The notes beneath the pieces were generated by a model. That model was not told where the DNA came from and searched no databases. It saw nothing but the letters and a program-made list of their open reading frames with translations. From Antedon mediterranea (lineage: Eukaryota; Animalia; Echinodermata), in contig NC_092678.1 in NCBI RefSeq assembly GCF_964355755.1, forward strand, positions 7,208,422-7,272,421: a stretch of 64,000 bases of DNA, given 5' to 3'. The stretch's first letter is position 1; each line of letters starts with the position of its first letter. This document shows positions 1 through 64,000 of this stretch, one piece after another. The translations under genes and the position numbers were made by a program.

Positions 1-528
1 ATCAACGATTTCGGAGAGCCAGCTTGCATATGACTTCTGACTGACTGAACCGGACGCCCTGGGTTCGAACCCCATGGACATCTTTTGGTCAATGATTCAC
101 AGCCATATCTGGCATTTATCTATGCTAGGTATAATTTTAGAAAATCTGGCATAATTTGAAAAACCAAATCAGCAGCATATTTTACAACAAATATAGCAAT
201 ATTTTACCCAATCTAGAATAATTTTACCCAATCTAGCATAATTTGGCCGAAAACATGAACTCTGACACATTGATTTTGGCCAATTTTGACTGTAATTGTA
301 TCTAGCATAATTTGGTGCTGCCACCTAGCATGATTGTATTATTGATTGACAGAAAGATTAGGTTCAATAATTATTGATCTCGTGCAATGGGCCCAACTAT
401 CATGTAGTTAAAAATCTCATCAGCGGACGACTAATTACATGTATTAAACGCCATGTGTGCCAAAATGTTTATCTTTTTTTCAATAATCAAGCAGAATTTT
501 CGATTTAAACGTACTAAACTAAACAAAC

Positions 529-3500
529 CTGTTGATAATCTGTTTTGTAGGCCCTTTTGTGCCCAATATGCTCCTATCTCTTTGTAGTGGTAAGGATTTC
601 CGTGTATTAAATGTAATGATTTTAAACGTCTGTTCAGTAAGTTATTCAATGTAATGCCCAGTCTATTAATCCATGAATTTGAAAAACTTGGAAACCAAAT
701 GCTGTTTCTGTATTCCTTTATTGTATTTATAAATCTAGATTGTTGTACATTCGTCCGTAGGTTACCAAACCTAAAAAATAATACGTTAAACAAATTACTA
801 GGTGAGTAGAGAGCTGAAAGAAGATTAATATCCGTTTTATCCATTAACATTAACATGTGGTTTTTTTATTCACAAAAATATATACATTAAAAATATACAG
901 CTTGATAAACTTTCTATTTGCTATTTATGCTATATCAAGTATAGCAATTGCAAGCTATTTATTTGCTATTTATGCTATATATCAAGTACAGTATAGCAAT
1001 TGAACAGCTATTTATTTGCTATTTATGCTGTATCAAGTATAGCAATTGCAAGCTATGTATTTGCTATTTATGCTGTATTAAGTATAGCAATTGCAAGCTA
1101 TTTATTTGCTATTTATGCTGTATCAAGTATAGCAATTGCAAGCTATGTATTTGCTATTTATGCTGTATCAAGTATAGCAATTGCAAGCTATGTATTTGCT
1201 ATTTATGCTATATATCAAGTATAGCAATTGAACCGCTATTTATTTGCTATTTATGCTATATCAAGTATAGCAATTGAACAGCTATGCATTTGCTGTTTAT
1301 GCTATATCAAGTATAGCAATTGAACCGCTATTTATTTGCTATTTATGCTATATCAAGTATAGCAATTGAACAGCTATGCATTTGCTGTTTATGCTATATC
1401 AAGTATAGCAATTGAACAGCTATTTATTTGCTATTTATGCTGTATTAAGTATAGCAATTGCAAGCTATTTATTTGCTATTTATGCTGTATCAAGTATAGC
1501 AATTGCAAGCTATTTATTTGCTATTTATGCTGTATCAAGTATAGCAATTGAACAGCTATGTATTTGCTGTTTATGCTATATCAAGTATAGCAATTGAACA
1601 GATGTATTTGCTATTTATGCTGTATCAAGTATAGCAATTGAACAGATGTATTTGCTATTTATGCTGTATCAAGTATAACAATTGAACAGCTATGTATTTG
1701 CTGTTTATGCTGTATCAATAGCAATTGCAAGCTATTTTTTTGCTATTTATGCTGTATCAAGTATAGCAATTGCAAGCTATTTTTTTGCTATTTATGCTGT
1801 ATTAAGTATAGCAATTGCAAGCTATTTATTTCCTATCTATGTTAGGCCTATATCAAGTCAAGCATTGATAAACTTGGCTTTATCAGAACAAGAGCTGAAT
1901 GTTAATTATAAACCGCCCGGTGATATACTGAAATTTAATTAATTAATTAATTTGAAATGATAAGATTAGGAAATCTGTGAGAATAGGAGAGATTCGAACC
2001 CGGAACCTTCTGCTTGATATGCAGATGTCCTAACCATTACACCACATATATATGATATAATTTCCTCCTTTTATTATCATAATTATTATCCGGTAGTTTT
2101 TAATAATAGTCGATCAATAGAGGGCGTAATATTTCCAGCTTTGTTTAAAATAGTTATTTTTGCGGCGTTACGGATAAAAGGGGATTTTATTTTCTAGGAA
2201 AATATTGTTATATTATGATACCGGTAATAGAAAAGAAATAGACGTAGAGATGTACTTCCTGCTTCCGGAAGGTGGTTTGATTGTCCTGTGAAATCTATTT
2301 AGAAGATTTAATTTTCAGTCGATTCTCTGTTCTGCTATTTCCGAAGTATCATATGAATAATGGTAATACATCACATGCATCTAGGAGTAACCTGCTTCTT
2401 ACATGATACAGTCACCACATGTGATATATGCTTAAGATGCTGTATTACCAAATATTCATATAACTCGGAAATGGATACGTTGTGGATTTACACCACTGGG
2501 AATTATCAGTTCAAGTATTTCATTCAAAATACGGTCAGTTTTAATCAAAATGATTGTATCTAATTTTTACCCCAGTTTTATAGGCAAATTTCATGATACG
2601 ATGTCACATGTGAACACATTTTTTTATTTTTACTACCGTACTTATTCAAAAAATATTTATACAAAATAAAACATATACATTTAAAAATAGGATGTTAAAT
2701 TCATTTATTTACACAAAGCAAAATTTAAAATTTAAAATATGTAGCGAATAGTTTATGCATGTGTCTTCTAGAGAGACAAGACCATAATACATGGCTCCTG
2801 TCGCGTGCACAAATTTGAGTTAGTGTTTATCGACCAACCGACCGACAGACAGACCGATCAACCGACATAGTGAGCTGTAGAGTCGCGTTTGCACGCGACT
2901 AATACAATATTAATAAGCAGGGACAAAAAGGGGTTATGGGCGGTACATATTATACTAGATACTTTAGACAATCTGAATTCTGGTTTAAAACAATGTTCCT
3001 ACTTAAATATGAGATTGTATCATGATACAGACTTCACATGTGAAACACATGGGATGCTGTATTACGGAATTTGCATGGACACCAAACAGACCACTTACTT
3101 TTTTGTAATAATTGAAGGGTTCATTGTAGTTATATTACTGTTAACACCAGCATCTTCTTTAAATTGACCTATCGGCGGTGCATTACATCTGAAAATAAAT
3201 AACATAAGACTATAAAATAAGGCCAACGAAAATGTTTGTGCTTTACCTACCTCACGTGAGCCGCCTGTTTTATAGGCCTATGTATATTTTTTTAATTTAT
3301 TTTTATTTAATTGACAAAAAACAAAACAACAATATCCGATAAAATCGTAATATTCAATTACCGCAAGCGTACAGGAATAATTGTATTGTATTAAGTGGTT
3401 TCCTTAAAGTTAAAATATGTAAATATGAACCATTTATTCATTTTAAAGAGAGCATCTTGTCAGTTTATTTCAAATTGGTAGAATAAATCAATATTGTAAT

Positions 3501-6500
3501 AATAATTACGGACTTGAAATCAACACAAAAAAGTGCACATGGTGGTGCTAGTCGAAATTAGATGCGCCTGGACACTAACGAAAACTATATATTTTGGATG
3601 TTTTTCGTGGTGAATGATTTTGTTTATTATTTTGTTGTTATTTGTGAGAGAGCTTTGTTTTTATATGCTCAGAAATAGTATACAATACGTCACATTTACC
3701 TTTAAATAATAAATACATTGCAGCGGAAAGACTAATTGTTTTCCGTAATTGTGGTGGTAAGTTCAACATCATATCAAACATTTTGAATTCGTTTTGTTTG
3801 AGTGTGTATATTTTTATTCATTTTTTTTAGTTCAATGGTTTTTTATTTTTTACAATTTTTTTGTGGGAGCTTTGTTATCTTTGTTGCTAATGTTGTAATT
3901 AAATTGTGGTCTAGCTTTGTTTTGTTTTTGCTTTAAGCGGTGATACTTATTATTTACACATTTCGCGGATTCGAACTAGAATTGACTGAGCATTGATATA
4001 TAAATGGCCACGGCGTTTCACACACTGAGATATCCGTGATTTACGAAATACATTATGTTCAAAGATAGTGTAATTAATTAAAACTTCCACGACGCGATAA
4101 GTCGATACGGTTGGCCGGCTGCCGAGACTAAAAACTGTTTTAATTTGGCGGCTCGGCGTGGTATTTATAGATCCGGCCACTGCGGTACACATAATACAGG
4201 AGGTTGCGTAGTTGATACGTGACGTAACAATTCGCGAAACATGGTCCCCGAGACGTCAAATTACTGTTTTGTTCGACATAGTGTGTATCCTTTTTATAAA
4301 ATTCAGGAAAGTAATATTGTAACCTATCCTGTGCATAGAAACATCAGTGTGCCAAATGTAAGCATGTAACATTCAGCGGTTTCGGAGGAGATACGTAAAA
4401 TTACGCGAAAAATGTAGTAGCATTAATATATAGATTTTATCTAAATCACTTATGGCTACGAATCCACCAGGATCATTATGCATTATCATTGTGCATTTAC
4501 ACCTTTTAGTGTTTCCGGCTGGACCTGTACCTATCCGGATATGCAGCACAAGATGTTGATTGAGTTAAAAGTTGAATTGATTTTTTTAAAACCATAATGA
4601 CTAGGAAAAGGATATCGGTACATTTCGTAATTTGGTTGTGTGTCCTTTTATTATTAATAATATTATTCTGGATTTATAAAGCGCCTAATGTTGTGAAGCA
4701 AGTGCTGTAGGCCTACATATCATTTTGGATCAAACCCGTATGGAAACATACTCCTATAATGCAGCTATAGTAATCAGCGCAAAGTTGTGTCTTGACTTTA
4801 CCATGTATTTTTACATCTGGGTTGAAGGAACCAAACGTTAGTAAAGTGTCTTGCCCAAGGATACAACAATGCGAATCGAGCTCACGATCAGTAGCCCAAC
4901 GTCCAACAAACTGCGCCACAATATTTTAAAATTGTAGGCCTAAATATTAATACTAAAACACTCTTATAGTCAAAGCGATATATTGACTATAAAATTCATT
5001 TTTCCCTCTCAAAATTGCTAGCCGGTATTGTATTTTGACAACACAAACATTTCGTATATGTCATTGCATTCGTGCGGCAATTTTCAGTAAAATACTGTTA
5101 GGCCCCATTAACAACATAGTTAACGATAGTTAATGAGCACCGCCATCGTTTGTGAGATTATACTGTGGAGTTATTGGTAAGTCGGACAACAAACATATAC
5201 AAATGTAATTGTGATCATTTTGATTCTGATTGGATGAGTGCATACGACGAACAAACACAAACTCTCTCTCTCTCTCTTAATAATAGACTTGTATATATTT
5301 GATTGAAAACTCACCTTATAACGAAGTCAGCTTTATCGATTTCTTTGCCGCACTTACTTCCCTTTAATATCCCTCCATTACCCACAATGGAACATCTGTT
5401 GTAGGTATTATGATCAATGGTGTCCTGTAAAGACAAATGCTAATTATTTATAACCATTTTATTAACAAGCTCGTGAAATCTTTTCACATGATTTCTCCGT
5501 ACTGCATCTTATTTGTGTTTCTTCTTTAATTTTAAGCTTTAGTCTAGTCTACACTAGTTTGACAAAAAAAAATGTTCCTAAATATGGTAGTGATATGACA
5601 TCATCGTGTCCATATGGGCACGTCACATTTTTGATAAAGTTTGATAGTGTAGCCAGAAATTTAGGATCGTTCTGTTATACACATGGTCGCGTCACACCTT
5701 ATGGATATGACTAATGAATATTCATGTTTATGACGTTTCATGTGGGGTCCCCAACTTACGAAAAGAAATATCGGGCCAGTTCAGATTGCGTGTACAGCAA
5801 CTACATGCATATGATTAAAATCGATTAAAATAAATAAAATATGATTAAAATCGAATTTGAAGATTTAATATTTTGAACACAAGTTTCTTTGATACTTTGA
5901 TATTAGAGTTTCTTCACTTAAATTTAAAAAATAAAAACGTACTTTTGTCTGCAACAATTTATAAAATCTGTCGTCTATCTTGATTGTTCCCGTATTTAAC
6001 GTGCACTTAATTCTTTGAGATTTTTTCACATTTGTTCTGCTCATGACCATGTCTGCTTGAACTACACTTTTTAAATCGGATCTAGAAAAAAGAAAAGAAG
6101 ATTAAAATTAAAATATTATTGTGACTGAAAAGATCTAAAATATAAGCTTTTGTCGAAATGTTTGCATTTTATGTTTGCGTTTTGCAATTAATGTCAGTGG
6201 CGTTCAGTTGCTCGGAGTGTGTAGACACAGTTGAGTTGGAATGATTTCCGTGTCGACATAAACGCACATTTAATTTATCCTAGAAACACTGTTTGAATTC
6301 TTCTATTCTTTTCTTTCTTCTTCTCTTCTTTCTTTTCTTTCTTGACATACCATCGTTTTCTAAGGTATGTGTAATCGGAAAATCAAATAACAGTCTTTGT
6401 ATTCCTGTTCTCTGGCAGTTTAGTACAACAAAGCCTCAAATAGTGACTGTTGAAAAACGGAGATTGCAAACAAACGTTTGCTAATACGTGTAGTAGGCCT

Positions 6501-9500
6501 ACTGTAGTTGACGTTTGGAACAAATCAGCCATGAATCAAAGGACAGTGTGGTCAAACAGCAGATGGACAACTACCGTTGCAAATTAATTCAGGCCTTCCG
6601 CAAATAGCAGAGAATGTTTGCAGAGGTTTTGTACCTATATTTCTCCAGTACCATAGGAAGTATTTGGTAATAGAGGCCTACAACATTTCAGTTGCACGTG
6701 TTATTATCTTGCACGGTATCATATTCTATAACCTAACCCTTTACCTTAAATAAAAAATGAGATATCGTAATACAATAATTCCTATGATACTATGTAAATA
6801 TCGTAGTAGTGAAGATACAACACGGAGAATCAGGTTGAGTTTGCAAACTTGAGGAAATTTGGTAAATTTTTCTATTTTTCCCGCCTTTTCCCTTCCGGTT
6901 GACATGTCAGTTTAGTGATGGCACACAAGGCCATTATCATTATTCTCTCCTATCTCTTTCGTGTCTTGCAATTTGCTCGGCCTCCATCCATTTTCCCTTC
7001 TTTCTCATAAATACCACTGGTTCCGGTTCAAATTGGATCTCTGGATTTCTGTGTATGATTGAATTTAGATTTGAGTTTTACTGATGGCTGGATCTTTCTT
7101 AATCACCGTCCTGTTTCCGGGTGATGACGGCCCATTAACATATTCTCTCCATCTCTCCCGGCCGCTTTTTGGCGATTAGTTCTACCTCCATTCCATGATT
7201 CCCCTCTTCCCTTCTTTCCTGTTCAATCGTTTTTCTGTCCCCTCCCCCCTTTAATACGTGGGTTTTCATCTCCACTGGTTTCTGTTCAATGAAAAGTATT
7301 TTATCACTGTATATTTCTGTCTGATTAAATTTCAATTCTAATTTACTGTCACTTTATTTTCTGGATCTTTCTGATTGTCACCTCTCCTTTTTCCTGTTAA
7401 ATTGTTTGTCTCCACGTCACCTTTGGCCTGCCTTTCTTTCTTTTCTTTTCCGGTTGACATTACTCAGGTCAAACTACTATTGTCGATACTCCTTCAGTTT
7501 GATTTTGTAGCTGATTTCATTAAAATGAGTTTTGTTATTATTTTTAGCTGCAGCCTCAAGTTCTTATTTTGTTGGGCCATTCCCCAAGCACTTGTTTTGG
7601 AATTATATTAGCTTCTGATAAACTTTATTGAACAAACGCTTTTGTATCAGAGGCACACGTACAAGGCGATATAAAAACAAAAAGAAAAGTATCAAAAATA
7701 ACATTAAAATCTTAATTAGTAACAAGCGAATTATACAAGTAAAATGAAATAGTGCAAAAAACCCAAAATAATCTTACACAGACCAATACTTACACTTTAT
7801 AATGGAGTTAATGTTTAATATCTATTTATTATCATTATTTTTTTTTTTCACATTCACATCCATAAAAAAAATGTATAACAATTGTTTTGTATTTTGTATT
7901 TGTATTTTTTGTATTTTGTATTTATATTTGTCCTCAAGCTTAACTGGAAACTGAGGAAATTCATTTCATTTTGATGAAAAGTACTATGGCTTTGTAAATT
8001 TTATTTTACATGTATCTTTTAATATGAACTTCTCTAAAACTCTATTTATCTCGTTTCCATTTATTTTTTTTTTCTTCTTTTTTTTAATTATTGCTGTTTA
8101 TCTTCATTATTACCTCCGCCAATGAGGTTATATTTTTACCCCTGTATGTGGGCGTGTGTGTGTGTCTGTGAACAGCCTGGAGGCCACAGTTTTTAGCCGA
8201 TTCTCACCAAATTTTGTCACAATGATCTATGCCCCAAAAGCTCGGACGAGTTCGAATTTGAGGGGGAAAAGTAATAGGTCAAGGTCACAACTAACAAAAA
8301 ACTATTTTACTGCCTAGAGACCACAGTTTTTATTCGATTCTCACCAAACTTAGCCACAATAATCAATGACTCATCATATTATAATTGTGGTTAAATTTTG
8401 AAGGGTCAGGGTCAAAGATCAAGGTCCACAACAAAAAATATTAAAAAAAATAATTAAAAAAACCTCAGCGCGACTTGAACCAGCGATCTCAACTGTGAGA
8501 GGCTGGATACATAACCATTACACCAAACGCTTATCCACAACTTTGTAGTGTGCAGTTAGCCTATTTACACTTAGAACTAATACAAAAAAAATTTTTAAAT
8601 ATATATATAATATCCCGGGGACATTTTATGTAGTGAAATTTTACAGTAGGCGGAGGTTTGTACTCTCGGAATACCCTCTAGTTTTGTTTTTATTTTCGTT
8701 TAAGTACTTTGTTATTACCTCCGCCAAGGAGATTATATTTTGTATGCGATATTTATTTGTATGTTTGTCTGCTAGCAGGATAACGTCAAAACTAAAAGAC
8801 AGATCTTTTCCAAATTTAAACGACGGTTTGATATAATGGTCGCTGAAGATTCCATTAAATCCGGATCAAGGATTTTAATTCGGGAACACTTTTTAATTAA
8901 AATGGGCCTGAAATGGATTTTCGATTTTTTTCATTTTAGAATGATGTTTTGGGGGCTATTAGGTGTTGCTAGAATGTATATTGTTACAAAATATAAATTG
9001 GCCCTTTTGGGGAAAGCCCCATTTGAAAATCAAACAAATTCGCGGGTGACGTCACTTTAGGAATATATTCCTATCCCTTCAATGGAAAATTTTGCAGTTT
9101 TTTGGCTATAACTCTTGAATCTATGGAGTATTTTCTAAAAAATGCTTGTGCATTTGCAGAAACGTATTTAGAATTTTTTTAGATAAAATTATTACCGTAT
9201 AAACGGTTATTCATCGAGTAAATGACGATTTAAAATCTTAAAATCAACGTTTTTTTTCTGGCAATACCGAAGTTGGTCTGGCAACGTTGTCCGGGATGCG
9301 ATTTTTTTTTTCGTACATAAGTTGGGGACCCCTCATGAAACGTCACAAAATAAACATGAATAATTCATCAGTTAAATTTGTTGTTCCGTGTGCACCCAAG
9401 CGTATAGCAACAAGAAGTGATTACACAACTGCGATACGATTTTTTCTACAATTAATAGGCCTAGGAATAGGATTCTAGGTCAATTCACGTGATTGCCTTC

Positions 9501-12500
9501 GCGCACTCTTCTTACACACACACACTATGCAAAATGTGTCGAGGCTAATCGACAGCTAGGCAAGACATTAAACTAAGTAGTAATTGGACATAGCCCAAAG
9601 AAAGCTTAGACCCACAAGAATAAAGAATGTGTATAATTTGTGTACCTGTAATTTTTTTATTCTGCTATTTCATTATCAAACAATTTGCATGTACTCAAAG
9701 GAACTTTAAAAATGCGCGTATATGAACACATGAGATGGGAAGATTAGACCAACGAGAATAAAAAATGTATTTTTGTGTAATGTTTATTGTTTAATTTTGC
9801 TGACTTATTACTCGGACTATGTCATACCTAACTAACACACACGTCACACACACCAACACAGCTACTACTAGAATAGACATGGGTTTAGAGACTAGTAATT
9901 AGGCCTAATAGTATCAATAGAAACTATGATTTTAACACGTAATTCTTTAGTAATAAATTATATTAAAAACACCATAAACTAAAGGCTGATTATTTCGACA
10001 ATCCACACAAAACGCCGCTATTCTATTATGAAATCGCACGCGGCAACCACACAGCAGAGATAGGCCTAGAATCGTACCGCACTTGTGTAAACTTACTGTA
10101 ATCACTTCTTGTTGCTATACGCTTGGATGCACACGGAGCAAGAACATTTAACTGATGAATTATTCATGTTTATTTTGTGACGTTTCATGAGGGGGTCCCC
10201 AACTTATGTACGAAAAAAAAATCGCCTCCGGGCCCCCCTGAGTTTAGCTCTGAGCGCTCATAGCTGTTACGCTTGGATCAAGTCTATTTTTTAAAAAAAC
10301 CCATAATATATAATCACAATATCAAGACATGATCATGGCAGGTATCAAAACATTTGTAATTGTACATTGTCAAGAATGAAATAAAAGTGAGTGAATCTCA
10401 CAAAAGAAAAAAAAAACAACATTTCTCTTTATTTGCCTCGCTGGCTATACACACCAACAATATTATAATAAAATTCAATACATCATCATGAAGAAAACAT
10501 TTGTTATTCTTCCGTATTAATAATGACCACATGATTATTATAAGGCGTTTATATGAATATTTATATCTTTTTGTTAAAGGACCATATACTGGAAATAATT
10601 TATGTTTGTGTTTTCACTATTGTGTTTAATACGTTTTTAATTAAGAAAACCAATCAATACATCATACTAGTAGGCATCCTTAAACAGCAGCTGTTCTGGT
10701 CAAAATGGCGGTCGATTATATTAATTTCTCTCCATACTTTGTTTTGATATAAAAATGATTAATGCTAGATTTGCATAAATCCTAAACAATGTATAACATA
10801 ATCTTTTCACCTTCATACATGAACATTTAAAAGCATTGTACGGTAAGTCTACATCGATTTATCTCTCAACAAGTCGCTGATCTTAGCGTCACCCACCTTG
10901 ATGCAACTCTCTTTTTAAAGGCAAATTTACGCAGACGAAGATGGTAAGCGATAAACGGCAACCGGAAAACAAAAATATAAAATCTGTTATTCTTATGACC
11001 ACTTAACAAACGCGGAAACCCACTCAGGATTATAATACAGATTCTACGTGAGACAAACACGCTGTTTCCGCTTAAAGCGTGGTTCCCACTAGAACGCAAC
11101 GCAGCGACGTATCGACGCAAAGTGCTATAGGCCTACTGCGTAACACAAGTGGTAGTCTGGGCTCCAGACGGAGTTTTGTCTTAATATTAGTAAAAATATA
11201 AATATTTTTGCACATATGGCGTTTCATACGTGTATTACTTGAGTTGTATTTTCAGACAAAAATCGCGGTCGAAATAAAAACAAATAAATAAAAGACAATA
11301 AATACAGACTTGGGGCAAGTCTACACAAGTGGGAACCGACGACGCAATACGTGCGGCAAACATACAGGTTTGATTTCACGCAGGCGGGGGCAAACACAAT
11401 TATTAGATTAGGCATTTGCTTACGTTGCGTAGATTGCGTTACGTTGCGTCACTAGTGGGAACCAATCTTTAGGCCTATTACAATCACTGTCTCTCTGACT
11501 CTGTATGGATGATAATAGTCATTTTGTTGGGCTTTATATTTCACTATAGGAAATGACAACACTTTATTCTTATAGGCCTATATTTTTTTACTATAAAATA
11601 TAGCCATAATAGAAAACAAAAGTATGGTTAAGAAACTGAAACAAACTAGAATTACGGTGTTCAATAGAAATAAAACCTAGTCATATGGATCTATTGTATT
11701 ACCTTAATTGTTGTAAATTCGATACGTTCTGTTTCCATGGTGTCATGAGTATACTTGATAAGTTGAGTGTACTTTCACTATCGGTTGACATATGCGCAAT
11801 GTACTTAAAGTTGTCTTTTAAAATCGTTAAGTTTATTGGTATATTATGGTCCTCTATTATTTCTTTGTCTGGTTGCCTGCTCGGTATGCCTAAATCAGGC
11901 ACAGAATACAATCCCAGATGCTTCACATCTTTATTGTCAAAGTTATACGGGTGAATATTCCACCTATGAAATATAAATATAAAAATGACTGATTAAAAGC
12001 AATGTTTGAATGGAGAACTTTTATTTTAATACATTATTACGTAGGCTATGTTCGAATTACATGGCTTTTAATATAGTCTGGTGTTCACTTTGATTATATC
12101 ATCATTTGTTGTGGAAATAGACTTATTGATATACATTTTTGTAAAAAAAAACAGATTACTAATCTATAGGTCCAAATCTTTTATTTTACCGTTGTTAATT
12201 TATGGATAGAATTCTGTGGAAACACTCGTTCAACAGTGGCGTAATCCAGAGACCTGGCCCCCAAGTTGGCGTTTGTAGCCTTTTTCGACATATTATTTTA
12301 ATGGCTTTTCATCTGGGCACACTTCTCAGCCCCACCCCTCTCCATAATCTCCGGGGCCCCGGGGTTTATCCAGTGAGCGGTCATAGCCGTTACGCCACTG
12401 TCGTTCAACGTATTTGAATCAAAATTACTAATCCAAAAAAATGTTTGTTCGATGTGCTTTCTGATTTCCTAAGTTATATGAATTGTATGTAGTAAAATTG

Positions 12501-13201
12501 GTTTCACATTATTTTTTATCGTAAATCACCACGTATCAAAAACTTATACTTCAAACCTATAATTATAACAACACAGACTACTTAATAAACCCATTAAACG
12601 TAATGCTTCTTCAATTCGTTGCTGTGACTTGCAAATATTATTTACCAAGGCCCAAAGATTGAATTAATTAATCCAGTGGCGTAGCGTAAAGACCTGAGGC
12701 CCCTGCTTTAAGCGTGGTTCCCACTAGAACGCAACGCAACGCTACGACGTATTGACGCAAAGTGCTGTATAGCGTAATCGCAAGTGGGAACCGACGACGC
12801 AACAGTGCTGCAAACATCGCAGGTTTGATTTCACGCAGGCGGGGGCAAACACAACTATTGGAAGAGCATTTTCTTACGTTGCGTCGGTTTGCATTAAGCT
12901 TGGTTCCCACTAGAACGTAACGCAAGGACGTAAACGCAACGGAAGCGTTTTAACCAATGAAAAGCGAAGTTATAGACAGTTAGCAATCACAAGCGAATAA
13001 GCCATCCCTTGTGATTGGTCAATTCACTTGCGTTGCGTTACGTCCTTGCGTTGCGTTGCTAGTGGGAACCACGCTTTACGTTGCGTCGCTAGTGGGAAAC
13101 AAGCTTTAGTTGTTAATCATTTATCAAACTTACCATATATATGTTGAAAACAGGAATGACGTTGCAAATGCCAAACAAAGTAGCCGTATAGATGTCTCCA
13201 T
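529..13201 (-). CDS. Alpha-2,8-sialyltransferase-like (GT29, ST8Sia family), 3'-partial. Coding exons 13201-13134, 11963-11703, 6081-5943, 5424-5315, 3188-3099, 770-529
   Basis: All six exons have GT-AG boundaries and compatible phases. Spliced product: [25 protein letters not shown] (type II signal-anchor) ... [13 protein letters not shown] ... sialylmotif L ([33 protein letters not shown]...DAG...TTMNPS) ... WFPSF ... start of sialylmotif S (RLSTG). The exon with the rest of motif S, motif III and VS lies left of the window. An acceptor at 13218-13219 implies an upstream non-coding exon. Confidence 0.9.
915..1835. repeat. Minisatellite, ~45-46 bp unit, ~20 copies
   Basis: Unit gctatttatttgctatttatgctgtatcaagtatagcaattgcaa repeated head to tail; it produces the periodic ORFs at 948-1942. 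Confidence 0.95.
1895..2046 (-). repeat. Degraded copy of the tRNA-like dispersed repeat also at 43705-43780 and 56185-56690
   Basis: Shares aaaccgcccggt.atatactgaaatttaattaattaatttgaaa...gaaatctgtgagaat and ctgcttgatatgcagatgtcctaacc with the 56.2-kb copies; B-box GGTTCGAATC on the minus strand. Confidence 0.7.
3976..4435 (-). mobile_element. Probable non-autonomous Helitron-like element
   Basis: The minus strand starts A|TCTATATATTAAT and ends at CTAG|T near 3976; interior is CpG-rich compared with the flanks. Confidence 0.4.
4650..4920 (-). mobile_element. tRNA-derived SINE (CORE-like body, LINE-like tail); related copies at 21690-21968 (-), 33532-33820 (+), 61640-61800 (-)
   Basis: A-box/B-box-like head, shared ccttgggcaagacacttt segment, and a gcgctttataaat..(att)n tail in several copies. 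Confidence 0.65.
5545..5660. mobile_element. Short MITE of the agctctgtctacactatcaaact family (also 32678-32816, 32862-33005)
   Basis: TIR gtctacacta.../...tttgatagtgtag; shared interior aatatggtagtgatatgacatcatc. Confidence 0.65.
8109..8682 (+). mobile_element. Helentron/DINE-like non-autonomous element; a second 5' end starts at ~8713
   Basis: 5' attacctccgcc..gaggtta subterminal repeat, (GT)n tract, internal tRNA-like stretch, 3' ggcggaggt + short hairpin + ctagtt. Confidence 0.65.
8951..10238. mobile_element. Non-autonomous DNA element containing a ~135-bp inverted repeat (9292-9425 / 10097-10231)
   Basis: Near-perfect reverse complementarity is visible (cgtacataagttggggacccc.tcatgaaacgtcacaaaataaacatgaataattcatcag); partial copy at 5715-5770. 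The outer limits are less certain. Confidence 0.6.
11076..11468. mobile_element. PIF/Harbinger-like MITE (agc[g/t]tggttcccactag family)
   Basis: TIRs agcgtggttcccactag / ctagtgggaaccaatct flanked by TAA/TTA. Confidence 0.8.
12234..12400. mobile_element. hAT-like MITE with 8-bp TSD
   Basis: TIR cagtggcgtaa...ttacgccactg; identical TSD tcgttcaa at 12226-12233 and 12401-12408. Confidence 0.85.
12711..13105. mobile_element. Harbinger-like MITE with a related 179-bp MITE nested inside (12897-13075)
   Basis: Both have ggttcccactag TIRs and TTA TSDs; the inner element matches 14693-14871 and 42231-42409. Confidence 0.85.
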
Positions 13202-14629
13202 TGTTTGATGTTCCTACCTGTGGAATGGAATAGAAAATACAACCGTGGTAACTATGTGCATTTATTTTCATTACTTATTTATTTTCAACAATATTCTACT
13301 ATGGTGTTCCATCCGGCAGAATCTGATGGCCCATGAAAATAAATCAACATAACATTTGAGAAGAAAATATAATAATAATATAACTAATACTGTATAATAA
13401 TAATAATAATGACGATATGGGGAGAATATTAACAAACTCTAACTCTAAACCCTAACCCAATAGAAACCAATTCAACGAATACAAAACTCATAACCACGCC
13501 TGATAGTGCAAGCCGAGTCGATTTTTTTTAAACAGACGTCTCTGAAAGTTTCGCCAGTATATAAAATGAAGAGTTGTCAGCTGTGAAGTCGAAGGGACTT
13601 AAGTCCTATAATCTTTAAGGTAAAACATCCATTGATTTGTTTGTGTATTATTTTACAATTACAGCGCACCTACTGTTTTAATAAACTATAGAAAATTGTT
13701 TATTGTCGTACAATAATTGGCATTTTCACAAGGTGAATGTTGAAAAGAGCGAACCCATTCTTCTTCTAATACTAAATCAAGGATGATTCAACCGGCTCAG
13801 CTACAGTGATTAAGTTAACTTAGGTTGACCCTGGTTTTTTTTTTGTCATGATGTATAATTATACTGAAATAGACCGAATAAATAATGAAATGAAATCTAT
13901 AAATTATAGGTCAATGGAAAAACTATACGATAGGCCGTGGCGTCGCACTTACGACGTAAATGCGTTTCGCCCTAGTGGGAGCCACGTTTTAGTGTGGATG
14001 GGACTCAATTGTGTTCCTATCAGGACGCCGCTAAGGACGTACGCGCAACGTTTGTATTTTGCGAATGCCAGGTGATGTGATGGATTGTGTGATGGATTAT
14101 ACGAACTGTCATTGCTCAATCGAAATTACGTCGCGCTTCCGTCTGCGTTGTGTCCTAGTGGGAACCAAGCTTTACTTTAAGCTCTATTGTGTCCATTTCA
14201 ATAAGCGGATGTTATTTTCTTTCCAATCGGATATCTTGATTGTAAAGAGAGTCCATTCATTTTTTAATTCATTTTCTGTCGATATAATATTCTTGAAATC
14301 AAAAGAAACTGATCGTTAAATTGCTTTTATTCATTCATCGAAGAAATGAAATACTAGACTCTTAATTTATTATAAGTTGGTTCCGGACTCGATCCTATAT
14401 AAACAATGATGTAGTATTATTGATTTCGCTATGCAAACCTTCAAACAAGATATAGTATTAAATATTGTTATTCCTTTTGTGCGTCGGCAAAATAGCAATT
14501 TTTATTAATTTAAGTTTGAGTATACAATAATGGAGAGAATGCATCCTCAATACCATTATTTGTGAAGGTACAATTAGGTAGTAGTTAGCATACCTTAATT
14601 GTTGCCTGCAAACGCCCTATGCCATCTTA

Positions 14630-14871
14630 AGCGTGGTTCCCACTAGAACGCAACGCAGCGACGTATTGACGAAAAGTGACGTGTATTGCTAAAGCTTGGT
14701 TCCCACTAGAACGTAACGCAAGGACGTAAACGCAACGCAAGCGTTTTAACCAATGACAAGCGAAGTTATAGACGGTTAGCAATCACAAGCGAATAAGCCA
14801 TCGCTTGTGATTGGTCAATTCGCTTGCGTTGCGTTTACGTCCTTGCGTTACGTTCTAGTGGGAACCAAGCT
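14630..14871. mobile_element. Harbinger-like MITE 5' end plus a full 179-bp palindromic MITE (14693-14871)
   Basis: agcttggttcccactagaacgtaacgcaaggacg ... cgtccttgcgttacgttctagtgggaaccaagct. Confidence 0.8.
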
Positions 14872-16399
14872 TATGTGAATGATTGGCTTACTCAATGATC
14901 GTGGCCGTACGGTTAAGACATGGAACACAGTAGATTTGCCCTGTTTGTATTTACAGTAATTTGTTCTTGTTATGTATTATTAGTCCACCAGTCTAAATTC
15001 TGAGCTCAAGCATTATACGTGTGAAACGCCATTTGTGCCAAAATATTGATTTTTTAAAACTAATATTAAGTTGAAATTCAATCTGGAACCACACTATTAA
15101 TAAATTATATCGGCAAGGTCTAGTTTTTAAGTGGCGTAGAACAAGGCTTCTCGGCCGGATAAGAACTATATACCGGAGGTCCAGTGTACTCTAACGGGAA
15201 CCTACAGTAGGCCCTAGGCCTACATCTTTCGATTCGAGACGAGTTAGGCGGTTACTCGCCGTTGGGCAAGTTGGACACCCCAAAGTAGACACAGACAGGA
15301 CATGCAGACGTTATAAATTAATGCATCTAAAAAGTGTGTATGAACATTTTTAATCATATGAAGCTATGATTATTAACGGTAAATCGGGTTCGTTAGTGAC
15401 AATGATTGTTGCAAAGTACTCGATATAGTAGCATAACGCTACGGCACTCTGGAGAGTGATACATCACATTTATTTGTATATCATGTGACCCAATCCGTCC
15501 AATCAATGGTAATAATCTATTTAGGTGCGTTATAATTGACAATAATTATTATATTACAGTACGTATGGTCCTACGTATTGATCAATATTATTACGGTAAT
15601 TCTAAAAATCTGTATTAGGCTATACATGCTAAATTAATTATACGACTTTTGTTCGCGTAATTGGAAACAATTTTTTTTGCTAATGTTATGTTGTCCCGTT
15701 GAAACATTTTTGTTAAATATGCCGTTTTGATGCCATATAGGCCTAATAGTTTTTCAATTTGACCAGAGATTGGATTGAAGAAAAAAATTATATTTAAGTG
15801 AAAAAACTGTAATTTAACTCAAACAATAGTCAAATTGACGGTATTAAAAATGTGTTTTTGGTTGAATGTAACTGTTTATTTTGTCTTTTTCAGTCTTAGC
15901 TTTAGTTGTTTTTATACGGAAGTGATAAACTTTATTACAACTACAAAATAGGCAATTGGAAGTCTTCTTGTTTTTATTAATCTACATTTGTCATGGGGTT
16001 TTTATTTGGAGATGTGGTCGCGAACAATACATCTTTGATAATTGTATCCGAAGTTATTGTTGTATATTTATTGATTTTTTAAATATTTTTTGTGCTATTG
16101 TTTTTGTACGTAAAATGCAGGGCCCCAATGGAAACCAGTTCTTAACTGTTTGGGCTACCCTGGGTAAATAAATGTAAATAAATAATAAATAAACTATATA
16201 ATTGTAAATAAATTCAATTTTAAAAATAGCTTAAAATAATAACACTTTCTTATTAATAGTAATATACAATATAAATTTCTCTTAAGAACAATATATAAAT
16301 AATTTCATAATGTAATAAATATAAATCTACTTTTTCTTTTCTCTTAAAAACAAAGTCTATAAATAATTTGTTGTAAATTTTTTCTTTTATAGCATATAT

Positions 16400-16770
16400 C
16401 AACTAAAAATTCACTTTCCTTGGTAGATTAAAACAACAATAAAAAACACACATAAAAATGTTGCAACAATTTAAAACGTGCAGTATTATAACAGATTAAA
16501 ATACAAGATAAAAAGTTAAAAATGTAAAACTATTTAAAAATTGCATTAACGTCTTACATTAGAATTAAAAATATGAATGCTATTTACAATGAAGGATTTT
16601 CTAGTTCTACAAAGATTTGCTCTTGGCTGTCGTAATATATTGTTTACTTTTTTTTAAATACTCTTTTCATAGATAAATGAACAAGGCGTTAGATCAGCTT
16701 TAATAATACGTTGTGCAATTTTACGTGGTCTCTCATTCTGTAAGGTTTCCTGATATTAGCTTCCTGCTTG
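16400..16770 (-). mobile_element. Degraded 3' end of a non-LTR retrotransposon
   Basis: Minus-strand translation with frame disruption (KIAQRII...LRQPRANLCRTRKSFIVNSIHIFN) resembles a LINE ORF2 C-terminus, followed by an AT-rich UTR. Confidence 0.45.
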
Positions 16771-17341
16771 AAAACAAATTAAATATAAAATCAATCCCTC
16801 ATTGAAATACTATACTTAATTGAGGTTTCAATGCAGTTAATTCAATTCGATGTAATTTATTGTTAAAATTGCTAAAACGACTATCATAAACAGGCCGCAC
16901 ATGTAATTGAATTAATAAAGGCTGGTATGCGATACTCACAGAAGAGAGAAACAAACGTATATTGATGGTGCTTATAAATGAGTGGAGTTCATGAGTAGGT
17001 CATTAGTTAATGAGAAAACGACCGATTGTCGGTTATATTATAAATTTTGTGCAGTATCATAGGCAAAGTTCTTGATACAGCAACACATGTGAAACACATA
17101 AATCACATCTGTATAATAGACCCTAACCTTCCATGATACAAGCAACACGTCAGATACATTATAATCCGTATTCGACTACAACTCATCCTAGTATTGTATC
17201 TACATTTAGCCAGTATCATTGGCACCGTCCATGATACAGACATCACATGTGAAACACAAGATATGCTGTATTATGGAATTTACCTGTGGACAAGACAGAA
17301 CTATTAGACAAGTTACTGTATCAAAAATGCATTTATTATTT

Positions 17342-17662
17342 TGTGAGTGAGTGGCCGAGCGGTTAAGACAGTGGAACCGTAATCACGTAGCCATAACATC
17401 GGCAGGGGTTCGAGGCTCACTCACTCCATGGTTCTGGTGGTAGAACGAGTCTTCTCGGAAGGACTACAAACCGTAGGTCCAGTGTACACAACTTGTTCAT
17501 GTGCACTTTAAATAACCTAGTACATCTTTCGAGACGAGTAGGGGATTACCCCGGTGTATTAGTACATCACAGCCACTGATCACCAACTGGGCCCTCTGGG
17601 AGATCAGTCTTTGACTGAAGAGGTCACCCAGTATAAAGATAGAACAAACAAACAAAAACAAA
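17342..17662 (+). mobile_element. tRNA-derived SINE with Deu/Nin-like central domain; partial relatives at 14895-15280 (+) and 33310-33450 (-)
   Basis: A-box TGGCCGAGCGG, B-box GGTTCGAGGC, central tctcggaaggactacaaaccgtaggtcc...gagtaggggattaccccggtgt, (caaa)n tail. Confidence 0.7.
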
Positions 17663-19437
17663 CACAATTTTCTTATTTTATTTATTTTATTTTATTAATG
17701 CCTATATCCATGAAGACACTAATCAATTTAAAAGCCGTCCGTGTTAACATCTATGGCGTCAATATTGAATATTGATTGCATTCACAAAATACGTTTTACT
17801 CATTATTATTATTATTATTAAAATATGGTTTGTAACAAGCCTAAACAATTATAAACAGGACAGCATTATTAATAGATTCCCTGACGTATTTAAAGGTGAA
17901 AATGGCAGAAATATAATTATATTTCACTCCTCCATAAACATATATGTATACACACTCCAGACATAATATCAAAACACAACCCGCATTAGTATTATAGTAA
18001 GTATATACTGTATATATATTATATTATATATATATATTTATACCGGAGAAAATATTACGTATTATGTATTGTTTTATTTCTTTCTCATTCTAAATAAAAT
18101 CAGGTAAATGCTAATATTAATATTACCGAATAGCCTAATTATTGTATAATGTGAAGATCAGCGCTGAGAGTTATCTCTGCTAGTTGTAAGAGGATAATTA
18201 TTAATACAATGCGAAAGTCTCACGTTTATGGATATACAATTATTTAAATTAAATGAAAATACACATTTCGCGTAGACGGGTGAATAATTAGTATAATAAG
18301 TGAGTATAACATCTTCGGTGGATGCGTATACAGAGAATTAACATTGCATTTAACGGCAGATTTTGATGCAACATCTCTGCGTCGAAGAAGGAAACATGGC
18401 ATGTACGGCACACCACTAACAATATTGTCTGACTATGTTTACATAGGTAGTATATGCCGTGGCGTAAAACACCGTAAAATATACATTATAACCATGCTAT
18501 TATAACGTTATTATTCCGTTATCGAGAAAAAATTCAATTCAAGCAGGCTTACTTACGTTTTATAAAATATTCATTGTAAATTCCTGTTTAACATAACAAT
18601 CCTAGTTATTGTCTTGGCATCAATACAGTCCTGCTTATAATGTCTAAGTGTTGATCTTAACGTGCTACTCTCATAAATGAACGTAATCATCTATATATAC
18701 TTCCGTGCGAACCGGATTCGGATTGAATTGAATGTGAGGGCGCACACATCGTAATCTATCTATATATAAATTTACGTAAGGGCAAAATTCGGTAAATCGC
18801 GCCTTACTTCTAGAATGTTTACTCGATGGTATATAAAGTTGGTTCGTACTTTCGATACTGATTTTAACCACCTGATGTAACCCTGTTTACTAATTAAATG
18901 GAGTTCGATAATTAGTTATTGACGATTAAAACGAATTTAGGTTCAACGATTTGCCCCAAATAGGGGTGTTTTCCGATCGTGGTATAGGGCCTACACTGTC
19001 CAATGCATGTCTATCTTGAAAAATACCCGCATACAATAATACGAGGATGCTTCGCATTTTCCTATCTCCTCCTACGATAATTGTTTTTAATGGATGAAAA
19101 CCGGTTAAACAGCTCGAGTACAGCATCATAATGTTGAAGACAGACCTATTTTCTTAAAAACATACTATTTTGATAGATTTAATATACATTTATACAAATG
19201 TATTGATTTCCGATGAATGGAACATTCCAATAATAACTCTTTGCTTTAACACAAGTACCACCAGCTGTAGGTAAATTTATTGGCCCTTGGGTAATTAACC
19301 TAAAACCTATATATAGATAAGTATTGCAATACTTGGACATTACTGTAAATACGTATTAACATTTGTGGTCGCCGTTGAATTTACTGTGAGTGTGGGTACT
19401 GTTAGATGTATAACACAATCATGTACAAATAAACGTA

Positions 19438-19910
19438 TTACTGTGAGTGTAGGCCCTACTGTTATATAGAACGTGCAATATACAAATAAACTGTACTACT
19501 GACAGTTGCTTCTCAACGTTTGCATTAATTAATAATTACAAAGAATATAAACGTTGTAGTGGTACGTGTATCGTTACATGTACATGCTATTTCAATCGAC
19601 TATGACAGTGACAGTTTTAACAAAGTGTTAAGTCGCAAATGTGTTACTGTATCAAGTGGTATATTATTTATAGGCCTGTGAGTAGGCCCTACTGTTATAT
19701 AAAACGTACAATATACAAATAAACTGTACTACTGACAGTTGCTTCTCAACGTTTGTATTAATTAATAATTACAAAGAATATAAACGTTGTAGTGGTACGT
19801 ATCGTTACATGTACATGCTATTTCAATGGACTATAACAGTGACAGTTTTAACAAAGTATTTAATCGCAAATGCGTTACTGTATCAAGTGGTATATTATTT
19901 ATAGGCCTAT
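19438..19910. repeat. Direct tandem duplication of ~235 bp
   Basis: gtaggccctactgttatata...gtggtatattatttataggcct occurs twice with few differences. Confidence 0.85.
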
Positions 19911-20397
19911 CAAAGTGAAAAACATATTTCGTTACTGAGTAGATAAATAATATATTAAAATATTGTTCTTCTTTGTACCCATATCCTCTTCCCCATCCCT
20001 CAAAACTAATGTTACACACAAAACACAAATTGGGTTTGTTTAAATGAGTCCAAATAACAAATTTGGACTCATTTTGTGACAAGTTTCTCTTTCGGAAGTA
20101 ATTCCCAGTGTGCTAATTTCAATAACTATTATCGTCCTGCAGTACGTACAAGCATTTTTTTACGCTGAAATTACTGTGTATTCGAGAACCATCTGTGGGC
20201 ACGACCTAGATGGTACGCGAGCGAAGCGAGCGTACCATCTAGTCTACACAATTAACACAATACAACCAAATCAGAGAAGTTAGAGGCCGCAATGGACAAT
20301 ATAACGAAAAACATATTAATATTAATTGTGTATCAATATTTTCACAAAATCAATCAAATCGGGCCGTACACAATAGATTCAAATGTGTGTTGTTATA

Positions 20398-21558
20398 AAG
20401 ATTCAATCAATCATTCAATCGTTCGATTTATATAGCGCCATTCCAACATTCATTGCTCATGGCGCTGTAAAAAATCAGAAAAGGTGAGTTTTGAGTAGTG
20501 ACTTAAAGTGACTCAATAATGATGTGTGTTTAATGTTCAAGGGTAGGTGGTTCCAGAGCCTAGGTCCAGCAACACTGAAAGTCCGATCTCCCCAGCTATG
20601 TTTGCTCCTTGGAATGTCCAGTAGCACCTGATGACTAGATCTTAGTTCTCGCTTTCCCTTCTTGACTGTCAACAATTCTGAGAGATATTTTGGAGCGCAA
20701 CTATTTAGGCATCGGAACACCAGCAGCAGGATCTTAAATTTAACACGTGACTCCATGGGTAGCCAATTTAACTCTTTGAACAATGGTGTGACGTGATCAT
20801 ACTTCTTGGCACACATCACCAAGCGAGCTGCCCAATTTTGCACCTTCTGGAGAGTCCGCAACTGCTTCTTTGGCAGACCATACAGCAGGGAATTTCCCAT
20901 ATCAAGCCGACTGGTAACAAAAGCATGTACAATCTGCTCTGTTGCACAATGGTTCAAGTAACGTCTGATCTTGGCGATGTTACATAAATGGAAAATAGCA
21001 GATCGGCAGATTTTGTTGATATGTGATTCCATGGTCATTTTACAATCAAGTTGTACACCAAGGTTACGAACTTCTGATGATGGATTGACTAGTACGCCAC
21101 CAATATGTAGGCCATCAAACCGGATCTTTTTTCTCTGCTGAACAGAACCAAATAGGATCACCTCGGTCTTTTTATCATTTAGCTTGAGGAAGTTGGAGCC
21201 CATCCATTTTCTAATCTCAGCAGTGCATGCTTCTAACCGTTTTACGGCGGACAGAAACTTGGTCTGGCAAGGCTTGACAGAAACATAGATGGAAAACAGC
21301 TGTGGTCCAAGCACCGAACCTTGTGGGACGCCACATAATAGAGGAAGGTCATCTGAAACATCACCAATGCAGACGGCCTGGGTTCTGTTCCTTAGATATG
21401 ATGTGAACCAAGACAATGCTTGATCTCTTACCCCAATATCATGTGACAATCTATGAAGAAGCAGTGAGTGATCTACTGTGTCAAAAGCAGCCGATAAGTC
21501 TAGTAAAACTAGAATAACAAGTTCTTGATTATCTATTGATGTCAAAACGTCATTCTTA
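20398..21558 (-). mobile_element. 5'-truncated L2-clade LINE (reverse transcriptase C-half), internally deleted
   Basis: ORF 20475-21545 has [50 protein letters not shown] and LLKTHLF; the YADD segment is missing; short 3' UTR and (attg)n tail. Confidence 0.92.
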
Positions 21559-22405
21559 AAGACTTACTGTCCACGTACATTATAACTATAACTTTAAAAG
21601 TATGTGTTATTTATTTAGTTTTATCTACATTTTGTATATGCTTACATACTTTTTCAAATAGCTTCAATAATATATAATAATAATACCACATTTATATAGC
21701 GCCCTTTTCATGAGTAATCATGCTCAAAGGCGCTTTACAAGCATTATTACCCCAGTATTTTTGTTGGATCAAACACGTATGAAAACATACTCCCATAATC
21801 TTTATCTAACCGGGTACCCATTTATAAACCTGGGCGAAGAGAGGCAAACGTAAGTATACCCTTTTAAAGTATCTTGCCTGCAGATACAAGCAATACGGCG
21901 AGAGTTGGATTCGAACCTAGGTCTGACGATCGGTAGTCCAACGTCCAACACACTGCGCCACACGCCCCCGAAATCAAATGTTGATATAAAGTTTGCGGTA
22001 CACATGTATATTCCTTCTAAAAAGAACTGTTGAGTTTCTCGACGCTTCGATCAATATGCTTTAATCGTCCTCAGGAGTAATAACTTTATATCAGAATAAA
22101 TTTAATTTCTGACCGTTTTTATTAAATTTTTGTTTAGTTTTAATCTAGTCATTTATCTTTGTAACTGTATTGTTAATGTTAGAACGCACCCTTTTATAAA
22201 CGTGTGCTTTTGATCCAAAAGCGGCGTTCGATCGAATAAAGTTTGAGTTTCAGTCCCTTTTTCCCGACCAAGCTATGACGTCCCGCTTTTTGAAAAATAA
22301 ATGAATATTAATAATAAATCTGGAAAAGTACACTTTTGAAACAGTGGCACGCTTTTTGAGGGAATATGTGTTCAGAGTAAACAAAATATATGCAAGAAAA
22401 TTATA

Positions 22406-22874
22406 CACTGTAAAAAATTAGTGTTTAGATCTTAAACATGTATTTTGTACCCATTTTTCCACACATTTAACCTTAAACATGTTTAGATATAAACATGTTT
22501 AGGTTCTAAATACATTCTAAATTCTGTATTTAACTCAACGCATCAGTGACGTGTTGATTGTTAAACATGTTGAGCAATATAGACACGTTTAGGTTTTAAA
22601 CGTGTTTAATTTACCATGTGTTGAGCTGCTCATGTGTAAAGCTTTTTTTTTTCGTCACAGTAAAATCATATGCACGCAACGCTAAACACGTACCTAAACA
22701 TGTTGACTGAACATAATATTGACATGTTGACTGCTAAACGAGTGGAGGAAAACAACAACTATAAACACGTTGAGGTTGGCACGCTAAACATGTAACTACA
22801 TGTTAAAAGCTAAATGTGTAGAAAAAGTGGGTACAAAATAGATGTTTAAGATCTAAACACTATTTATTACAGTG
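22406..22874. mobile_element. Foldback MITE with CACTG...CAGTG ends and internal aaacatgtt repeats
   Basis: ~65-bp TIR cactgtaa..tagtgtttagatcttaaacat.tattttgtaccca matches the right end in reverse complement. Confidence 0.8.
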
Positions 22875-23453
22875 AGTAAACATAGGCCTAAAAAATATAA
22901 CAGTAGCAACAAAAGAATCAATGTGTTTAATGGTGAAGAGTGCCAGGAATTATATATGATACATTTCCTGCCTAAATTCAATAGGGTTCCTTCCCTAAAA
23001 TGTCTATACATAAATCCATTTCTAAAATATGGTAAGCAGAAATTCGCTATTTATATCTCATCATTGAATGTTTATCATCACGGTGCTCGCATGGGTTTAG
23101 AGGAATTATAAGTTGTCAATAGATTTCTGATAATATCGAATAATAGTCCGATAGGTACAATGGGTGCATAACGCGTCAGCTACAGACCATGAAACGCATT
23201 ATTCAATTCAATTGAATTCAAACATTTATACTCTCCCTCCTTTTATAATCAGAGAATAGAAATGCCAGCCTTGTGAACACAACTCTAAATGTGTCTTCAG
23301 ATTGAAATGGTACACTATAAATAGACTCCGGTGTCATGACACTATACCGTATGTTATATTTTATGTGATGCAGTAGAGTAAGGGATTAGTTATACAGTAG
23401 TTTGGTTTTGAATAAAGCGTTGGCAAAGTACCCCAATGTTGTTACCATAATAA

Positions 23454-26400
23454 TTAGGTTATATGCATTATCATGCATATAACCTCTTGATTCTGTCAAA
23501 ATCTTTATTTATTTATTGGTTATCCGCCTCAAGCGGATAACCTTTGTTATTGTAGTGTTACTTTTTTTTTTTATTATTCTTCTTTCTTTCTCCGATTTTG
23601 TGTACGCGTTTTCTCTTGAACGTGTTAACATAACATTTTGTAACTTGGTCAACATATAGACAATTAACTGAAGATGTACTGCGAAGCTTTTTGACAATGT
23701 CAGATCCGCGTAGCGTAAGTTACGCGCGATTTTCTGAAAATCTTAAATCGGTCATAACTTCGAAACCGATAAATATTTTTTAACGAAATTTTCAGCCACG
23801 TTTTCTTCACATCAATGGCTAACTTTTTCGCTCTTCAGCAAATTTTTGAACACTAGAAAGTCTGCGCGTAAACTGCGTTTGAAATTTTAAAATGCTCCTA
23901 ATTTGTGCACGCTGTTTCTCTGTAACGCGTTAACATAACATTTTGTAACTTGTTCAACATATAGACATTTTACTGAAGTTGTCCAGCCAAGCTTTTTGAC
24001 GATGTCAGAGCCGCGTAGCGTAAGTTACGCGTGATTTTCTGAAAATCTTAAATTGGTTATAACTTCGAAACAAATGAATATTTTTTAACGTCATTTTCAG
24101 CCACGTTTGCTTCACATCAATAGTTAACTTTTTTAACGCTATCGCAATTTGTAACATTAGAAAGTGCGCGCGTAAATGGCGTTTGAAATTTTAAAATGCT
24201 TCAAATCAATTTCTGATTAAATTAGAGCACGATTCAGGTCATTTTAAGCGTTTAAAAAATTGCCACTGGTGCGCACATTTTTACGCGCGCACGGCGCAGG
24301 GAACAGGTATGAGCATTTCTTTTACACGATTTGTGTTTTTAAATCTTCTGTTAACAATTTTACGTTATTTTATTCACTTTTCAACTTGAAATGGCGTTCT
24401 ACGAGCACGTTAAACATGACAGGTTGCGCACGAAAACGTCAACAAATTGTGAAAATGTTCCAAAATATGTCTACTTTTAAAAATGACACAGTTCATCAGA
24501 ATGCAAGGTTACCACCATTTTTTATTTTAATTTCTTGCAGTGTATGAATCATAGGTCTGATTTATTATAGTGTTGAATGCTAAAACGTGTTTGATGGCTA
24601 CATTATTTGCATATTAAATATAATTTTTGAAATATTTATCATCAAACAAACATAAACTTATTCAAAGAGCAAAACAATAAACATAACATTTATCTTTTTT
24701 CTTTACATGTTAATATATAAAACTTGAAAGTATGTACTTTCATAAAATATCAGCGTTTAAAATTTTTGAAGATTTCATCATAGTAAAATTTATGATTTAA
24801 GTTTGATATGTAATAATCAACTTGCATCGAGGGGGTTCACGACATACCGAATGAACGAGGACTCTTTCTTCGGATTTTCGTCAGCAGGTGGTCATATGGC
24901 TCGATGTGTAATGCAACCGACTTTGGTATCAGAGGTACCGGGTTCGAGTCCCGTCACGGGAAAACAATTAATTAAAAGGGTTTAGTTGGTTATTACACTG
25001 AGAGGGCAGTTTTAATTTTGAATAGCCTACTTTTTTTGGAAAAGTCATAACTTGGAAGTACTTGAATACGCAAGATACGCTTTGTTGCTGGCGGATAACC
25101 AAACTCGTCCTCAAGTGACGAGTTTAAGTTCTAGTTAGGTTATATGCATGATATGCATATAACCTCTTGATTCTGTCAAAATCTTTATTTATTTATTTAT
25201 TTATTTATTTATTCTTTCCTTAGCACTATTTTGTCCGTGCATTATCTTGGCATCAGTTTCATCTAGCTAAGTCAAGTTTTCAGAGTATATTCCTTATGGC
25301 CAGGAATCGATGTGGTTATATTTTCACGATGCGTAATCAAAAATTACGCGGTCTACGCGCGATTTTACGAAATCACGTTTGTAATCATATCTTCACAAGC
25401 ATGAATCACAATTAAACAAAATTTGGTACTCATAAATTTCAGGTCATATTTCATCATATGGCAATTAAATTACGTGCGTAGCGCATATAACGCTTGCGTA
25501 CGCGCGCTTAAAATGTTCAAAATTGTCAAAATTTATTTTCGATGAAATTAGAGTACGTTTCAGGCAATTTTAAGCGTTTAAAAAATTGCCATGAGTGCGC
25601 AGATTTTTGCACGCGCACTGCGCGTTAAACGTTAATGCGCACTCTTTTTGCCCGATTTCTGTTTTACAATCTTTCTTTAATAATATCATCATATTTGATT
25701 CAGGTTTCAACTCGAAATTGCGTTATACGAGCACGTCAAAAGTGACTGGCTACGCACGTATAAGTTAACAAAATGGTGAAAATATGCTAAATTTTAAAAT
25801 TAATATATATCGTCAGAATGCAGGGGAACACCTATTTTTTATTTCATTTTCTTGAAGTGTATGTATCATATGTATGATTTATTATCAAATTAAGAGAACA
25901 AAAGTTGATTAAGTCATCATTAATTGCATATTAAATTAAAAAAACATAATTTCGACAATCAAACAAATTATGACATTTTCTTAGGCCAAAATAACAAACT
26001 TAACATTAACTTTCTTCCTTCAAAAATTCATATATTAAAGTTAAAAGTATGTAGTTTGACAGTGCATCATTTGTATACATTTTAAAGATGTCATCATAGT
26101 AAAAAATTATAATTCATTTCAGTATGTAATAATCTATTTGCATCAAAGTGGTTACTGCATAGTAAATACACGGAGGAATTTTTCTACAACTTTTAGTCAG
26201 TTGTGTACGGCTCGGTGGTCTGTGCTCGTGTCTATGGCATTCAAGGTACCGAGATCGAGTCTCACCTTGGGAAACGAAATAAGATTTTTTTTTTATTATC
26301 CGTATTGTTTGTTCAAATTTATTTCTTAGTGTATAGATTATACACATGATTTATAATGAAATCTAGATAAAAATTTACTTATGTCTTTATTATTATGTAA

Positions 26401-28040
26401 CAACAAATGTGGTTTATGACATTATACGCATATGGATCTTTGATCGGATTGTGATACCGGCTATGGTGTTCGCGTTAGCAAGGTCCTATCATATATTATA
26501 AATAATTAAAGATTCTGAGAAAATCAATCAATCAATATATCTTTTAAAAATCAATTATCTTTATTTAAATCAATGCATATAACCTATAATTCGTCATAGT
26601 GACGAATTAAATCTAGTTTATTTATTCTTTCCTTAGCACTATTTTGTCCGTGAATTATCTTGATATCAGTTTCATCTATCTAAGTCAATTTTTCAGAGTA
26701 TATTCCTTATGGCCAGGAATCGATGTGGTTATATTTTCACGATGCGCAATCAAAAATTACGCGGTCTACGCACGATTTTACGAAATCACGTTTGTAATCA
26801 TATCTTCACAAGCATGAATCACAATTAAACAAAATTTGGTACTCATAAATTTCAGGTCATATTTCATCATATGGCAATACAATTACGTGCGTAGCGCATA
26901 TAACGCTTGCGTACGCGCGCTTAAAATGTTCAAAATTGTCAAAATTAATTTTCGATGAAATTAGAGTACGTTTCAGGCAATTTTAAGCGTTTAAAAAATT
27001 GCCATGAGTGCGCAGATTTGTTCACGCGCACGGCGCGTTAAACGTTAATGCGCACTCTTTTTGCCCGATTTCTGTTTTACAATCTTTCTTTAATAATATC
27101 ATCATATTTGATTCACGTTTCAACTCGAAATTGCGTTATACGAGCACATCAAAAGTGACTGGCTACGCACGTATAAGTTAACAAAATGGTGAAAATATGC
27201 TAAATTTTAAAATTAATATATATCGTCAGAATGCAGGGGAACACCTATTTTTTATTTCATTTTCTTGAAGTGTATGTATCATATGTATGATTTATTATCA
27301 AATTAAGAGAACAAAAGTTGATTAAGTCATCATTAATTGCATATTAAATTTAAAAAAAATAATTTCGACAATCAAACAAATTATGACATTTTCTTAGGCC
27401 AAAATAACAAACTTAACATTAACTTTCTTCCTTCCAAAGTTCATATATTAAAGTTAAAAGTATATAGTTTGACAGTGCATCATTTGTTTACATTTTAAAG
27501 ATGTCATCATAGTAAAAAATTATAATTCATTGCGGTATGTAATAATCTATTTGCACCAAACTGGTTACTGCATAGTAAATACACGGAGGAATTTTTCTAC
27601 AACTTTTAGTCAGTGGTGTATGGCTCGATGGTCTGTGCTCGTGTCTATGGCATTCAAGGTACCGAGATCGAGTCTCACCTTGGGAAACGAAATAAGATTT
27701 TTTTTTTAATATCCGTATTGTTTGTTCAAATTTATTTCTTAGTGTATAGATTATACACATGATTTATAATGAAATCTAGATATAAATTAACTTATGTCTT
27801 TATTATTATGTAACAACAAATGTGGTTTATGACATTATACGCATATGGATCTTTGATCGGATTGTGATACCGGCTATGGTAGTCGCGCTAGCAAGGCTAG
27901 GTCACGTCCTATCATATATTATAAATAATTAAAGATTCTGAGAAAATCAATCAATCAATATATCTTTTAAAAATAAATTATCTTTATTTAAATCAATGCA
28001 TATAACCTATAATTCGTCATAGTGACGAATTAAATCTAGT
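23454..28040 (+). mobile_element. Nest of three Helentron-like (HINE/DINE-type) elements: outer copy 23454-23515 + 26618-28040; inserts 23516-25134 and 25135-26617
   Basis: 5' subterminal inverted repeats ggttatatgcat/atgcatataacc (or ggttatccgc/gcggataacc); 3' repeat of the sub-TIR, hairpin (aattcgtcatagtgacgaatt or aaactcgtc...gacgagttt) and ctagtt. 25210-26617 and 26618-28040 are near-identical. Confidence 0.85.
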
Positions 28041-28499
28041 TAGAATTTACATTTTAAAAAAACAACTAAAACCGCCTTCAAACATCATGTCGAGATAACA
28101 ATAATTTATGATCAAAGAAACCTACTAGACCACCAAAGAATGATCATGTTGATTGTTTATTTTTGCCGTACGACCCAGTTAATTAATTAATAAGAATATT
28201 ATCTACCCTATTACGCCATTGTTATGATATGCGCATGCGCTAGGCGACTGGCCCGTCGACTGCTGGCAAATTTCAGCATTTTGGCGTTCGAGTACCGGGG
28301 CGAACGAGTGGACGTATGACGTCATAACTGCGAAAGTTTTACCTAAATCATGGCGGAGAATGATCTCGCGATGATTTTCTGAATGTGGAAAGTGAATTTC
28401 AGTAAAAATATATTTGTGAAATCTGTGAAATATTGATTTGTATTGGTTTTTAAATAAAGCTTGTAATGATACAGGCTATGGCCTGGGTCTTATCATTAG

Positions 28500-29947
28500 C
28501 TGGGGCGGATCCAGAGGGGGGGTCCACGGGGTCCGGACCCCCCCTAAATTTTAAGGGTGCCCTTTTTTTAGAGGTTCAATATTTTATTCGTGTGACATAT
28601 TTGTGTGTGCACAGAGTAGGCTACACTAACCCCAAAAATAAAAACAGAAATTTATCACAATGAGCGCGATGTTAAGTTACGGCGGCCGATCAAAGAGCAT
28701 CGTGAGAGGTGGTGACGCGTGATGATCTCTACTTAAACTTCTAAAAATAGATCGTTTCACATACTACAGAGGGCGCATGTAAACTTTTTACGATTCAACT
28801 CCGCGTACGTTACCATGCGCGCTATGTCATTGACGCGATTATTTGTCCATTGGTAAACACATTTTTATGTATTATTATTCTGAAAATAATTGAACTGTAA
28901 ACATAATTCTTTTGAGTATTTGTTTATTTACATATCATTCAATCAGATCAACAATTTTTTATTTCCATTACAATTTACATCCAACCAAACATGTAAAAAA
29001 TGTAGTTAAAATATCGTACTATCTAGCGCGTACGACCATACGCGGTAGATTGTTTACTCCAAAATCATCGAACGGTCCTTACACTATTCAACATTGTTTT
29101 TGTAGTTGAGCCTCTCATGACCTGGGATTTGTTTGTCTTCCTACGCCAAGATAATATAGTTCTACAAGCCATGTGCTTTTTTCTCTGAGAAATATTTATT
29201 ATAAGTGCCAAAAAAATGTCATCGTAAGCCAATCAAAGCTGAGCTTTCCCGTGATCGGCAGAGCTCACGGTTGAATGATTTTGGATTCTGGCTATTTGAT
29301 TGGTGGACGCGAATCACCCACAGCGGAATGTTTTCTCTCGCGTGTACCAAGAAGTCACGTGATCTCTCTGTACTGAAACGGTACTACACAAATTCAGAGC
29401 AATGAATTTGTACGAATTCCGTTAAATAAACAACTCTATATATTTTATAAACATTTAATAACAAATTTTATTGATATTTCCAATGTTGATATATAAAAGA
29501 AATTACTATAAAACGTAATTATATGTAATTATTTTAGCGAAAAATGGCGCAATTTGTTTACAACGTTCGTGGCTAAAAACGATCATTTTCGGCAATGTTT
29601 AGACCCTATATTTCGAAAACTACAAGTCCGATTTTCGTAATTCTTTCTTTATTGGAATATTGAAACAAAATACCAACAGATAATGTTTAAATTGGTTGAA
29701 AAATAACAACTTTTAATTTTGCATCGTTATCCCTGCTAATAAAGTGTCATTTCCGCCGAACAAGGTGCCATTTATCATGGATTTTGCGTGCGAGAGTGCC
29801 ATTTCCGGCCATCTAAGTGTGTCCTGTAACAAAATTCGCTTCGCCACAACCCCCACCATGGGGGGGCTGTGGCTCAAATACTCAATATCTGATGTGCCCT
29901 TTTTATCGGCGGACCCCCCCTCTCAAAAATGTCTGGATCCGCCCCAG
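28500..29947. mobile_element. DNA transposon derivative with ctggggcggatccag TIRs (hAT-like ends), probably with a nested insertion
   Basis: Perfect TIR ctggggcggatccaga / tctggatccgccccag with subterminal ggacccccc; no clean TSD seen. Confidence 0.7.
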
Positions 29948-30957
29948 ACTAGGACGCTAGCCTTCGTTCAGATTAATTCAATTTCAGGATCAACCCATGA
30001 AATGTCCCGCTTCACGTAAATGTCGATATGTTGACAAAGTTACGAAATGTTTACACGTTTTAGAGAAACGCGATGCACAAAAATAGGGTGGAAAAAAAGA
30101 ATAATAGAGAAACAAAAATGTTGATGATGATCTCATACAATCACAAGGATCTTATCCACCCAAAATTGCCTGTATTCAATAACAACTTTCAGAAAACGGT
30201 CCATTTCTATGGACGTAAAACGAAATTCATTGTTAAATATCTCATTGTTGGGTATATGACAACTATTGTGCCTTCTAGGGTTTTATTATTAGAATTTCAA
30301 AGGCTATTTATATAACAAGAACATTTCTCATAATATCGCATAACAATTAAGATAATCCACTTCTACAATCGAATAAATAATTGAACAAATAACGTTATAG
30401 TGGGATGGTGAGAAAATATCTCATGGGTTGAAACATTAACTGCTCTATTTAACGAGCCTGATCATGGTAACCGTTACTCTTTTAGTGCTAACCCAGGCAA
30501 CAAGCAGTTCCTGTTATCGGTCTGTGAGTAGGATTTTAGCCGAAGTCGGTTTTATGATCGCAATCATTCACATGACTCCAATCAATTACCACAAAACAAT
30601 GTACAGTATATCATTCTAAAATCGTATAGTGGGCATGATAATGTTATTTTCCTATTTTAATTCTAGTTTAATTTATATAGGCCTACTGTGCAGATCTTTA
30701 TTCAAAACATAGAAAAACAAATATATTTAAAATAAATGAATAATCTTTTTTTATTTTCTATTAATTTCCATATAACATATTTATTATTTTGTGCATATCA
30801 TTACATAGCATACAACAAAAAGCTTTCCATTTTCATCCTGACATAACATACCAATTTGCAAAAATAAACTGTAATATCGTAAACATATTTGATCATATCA
30901 TTTTATAACAAGATACCTGTACTCTATTAAAGACCATACATAATATTGCTGTAAAAT

Positions 30958-31860
30958 CCTGACATAACATATCTGCACTTAATTGTACAAAGAGGCACTC
31001 TAACATTCTGACATAACATGTCTGCACTTAATTGTACAAAGAGGCACTCTAACATTCTGACATAACATATTGCACTTAATTGTACAAAGAGGCACTCTAA
31101 CATTCTGACATAACATATCTGCACTTAATTGTACAAAGAGGCACTCTAACATTCTGACATAACATGTCTGCACTTAATTGTACAAAGAGGCACTCTAACA
31201 TTCTGACATAACATATCTGCACTTAATTGTACAAAGAGGCACTCTAACATTCTGACATAACATATCTGCACTTAATTCTACAAAGAGGCATTCTGACATA
31301 ACATATCTGCACTTAATTGTACAAAGAGGCACTCTAACATTCTGACATAACATATCTGCACTTAATTGTACAAAGAGGCACTCTGACATAACATATCTGC
31401 ACTCATTTTACAGAGAAACTCTACCCTCCTGACGTAAAATATCTGCACTCATTTTAAAAAGAGGTACTCTAAGTTCTAACACTCTGACATAACATATTGG
31501 CACTCATTTTACAGAGAAACTCTACCATCCTGACAACATATCTGTACTCTTTTTAAAAAGAGGCACTCTAACATTCTGACATAACATATCTGCACTCAAT
31601 TAGACAAAGAGGAACTCTAACATTCTGACATAACATATCTGCACTCAGTTAGACAAAGAGGCACTCCAACATTCTGACATAACATATTATCTGCACACAT
31701 TTTAAAAAGAGGAACTCACATAACATGTTTGCAATCATTTTACAAAGAGGCACTAACCAACTCTAAGATCCAGGCATAACATACCTGTTCTTATTGCATA
31801 AACAGAAACTTTAACAACCTGAAATAACATATCTGCACTCGTTGTACAAAGAGGCACTCT
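30958..31860. repeat. Minisatellite, ~47-bp unit, directly downstream of the ATPase fusion gene's stop codon
   Basis: Unit ctgacataacatatctgcacttaattgtacaaagaggcactctaacatt; homogeneous to ~31400, then diverging. Confidence 0.95.
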
Positions 31861-31872
31861 AAACATGTTTAT

Positions 31873-34800
31873 TTACAGCATACCATCATTCATTGTACAA
31901 AGAGAAGCTCTTATCTCTTGGAAAGATTCACCACTAGCAGTGGTCTTTATAACCCGTTTTCTAACTTCAACTTGAGGATTACTTCCCTTCAAATGCGCAT
32001 CAATAGAATCGGCCAAATTATGATGAATTATCCAGCAGTCTCGTTCTCGAAGTTCAATAAGAACATCAAATGAAGGATCTCGTTGACGCTCCAGAACCGT
32101 TTTGGTCTGTGATTTTCGCGTTTTTACCTCTTCTTTGCCAAGAATAACACTATGCGCGCTACCGGCAATTGGTCGCAATGACGGATTACGATGAATATCT
32201 GCGCAGGATTGTCCATGTGCTGTTGCTATGAGCTGTACGCCTCGTTCAGCAATGCTCTGCGCTGCTTGTGCTTCTTGGATGCTACCCATCTCATCAATGA
32301 TAATGACCTCTGGGTTGTGGTTTTGTACAGCTTCAATCATAAATTTGTATTGTTCACTCCTAGGATGTACCTAAAATAGACATAGAGGAGGTTGGTGTCA
32401 AGAAACAACTACTCTGTTTAAGTGATGACATCAGAAATGTTGTCTAGAAACCTGGTTTACCGACAACGTCTGACACCCACCTAGCTTTCGACTTGCGACA
32501 ACCTACTGTAGAATCTAATGTCATCTGCAGACAGTGGGCCATGTGTCTTCACCCGATTCCTCGACACTGCTTCTAGGTCCAGGTAAAGACTACTGACACA
32601 ATGTGCGCAGGTCCTCACAAATCGCAAAAAACTCCCTATTGTTGTTACCAACCCTAGTAAATTTTATTTCTAAACTAAAGCTCTGTCTACACTATCAAAC
32701 TACTAACAAAAACTATGGTAGCGCTATACCCAAATATGGTAGTGATATGACATCATCATGTCCATATATGGACACATTTTTTTGTTGCATAAAGTTTGAT
32801 AGTGTAGACAGACCTTTACAATTCAAATGAATGTTATTCAATTCAATTTCTAATGAATGTCAAGCTCTGTCTACACTATCAAACTTTATGTGACAAAAAA
32901 ATGTGATGACATCATATCACTACCATATTTGGGCATATCACTACCATATTTTGGCACATATCACCATTTTTTTGCTAAACTATTTTGATAGTGTAGACAG
33001 AGCTTTAAAATAATCAGTATTAAAATATATCTATTTTATTTGTCATTTACCTGAAGTCGTCTAGCACTACCCAGAGAATCATGCAGACTATCCCCATCTC
33101 CACCAATCTGTGAACAATTCAAAACAATAACGAATAACTATTAATGTATAAGTAATGACGAGTATGGGTTCGGTCTGTCATGGTCATAGGCAAGATGAAT
33201 TGCCTTATACTCAAATTGCCATGGCCTTCAGATGGGACGTAAAGCTGTTGGTCCAGTGTACATACAGTTTTAAAGAACTTAAACTTTAAAAAAAGGCCTA
33301 CGGTATCTGTATTAATATTAATCCTCAAGAAATTCGGATTAGGTATACGGACCCATGGCAGAGATGAACCAGTGCACCAGGGTTACCCCCTACTCTTCCA
33401 AAAGATTAAATGGGTTCTGTGAACACGAGCCAGATGCGAGTCCTTATTCGAGAATATTTTTTCTACCACCAAGGAGAACTTGAACTATTGTGCGAATTGT
33501 ATTGTTAAAGTTTGTGGCTCACTTGCTCTGTGATGGCAAGTGGTGCAGTGTTTTGGATGTTGGACTACTGATAGTGAGATCGTGGGTTCGATTCCAATGC
33601 TCGTCGCATTGCTTGTACAGTATCCTTAGACAAGACACTTTACTTACATTTGCCTCTCTCTACCCAGGTGTCAAAATGGGTACCTGGTAAGGTCAAGACA
33701 CAACTTTGCGCTCATTACTAGCTGCATTACGTGTTTGATCCAAGAATGACAGGGTTAATATTATGTACAGCACTTTCACAACATTATGCGCTTTATAAAT
33801 CCAGGATATTATTATTATCCACTCAGCCACACAATTTGTCCCCAGTGTGTTTGGCTGGTGTGCTCACTGAATTTCCAGTTACGTACAGTATGAGAATTAT
33901 TATATTTACATATAATCATTACCTCATTTGACGTGTCAACAATCATCACTCGTCGTCTCATGACATCACTGAGCAGTCTAGCATATTCCCGCAGGACTGT
34001 TGTTTTTCCAACACCTGGGCTTCCAAGTATAAGAACAGATTTGTGGCTTGCCACAATGTCAAATATCATATCTAAGCAGCCATAGATGGCACGTCCAACT
34101 CGTGCAGTCAGCCCTACTGGTTTTAATTGCTTGTTTACAATGTTGCTGTAGTAGTAAAAAGTTTTTAAATGAGTTGTTTTTCTAGTTATTATTCAATATC
34201 ATGCACCAGTACTACATAGGAAAAAAGTTATCCAAGTTGTGAATATATGAACATTTTGTGCATAGATGGATTCAATTTGTTCTAGGCATTGTTGTGAAGA
34301 CACTGCTTTGGTGGATTGCATAGTGCACAGACAAATGAACGCCATTTGGCGGCAGATACGAAATGAAGAAACCCTTTAAAGAGATTGCAATATGTCGTCC
34401 ACATTTGTGCGTAATTCAGCTCAGTCCAACAGGCTGCAAAACACATTCCCACAAGAATGTTGAATTCAAGTTATAGCATTCACCGCGATATTGAAACTGC
34501 AAAAAATATTTTACCGTTCTTTTGTTTCAACCGATTGTAAACAGTATGCGTAACATGATTCGAGGAGTACGCATCAAAATGATTGCAACTTCGTTGAAGA
34601 TACGTATGCAATACAGTTTTCAGTTTTATTTTATTTTTATTTTTATTTTATTTTATTTTATTTCATACTCATCCAACAGCGAGTAACCCGCCAATTACAG
34701 GATGGATAAACTATTTAGTTCCTTTCAATTCCCGAAATGTAGCACATGTTCATCTCGAAGCATTTCAACAGTACCTTACACGATGAAGAGTGCCCTCTAT

Positions 34801-37800
34801 GCCTGCACGTCGATCTGATGAGAACTCTGTAAACTTGTTGCCAGAAAAAATGTCCTCAACTTGATGAGAAGTAATGACTGTGTCAAGTAAATACCTTGTC
34901 ACACACTTACCAGATTCCAGTTGATAATATCTATATGAATAATCAAAATGTTATTTTTTTAAATTAGTTGTTTTTCTATTCATTATTTAATATCATTAAT
35001 TTATCCATTCAGCGAGCTGGCTCACCCCGAGTTCCTGATACTATTTATAAATAAAAAAAACTTGATTTGAACTCGCAAGCATATATGTTCGCGCAAAGTT
35101 GATATACATATTCAACCCTACAACCCTAAAGTATTAGGATTAGTATCACAGATATACATAGTATAGCATAGGTGACATTAGATGACCATCCATATTCAAA
35201 TTTTGATATAGTGAACAAATAATATCTGAAACTATTATTAAAAGGTACTGTAATTTTCTGAGCAAGACACATTTTTGAAACACACCTTGCATGCGGCTTC
35301 CTTCCAATGTCTAACACGACCTCAATTAGAAGATCAAGGGAATATATTCCATCTTGCTGATGGAGAAAAAATAGCACCTCTTTGATTTCATCTGGAAAAA
35401 CATCCAGAAATAACTGCATATCTCTTTGATTATTCTCTTTAACACTGTCCAGCATTTTCTGGGTTATGTTTGTTGGATTGACAGATTCCAAATCCTAGAA
35501 GAACCAGAATTTTGATGTTGTTAAACATTAAAAAAACAAGGGCTGGCATTTATCAATCTCTTTGCCAGATTGTTAGGCTTTTTATTATTATGGGTACCTG
35601 GTAATATGTTGGTTACTAGCTGTAAAGTTACGGAAATATGTTTCCACACATGGTTTGATAAAAAAAAAATGACATATTATAATAATGCTTAGAGGTTTTG
35701 AGCATTAAGCATTATATGAAAGCTGTTAAAAAATATGAGTTCCCAGTTAAAATTGTGTTTATTATAAAACCTCAACCTTTTCATTAGCAACCACTTATTT
35801 TTGGATAGTGGGGCATTGTTTGATACATATAGGAAATTGACCAATGTAAATTTGAGGCATTTTTCAATCAACATATTTTACTACAAGTAACGAAAATGAA
35901 ATTTTTTTACATAAAAAGTCATTGAAAAAGAAATTGGAAAAAGTCCAGTAGAAGCGCCACTGTTTAAAAAGGGGCTTATTCTGTGGGGTTACTTTCAATG
36001 TTGTTGCCAAGGTTCGTATATTGTTAAACCTGGAGCTAACCTTTAAGTAAAATTTCACACTGTACCTCACTACCCTCTGGAAGAAAAAATGCTATGCCGT
36101 TGTTGTCAAACTGAAGGAAACGTGCTGTGTTCTCTTTCACCAACTGAGAAACCGATGTAGAAACTTTGTTTCGTTTGCTCAGTGGAACAGCTTGTGAAAA
36201 CTTTTGTTGGCTTCGAACTTCCTTGAATAAACTGCCCTCTTGTGGAATTTTCTTAACATCTGTAGCGCTATACCCTGATGCAGCCCTTAGTGTTAAAAAT
36301 TTGGGATGACCAGTTTCTTTGATATCTCTGGCAACTTCTAAAACTGCTCTGCAAGCCTGACCAAAACTGATTAAATCTTCAGTAGTTCTTAGAAGTCTAA
36401 TGAAAATATGAAATAACTGTAATAAAGAAACTATTATACAGTATGTTTACATACATTTATGTTGTCTGTTTAGTTGATACCAAAGAACTTATAACACAAG
36501 AATCTCCTGTTCGTCCGAAGCGCGTAACAATTTCGAAAGGCATTGTGGGATAGAATAGAGCTATGGGTAGCGCCATTGTGAGCCATGGAGTAGGGTGCCC
36601 GCATCAAATTAGAAAGTCAAAATCATAGAGGGGATCTGCTAATACTCTAGGGGGGATAGAGTAATTGACTGAGGAGTAGGGCGCCCGCATCAAATTAGAA
36701 AGTTAAAATCATAGAGGGGATCTGCTAATACTCTAGGGGGGATAGAGTAATTGACTGAGGAGTACGGCGCCCGCATCAAGTCAAAATCATAGAGGGGATC
36801 TGCTAATACTCTAGGGGGGTAGAGTAATTGACTTCCTAGTTTGGAGGGGGCGCTGCTCCATGCTGTGAAATGGCGTTGCCCAGTTTGACCTTTTAACCAT
36901 GTACTTCCGATACTGTGTTTTGAATGCAAATTGAAGAACAGGAGATTCTTGTGTTATAAGTTCTTTGTTGATACCAACAGTTCCAAACCTGTATATATAA
37001 CATCTATTTACTTTAGTATTCTATTGCTTGTTTACAGTATATTTTGTACTGTTTCTAATAAATGTGAATACAAAATTGACTTAAAATAAATACCAGTAAA
37101 AAGATTCAATTTATTGTCCAATCATATATATAAGGAATGAGGCAGTTTGATGTTACCAGCAGAAAGGTAGTTTTACAATAGAAACTACTTTTTAAATTTA
37201 ATTAAAATTAATTTCCTAATTATTTCAATCACTTTTGATCAAAAAGTGAATGGAAGTGGGTCTTCCCATTTCCAATTAACAAATAATTCAGGAAAATTAA
37301 GGCTTTATCTGTGATGTGAAAACTGTGTGGGATAATAATTAGAAAGTAACATACTTTTTATTATTTAATGAAAAACAAAGACTACTTTTTTTTACCAATG
37401 GTACTGTATGAACTTACGTAAGTAAATTACGGTAGACAGCTGGAACCATTGTTGTGACAATGTTTTTCAGATGAGCCTCTTTTGGATAGGTGACATTTAA
37501 GAATTCGCAAACCTGCTTGAAAGTTACTGCAGCTATTTGTTGTTTTGTAAGAATTTGGAAACATATCTGTGGAAAAAAAATCATAAAAAGAAAGTTAGTC
37601 TTAGGACTATTTTGTCTTAGACCATGTTGAGGTTGTTGTCCATAGACTATTGTGTCTAAGGCAACGTTTAGCTTGTCTTAGGACTCCCCATGTTTGGGTA
37701 TACATGTAGGTTGTCTCAAACCATGTTTAGGCTGTATTAGACCATGTTTAGGCTGTCTTAGACCATGTTTAGACTGTCATAGACCATGTTTAGACTGTCT

Positions 37801-39345
37801 TAGACTATATGTTTAGGCTGTCTTAGACCATGTTTAGACTGTCGTAAACCATGTTTAGACTGTTTTAGAATATATGTTTAGGCTGTCTTAGACCATGTTT
37901 AGACTGTCGTAGATTATGTTTAGGCTGTCTTAGACTATATGTTTAGGCTGTCTTATACCATGTTTAGACTGTCGTAGACCATGTTTAAGTTGTCTTAGAC
38001 CATGTTTAGGTTGTCTTAGACCATGTTTAAGTTGTATTAGACCATGCTTAAGTTGTCTTAGACCATGTTTAGGCTGTCTATGTCTATGTTTACTAGGTTG
38101 TCTTAGACCATGCTTTTAAGCAACTTAAAAGTTGTCTTAGACCATGTTTAAGTTTTTCTTTTTAAAGTTTGCTAGTGTAGATAAGTGTACCTTTGTATCA
38201 AAAATGTATGCAAGTTGTATCTGAAACTGGTCATACAGTGCTTTGGACATCAACCTGACATCATGGCAAACCTGTAAACAAATGTTGAAATTGAGTTTAT
38301 CAAATAACTTTTATACTAAATAATGGTTTTAGTTTTTCACACGTTCCTGAATCTGTTTTTAAAAAAAGAACTTGAGTAAATGTAGGCCTACCTTCAGAAT
38401 ATTTGGATCTTCAAGAAGTTCCTTAAGGCACTCTTTTTCCTTAATATGGAGATGGCCATCATTCCCATTGGGGAATTCAATAACACAAACATCTGCATCC
38501 CATGATGCCATGCCAATCCCTGTAATAACATATTTGGTGTTGTTGTAGAATCCCTCTGTATGTAAGGCAATGATTGGCTGTTCATAGTCGCGCTTGTTCA
38601 TCGTAAGAAATTTAGAAACTACATCTGATGTTGAACGGTCAACTACATCAATACTGTCACGTATATCCTGATGATCACTGACATCATCTGGAGAAACAAC
38701 TTGACAATCACTGGTGCCGTTGTGCAGTAGAAGCTGGTTACTGACAGATGAAACGACATCAGACTGCAAGTATTGCTGTTCTTGTGTCAATGCCTTTTTT
38801 TCAGTAGCTTTAGTTGAGCTTAGCACCGAGACATTTTTCTTGTTGCTTATATGAAACTCTTTCAATGAGGTCAAAGATTCGCGAAAACTTTCAATCGTTG
38901 TTCCCAGCCCAGGTTTATTTTGACCTTTTGTTTTTTTACAGTAGATAGAATAAAGCTCTTCCAATTTTACAAATTTGTTGGGACGTTGAAGAATTATGGT
39001 TTTTAACTTAACAATGTTCTGTTGCTTATTATCAAAGCCGTCTTGTACTTTTACAACTTGTTTTGGGGGTTTTCCTGGCACTTTGTTAATTTGTTTGATA
39101 TCACTTTGAAGAAGTTTGGCATTGGTTATTTCCCTCCCTTTGACGTTAAAATATTGTGGAAAGAACTTCACGCTTACCAGAAATTCGGCAGAGTTAAAAC
39201 CAAACATTTTAAGAATTGTAAAATTTGGTTTAATGGTGTTACGAAATCTACTGTATAGTTGATCAATCGTATTTGGACCCGTCTGAATTAGTATGTTCTG
39301 TATTGCAACAATATTTGCATTTCTTAGCTTGATTTCGTTTGACAT
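31873..39345 (-). CDS. ~885-aa fusion protein: Egalitarian-like winged-helix repeats + EXD1/Egl-like 3'-5' (pseudo)exonuclease + Ycf45/SpoIIIAA-like AAA ATPase. Exons 39345-38392, 38271-38191, 37566-37418, 36396-36066, 35494-35286, 34930-34775, 34145-33923, 33107-33051, 32370-31873
   Basis: All junctions are GT-AG and in phase (2658 nt including stop). Exonuclease-like motifs IIALHTEG, LKELLEDPNILKVCHDVRLMSKALYDQFQIQLAYIFDTK. Ycf45 motifs LIEVVLDIGRKP, DRRAGIEGTLHRVS, GLTARVGRA, Walker A GSPGVGKTT, IVDTSNEIGGDGD, MIEAVQNHNPEVIIIDEMG, IAERGVQLIATAHG, KTVLER. Confidence 0.88.
36481..36967. mobile_element. P-superfamily-like MITE with 7-bp TSD and an internal ~90-bp tandem repeat
   Basis: 32-bp TIR caaagaacttataacacaagaatctcctgttc; TSD ttgatac at 36474-36480 and 36968-36974. 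Confidence 0.85.
37600..38155. repeat. Minisatellite, ~21-bp unit (tagaccatgtttaggctgtct)
   Basis: Directly visible tandem array inside an intron. Confidence 0.9.
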
Positions 39346-41511
39346 TTCTGACAAGTTTGTGTAAATATAATGTCTATGAAATCTGAAAATAAATTTAAAA
39401 ATTGTGTATTAAAACAATATTTTGCATAATTTTAAACAAATTATAGTAGCCCATGGCCTATGAATTAACAAGCAATTAGAGAAAAAAAAAAGAAGAAAGG
39501 CCTGGTTTTTAAAATATGGCAGCCTAAGCCATAGAGTACAGTAGTCGTTTCATTGCACTGCGACTTCGACTGTGAAATTACTAAATACAGATGTCCGTCA
39601 CACACGCCTCATGGATGGTAATGTAGGCTGGCTCTTTTAGGCCTACTACTAGCCTAACTAGGCCCTGGGTGGGCCTGTCACACCAAAATCAGTCCGGGCC
39701 AAAATCGGTCCGACGGACCATTTTGGCTGCCAAATACAGTCCGGGGGAACATTTATGGCTGCCAAAACCTGTCCGACCGGACCAATTTTGGCCGCCAAAA
39801 CTGGTCCGGCCTGGATAAAATCGGTCCGGGCAGTAGGACTGTTTTTGGCCGCCAAATATGGTCCGGTCCATATATGGTGCGCAAAATGAGTCATAATGTA
39901 TATATCATTTTTTTAAAAAGGCCATGATTAGTCATTATATTACGGGGTTTATTTGTTATTTTAATATTATAAATTAAGCCTGTTTTTTTTATTGTCATTA
40001 TTAGTAGTAACTCATCAATAATTATTACTAATTGTTTGCTTTTTGTATACAATACAATATGTATCTTTGCCTGTTTTTAATCCATTTTGTTCTTTTTTAA
40101 CATCTTCGATTCCCCACGCCAAAATCGGTCCGGCAAAAATTGGTCCGGCCGGATCGATTTTGGTCGCCAAAACTAGTCCGTCGGATCGATTTTGGCGCTG
40201 AACAGCCGCTAAAACAGGTCCGGCTAGGCCAAAACTGGTCCGGCCTTTAAAATCACTTATTTATTCTTTAAAATGTGTTAAGAAGCCTGCAAACAGTTCA
40301 AATGGTTAAAGTAAACTGAGCTTAAAGTAAATATACTAAATATTACCGTACAAACGAAAAGAAATTATCGAAACACTAATTAAAGAAACTCTACAGTAAT
40401 CGGATTTGGGGATATTCTATTGTTCAGTTCGTTTAAAAGTAATAGCGCCCTCTAGCAATTTTATATTATGTCTATCTTAGATATTAATGTACAAACTGAA
40501 TACGTCTTGGGCGTATTTAATAATGATTAATAATAAAATATAGAACGTTAATTATTATTAGTATTATTATTTTAGGTTGTTGTCATTACTGCTATCAGTA
40601 TCTTTTTTTTTGCCTTTGTAAGAAATTACACCTGCCTTATTTTTTTTTCCAGTCCACATTTTGGGGTGCAATAAGTGGCCACCAAGGGTCTCTTATTATT
40701 AATAGTAGTATAAAACAACAACGATAATAACAATCGATATGGGTAGCAATACTAACGATTAACGAATTTAGCTATACGACGAACACGAGTTTCGTAATAG
40801 TCTTAGCGAAAAAAAAAGAAGGTTATCACCCCAAATTATAGACTTTTAAGAATTCAATTACTTATTACGCTCTAATAGTATCACTGATTGGTGTACGCGT
40901 GGGTTGCGTCATCATCTTATAGTGCCGTAATCAAGCTATAGCGAAAAATAAGAGGGCTAAATTTGCCATTTTCTCAAAATTATCCAAAATATGAACTTTT
41001 TAGAATCCAATTATTACGCTCTAATATAATTATTTGTAATTTAAAAAAAAATCTTTACACCGCAACTGAGGACCGCAGCTGAAAAAGCTGTGGCACATCT
41101 AACGTGGATGGGATGGATGCGAACGACTAAGTCTATACACCCATTGTCACTCACCTCAAAATGTTATAACATAGAGCTGAACGTACAATATACAATGAAT
41201 TATTTGACTAGCCTATACGTTTATTTCAATCTTGCAAAACACAATTCATATATTTAATTCAAAATGTATGAGTCCTAAATAGGCCTACTGTATTTGATTA
41301 TTACAATAATATATTACCTGTCTGTTTCATATTTTTATACAGTATAAATACTGTAATTTAAAACAATAAAATTCACTATACATCAACTAAGGTAAACATA
41401 TCAAAAACGGTACGCTTAACCAGGGCCTTGCATGCAAAATCGCGCATTAACATTTTAAAATGCTTAAAATTACACTTTGATCAATTTTAGAACATGATTT
41501 AGGCCATTTGC

Positions 41512-42925
41512 GTGTTTAAAAAATACTGCGTAAAAAACATCGAAACGGCCCAGAAAAGACAGAAAATTTATTATGACAGAAGGCATGCACGACCAACTGG
41601 ATTCGAATGCGGAACATATGTATTGATGAAAGATCTGCGAAGGCAAAAAAGGAAGGGAGAAAAACTGGGGGAAAAAATGGTTAGGTCCATACAAAATTAC
41701 TTCAAAACTGGGAAAGGGATCATATTCTCTGATAGGGCTAGATGACGACAGTGGTATCAAACGTGTTAACGGGATACTTCTGAAGCCATATATCTTTTCA
41801 CCAACTTCTTCATCAAAACATGATTGCCCCAACACTCAAAAGTCTGGCAGTACTTGACCATCCGTTTCGCCACTAATCGTCAATGGAAGCAACCTGCGTT
41901 TTAAATTGTCAAATAATCTGCCCGAAAAAGCTGCAAATGAATCAATGGAACACCACAATGCTGAGAAATATAAGGAAGAAGGGCCCTCTCAAAACGTTAG
42001 ACAGGACAAGCATCTTGATCAACAATTAGATGATGTGATATTCTGTGGTTCTTACGAGGCTAGTTCACCAAACCCAGTAGATGCACATTGGCAAGCAGTA
42101 AAATGATTTTTGTTTGGAATCGACGTTAAAAATATCATACAAGACGTGAATACAAATCAAAGAGAAATGAACAAGGCAGCAAAACCCACGAAAACAGCCA
42201 GGATGCGCGGAGACGGGAACTGCATCTTTAAGCTTGGTTCCCACTAGAACGTAACGCAAGGACGTAAACGCAACACAAGCGTTTTAACCAATGACAAGCG
42301 AAGTTATAGACAGTTAGCAATCACAAGCGAATAAGCCATCGCTTGTGATTGGTCAATTCACTTGCGTTGCGTTACGTCTTTGTGTTGCGTCGCTAGTGGG
42401 AACCACGCTTTAGAGCGCTTAGTTACGTTCTTGTTGGTGTCACCATATGATTGTGAGGGACCATATTTTAGAGTTTATGTCCAAAACAAACGTATCTTTG
42501 AAAACATCGACAGCAGATCATTCGAAAAATTCATAAGTGATACAGCTATGTCTAAAGATGGAACATGGGGCTCCGAGTTGGAAATTTGAGCATTTGCAAC
42601 AATGACGAAAACCATTGTCTACAAATATGGCACATGAAAGAATCAACCACATTTTCAATGGCTGAAGTATTGCCCATTAACAAATAGTGATGCTGAAATT
42701 TCGGAAAGAAATGTATATCTTTCAACTGTTTGTGCTCATTTTGAGCCAGTTTTGGACGTTGAAAAACAAGAGGGGGGTTACTTGACACATCGGAACGAAA
42801 TTACATCCGCAGACCATACCATCCAATTTGCAAGTATCTCGCTCGCAAATATTGGGACTACATCACCGAAGAAACCTTAAACGCTGTTTTTTGGACAATT
42901 ACGCAGATGAAGCTACACTGCAAGC
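41512..42925 (+). pseudogene. Disrupted Ginger integrase C-terminus (GPY/F region) + OTU protease
   Basis: Fragments NIETAQKRQKIYYD, WLGPYKI, RMRGDGNCIF/RALSY, TWGSELEI, CAHFEPVLDV and LARKYWDY are collinear with the 53084-55135 ORF; stops, frameshifts and a MITE insertion are present. Confidence 0.88.
42231..42409. mobile_element. Harbinger-like MITE inserted in the OTU catalytic-Cys motif
   Basis: TTA TSD at 42228-42230 and 42410-42412; removing the MITE and one TSD restores TGC ATC TTT AGA GCG (C-I-F-R-A). Confidence 0.9.
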
Positions 42926-44288
42926 TTTATCTATTACTATTATATCGTAAATGATATACAAAATATTAAGTACTTTATGCAGTTACACAAAGTATACTGT
43001 TTATAAAATGTAATTTTGCATTATCATGTGGATGATTATAGGCCAACTGTACTTTTCTATACGAAATAGATGGCGCATAGTAGGTCTAGTATTGGCTAAA
43101 CTTAATCATATTAACGACACAATCTAGCTATTTTTAAATGCGAAATAATTAAAAAAACCTAAAGTTTTAGGAGGGACATTTGTTGATGTATTGTCCCCCG
43201 AAAAATGATAATGTTCCATAATAGTTATTCACTTTGACCAAATATGGATCAAAACAATTTTGTTTTCCTGCAAAAACTGTACCAACAGCCAATGGGTTTT
43301 TGGTTTAATATAACCGTTTGTTTTTTCTTTTATAAATATAAGTGAGAACATTTTTTTCTTTTTCTTTTTTTGGCAGAAAGCCAGGCCAAGTAGTCCTAAG
43401 TGCTCTTTTATATCATGCTCGTCTAAATTCGTGTCAAATTAATTTACTATCGTATCGGCTGAAACCATGAGTAGGCTATTTCTGAAATGTAAATTTTTTA
43501 TATGTATGCAGACAAAGAATAACTGAAATTTAATTCCTCACTTTGAAGAATAAATAGGTGATCATTTTATAATTTTACTGACATTTCATTTTAAAACAGA
43601 TGCAGTACGTTAAAATACGACCGCAAAACGTTGATGTTGAACCCTCTTTTTTAAACCCTTCAGTGCAATTTAAAGTTATATATTAAATATTAATAAAAAC
43701 AAATTCTAAACCGCCCGGTAATATACTGAAAATGTATTAATTTAAAACGATAAAATGAGGAAATACAGTATGTGAGAATATATAATCAGGGAAGAGTTAA
43801 ATTACATAATCAAACCTTAATTAATCAAAATATATGAATACAATGAATGAAAAGTCCTCCTTTACTATGCTAAGAATTTTATAATGGAATAATGGAAGAT
43901 TCCGAACCGAGCGCCGATTTATTCTTGCACATTTTTAATCTCTCCGTTTCGATAATTTCTTTTTGATTTAACGATAAAATTAGTATATTTACTCTAAGCA
44001 TAGTTTACTTCAACCATTTGAACTTTTTCCAGGCTTCTTATGACATTTTTATGGATAACTTAGCGATTTTGAAGGCCGGACCTGTTTTGGCCTGGCCGGA
44101 CCTGTTTTAGCGGCTGTTTCAACGCCAAGATCGATCCGACCGGACCAGTTTTGGCCCCGGACCAAATTTCGCGTTACAGCCCTACCTAGCTAGCTAGGCC
44201 TACTACTCTACTACTGTCTGGCAAATCGCATGGTGAATCAAAAGAGAGAATTATTTATTATAGCCTATAATGCATAATTATTATTTAC

Positions 44289-44430
44289 CTATAGAGTTAT
44301 TAAATCACTTCTCTTCTTTGCGTGTTCTTTACAAATGAGGCAAAAGTCTGTGAAAATTTACCAAATTTCCATGGGAAATTCCCGCGAATGACGTGCCAGT
44401 AATTTAAATTGACGCCCTCTATAAATAAGT
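44289..44430 (-). promoter_or_regulatory. Putative non-coding first exon and promoter of the exonuclease-ATPase gene, with kappaB and CRE-like sites
   Basis: Minus-strand donor AG|GTAAAT at 44289/44288; GGGAAATTCCC at 44373-44383; TGACGT at 44389-44394. The coding exon at 39382 begins with an acceptor, so an upstream exon must exist. Confidence 0.45.
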
Positions 44431-46769
44431 TCCACAGGAAAAACAAAAGAATACGGTAATAGATAAATAATAGTTATTTTATTTTTTAAATTCATGTAAC
44501 CACAAATAATAGATATCAGTGTATTTTTTCACTCTTCCTTGATTTAATAAATAAAAGAGAACAACTATTTATAATTTAATAGCCCGGCTGGGAGATCGAC
44601 TAGAATGTTTAAAATTTACCCCGGATAAACTTTAACACTGTATTGACGGTGTATTTATTACCCATAGAGATATTCTTGTGAGCTCTATGTTATTATTAGG
44701 CCTACTGATCATTCATTCGAATGTGGGCTACACTAAAATAAAACCCGTGACCCCACCGCTGCCGTAATTCACGTTTTGTATCGGAACGCATAAACAATCC
44801 TATTTTTATTCGGTCGGGTTATATCTGATCAGAATCCGGTCTCAGGATAAATTTAAAATCAATTCCCTCCATTTATTGAAAAAGAAAAGCTAAAATTATC
44901 ACAACGATCCCTAAGTTCATTTTTTTATCAAATAAAAATGAATTGTAGGCCCTTTGTTTGTATGTATAAGAATATCACAAGATGTTTTAAATCTCAGAGT
45001 ATAGGCTAAAATATGTCCTAGATAAAGAATTTATATTATAAAATTGTTATTTACAAGGCCTAATATTATATTTAAAAAAAAATAAATATAGGCCTAAGTT
45101 TACAGTTACGAGAAATTAACACCTTAAGTATACATTCAATGATAATTATTTCTCATATAAGCCCAGGCCTACTAGTTTACTACTATAGATGTCAGAGTTA
45201 AATTTACGGAGAAATGTTTCAAAATACTCTCATGTAAAGTACTGAAGAAAGAAAATTGATAAATGTTTTAAATATGCATTGATATTCTGAAGATACAAGA
45301 TAAATTACATATTATTAGGCCTATAACAAATTGAAATTAAAGCGAATGTTTAGCCTAGATGTAAACATGGAGTAAAGTTACTCCATGGATGTAAATCATA
45401 GGAAGCAATTATTATTATATTATTCAAAGTTTAAATAATTGTCAGAAGAAATTATAATTATGCATTATAAATTATAAAAACATCCTGCAAAGTCTACAGC
45501 TAAGCTAGATCCCCACGGTGTTTGGTGGTAGTTGTCGGGGGACGGACGGAGGAGGAGGTGGTGAGGAATTATAGCGCCGGTGTAAGATTTAAATCTGTCC
45601 GGTGTTTGAAAGTGTCCACTGGACAATTTTCAGCATTGAATATTGTAATACTAGCTGTTGAAAATGGCCGCAACCACCCGGGCAGCTTTCATCGATAAAA
45701 AAGTAGGACCATCGAGACATCGACATCATATTAACCCCGTAAAAACTAGGGCACTGGACGTTCACCAACTCCCGTTAGGGTAATTATAATTCCTTAGAAT
45801 ACCAACTTGAATCGCAAAATATCAAGTGGATTGAAATAAATATTACTATTATTATATCTGGAGACATATAGTCTAATCAAATTAAATTGTTTGTTTTTGA
45901 TTGAGTATATACAACCTGTTGTCAATTTGAAGTAAATCGACAACTTGAAAAATATATAGCCTACTGTATTATTATTTCGAGGGAATGAATATCACTAAAT
46001 CATATAGGCATAGGGCCTACCTATTTCGTTATCTCGAAATATTATTTCATTCGAAATTCGAATTACTACTTCGCGAGAGAACGAAATAATTTCCCTCGAA
46101 ATTATTTCGTTCTCTCGATCATCATCATCATCATCATCATTCCTTGTCTCGAAGTAGTAATTCGTTTTTTATATTATTCAGTTCTTGAAATCTTATTTTG
46201 TTCTCCCTAAATATATTCGTTCCCTCAAAATATTTTTCAGTTCTCAAAATATTATTTTGTAATATTCATAATACTGCTACTAATTTAATAATATCAACTG
46301 ATAACAAAAGTTCTTTAAACAAGTAAGTTCGTCATTGTTAAAGTCAGTTCTTTTTCATTATATTTTTTTCACAGATGCCTGATTTTTGTTTTTATTTAAT
46401 AAAACATTGAATTGGTTAGTCACAATATTTGCTTTGTTTCTAGAGACTTTACATTATTTATTTATTTATCTAAAATACATTTGAAAAATATTGTTGATGC
46501 ATATTACCAAAAAATATTTGTTTTTTATATTTTATATGGCAAAATAAACACCTTAATTGCGCATCATAATTATTCGTTCACTCAAGGGTATTTCGGTTTT
46601 TTGTTTTTTTCGAATATTAGGGTATTTCGTTCCCAATACAAACAGTCCAATACCGTTATACATCAAATTCATAGAATAATGGCTTATATTGAAATGAAGC
46701 GTTTAAAACGTCTTTGCCACAATGTCTGTACATGCAGCTGAGTTTAAAAAATCGCGGTTGTATTTTTGT

Positions 46770-47760
46770 TTTATATGGACATATAAACATAGAAACCACC
46801 AGCTAATACCAGAAATACCAACAGCTTATGTATCAATTTTTAAAATCAACACCAGCTAATTTAGAACGGTCAGCAGATAATGTAGTAACGAAAATTGCCT
46901 CACAGCTAATGTTGAAAATATTGTATAATTTAAAAACCTGTCTACATCATGTGAAAATGCATTTCTTTACTTACCGGTAGCTATCCATCTATCCACGTCT
47001 CGTAAGTGACCAACCAACAACCACTTCTAGTAAGTAACCACCTCTATTGAACGACCACCGTCTCTGATAATCGCCCACCATCTCTTAACGACCACACCAC
47101 TCGTCAAGGACGAGCTATTTTAAAGGACCACCACCTCGGCTTCTCATAATCAACCTCATGACGGACTACCTCTCTTAACGACCACGCCTAAAGTGTCGAC
47201 CTCTCTATAAAAAAAAACGTCCACCTCTCCACTGGGACCACTTCTCATAATCGACTACCATCCGTAACGACCACCTTTCGCAAATTACCACCTCTATTGA
47301 GGTGGTCACTTACGGGAGGTGTAGTCGGTAAAAGAAGTGGTCGTCTACGAGCGGTGGTAGTTTATGAAAAGCAGTCCCTTATGAGAGGAGGTTACCCCTT
47401 CAGGAAGTTGTCCATTGTGAGAAGCGGTCCTTTAACAGAGGTAGTCCCTTTTAAATATTAAAGGTGGTCGCTAACAAGGGTAGTTGCTTACGATCAGAGT
47501 GCTACGTTTTGAAAGCCGATCACTTACGAGAGGTGGATAGACTGACAGCTAAACTAAGTAGAGAAATACATTTGCACATGATTTAGACATTTAGGTTTGT
47601 AAAATATATAATTATTATTTTATTAGCTGGCGATATTAACTACATCAGCTGTGAGGCAATTTTCGTTACTTCATTACCTGTTAAGTTGTATATTAGCTAA
47701 TGTTGATTTTTATTTAATAAATAACTGTTGGTGTTTCTACATTAGCTAGTTCTAGGTTTT
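46770..47760. mobile_element. ~1-kb foldback element built from gaccacctctc subrepeats; a second, one-armed copy at ~50740-51460
   Basis: Left arm (cagctaatg...catcatgtg.aaatgcat...ctatccacgtctcgtaagtga) is mirrored at 47520-47750. Confidence 0.7.
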
Positions 47761-48655
47761 ACTACATGGGTGGATTTTGACAGTTTCGACGACATTTGCT
47801 GCCGTTTTCTACACTAGCGGTTTTGAACAGGGACTAGTGTAAAGGAAATGCCACAAGTTGTGTTTTTTTATTTTTTTTTATTTATTGTTTTGTGTACTAA
47901 AGTGGCAGCATAATCAGTATTTATTTTTACCAGATGTCCAGCAAGGGTAATGTCCCATAACTCAGGCCACAATTGTCAGGTCAACCTCAAAACAGCGGCT
48001 CTCGGGAGATATTAATTACCGGTAGTCGTGTTAACTGTCATCTGTTATTTGTCAGGAGAAGGGGTGCGAACTTGCCATATCTCAAATTAAGATTACGCTT
48101 ACCATGAATATGATTTCATTACAAGAATTATATACCACAGTATGTTACGTAATTTAATTCTCTTATTTTAAAAAATAACTAAATAAATTAGTATATGATT
48201 CTAGTATAAGTATTATAAAAAATGTTTCTATTTAATATACAGGGAGCGGGGGTTGCCTCATAGCCTGAACGGTTTTAATACGAACTTATGTACTATAATA
48301 TTATTTTACGTAGATTACTATTTAATATTATTTTATTTATTTAACAACATATTTATACAGGATTATACACAATCAAGTAGAAATATACTTGTTTTGCATT
48401 GTGGTCCTGTCGACAAAAACGGATACAAATTTAAATACAATTTCAATTAATATTATAATATAATTTGAGATGAACGTATAATATGTAATAAAGAATAACT
48501 ATATGATTATATTTTATACTCCTATCTGAATGTGCTATTTATTGTGTAATAGAACGACTGAAGCGTTTACCAATAAGAGTATCTTCGAAATTTAATTTAA
48601 TAAATGGCATTTCCCTCCAATAGTTTTTTTCTCTCATTTTTTGTGTACTTGCCAC

Positions 48656-49085
48656 TGTAATAAATTACCATTCCCTAACCATGAACATTCTAGAATAAGA
48701 TGTTTACATTTAAGACATCATGTATAATTAATATAATAACAATCAGGAACATTCCAGTATGCTATTAATAGAAACTGTAATCAAATAGAATAAGAAGTAT
48801 AAAGAATGATATAGAAGGATAGGAACATCTTGTATATAAAGGGATGTAAAACTATTGTCATGTTGTTGGATATTAGAGGTTGGATATTAGATTGTAAAAG
48901 TTATTGTGAAGCTGTTGTTTAAAATGCTTACTGGGTTGTTGAAAGTTGAAGTTGATTGAAATTAAAGATTTGTTTTTGAGTTATTTTACAACTTTGTGAA
49001 TTTGGTGTGTATACTTTTATGTCACAAGGGAGTTTCTAAAGTATTTTCAACCGCTCGGAAACATACGTAAAAGGAGTTCGTGACA
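48656..49085 (+). mobile_element. Probable solo LTR (430 bp)
   Basis: TGTAA...TGACA ends; flanks gccac/tccac (5-bp TSD, one mismatch); internal TATATAAA (~48833) and ATTAAA (48961). Confidence 0.65.
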
Positions 49086-49310
49086 TCCACTTAAGGCACA
49101 AAGTTTAAATTATAGGCCTACACCTGACAAAACTGTTTGCTCTTTCTTCTAATCGGCAATTGGTTAAAACAAATGTAGCAAGAAGCTGATTGGCTCAATG
49201 TTTGTTCAAAACCTCCTACATTTAAAAAATCATTCACTTTGCTTGCAAAGTTCCAATCACGGTGTTGTTCGTTACAATCTGCCTTCTTTCTATTTTTACT
49301 TATTATCATT

Positions 49311-52300
49311 ATGGCCGATCATGAGTTTGATGCCTTGAGAAACTATCTACAAAACAACGTTTATCCTGTAAATTATTCTGAAATATTAAAACGAAGTTTG
49401 CGACGGAAAGCCAAGAACTTTACAATTCTTCGTGATATCTTGTATTACAAACAACATTCTGGTAGATTGTTGCGTGTATTGTTACCGAAAGAAAAACACG
49501 AAGTGTTAAACAGTATCCATAAGCAGGCACATGGTGGTCACTTGGGTGTCAACAAAACGTAAGTTTAAAGTTTGTCAATTAAATAATATTTAAGCTTCGA
49601 TAAGTTTCTGGGTGACTTTAAAACTGTTTATATGTTTGGCCAGGTGGAATGCCATCCTGAGATGAGTATTAGTAATTAGTACAGCATTGTTTTTAAATGA
49701 TTTTATACGTAATTTTACTTTCTGTGGACCACAGAATTCGAAACAAATGATTAAATGAATGAATTAAATGAATAATAACTAATACTTATCAATTGAAAAA
49801 TGTATAATGACCGTGTACATTATGAAGTTAGTATTTTATATATAGATTCAAACATATTTTTATACCTCCATGAATGAAAAATATGTTAAGTCGATAATAA
49901 TTTCTACTCAATATATTATCGCAATTAATTGTATAAATATATTGAAGTTGAACATAAAATATCACATGTAAAAAATACAAAACATATATTGGCATTCAAT
50001 AATTAATCAAAAATGTTCCGAATATGAGCACTGTTTCAATAATTTGACAGATTATTATTATATAATTTACACAGTGCTACACAACGCATATATCTTTAGT
50101 TCAAAATTAAGATATCTCTTTTAATAAAGATAGATTATTTCAATTGAAAACTAAGATGTCTTACTTTTTAAAAGAAATATCTATGTTAATAGATATTTTT
50201 TTGTAGGCTTATTACACCTCGAAAAACCAAGAAGAATACAGTACAACTAGCTCTATCTATAATAGTAATGTTTTAGTTTTATAACAGTTCATATACGGTA
50301 CTCTACACGTGCCCACTGCATAACTAACACAGAAAAAAATCCACTTGTGATATTCCGAATGGGACAAGAATCTTCCATTCTAAATATCTTGGTAAGTAAG
50401 TAATATAGAGATATCCCTCATGAGAGATATCTTAGTTTTAAATAGTGATACAAATACTTCCCGAATGAAAACTTATTCAGGTCTTGGTATAATAAATATG
50501 TTCAATATTAGTTGCTCATTCATAATGCAAAAAGCCATATCAGTATTAACTTTCGTTCGTTTAAAATGTATACTTATGAAAGAAAACACAATTTGACAAA
50601 AAAAAAGGTAAGGAAGAAGACTTTTATTATGTAACTTTAAAGTGGATTATTACATTTTTTTTTAGGGAATACTTCTTTAAAAAAAACGCATTTTCAATAA
50701 CAAAACTAGTTTCCAATCCCCCGGTAATGGAGTAAAACCACCTGCAGCTTATGTAATGAAAAAAATTAACACCATGTAGAACGATCAACAACGAATGTAG
50801 GAACGAAAATTGCATCCCAGCTAATGTAGGACTATCGCCAGCTAATGTAGAAAATATATATTTTACAAACCTAAATGTCTAAATCATGTGCAAATGCATC
50901 TGTTTACTTAGCTATCCATCTATCCACGTCTCGTAACCGACCAACTTTCTAAAACGACCACACATCGTAAGCAACCAACTCTTTTAAGGGACCGTTTCTC
51001 ATAATCGACTTCCTCTCTCGTAACGACAACTTTTTTGGGTGACCACCTCTATTAAACGGCCATCGTCTCTGTTAAGGGATCGCTTCCCATAATCGACCAA
51101 CTATTGTAAGTGATCACATCCTCTCATTATGGACCGCTTCTCATAATCGACCACCTCTCGTAGTAAGCGACCACCTCTCTTAACAACCACAACTCTCGTA
51201 AGCGACCGCTTTTTATTTTCGACCGCCTCTCGTAAGTGATGATCTCTTTTAGAAGACCACCATATCTCTAAATGGACCGCTTCTCATAATATACCAACTC
51301 TTGTATAAATCACCTCTCTTAAGTGACCACTTCTAATAAACGACCTCTCTGTTAGGAGACCGCTTCTCATAATCGATCACATATCGTAAGCGACCACCTC
51401 CCTTATCGACCACATCTTTCGTAAGTGACCACCTATTTTAAAGGACCACTACCTCTCGCAATCTACCATTGTGGCTCACTAAAAAGTACCCGGTTTCCTT
51501 AATAGGGTGTCCTCTACATTTTAAAAATAAATAAATTTAACCAGTATGTAGTGTTAAAACGTATATATTTCCCCTTGTTTATTTTTTAAAAAAAAGTGGC
51601 GATTTTTATATCTACTCTGTCGCACATTCACCAAGCGTACACAATAATTCTAGTAGGACAATTAATTATTTATACTTTTCAAGTTAGTTTTTTATTGCCT
51701 GAGTGAATTATTACCAGATTGAGGGCGTAGTTATTTTGTATGGGAGGCTGCACTCAATTTGAAGTTTATATGGGGGTATTTAGAATGTAAACACGGTACA
51801 ATCAGGGAGATGTAAATCTCCCTGGTACAATGTGACACGGAATCATCACGGACTGATGGACATTTTTCATAGAAGGTATCTTTTCCCTTTTCAATATTCA
51901 TTTATCATTGTCAAATAAAAAAACTAGAAACATAGATAAATATTAAAAGTGAATTAATCAGTTGTGCCCAGTGCTTGCCTTAAACGAAAAGTTAAAATAT
52001 ATGGAACGCCAAACTGTAATGTTATTATAATGCATTGATGAGAATGGTGATGTGAACTGCGGTAATAAATAATAAATAATATTAAAAAACAAAATAAAAT
52101 TAAAATATTTAAAGAATCCATAATACAGTTTTAAGGTCAATAGTAAACCTACAAAGAGATTGAATATCATCAATACAATAAACACATTTTTTTTTTTTTT
52201 TAACAGTTGGAAAAAGATACGCGAAAGGTATTATTGGAAGGGGTCATTTGATGGTGTTCGTAATTTTATAGCCGCCTGTGATCAGTGCCAACGGAAAGAA

Positions 52301-55135
52301 GTTTTAAAAAAAGCAAAAGTGCCACTTCAACCTATACCCGTAACAGATACTGCTTTCAGACAGATCGGTATGGATATTGTTGGGCCTTTGGTAAAGACAG
52401 AAAATGGTAAGGTATCTCATGACAAATTACTGAAAAACAAAAATGCTGTGACTGGATAAAAAAGCTAAATCAAAACGTAAAAGTAAAAAGCAAGAAGACA
52501 TGAATGAAATACGTTCAGAAAACTTTGTAATTCATTCTTCAGGGCCTAAAATTACAGTTAATAATTAGTTCTGTTCGGCCTTTATTGTAATAGGGCTGAA
52601 CTTAAATTTATTATTGTAAAGGCACAAGCGCAATTTCTGTGAGGTTTCTTGAAATTGTTAACTAAACTAAAATTATGACAGTTCTCTTTTTTACACTGTC
52701 AACAAAAACTAGATTTACCAAGAATCAGATGCTCTTATTATTGTCACCGGATTTACATCGATTATGGCTATACTGTAATAATCTTTATTTCTGCCTGTTT
52801 TAATTTGATCCAAACCATGACTGGGGTAATACTGTTCAGCGCATAGAGGTTTTACAACATTAGGCGCTATGTAAATCCACGATATTATTATTGTTCTTGT
52901 TCTTATTATATTTATTGATATTAATATTGTTATTATTATTGTTATTTCATTCGTACAGTTCGGGTGTTGTACATCTCATCATGACATTTTGACACTACTA
53001 TTATTACGGCTTATTATATTATTATTTGCTGTGTTTCAGGTAATCGGTACTTACTTGTATTTACGGAGTACCTTACCAAATGGGTGGAAGCTGATGCAAT
53101 TCCAGATAAATCTGCTAAAACAGTGCTGAGATCTTTTATTGATTTTGTCTGCAGACATGGAACACCTTCTATATTGATTACAGACCAGGGTAGAGAGTTT
53201 TGTAATGAGCTGAATGACAGCTTCTGTAAGCTGATTGGGGTAGACCACAGAGTTGCCTCACCATACCATCCTCAAACAGGCGGGCAAACGGAGCGCTTTA
53301 ACAGAACACTTTGCACAATGCTTATGACGTTGACCAACGCAGACCAAAATGACTGGGATATACAACTCCCATACGTGTTGTTTGCCTACAGAACATCCGA
53401 GCACAAGTCTACGAAATGTGACCCATTCTCATTAGTTTACGGTAGAAAGGCTGTGTTGCCTGTAGAATTACGTATTCCCATCGTTTCGTCTAATAAAGAT
53501 GACATATCCGGAACTGTTCCTTTAAAAATAAGAGTGGACGCTTTTTTGAAACTCAAAGATTCAAGGAGAAAGGCATCAGAAAATATCAAAAAAGCACAGA
53601 AAAAGCAAAAACATTATCATGATGCTGGTGTTAAAAGCAACACGTACTATGCAGGAGATCAAGTGCTCTTGCAGAATTCCAGAAATTTGTCAAGAAAGGG
53701 AGGCAAACTTAATGCTCGATGGACTGGTCCATATATTATAGAAAAAGTCCTCACTCACAATACATATCGACTAAAAGGAAGAAGGGCTATTGTTAACGGA
53801 AACAAGATCAGACATTACAAGTCCGATAAAACAACCTCTTTGAACTGTCCATCATCAAGCACTAAACAGAAATGTAATACCAATGATAAGCATCTCCCTC
53901 CAAAGAAACGAAAGCGAACGCCAGACATCCCACCTGAAGTAACGCACCATGATAACATACCTACATCCAAGAATGGTGATATCACACCGGATGATCACAT
54001 TATTAACATACCTACATCCAAGAATGTTGATGATAACGATAACAGACCTACATCCAAGAATTATGATATCACACCGGATGATCACATTAACATACCTACA
54101 TCCAAGAACGATGATATCACACTGGATAATCACGATAACATACCTACATTAGACAATGATAATGTCGCACCGGATGATGACCATGACAACAGTAGGCCTG
54201 TATCTGATAGTGATGTGGTATACCTCAACACGAAAACTTCAAGAAAGTTATTCTTTCCTGTCGATGCCAATTGGCAGCTTGAAAAGGCAGCACCATTTGG
54301 TATCAATGTCAAAAATTTTCACAAAACTCACTTAAAATGTGAAATGGACAAGGCAGCCAGGCCTACTAAAGTTGTTAATATGAGAGGGGACGGCAACTGT
54401 CTTTTTAGGGCTTTGAGTTATATTCTCTTTGGTGTCCAGAACTACCATGTAGTTGTACGGGATTACATACTAAACTATATGTCCATGAACAAAAACCTAT
54501 TTGAAAAAATTGAATCCAGATCATTTGAACGATACGTGGAAGACACGAGAATGGGGGAATATGGGACATGGGGTTCGGACATCGAAATCATGGCATTTGC
54601 GACCATGTCAAATACGAATGTTTATGTTTACAGTAAATATGGAAGAAGGAAAGGGCTTCCACATTATGAATGGTTGAAATATGCACCAATAAGTAATCAG
54701 TTTGGTGATTTAGTATCTGAAAGAAACATCTACCTATCAAACTTATGTGCACACTTTGAGCCTGTCCTGGATGTAGACAAGAAAACTTATGACGCTGAAT
54801 TAAAATACACTCGTACACCATACGCACCAATCAAAAACCACCTTGCACGGAAATACTGGGATATTGTATCCGATGTGACCCTCAATGCTGCTCTGGTAGA
54901 TAATTACGAAGATGAAGCGGTAATGCGTTCCGAAGGCATTATGGACGTTATATACGTATCTGAATTCACGGACACACATTATGACATTGAAGCAGTCAAC
55001 CATCTAAAAGATGATATCGATCCAAATATATTCAATTTGCTTTGTGACATGGAACATTTCCCGGAAAGGATTCATCAGAGCAACAATGAAGTACCTGGAC
55101 AATTATATGTTGATTCATACAACGTCACTCTTTAA
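49311..55135 (+). CDS. Ginger1 transposase (Gypsy-like DDE integrase) fused to an OTU cysteine protease, 847 aa. Exons 49311-49558, 52207-52406, 53040-55135
   Basis: In-phase GT-AG introns. YL...YP...LYY (YPYY-type) motif; H-H-C-C zinc finger (IHKQAHGGH...CDQC); DDE triad (GMDIVGP, ITDQGREF, QTERFN); WTGPY; basic PPKKRKR; repetitive linker; OTU motifs GDGNCLFRALS, WGSDIEI, AHFEPV. Confidence 0.93.
53945..54185 (+). repeat. Coding minisatellite in the integrase-OTU linker
   Basis: aacatacctacatccaagaa..atgatatcacaccggatgat repeats encode NIPTSKNxDITPDDH units. Confidence 0.85.
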
Positions 55136-56274
55136 CTGTAGGCCTACCTATGACCGGTAATCTCAACATACACAGAAGCATTAAATGGTGAAAAGGGTAT
55201 TTGTTTACCTTATAGAGGTAAGTTTCGTTAATGCTTTGATTTTTTACAGGTGCTTCCGTCAAGAGGAGATTGTCGGCTTTGTCTGAAACTCATCGACGAA
55301 GAAATACCAATTGCATTTGTCGGACCAGAAAGAAGAACATAGATTCACCACAGCGGCTAATTAAAGCGTCACCATCTTTCATTGAATCAACGGAAGACGA
55401 ATATCTGAGCATAAGTACGTCAAAGGCTCAAGGGGTCTAATGGCAGGTAACAACAGATCAAATACAGTGTGTCCAGTGTAAACATGCAATGATGTGTCAT
55501 GCGCCCTGCTTTGATCGCTACAAGGATTAAAAAATTAATTAAAAAGCAGATTGTATAAAAGAATAACGCGACTAAAGGTCCGGTAAGGTAAAAGTACGTG
55601 AATTAGATTGTAACTAGTGTTTATTTTTATTGTATTTTTATGTTTAAAAAACTTTTTCATATTTACAACTCATATGATTCTGTTTCATAATGTTATGCAA
55701 TTTTCTTCTATAATATGTTTTCTTTGGTCAAAGGGGCACATACAAACGTGCAACCTACCCTCGCTATGATCATCAACCTTGACGTGGTAGCGAGGCTTGC
55801 GTGCTTCCAATGTATTGGTAGCCAGACCAATGATGATCAATAACAAAGTAAAATAAATACAAACACACTTACTGAAACAAGTTTTAATAGCAATAAATAA
55901 ATAAATAAATAAATATTTTTCTGTAACTATTGTTCATTATTATTACACTATTATTATTTTATCCTGTTAATATAAGTAATGATCAATGATATATAATTTA
56001 TGTTTACAAAACTCGTTCATATTTACAACTCATTCTGACAAGATAACAACATTTAATATTTTTGTAATTCACAATTCATACATTTATTTGTAATGTATTC
56101 ATGAATTTGCTTTTCCTTCATCCAATCTACATAGTAGATATATGAAACTATTGTTCTAACCACGTGACTATGTAGCATAGAACATTAATTCTAAACCGCC
56201 CGGTAATATACTGAAATTTAATTAATTAATTTGAAACGATAAAGATGAGGAAATCTGTGAGAATGAGTTAAAGT

Positions 56275-56346
56275 CGCCCCAACCGAGACTCGAACTCGGA
56301 CCGCCTGCTTGATATGCAGATGTCCTAACCGTTAGACCACTGGGGC
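56275..56346 (-). pseudogene. tRNA-like sequence (Asp-like, anticodon ATC) within a repeat unit
   Basis: GCCCCAGTGGTCTAACGGTTAGGACATCTGCATATCAAGCAGGCGGTCCGAGTTCGAGTCTCGGTTGGGGCG folds as a cloverleaf with A and B boxes, but the anticodon loop is atypical and the flanks are repeated elsewhere. Confidence 0.6.
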
Positions 56347-56540
56347 TTTCACGGTTCGAACTCGATTGGATAGCGACTCTTTAACATTCTCGGCGTGGTA
56401 CGGCGGAACAGCACTAGTCCTCAGTTGTAAACACAACAGGCATAGAAATAAATTCCAAACCGCCCGGTGATACACTGAAAATGATTTAATTAATTTTTGA
56501 AACGATAAAGATGAGGAAATCTGAGAGAATGAGAAAAAGT

Positions 56541-56612
56541 CGCCCCAACCGAGGCTCGAACTCGGACCGTCGGCTTGATATGCAGTTGCCCTAACCATTA
56601 GACCACTGGGGC
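56541..56612 (-). pseudogene. Second tandem tRNA-like copy with a disrupted anticodon stem
   Basis: Part of a ~265-bp duplicated unit (56185-56410 / 56450-56685). Confidence 0.55.
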
Positions 56613-56686
56613 TTTCATGGTATTGTTCTTTAACTCGACCGGATAACGACCCTTTAACATTCTCGGCGTGGTACGGTTGGAACACA

Positions 56687-56723
<37 letters not shown>

Positions 56724-56832
56724 CAGTAACAAGTGTACATTATTGTAAATATAACAAATACATATATATTATATATATATATATATATGTATATGTATTT
56801 GTTATATTTACAATAATGTACACTTGTTACTG
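56724..56832. repeat. Long near-perfect palindrome with a (TA)n centre
   Basis: cagtaacaagtgtacattattgtaaatataacaaatacat and its exact reverse complement flank a TA tract. Confidence 0.9.
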
Positions 56833-57573
56833 AACTATGGAGAATTTTTTTTTTCCGAAATAAAAGAAGAATGAATGAATGAATTTATTTTCAATCTTTC
56901 TACATAACAACAAATATATAGTATAACAGGGGAGTAGCGGAAAAGCAAAAGTAAAGTAAATTTGAACCAGCCAAACATGTATGAAACATTATCCAGTAAG
57001 CACATTTTATAAGAAGCTTTTGTTTATTAAAATGGGTTTCTCTGAAATTCCAGAAGTTTATTAAACATTGAAAATAACACAATCGCCTTTAAACAAAATG
57101 CTGTTCAAAAAAAGAATCGGTTGAAGCAAGCGTTCTTATAACATCCGATAAAATGAAGGTTCAATAAAGTAGCCCTATTAACAAATGTATGAGGTCTCAG
57201 GCCTATCCCATATTAATTATTTTTATAGATACATTAATTTTAAGATTCCAGATACCGAATTGTTGTTTTTTTACATAACAAGTCATTTTTTCTTTGAATA
57301 TAAATTCTGATTTAAGGACAAAATACTAAAATAAATACTTACACCAAAGGTGCATAAAAACGTGTTGATGTGGCGCTATATCGATGTCATTATCTTTGCA
57401 TTCACCCTAGACGCACATAGTGTGACACCCCTACCATATTCTCGATGTGACGATCAATGTACCAATTAACATAATACTTCAGTAAAACTGATTATGTTTT
57501 TTCAAGAGATCAGCTATATCGTGTTGATTATAAAAAGGTGCAACTTTTAATTGATTGGGGATTAAACAAGTAA

Positions 57574-60500
57574 ACTATTTATTCTTCTTGTCTTTACTCG
57601 TACAAAATAATATAACGGTCGCTAATTGGAAGTGTTTAAACTAAAGTGATCTATAATTGGAAGAGGACCCGTACAATTACTTGTTTTTTATCACATGATT
57701 ATAAACTATTTATTCTTCTTGTCTTAACTAGTATTTATTCTTCTTGTCTTTATTCATACAAAATAATATAACGGTCGCTAAATGGAAGTGTCTTAAAGTA
57801 AAGTGACCTTTAATTGGAAAAGGACCAGTACAATTACTTATTTTTTATCACATGATTAAAATCTATTTATTCTTCTTGTCTGTACTCATACAAAATAATA
57901 TAACGGTCGCTAATTGGAAGTGTCTTAAAGTAAAGTGATCTTTAATTGGAAGAGGACCAGTACAATTACTTGTTTTTTATCACATGATTAAAATCTATTT
58001 ATTCTTCTTGTCTGTACTCATACAAAATAATATAACGGTCGCTAAATGGAAGTGTCTTAAAGTAAAGTGATCTTTCATTGGAAGAGGACCAGTACAATTA
58101 CTTGTTTTTTATCACATGATTAAAATCTATTTATTCTTCTAATTGTCTGTACTCATACAAAATAATATAACGGTCGCTAATTGGAGGTGTCTTACAGTAA
58201 AGTGACCTTTAATTGGAAGAGGACCAGTACAATTACTTATTTTATATCACATGATTATAAACTATTTATGCTTCTTGTTTTTATTCATAAAAAATAATAT
58301 AACGGTCGCTAATTGGAAGTGTTTTAAAGTAAAGTGATCTTTCATTGGAAGAGGACCAGTACAATTACTTGTTTTTTATCACATGAATAAAATCTATTTA
58401 TTCTTCTTGTCTGTACTCATACAAAATAATATAACGGTCGCTAAATGGAAGTGTCTTACAGTAAAGTGACCTTTAATTGGAAGAGGACCAGTACAATTAC
58501 TTATTTTTTATCACATGATTAAAATCTATTTATTCTTCTTGTCTGTACTCATACAAAATAATATAACGGTCGCTAAATGGAAGTGTCTTAAAGTAAAGTG
58601 ATCTTTCATTGGAAGAGGACCAGTACAATTACTTGTTTTTTATCACATGATTAAAATCTATTTATTTTTCTAATTGTCTGTACTCATACAAAATAATATA
58701 ACGGTCGCTAATTGGAGGTGTCTTACAGTAAAGTGACCTTTAATTGGAAGAGGACCAGTACAATTACTTATTTTATATCACATGATTATAAACTATTTAT
58801 GCTTCTTGTTTTTATTCATAAAAAATAATATAACGGTCGCTAATTGGAAGTGTCTTAAAGTAAAGTGATCTTTCATTGGAAGAGGACCAGTACAATTACT
58901 TGTTTTTTATCACATGATTAAAATCTATTTATTCTTCTTGTCTGTACTCATACAAAATAATATAACGGTCGCTAATTGGAAGTGTCTTACAGTAAAGTGA
59001 CCTTTAATTGGAAGAGTACCCGTACAATTACTTATTTTATATCACATGATTATAAACTATTTATTATTCTTGTCTTTATTCATACAAAATAATATAACGG
59101 TCGCTAAATGGAAGTTTCTTGAAGTAAAGTGACCTTTAATTGGAAGAGGACCAGTACAATTACTTATTTTTTATCACCTGATTAAAATCTATTTATTATT
59201 CTTGTCTGTACTCATACAAAATAATATAACGGTCGCTAATTGGAAGTGTCTTAAAGTAAAGTGATCTTTAATTGGAAGAGGACCAGTACAATTACTTGTT
59301 TTTTTATCACATGATTAAAATCTATTTATTCTTATTGTCTGTACTCATACAAAATAATATAACGGTCGCTAAATGGAAGTGTCTTAAAGTAAAGTGATCT
59401 TTCATTGGAAGAGGACCAGTACAATTACTTGTTTTTTATTACATGATTAAAATCTATTTATTCTTCTAATTGTCTGTACTCATACAAAATAATATAACGG
59501 TCGCTAATTGGAAGTGTCTTAAAGTAAAGTGATCTTTAATTGGAAGAAGACCAGTACAATTACTTATTTTATATCACATGATTATAAACTATTTATGCTT
59601 CATGTTTTTATTCATAAAAAATAATATAACGGTCGCTAATTGGAAGTGTCTTAAAGTAAAGTGATCTTTCATTGGAAGAGGACCAGTACAATTACTTGTT
59701 TTTTATCACATGATTAAAATCTATTTATTCTTCTTGTCTGTACTCATACAAAATAATATAACGGTCGCTAATTGGAAGTGTCTTACAGTAAAGTGACCTT
59801 TAATTGGAAGAGGACCAGTACAATTACTTGTTTTTTATCACATGATTAAAATCTATTTATTCTTCTTGTCTGTACTCATACAAAACAATATAACGGTCGC
59901 TAATTGGAAGTGTCTTAAAGTAAAGTGATCTTTAATTGAAAGAGGACCAGTACAATTACTTGTTTTTTTGTCATATGATTAAAATCTATTTATTATTCTT
60001 GCCTTTATTCATACAAAATAATATAACGGTCGCTAATTGGAAGTGTTTAAATTAAAGTGATCTTTAATTGGAAGAGGACCAGTACAATTACTTGTTTTTT
60101 ATCACATGATTAAAATCTATTTATTCTTCTTGTTTCTATTCATACAAAACAATAATAACGGTCGCTAATTGGAAGTGTTTAAATTTAAGTGATCTTTAAT
60201 TGGAAGAGGACCAGTACAATTACTTGTTTTTTATCACATGATTATAAACTATTTATTATTCTTGTCTTTACTCATACAAAATAATAAAACGGTCGCTAAT
60301 TGGAAGTGTTTAATTTTAAGTGATCTTTAATTGGAAGAGGACCAGTACAATTACTTGTTTTTTGTCACATGATTAAAAACTATTATTACTCTTGTCTTTA
60401 CTCATACAAAACAATAAAAATGGTCGCTAATTGGAAGTGTCTAAACTAAAGTGTTCTTTAATTGGAAGAGGACCAGTATAATTACTTGTTTTTATTACAT

Positions 60501-60595
60501 GATTATTATTATATTGTTATTTATTCTTCTTGTCTTTATTCATACCAAATAATATAATGGTCGCTAATTGGAGGTGTTTTAAGCCAAGTTATCTT
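57574..60595. repeat. Satellite array, ~132-bp unit, ~23 copies, inside the Ginger element
   Basis: Anchor aacggtcgctaa recurs every 132-135 bp (e.g. 57902, 58034). Confidence 0.97.
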
Positions 60596-61089
60596 TGAAA
60601 AATAAAAACTAGTTTGGCATTATTAACAAATAGTGGTCGTTAAAAAAAGACAAGTGCATGCGCAATCACGATCAAAACCTGAATCTCAAATCTCAACCAC
60701 GGACGGTATTCAATCCAAGGGTCAGACATTATTAAACGCGCCGGACAGCATTAAATTGTTGGAAAACGCCCGCGAACCCGTTGAAACATGCAATTGGACA
60801 CTATCCAATGCTGAAAAGTGTCCACCCGGACACTTTTGAATGATGGACACATTTCAATCTTACACCGGACAAGAAGGTGCTATAGCACTCTTATCTCCAA
60901 TAATGTACCCGGCCACCGTACACGCTTATAAAAAAATACTTCCGGGTTATATTTTTTTACGGAAGCAGGGATATTCCCCGGTTATCAACAACTGTGTCAA
61001 GATTGAAAAATATTACGTAGAGAAAAAGACATTTTTCAATCGTGTTTTACCACAATAATTGTTATTGGTTTGATTCAAATTATACAGGT

Positions 61090-63952
61090 ATGGCGGGCGT
61101 ATCTGTACCAGTCGGTTATCATGTCGCTGAGATGAACAGAGTTGGTTGGATTATACCAACCAGGTATCAGATTATGCAAGCCGTCGGCACTGGGGCGTAC
61201 GGAAGCGTTTGGTAAGCTTGTTTGAATGATGAGTGTGAAAGCGTTTGGGTGACCTGGCTACTAGCCTAGGCCGGCCTAGGCCTATTATTAGAAAATGAAT
61301 TAATAAGCCAGCAATGTGTTTATTTTATCTTTTAATTAACACTTTCCTAATATAAATGACAGGATTGCTTGCATGATTCATTCATTCAGTATATTATTTA
61401 TTCAAATTATAAATGGTCCAATTAAAATTGGTTTTTAAAAAAGTATAAGAAAAGAAAAACATGATTTATTGTTATAATGTATTGTTATATCTAGAAGATA
61501 CAGTACCATATTTCTGGCTACTAAAGGTACAGTTAAGGGTGCTATGTAAGCATAGATATAAACGGTGTTGAAATCATGAATGAAGAAACTTTTTTTTTCA
61601 TTAATTTTTTGATCACAATACTTCAGTATGATTCAGTAATGTACTGTAATCAGCGCAAACTTGTGTCTTGACCGTAGCCGTACCAGGTACATTGTACACC
61701 TGAGTGGAGAGGTAAACTTAAGTAAAATACAAGCAATACAGTGAGCGTTTGATTGAACCCACAATCTCATGACAGTCCAACGCACCGCGCCACATGCCCT
61801 TACATGTTACCTTCAATGTTTTCATCTACCAACAGCAGATATGTTTAGTAATCAAAAGTTTAAATTTATGTATTTATACAAATAATGAATGTTTGTGAGT
61901 TGAATGGTAAGAATATTTCACAAGTTGGAAAATTGACTCCTCTGTTTTTAATGAGGTACAAGCCGAGTTGAAAATAGGCAGTCAATTTTTATTTATTTTT
62001 TTTTATTCTGGTTTATTAAAAACAAAGACATGGCAGTACAAAACTGAATTGCGTCCAGTAACATAAACATAAAAAATATATCAAAAACGAGCAAGATTTA
62101 CACAAACATCCAATATAAAAATATATATATATATATACAAAATGCATTAAAAAAAAAATAAAGAATATACAATTACAAATTTACAAAGATATATATCAAA
62201 AACGAGCAAAATTACACAACCATCTAATATAAAAATATATATATACACATAAATTCATAAAAAAAAAAAAATAAAGAATATACAATTACAAATTTCAAAA
62301 CTGCGAGTAAAATTATTAATTATCCGTAGGCCTATCAAAATTAAGAATTTCATATATATATATTATTGCACTACTGTATAAGGTCATTGTTAATCAGGAA
62401 TGGGAGTGTGGATTTCTTAAATCTTTCTGTTCTACATTTAATTTGGGATATTTTGTTTGCGTTTCTGAGAGATCTACCTGTCGCTTCAGCACGGGTATTG
62501 GGAATTTTACAATGAATGAAATATTCTCTCCATTCAACGAATACAAAACATTTATTATTTGTTTTAATTTTTATAACCTAATACAAAATATTCATTATTT
62601 TTTATTTTTACCTACTTTTATTCAATTTAATCCAACAAACAATTCTCAAAATGTTTACAAAAAGCTGTACATGGTATTAGAACACCTTTATTTTTCACCA
62701 TTAGATATCACTTTTTCTAATTTCAAATGACACATGATGCATAATTAAGCAATCAAATTGTAAGAATAAAATATTATGACTGTGTGTTATAAAAATGACA
62801 GTTGAATCTATTTAGATGTTAATATATAAAACAAATAATGAATGTTTTTATATTTGTGTAATGGTACAAATAATGGCATTTGGTGAATGATGAAAGGTTA
62901 AATATCAACTCAGCTTTGCCTCGTTAATATAACCTTTCATTATTCACCTCATGCAATTATTTGTACCACACTCATAAAACATTCATTATTTGTATAATAT
63001 TGCATGTAATTTTAATGTTAAACAGTTCTGCAAAGGACACACAATGCAATAGGCAAGTTGCAATCAAGAAGCTAGCAAGACCATTCCAGTCCAAGATTCA
63101 TGCTAAACGAACATACAGAGAGTTGAGGTTACTGAAACACATGAAACATGAAAACGTAAGTTTTTTTTACCTTGCATTCTTGCCATTTTCACAGTGGCAG
63201 CATCTGTAGGTTTCGAACCCTGGATTAGCGCAGGAATCTGAGCACTGTCCATTCAGGCATTTGACTAGCTTACGATACAGCGAAATGTCATAACCGATTA
63301 GTCTTTGTAAAGCATTATAGCGCCCTCTATCAAAAGCTGGATACCTTTAAAACCAACAATGTTAGTACACAATACCATTCAATATTGGCTGATCCAAGAT
63401 CTGAAATGGGTGTGTGGAATAAGGCGCGGGATGGGTTGTGCCGACCCCAAGGACTTTAAGAACGCATTTCATTGCACAGCCTGATTTGGCCATACCTTGC
63501 TTAGATATTCTTATTTATGTGTCCAAAAAAACTTTTAATTTGACAATCTAAACAGAAAATCTTGCGACAAAGGAATGCACTCAGAGTCGAGAATGTTCCT
63601 GGCCTACAGATAAAATTTTCGTACTAATTACACCTAAATTTATCAAAAATATATATTTTCCTTTTTATTTGCAAAATCAGTGTACGGTAGTGTGAAACAG
63701 GGTTTATTGGTCTTTTAAATGTGTTCACACAACCAAAATATTTGAAATACTGTATTACTATTAATTGTTGTATTTTCACAGGTTATTGGTCTTTTAAATG
63801 TGTTCACACCTGACCAAACATTAAAAGATTTTCAGGATGTTTACATGGTAACTCACCTGATGGGTGCTGATCTCAATAATATCGTCCGCACACAGAAATT
63901 GACAGATGACCATGTGCAGTTCCTTATTTACCAAGTTATAAGAGGGTTAAAG
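61090..63952 (+). CDS. MAPK14: p38 mitogen-activated protein kinase (MAPK14-like), 3'-partial. Exons 61090-61211, 63026-63155, 63782-63952
   Basis: Spliced product has RYQ...[55 protein letters not shown] and [16 protein letters not shown]...[18 protein letters not shown], all diagnostic of p38; GT-AG, in phase. Confidence 0.96.
62070..62297. repeat. ~120-bp A-rich tandem duplication in p38 intron 1
   Basis: atatatcaaaaacgagcaa...ataaagaatatacaattacaaattt occurs twice. Confidence 0.75.
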
Positions 63953-64000
63953 GTGAGTTTTAAAAACTATTCAACGTTGAATGTTTTGTTTTTGTGGAGC

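Follow-up and report, generated by a model that had tools for sequence, protein, structure and literature searches.

On the minus strand of the window, a 64,000-nucleotide stretch of the genome of the crinoid Antedon mediterranea, positions 31873..39345 hold a gene of nine exons that encodes a protein of 885 amino acids. This nine-exon gene is real. Its eight introns all follow the GT-AG rule, and the spliced exons translate to P0001 (XP_071960333.1, annotated as uncharacterised) at 885/885 residues, which bears out the single protein of about 885 amino acids, with all exons in phase, that an initial annotation had drawn at this locus. Other exon combinations gave proteins of 850 to 868 amino acids or broke the frame, and the acceptor of exon 3 turned out to lie further out. 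Prokaryotic contamination was rejected because the gene contains eight spliceosomal introns, which DNA contigs run through.

Exon architecture and transcript support

Judging from its translation and the AF2 model, exon 1 (38392..39345; aa 1-318) encodes two winged helices, a disordered linker, and the first half of an exonuclease fold. Exon 2 (38191..38271; aa 319-345) carries the Exo II motif, and exon 3 (37418..37566; aa 346-395) completes the fold. A long post-exonuclease helix, a basic disordered linker (residues 424-483), and a β-hairpin follow in exon 4 (36066..36396; aa 395-505). The Ycf45 N-terminal domain begins in exon 5 (35286..35494; aa 506-575) and continues in exon 6 (34775..34930; aa 575-627), which also contributes the predicted subunit interface. 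Exon 7 (33923..34145; aa 627-701) holds the conserved R642 and R645, Walker A with K674, and a D697-E701 motif; exon 8 (33051..33107) spans aa 702-720; and exon 9 (31873..32370; aa 721-885 plus the stop) supplies Walker B (D746 and E747), H772, and the end of the ATPase, with no R3H after it.

No run is recorded as RNA, and we took run X1 to be RNA from its joins across introns. A single likely-RNA contig of X1, extending to 31637, spans the exonuclease exons through the ATPase exons. It supports five joins: 37566/38191 and 36396/37418, on the two sides of exon 3, then 35493/36065, 34930/35286, and a stretch of 60 unplaced letters at the place of exon 8. The initial annotation had singled out 36396/37418 and 35494/36066 for checking against RNA, and both joins are there, the second at 35493/36065. 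The two halves are thus linked on one contig, rather than falling into separate genes, with exon 1/2 unbridged. The exon 1/2 join and the spliced exon 6/7 join are both absent from the likely-RNA contigs of X1. The linking contig, which is the only RNA contig for the exonuclease-to-ATPase exons, retains intron 6, which would end translation at aa 630, ahead of Walker A.

Exon 1 differed from run X1 at 18/742 bases, compared with 1/926 variable bases in the ATPase exons (Fisher p 5e-6). Its codon changes, 19 nonsynonymous (N) to 4 synonymous (S), fit neutrality and showed no purifying signal (binomial p 0.80). The exon 1 contigs of X1 are unlinked to the ATPase contig and may be a paralogue's. 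In-frame insertions were also found in X1, of 18 bases in exon 3 and 6 bases in exon 1.

Egalitarian-type winged helices and an altered exonuclease fold

Two Egalitarian (Egl)-type winged helices form the N terminus of the protein. In the AF2 model, WH1 covers about aa 2-75 and WH2 about aa 104-175, and hhalign matched them to the Egl winged-helix alignment at 96% (E 1e-9) and 76% (E 2e-5), against 0.1-0.2% for controls. The proposal that the N terminus holds Egl-like winged helices therefore stands, on both the profile matches and the predicted fold. The related description of this region as two similar helical repeats holds for the folds, which are alike in the model and each match the Egl profile, but not for the sequences, since BLASTP between the repeats returned no match at E 10. 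Pfam WH_Egal reached 16.5 bits on exon 1, below its cut-off of 27, and scored above the cut-off in four echinoderm relatives. Basic residues outnumber acidic ones in each winged helix (K+R 10 versus D+E 4, and K+R 14 versus D+E 6). Identity to the Anneissia protein is 52% for WH1, 48% for WH2, and 47% for the exonuclease.

The DEDDy-exonuclease-like domain was likewise confirmed, with Pfam DNA_pol_A_exo1 matching aa 251-356 at 27.4 bits (cut-off 23.6). Its best solved sequence relatives, among 13 matches in total, were Egl ExoHD (E 2.5e-14) and EXD1 (E 4e-6). In Exo I, H262 replaces an Asp and E264 is kept, and in Exo II, M326 replaces the catalytic Asp, such that the fold keeps one of four catalytic acids, E264. 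Because the other three are lost, the sequence predicts a fold that is likely catalytically dead. Relative to Anneissia, the Exo III helix is shorter by about 17 residues, and the fold as a whole is net acidic (K+R 21, D+E 25). Beyond it, the AF2 model has one helix (400-423), after which residues 424-483 fall below pLDDT 50. We sought a tetrahelical XAD here in the AF2 model and found only its first helix present, and comparison by eye revealed no counterpart of the basic XAD sequence of the Egl-like protein P0272. The pre-ATPase β-hairpin of exon 4 is conserved among the echinoderm members.

The AF2 model built from a 95-row alignment had a pLDDT of 79.5 (32.5 for a single-sequence AF2 model), with the winged helices and pseudo-nuclease modelled at high confidence. 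Foldseek searches with this model returned Egl-BicD-RNA structures as the top matches. Egl 9rvy_D ranked first with VIA (Z 21.1 over model residues 1-429), the rmsd of 25 Å reflecting a different placement of the domains.

By sequence and by fold, Drosophila Egalitarian (PDB 9uju, 9rvy-9rwb) is thus the best solved relative, and both proteins run from N-terminal winged helices through a DEDDy exonuclease homology domain to a long helix. Egalitarian has all catalytic residues, a tetrahelical XAD, and a dynein-light-chain site but no ATPase, whereas in the Antedon protein three acids and most of the XAD are gone and a Ycf45 ATPase is added. The initial annotation had counted Egl among proteins whose catalysis was lost; as described in the accessible part of its literature, fly Egl retains every DEDDy residue (Asp561, Glu563, Asp621, Tyr704, and Asp708), and it is the Antedon protein that does not. 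E264, the sole acid kept, corresponds to Egl Glu563, which the accessible text on the Egl-K10 crystal gives as the only catalytic residue touching the RNA 3'-OH (10.1101/2025.08.03.668247). Egl ED1, ED2, and ExoHD are reported to bind dsRNA without catalysis, in a pocket built from two polypeptides; deletion of the XAD severely cuts RNA binding, and ED1 binds BicD (PMC13186709, accessible portion). EXD1 (PDB 5fis, 5fiq) is an inactive exonuclease of the same group that differs in having no ATPase, and its match spans only about 60 profile positions.

The Ycf45-type ATPase and the distribution of the fusion

The C-terminal part is a complete Ycf45-type ATPase with intact Walker A (G668-T676) and Walker B (D746, E747), as initially described. 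PF19568 scored above its cut-off, Pfam Spore_III_AA reached 55.9 bits (cut-off 27), and the main Ycf45 motifs are all present (N-terminal domain, P-loop domain, Walker A, Walker B, Arg, and His). The domain retains 99/117 columns conserved in 25 prokaryotic homologues; for the SpoIIIAA equivalog TIGR02858 it scored 77.8 bits, missing the cut-off of 281. R3H and PF25516 gave no match at E 0.01 and the protein stops with the ATPase, in agreement with the earlier remark that R3H is absent, whereas two bacterial homologues scanned alongside do carry PF25516 and R3H. Bacterial and plastid Ycf45/SpoIIIAA-like ATPases are about 45-52% identical over the ATPase and have all main motifs in common with it, but they carry C-terminal PF25516 and R3H and lack an exonuclease or winged helix. 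Arabidopsis SPD1 is Ycf45-like. We found no measured activity for any Ycf45 ATPase in the literature.

The ATPase is predicted to adopt a PilT/VirB11-type fold, with an N-domain and a RecA-like domain. Its best Foldseek match was archaeal PINA 5f4h (E 2e-12), with PilU, PilT, CpaF, and VirB11 next, and matches of this class spanned E 1e-8 to 2e-12. Alignments to PilT/VirB11-class folds gave Z 13-16 over 250-286 residues at an rmsd of 4.4-6.1 Å. In VIA-align, DotB (Z 15.9), PilT and GspE (both 15.1) did as well as PINA (14.7) or better, so the fold gives no preference to a nucleic-acid substrate. Most PilT/VirB11-class motors act on proteins. A three-copy model scored 0.48, compared with 0.00 for the best control, with head-to-tail contacts; across runs at least 72% of contacts agreed and pLDDT was at least 78, although this pass may reflect the predictor's memory of PilT-like rings. 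The mark is one that 21/30 solved pairs and 0/23 single chains reach among microbes, and 7/16 pairs among animals. Head-to-tail self-association of the ATPase is predicted on this modelling. PINA itself, according to the accessible text (PMC6061704), has a PIN-ATPase-KH make-up, forms a hexamer, and moves Holliday junctions. It resembles the Antedon protein in joining a nuclease-fold domain and a nucleic-acid-binding module to a PilT/VirB11-class ATPase, and differs in its PIN rather than DEDDy fold, its C-terminal KH rather than N-terminal winged helices, its DNA substrate, and an identity of 12-13%.

Relatives of the fusion come from a second crinoid, a sea cucumber, and four sea urchins, and the three-part form is common to three echinoderm classes, with the same domain order annotated in Anneissia, Lytechinus, Diadema, and Apostichopus. 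Two Anneissia loci have 3 and 4 winged helices, compared with 2 in Antedon, and sea urchins have two subfamilies. In sea-urchin and sea-cucumber copies only 62-69 of the 117 conserved columns of the ATPase are kept, and the Walker B Glu is gone from two of these copies. Echinoderms also have winged-helix/exonuclease proteins without the ATPase, namely the P0273 cluster (Holothuria) and P0242 (Anneissia, with an intact tetrad). Among the best 120 of 7996 and the best 120 of 2484 protein matches, the exonuclease fusions were three crinoid proteins only; these listings missed even the sea-urchin fusions and give no ground for absence from other animals.

Outside animals, PF01612-PF19568 fusions were found in a chytrid (P0352), in eight proteins that are unnamed or environmental, and in a 60-member Atlas cluster in which Oomycota are commonest. 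The Antedon protein shares the domain order of these eukaryotic fusions, exonuclease then Ycf45 ATPase in one chain, and no R3H was seen in them. They differ in that six of nine have a full nuclease tetrad (one other is truncated and two are degenerate), their exonucleases group apart from the echinoderm one in unrooted trees, and the Egl winged-helix profile scored in none of those examined. One has a LOTUS-like N terminus (E 0.0016, below cut-off), and a search of the N termini of P0282 and P0315 for LOTUS or winged-helix domains found neither. All fusions fell on one side of the ATPase tree, with support of only 89/65, and an AU test did not reject echinoderms with prokaryotes (p 0.12). The pre-ATPase hairpin failed as a marker of one fusion event, the best non-animal score being 0.7 bits, under two controls (hhalign E 0.11). 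Profile scans of genome contigs (80 loci kept, mostly Chloroflexota) and viral contigs (19 loci, 4 strong) found Ycf45 relatives only.

The uniqueness implied at the outset thus gives way to a wider eukaryotic exonuclease-Ycf45 family, and what is new is the echinoderm form, with Egl-type winged helices and a likely dead nuclease on a Ycf45 ATPase. Neither a published description of this three-part architecture nor an already characterised protein sharing it was found in the literature searched; in the accessible portion of the OST-HTH paper (PMC2848206), a term search found no mention of ATPase or Egalitarian.

Possible roles of the three-part protein

The RNP-remodelling role suggested in the initial annotation is reasonable, and we tentatively favour, at somewhat under even chance, an RNA-tethered ring ATPase that would remodel RNA-protein complexes. 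Because a PilT/VirB11-type fold and head-to-tail self-association are both predicted, the protein would probably be a hexamer, whose flexible linkers would carry twelve winged helices and six pseudo-nuclease domains. By analogy with Egl, these modules, possibly from different subunits, might clamp structured RNA by its backbone, and by analogy with PINA, ATP-driven ring movements could displace proteins, or unwind or free the RNA while leaving it uncut. We counted in favour of this reading the matches to Egl in sequence and fold, the dsRNA binding of Egl without catalysis, the kept E264, the basic winged helices, the well-conserved ATPase with its PINA match, the three-copy model, and the fact that partners of the ATPase elsewhere are nucleic-acid-binding (R3H in bacteria, the subthreshold LOTUS-like domain in one non-animal eukaryote). 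Counted against it were the protein-handling ATPases whose fold matches at least as well as PINA, the XAD missing save its first helix, the net acidic exonuclease fold, the retained intron 6, the unjoined exon 1 and its variation without a purifying signal, and the degenerate sea-urchin and sea-cucumber ATPases. The cellular setting is a guess: mRNA handling, or small-RNA or transposon control in the germ line.

The absent XAD and a nuclease fold that is not basic would also suit a ring that acts on proteins, with the N-terminal modules as docking sites for partners and RNA incidental. On fold, DotB, PilT, GspE, and CpaF are matches as good as PINA, Egl ED1 is reported to dock on BicD (PMC13186709, accessible portion), and LOTUS domains bind Vasa, to go by a reference title. 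We nevertheless consider this fairly unlikely: the modules fused to the Ycf45 family here are all of nucleic-acid type (R3H, DEDDy exonuclease, LOTUS-like, and Egl winged helix), and most of the non-animal fusions keep a complete nuclease tetrad. The paralogues and shifting winged-helix number, together with the excess variation of exon 1, would suit a defence role against transposons or viruses or in small-RNA pathways. The protein would then be a sensor or scaffold that evolves fast, its N-terminal modules diversifying in response to foreign RNA and ATP serving as an assembly switch rather than as a motor. EXD1, the inactive exonuclease relative, is described in part of its literature as working in the piRNA pathway. 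This role is unlikely, given that the N:S ratio indicates neutrality and not positive selection and that the exon 1 contigs may come from a paralogue.

That same neutral-looking variation could mean that the N-terminal modules are decaying relics or spacers on an ordinary Ycf45 ATPase with some housekeeping role, as could the shortened Exo III helix, the X1 insertions in exons 3 and 1, and the subthreshold WH_Egal score. We find this quite improbable in view of the 47% to 52% identity to Anneissia in all three domains, the retention of winged helices and pseudo-nuclease in crinoids, echinoids, and a holothurian (with WH_Egal over cut-off in four), and their confident predicted folding. Highly improbable is a model that merges separate transcription units, or a locus that makes mainly non-coding, intron-retained RNA. 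The unbridged exon 1/2 join and the intron kept in the sole RNA contig would fit it, but exon 1 encodes the first half of an exonuclease fold that exon 2 continues, one contig ties the exonuclease exons to the ATPase exons, and the same order is annotated in four other echinoderms.

Carried further, the favoured RNA-remodelling reading would make this a PilT/VirB11-class ring ATPase that became an RNA machine in echinoderms: structured RNAs would be picked out by the Egl-type winged helices together with the dead nuclease, and then remodelled by the ring. We regard this as distinctly less likely than not. In its boldest version, with which the unrooted exonuclease trees are compatible, the three-part protein may preserve the ancestral state of Egalitarian, and Egalitarian itself would have shed the ATPase and acquired dynein in its place. 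Sea-urchin embryos would be practical for knock-down and localisation, but the ATPase is more degenerate there than in the crinoid. If right, the favoured reading would give a handle on what Ycf45 ATPases do and on where Egalitarian-type RNA adaptors arose. No PilT/VirB11-class motor is known to be a working part of animal cells, and if this one is RNA-directed, animal RNA biology would gain a further class of motor.

Gene structure and transcript support

A search over GT/AG boundaries of the minus-strand gene at 31873..39345 gave a single 885-aa product from nine exons, in agreement with the nine in-phase exons and ~885-aa protein of the initial annotation. The product is identical at 885/885 residues to P0001 (XP_071960333.1), the best match to the last-exon query, which is labeled an uncharacterized Antedon mediterranea protein; this record, too, is a gene prediction (probably made on the same assembly) and so adds no independent support. 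In sequencing run X1, taken as RNA by guess (it holds 0.36 of the words of a 7.7-kb stretch, near the coding share), one 2469-base contig (one run, one study) spans the exonuclease and ATPase exons. Its blocks map to 31637-32367, 33923-34930, 35286-35493, 36065-36396, and 37418-37566, with 60 unplaced letters at the expected exon 8 position and a CT..AC joint to 38191 followed by 47 further letters. Thus, both junctions that had been singled out for an RNA check (36396/37418 and 35494/36066) are bridged. Since the contig joins the exonuclease and ATPase exons across introns, one spliced molecule carries both, which argues against the possibility raised at the outset that the two halves are separate genes. 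Contigs of the DNA-like runs X2 and X3 read through the introns. The X1 contig retains intron 6 (within block 33923-34930), which would end translation at aa 630, and exon 1 is covered in X1 only by separate short contigs without a link to the remaining exons. The gene is real and is expressed, at least in part.

Between the window and the X1 contigs, exon 1 shows differences at 18 of 742 bases, with an N:S ratio that looks neutral, whereas exons 5, 7, and 9 together show a single difference in 926 bases; the X1 exon 1 contigs may represent a paralogue. X1 also carries in-frame insertions of 6 bases at 39136 (exon 1) and 18 bases at 37483 (exon 3), the latter within the shortened Exo III region described below. 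Read-run depths indicate high-copy dispersed repeats in introns 8 and 3, and tandem arrays occupy intron 3 (86 bp; 36587-36833), intron 2 (21 bp; 37707-38112), and a stretch starting at the 3' end of the gene (49 bp; 30952-31687). Elsewhere lie a LINE-like reverse-transcriptase fragment (20475-21563, minus strand; 362-aa open frame) and pieces of an integrase element (49179-55135, plus strand; 716-aa frame) with Integrase_H2C2 (zinc-binding), rve core, and OTU protease domains, which we take to resemble Ginger/GIN-type transposons.

Domain architecture

An AF2 model built from a 95-row alignment (pLDDT 79.5, pTM 0.54) places the two winged helices at aa ~2-75 and ~104-175, followed by the exonuclease fold (aa ~236-423), a hairpin plus helix (aa 484-535), and then the ATPase, to aa 881; aa 78-105, 177-235, and 424-483 are disordered linkers. 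The Egl-like winged helices proposed for the N terminus are borne out by hhalign (96% and 76%; controls, 0.1 to 0.2%) against an Egl-type alignment that excluded every fused protein, and BLASTP found no match between the two. The nearest solved relative of the exonuclease domain is Egalitarian (E = 2.5e-14), followed by EXD1 (4e-6), consistent with the DEDDy-like assignment, and Egl-BicD-RNA complexes top both fold searches (Foldseek and VIA-align). Compared with the Egl catalytic tetrad, as given in 10.1101/2025.08.03.668247, H262 and M326 replace two Asp residues and E264 is the sole catalytic acid left. The Exo III helix is ~17 residues shorter than in the crinoid Anneissia, where the last Asp is replaced too. 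The nuclease is therefore predicted to be inactive. By its catalytic residues and its lack of the tetrahelical XAD region, the protein is not a member of Egl.

Of the 117 columns that at least 24 of 25 prokaryotic homologues conserve, the ATPase retains 99, and both Walker motifs (A and B) are present along with R642, R645, and H772, so the reading of a complete Ycf45-type ATPase holds, as does the absence of R3H (none in a Pfam scan of the 885-aa product). The protein is not a member of SpoIIIAA. The predicted structure has a PilT/VirB11 fold by Foldseek, which ranks archaeal PINA (PDB 5f4h) first among ATPase matches, and by VIA-align, which places PINA level with DotB, PilT, and GspE. Head-to-tail packing is predicted for three copies of aa 520-852 (score, 0.48; best control, 0.00), which passes the threshold of the method. 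That threshold was attained by 21/30 solved microbial pairs, 7/16 animal pairs, and 0/23 single chains; the pass here may be attributable to likeness to solved rings.

Proposed function

The N-terminal modules would bind RNA, a step proposed because of the analogy to Egl and because Ycf45 ATPases are repeatedly paired with nucleic-acid-binding modules. According to PMC13186709, Egl grips stem-loops noncatalytically, using winged helices contributed by two chains together with its exonuclease fold. The ring ATPase would drive a motor step, proposed from the PilT/VirB11 fold and the PINA precedent (PMC6061704). By analogy, the front half may work like Egl and the back half like PINA/PilT. The reading that we favor, at somewhat under an even chance, is that the protein is a ring ATPase tethered to RNA, remodeling RNPs while leaving RNA uncut. 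No description of this architecture, and no characterized protein sharing it, was found in open-access literature; supplements (e.g., Egl orthologue alignments) may bear on its range.

Several observations weaken the RNA-remodeling reading: the protein lacks the XAD, its exonuclease fold has no basic character, and erosion is under way in the ATPases of the urchin and sea-cucumber relatives (62 to 69 of 117 columns kept). Proteins are, moreover, the substrates of most of this ATPase class, and a motor directed at proteins is an unlikely competitor. A scaffold in a defense or small-RNA pathway is slightly less likely than that, and an N terminus that persists as a relic is a fainter prospect again. 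That the gene model is mis-joined is very improbable, given the spliced X1 contig.

Relatives and evolutionary history

A full HMMER search with the Anneissia exonuclease, linker, and ATPase start returned 132 matches, and 15 of the 130 non-crinoid ones also match the ATPase: six echinoderm records (Lytechinus variegatus, L. pictus, Diadema twice, Strongylocentrotus, and Apostichopus), one chytrid, and eight unnamed or environmental proteins. The exonuclease domain is degenerate in all six echinoderm records, four of which have WH_Egal above the Pfam cutoff. The three-part protein is conserved across three echinoderm classes. Among the nine non-animal fusions, six have the full tetrad, two are degenerate, and one is truncated; the N terminus of one is LOTUS-like, with a score below the cutoff. 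In the ESM Atlas, a 60-member eukaryotic cluster, most commonly Oomycota, was matched (score, 0.93), with Spore_III_AA in 97% and DNA_pol_A_exo1 in 70% of members; the N-terminal half alone retrieved Egalitarian clusters (0.91). PMC3087521 lists YCF45 in Phytophthora and Naegleria, with cyanobacterial ancestry and function not known.

Other arrangements were also seen. A 1077-aa Logan protein (P0299) has two tandem degenerate exonuclease domains before a Ycf45 ATPase, and four short hemichordate and echinoderm proteins (P0248, P0279, P0273, and P0242), automatically named EXD1-like, have one winged helix and an exonuclease without XAD or ATPase, with the full tetrad in three of the four by eye. 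Prokaryote-type Ycf45 ATPases are fused to PF12705, a PD-(D/E)xK nuclease family, in P0233 and to PF00117 in P0168. Four viral-collection contigs (L081-L084), which may be host DNA, strongly match the Ycf45-type ATPase (E = 2e-53 to 2e-31).

All trees were unrooted. The ATPase tree (41 rows; 25 of 223 prokaryotic domains after near-copy removal; Sesamum and three truncated ATPases excluded) places the echinoderms on one side of a branch (93/97), with crinoids having the shortest branches. The split that sets all exonuclease fusions apart from prokaryotes and Chara has support of only 89/65 in a tree that contains long branches, and forcing the echinoderms beside prokaryotes was not rejected (p-AU = 0.12). 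Exonuclease trees used 123 rows (quick; four divergent or doubtful domains excluded) or 47 of those rows (careful; three gappy urchin rows excluded), and the nearest rows to the crinoid exonuclease are Egl-type, without starred support. An exclusive clade of the crinoid exonuclease and non-animal fusions was rejected (P = 0.0003), as was its placement within the whole clade surrounding those fusions (P = 0.018; group defined after viewing the tree). The linker hairpin, compared as a possible marker of a shared fusion event, scored at most 0.7 bits in non-animal fusions, lower than two controls, and gave an hhalign E of 0.11. The ATPase is 80% identical to its Anneissia counterpart, and the N-terminal domains are ~50% identical to theirs.

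Two histories fit these data: capture of a Ycf45 ATPase by an Egl-like animal protein in the echinoderm stem, or descent of animal Egl-like proteins from an old fusion, with the ATPase kept only in this branch. The echinoderm protein is a variant of a wider, uncharacterized eukaryotic fusion family.
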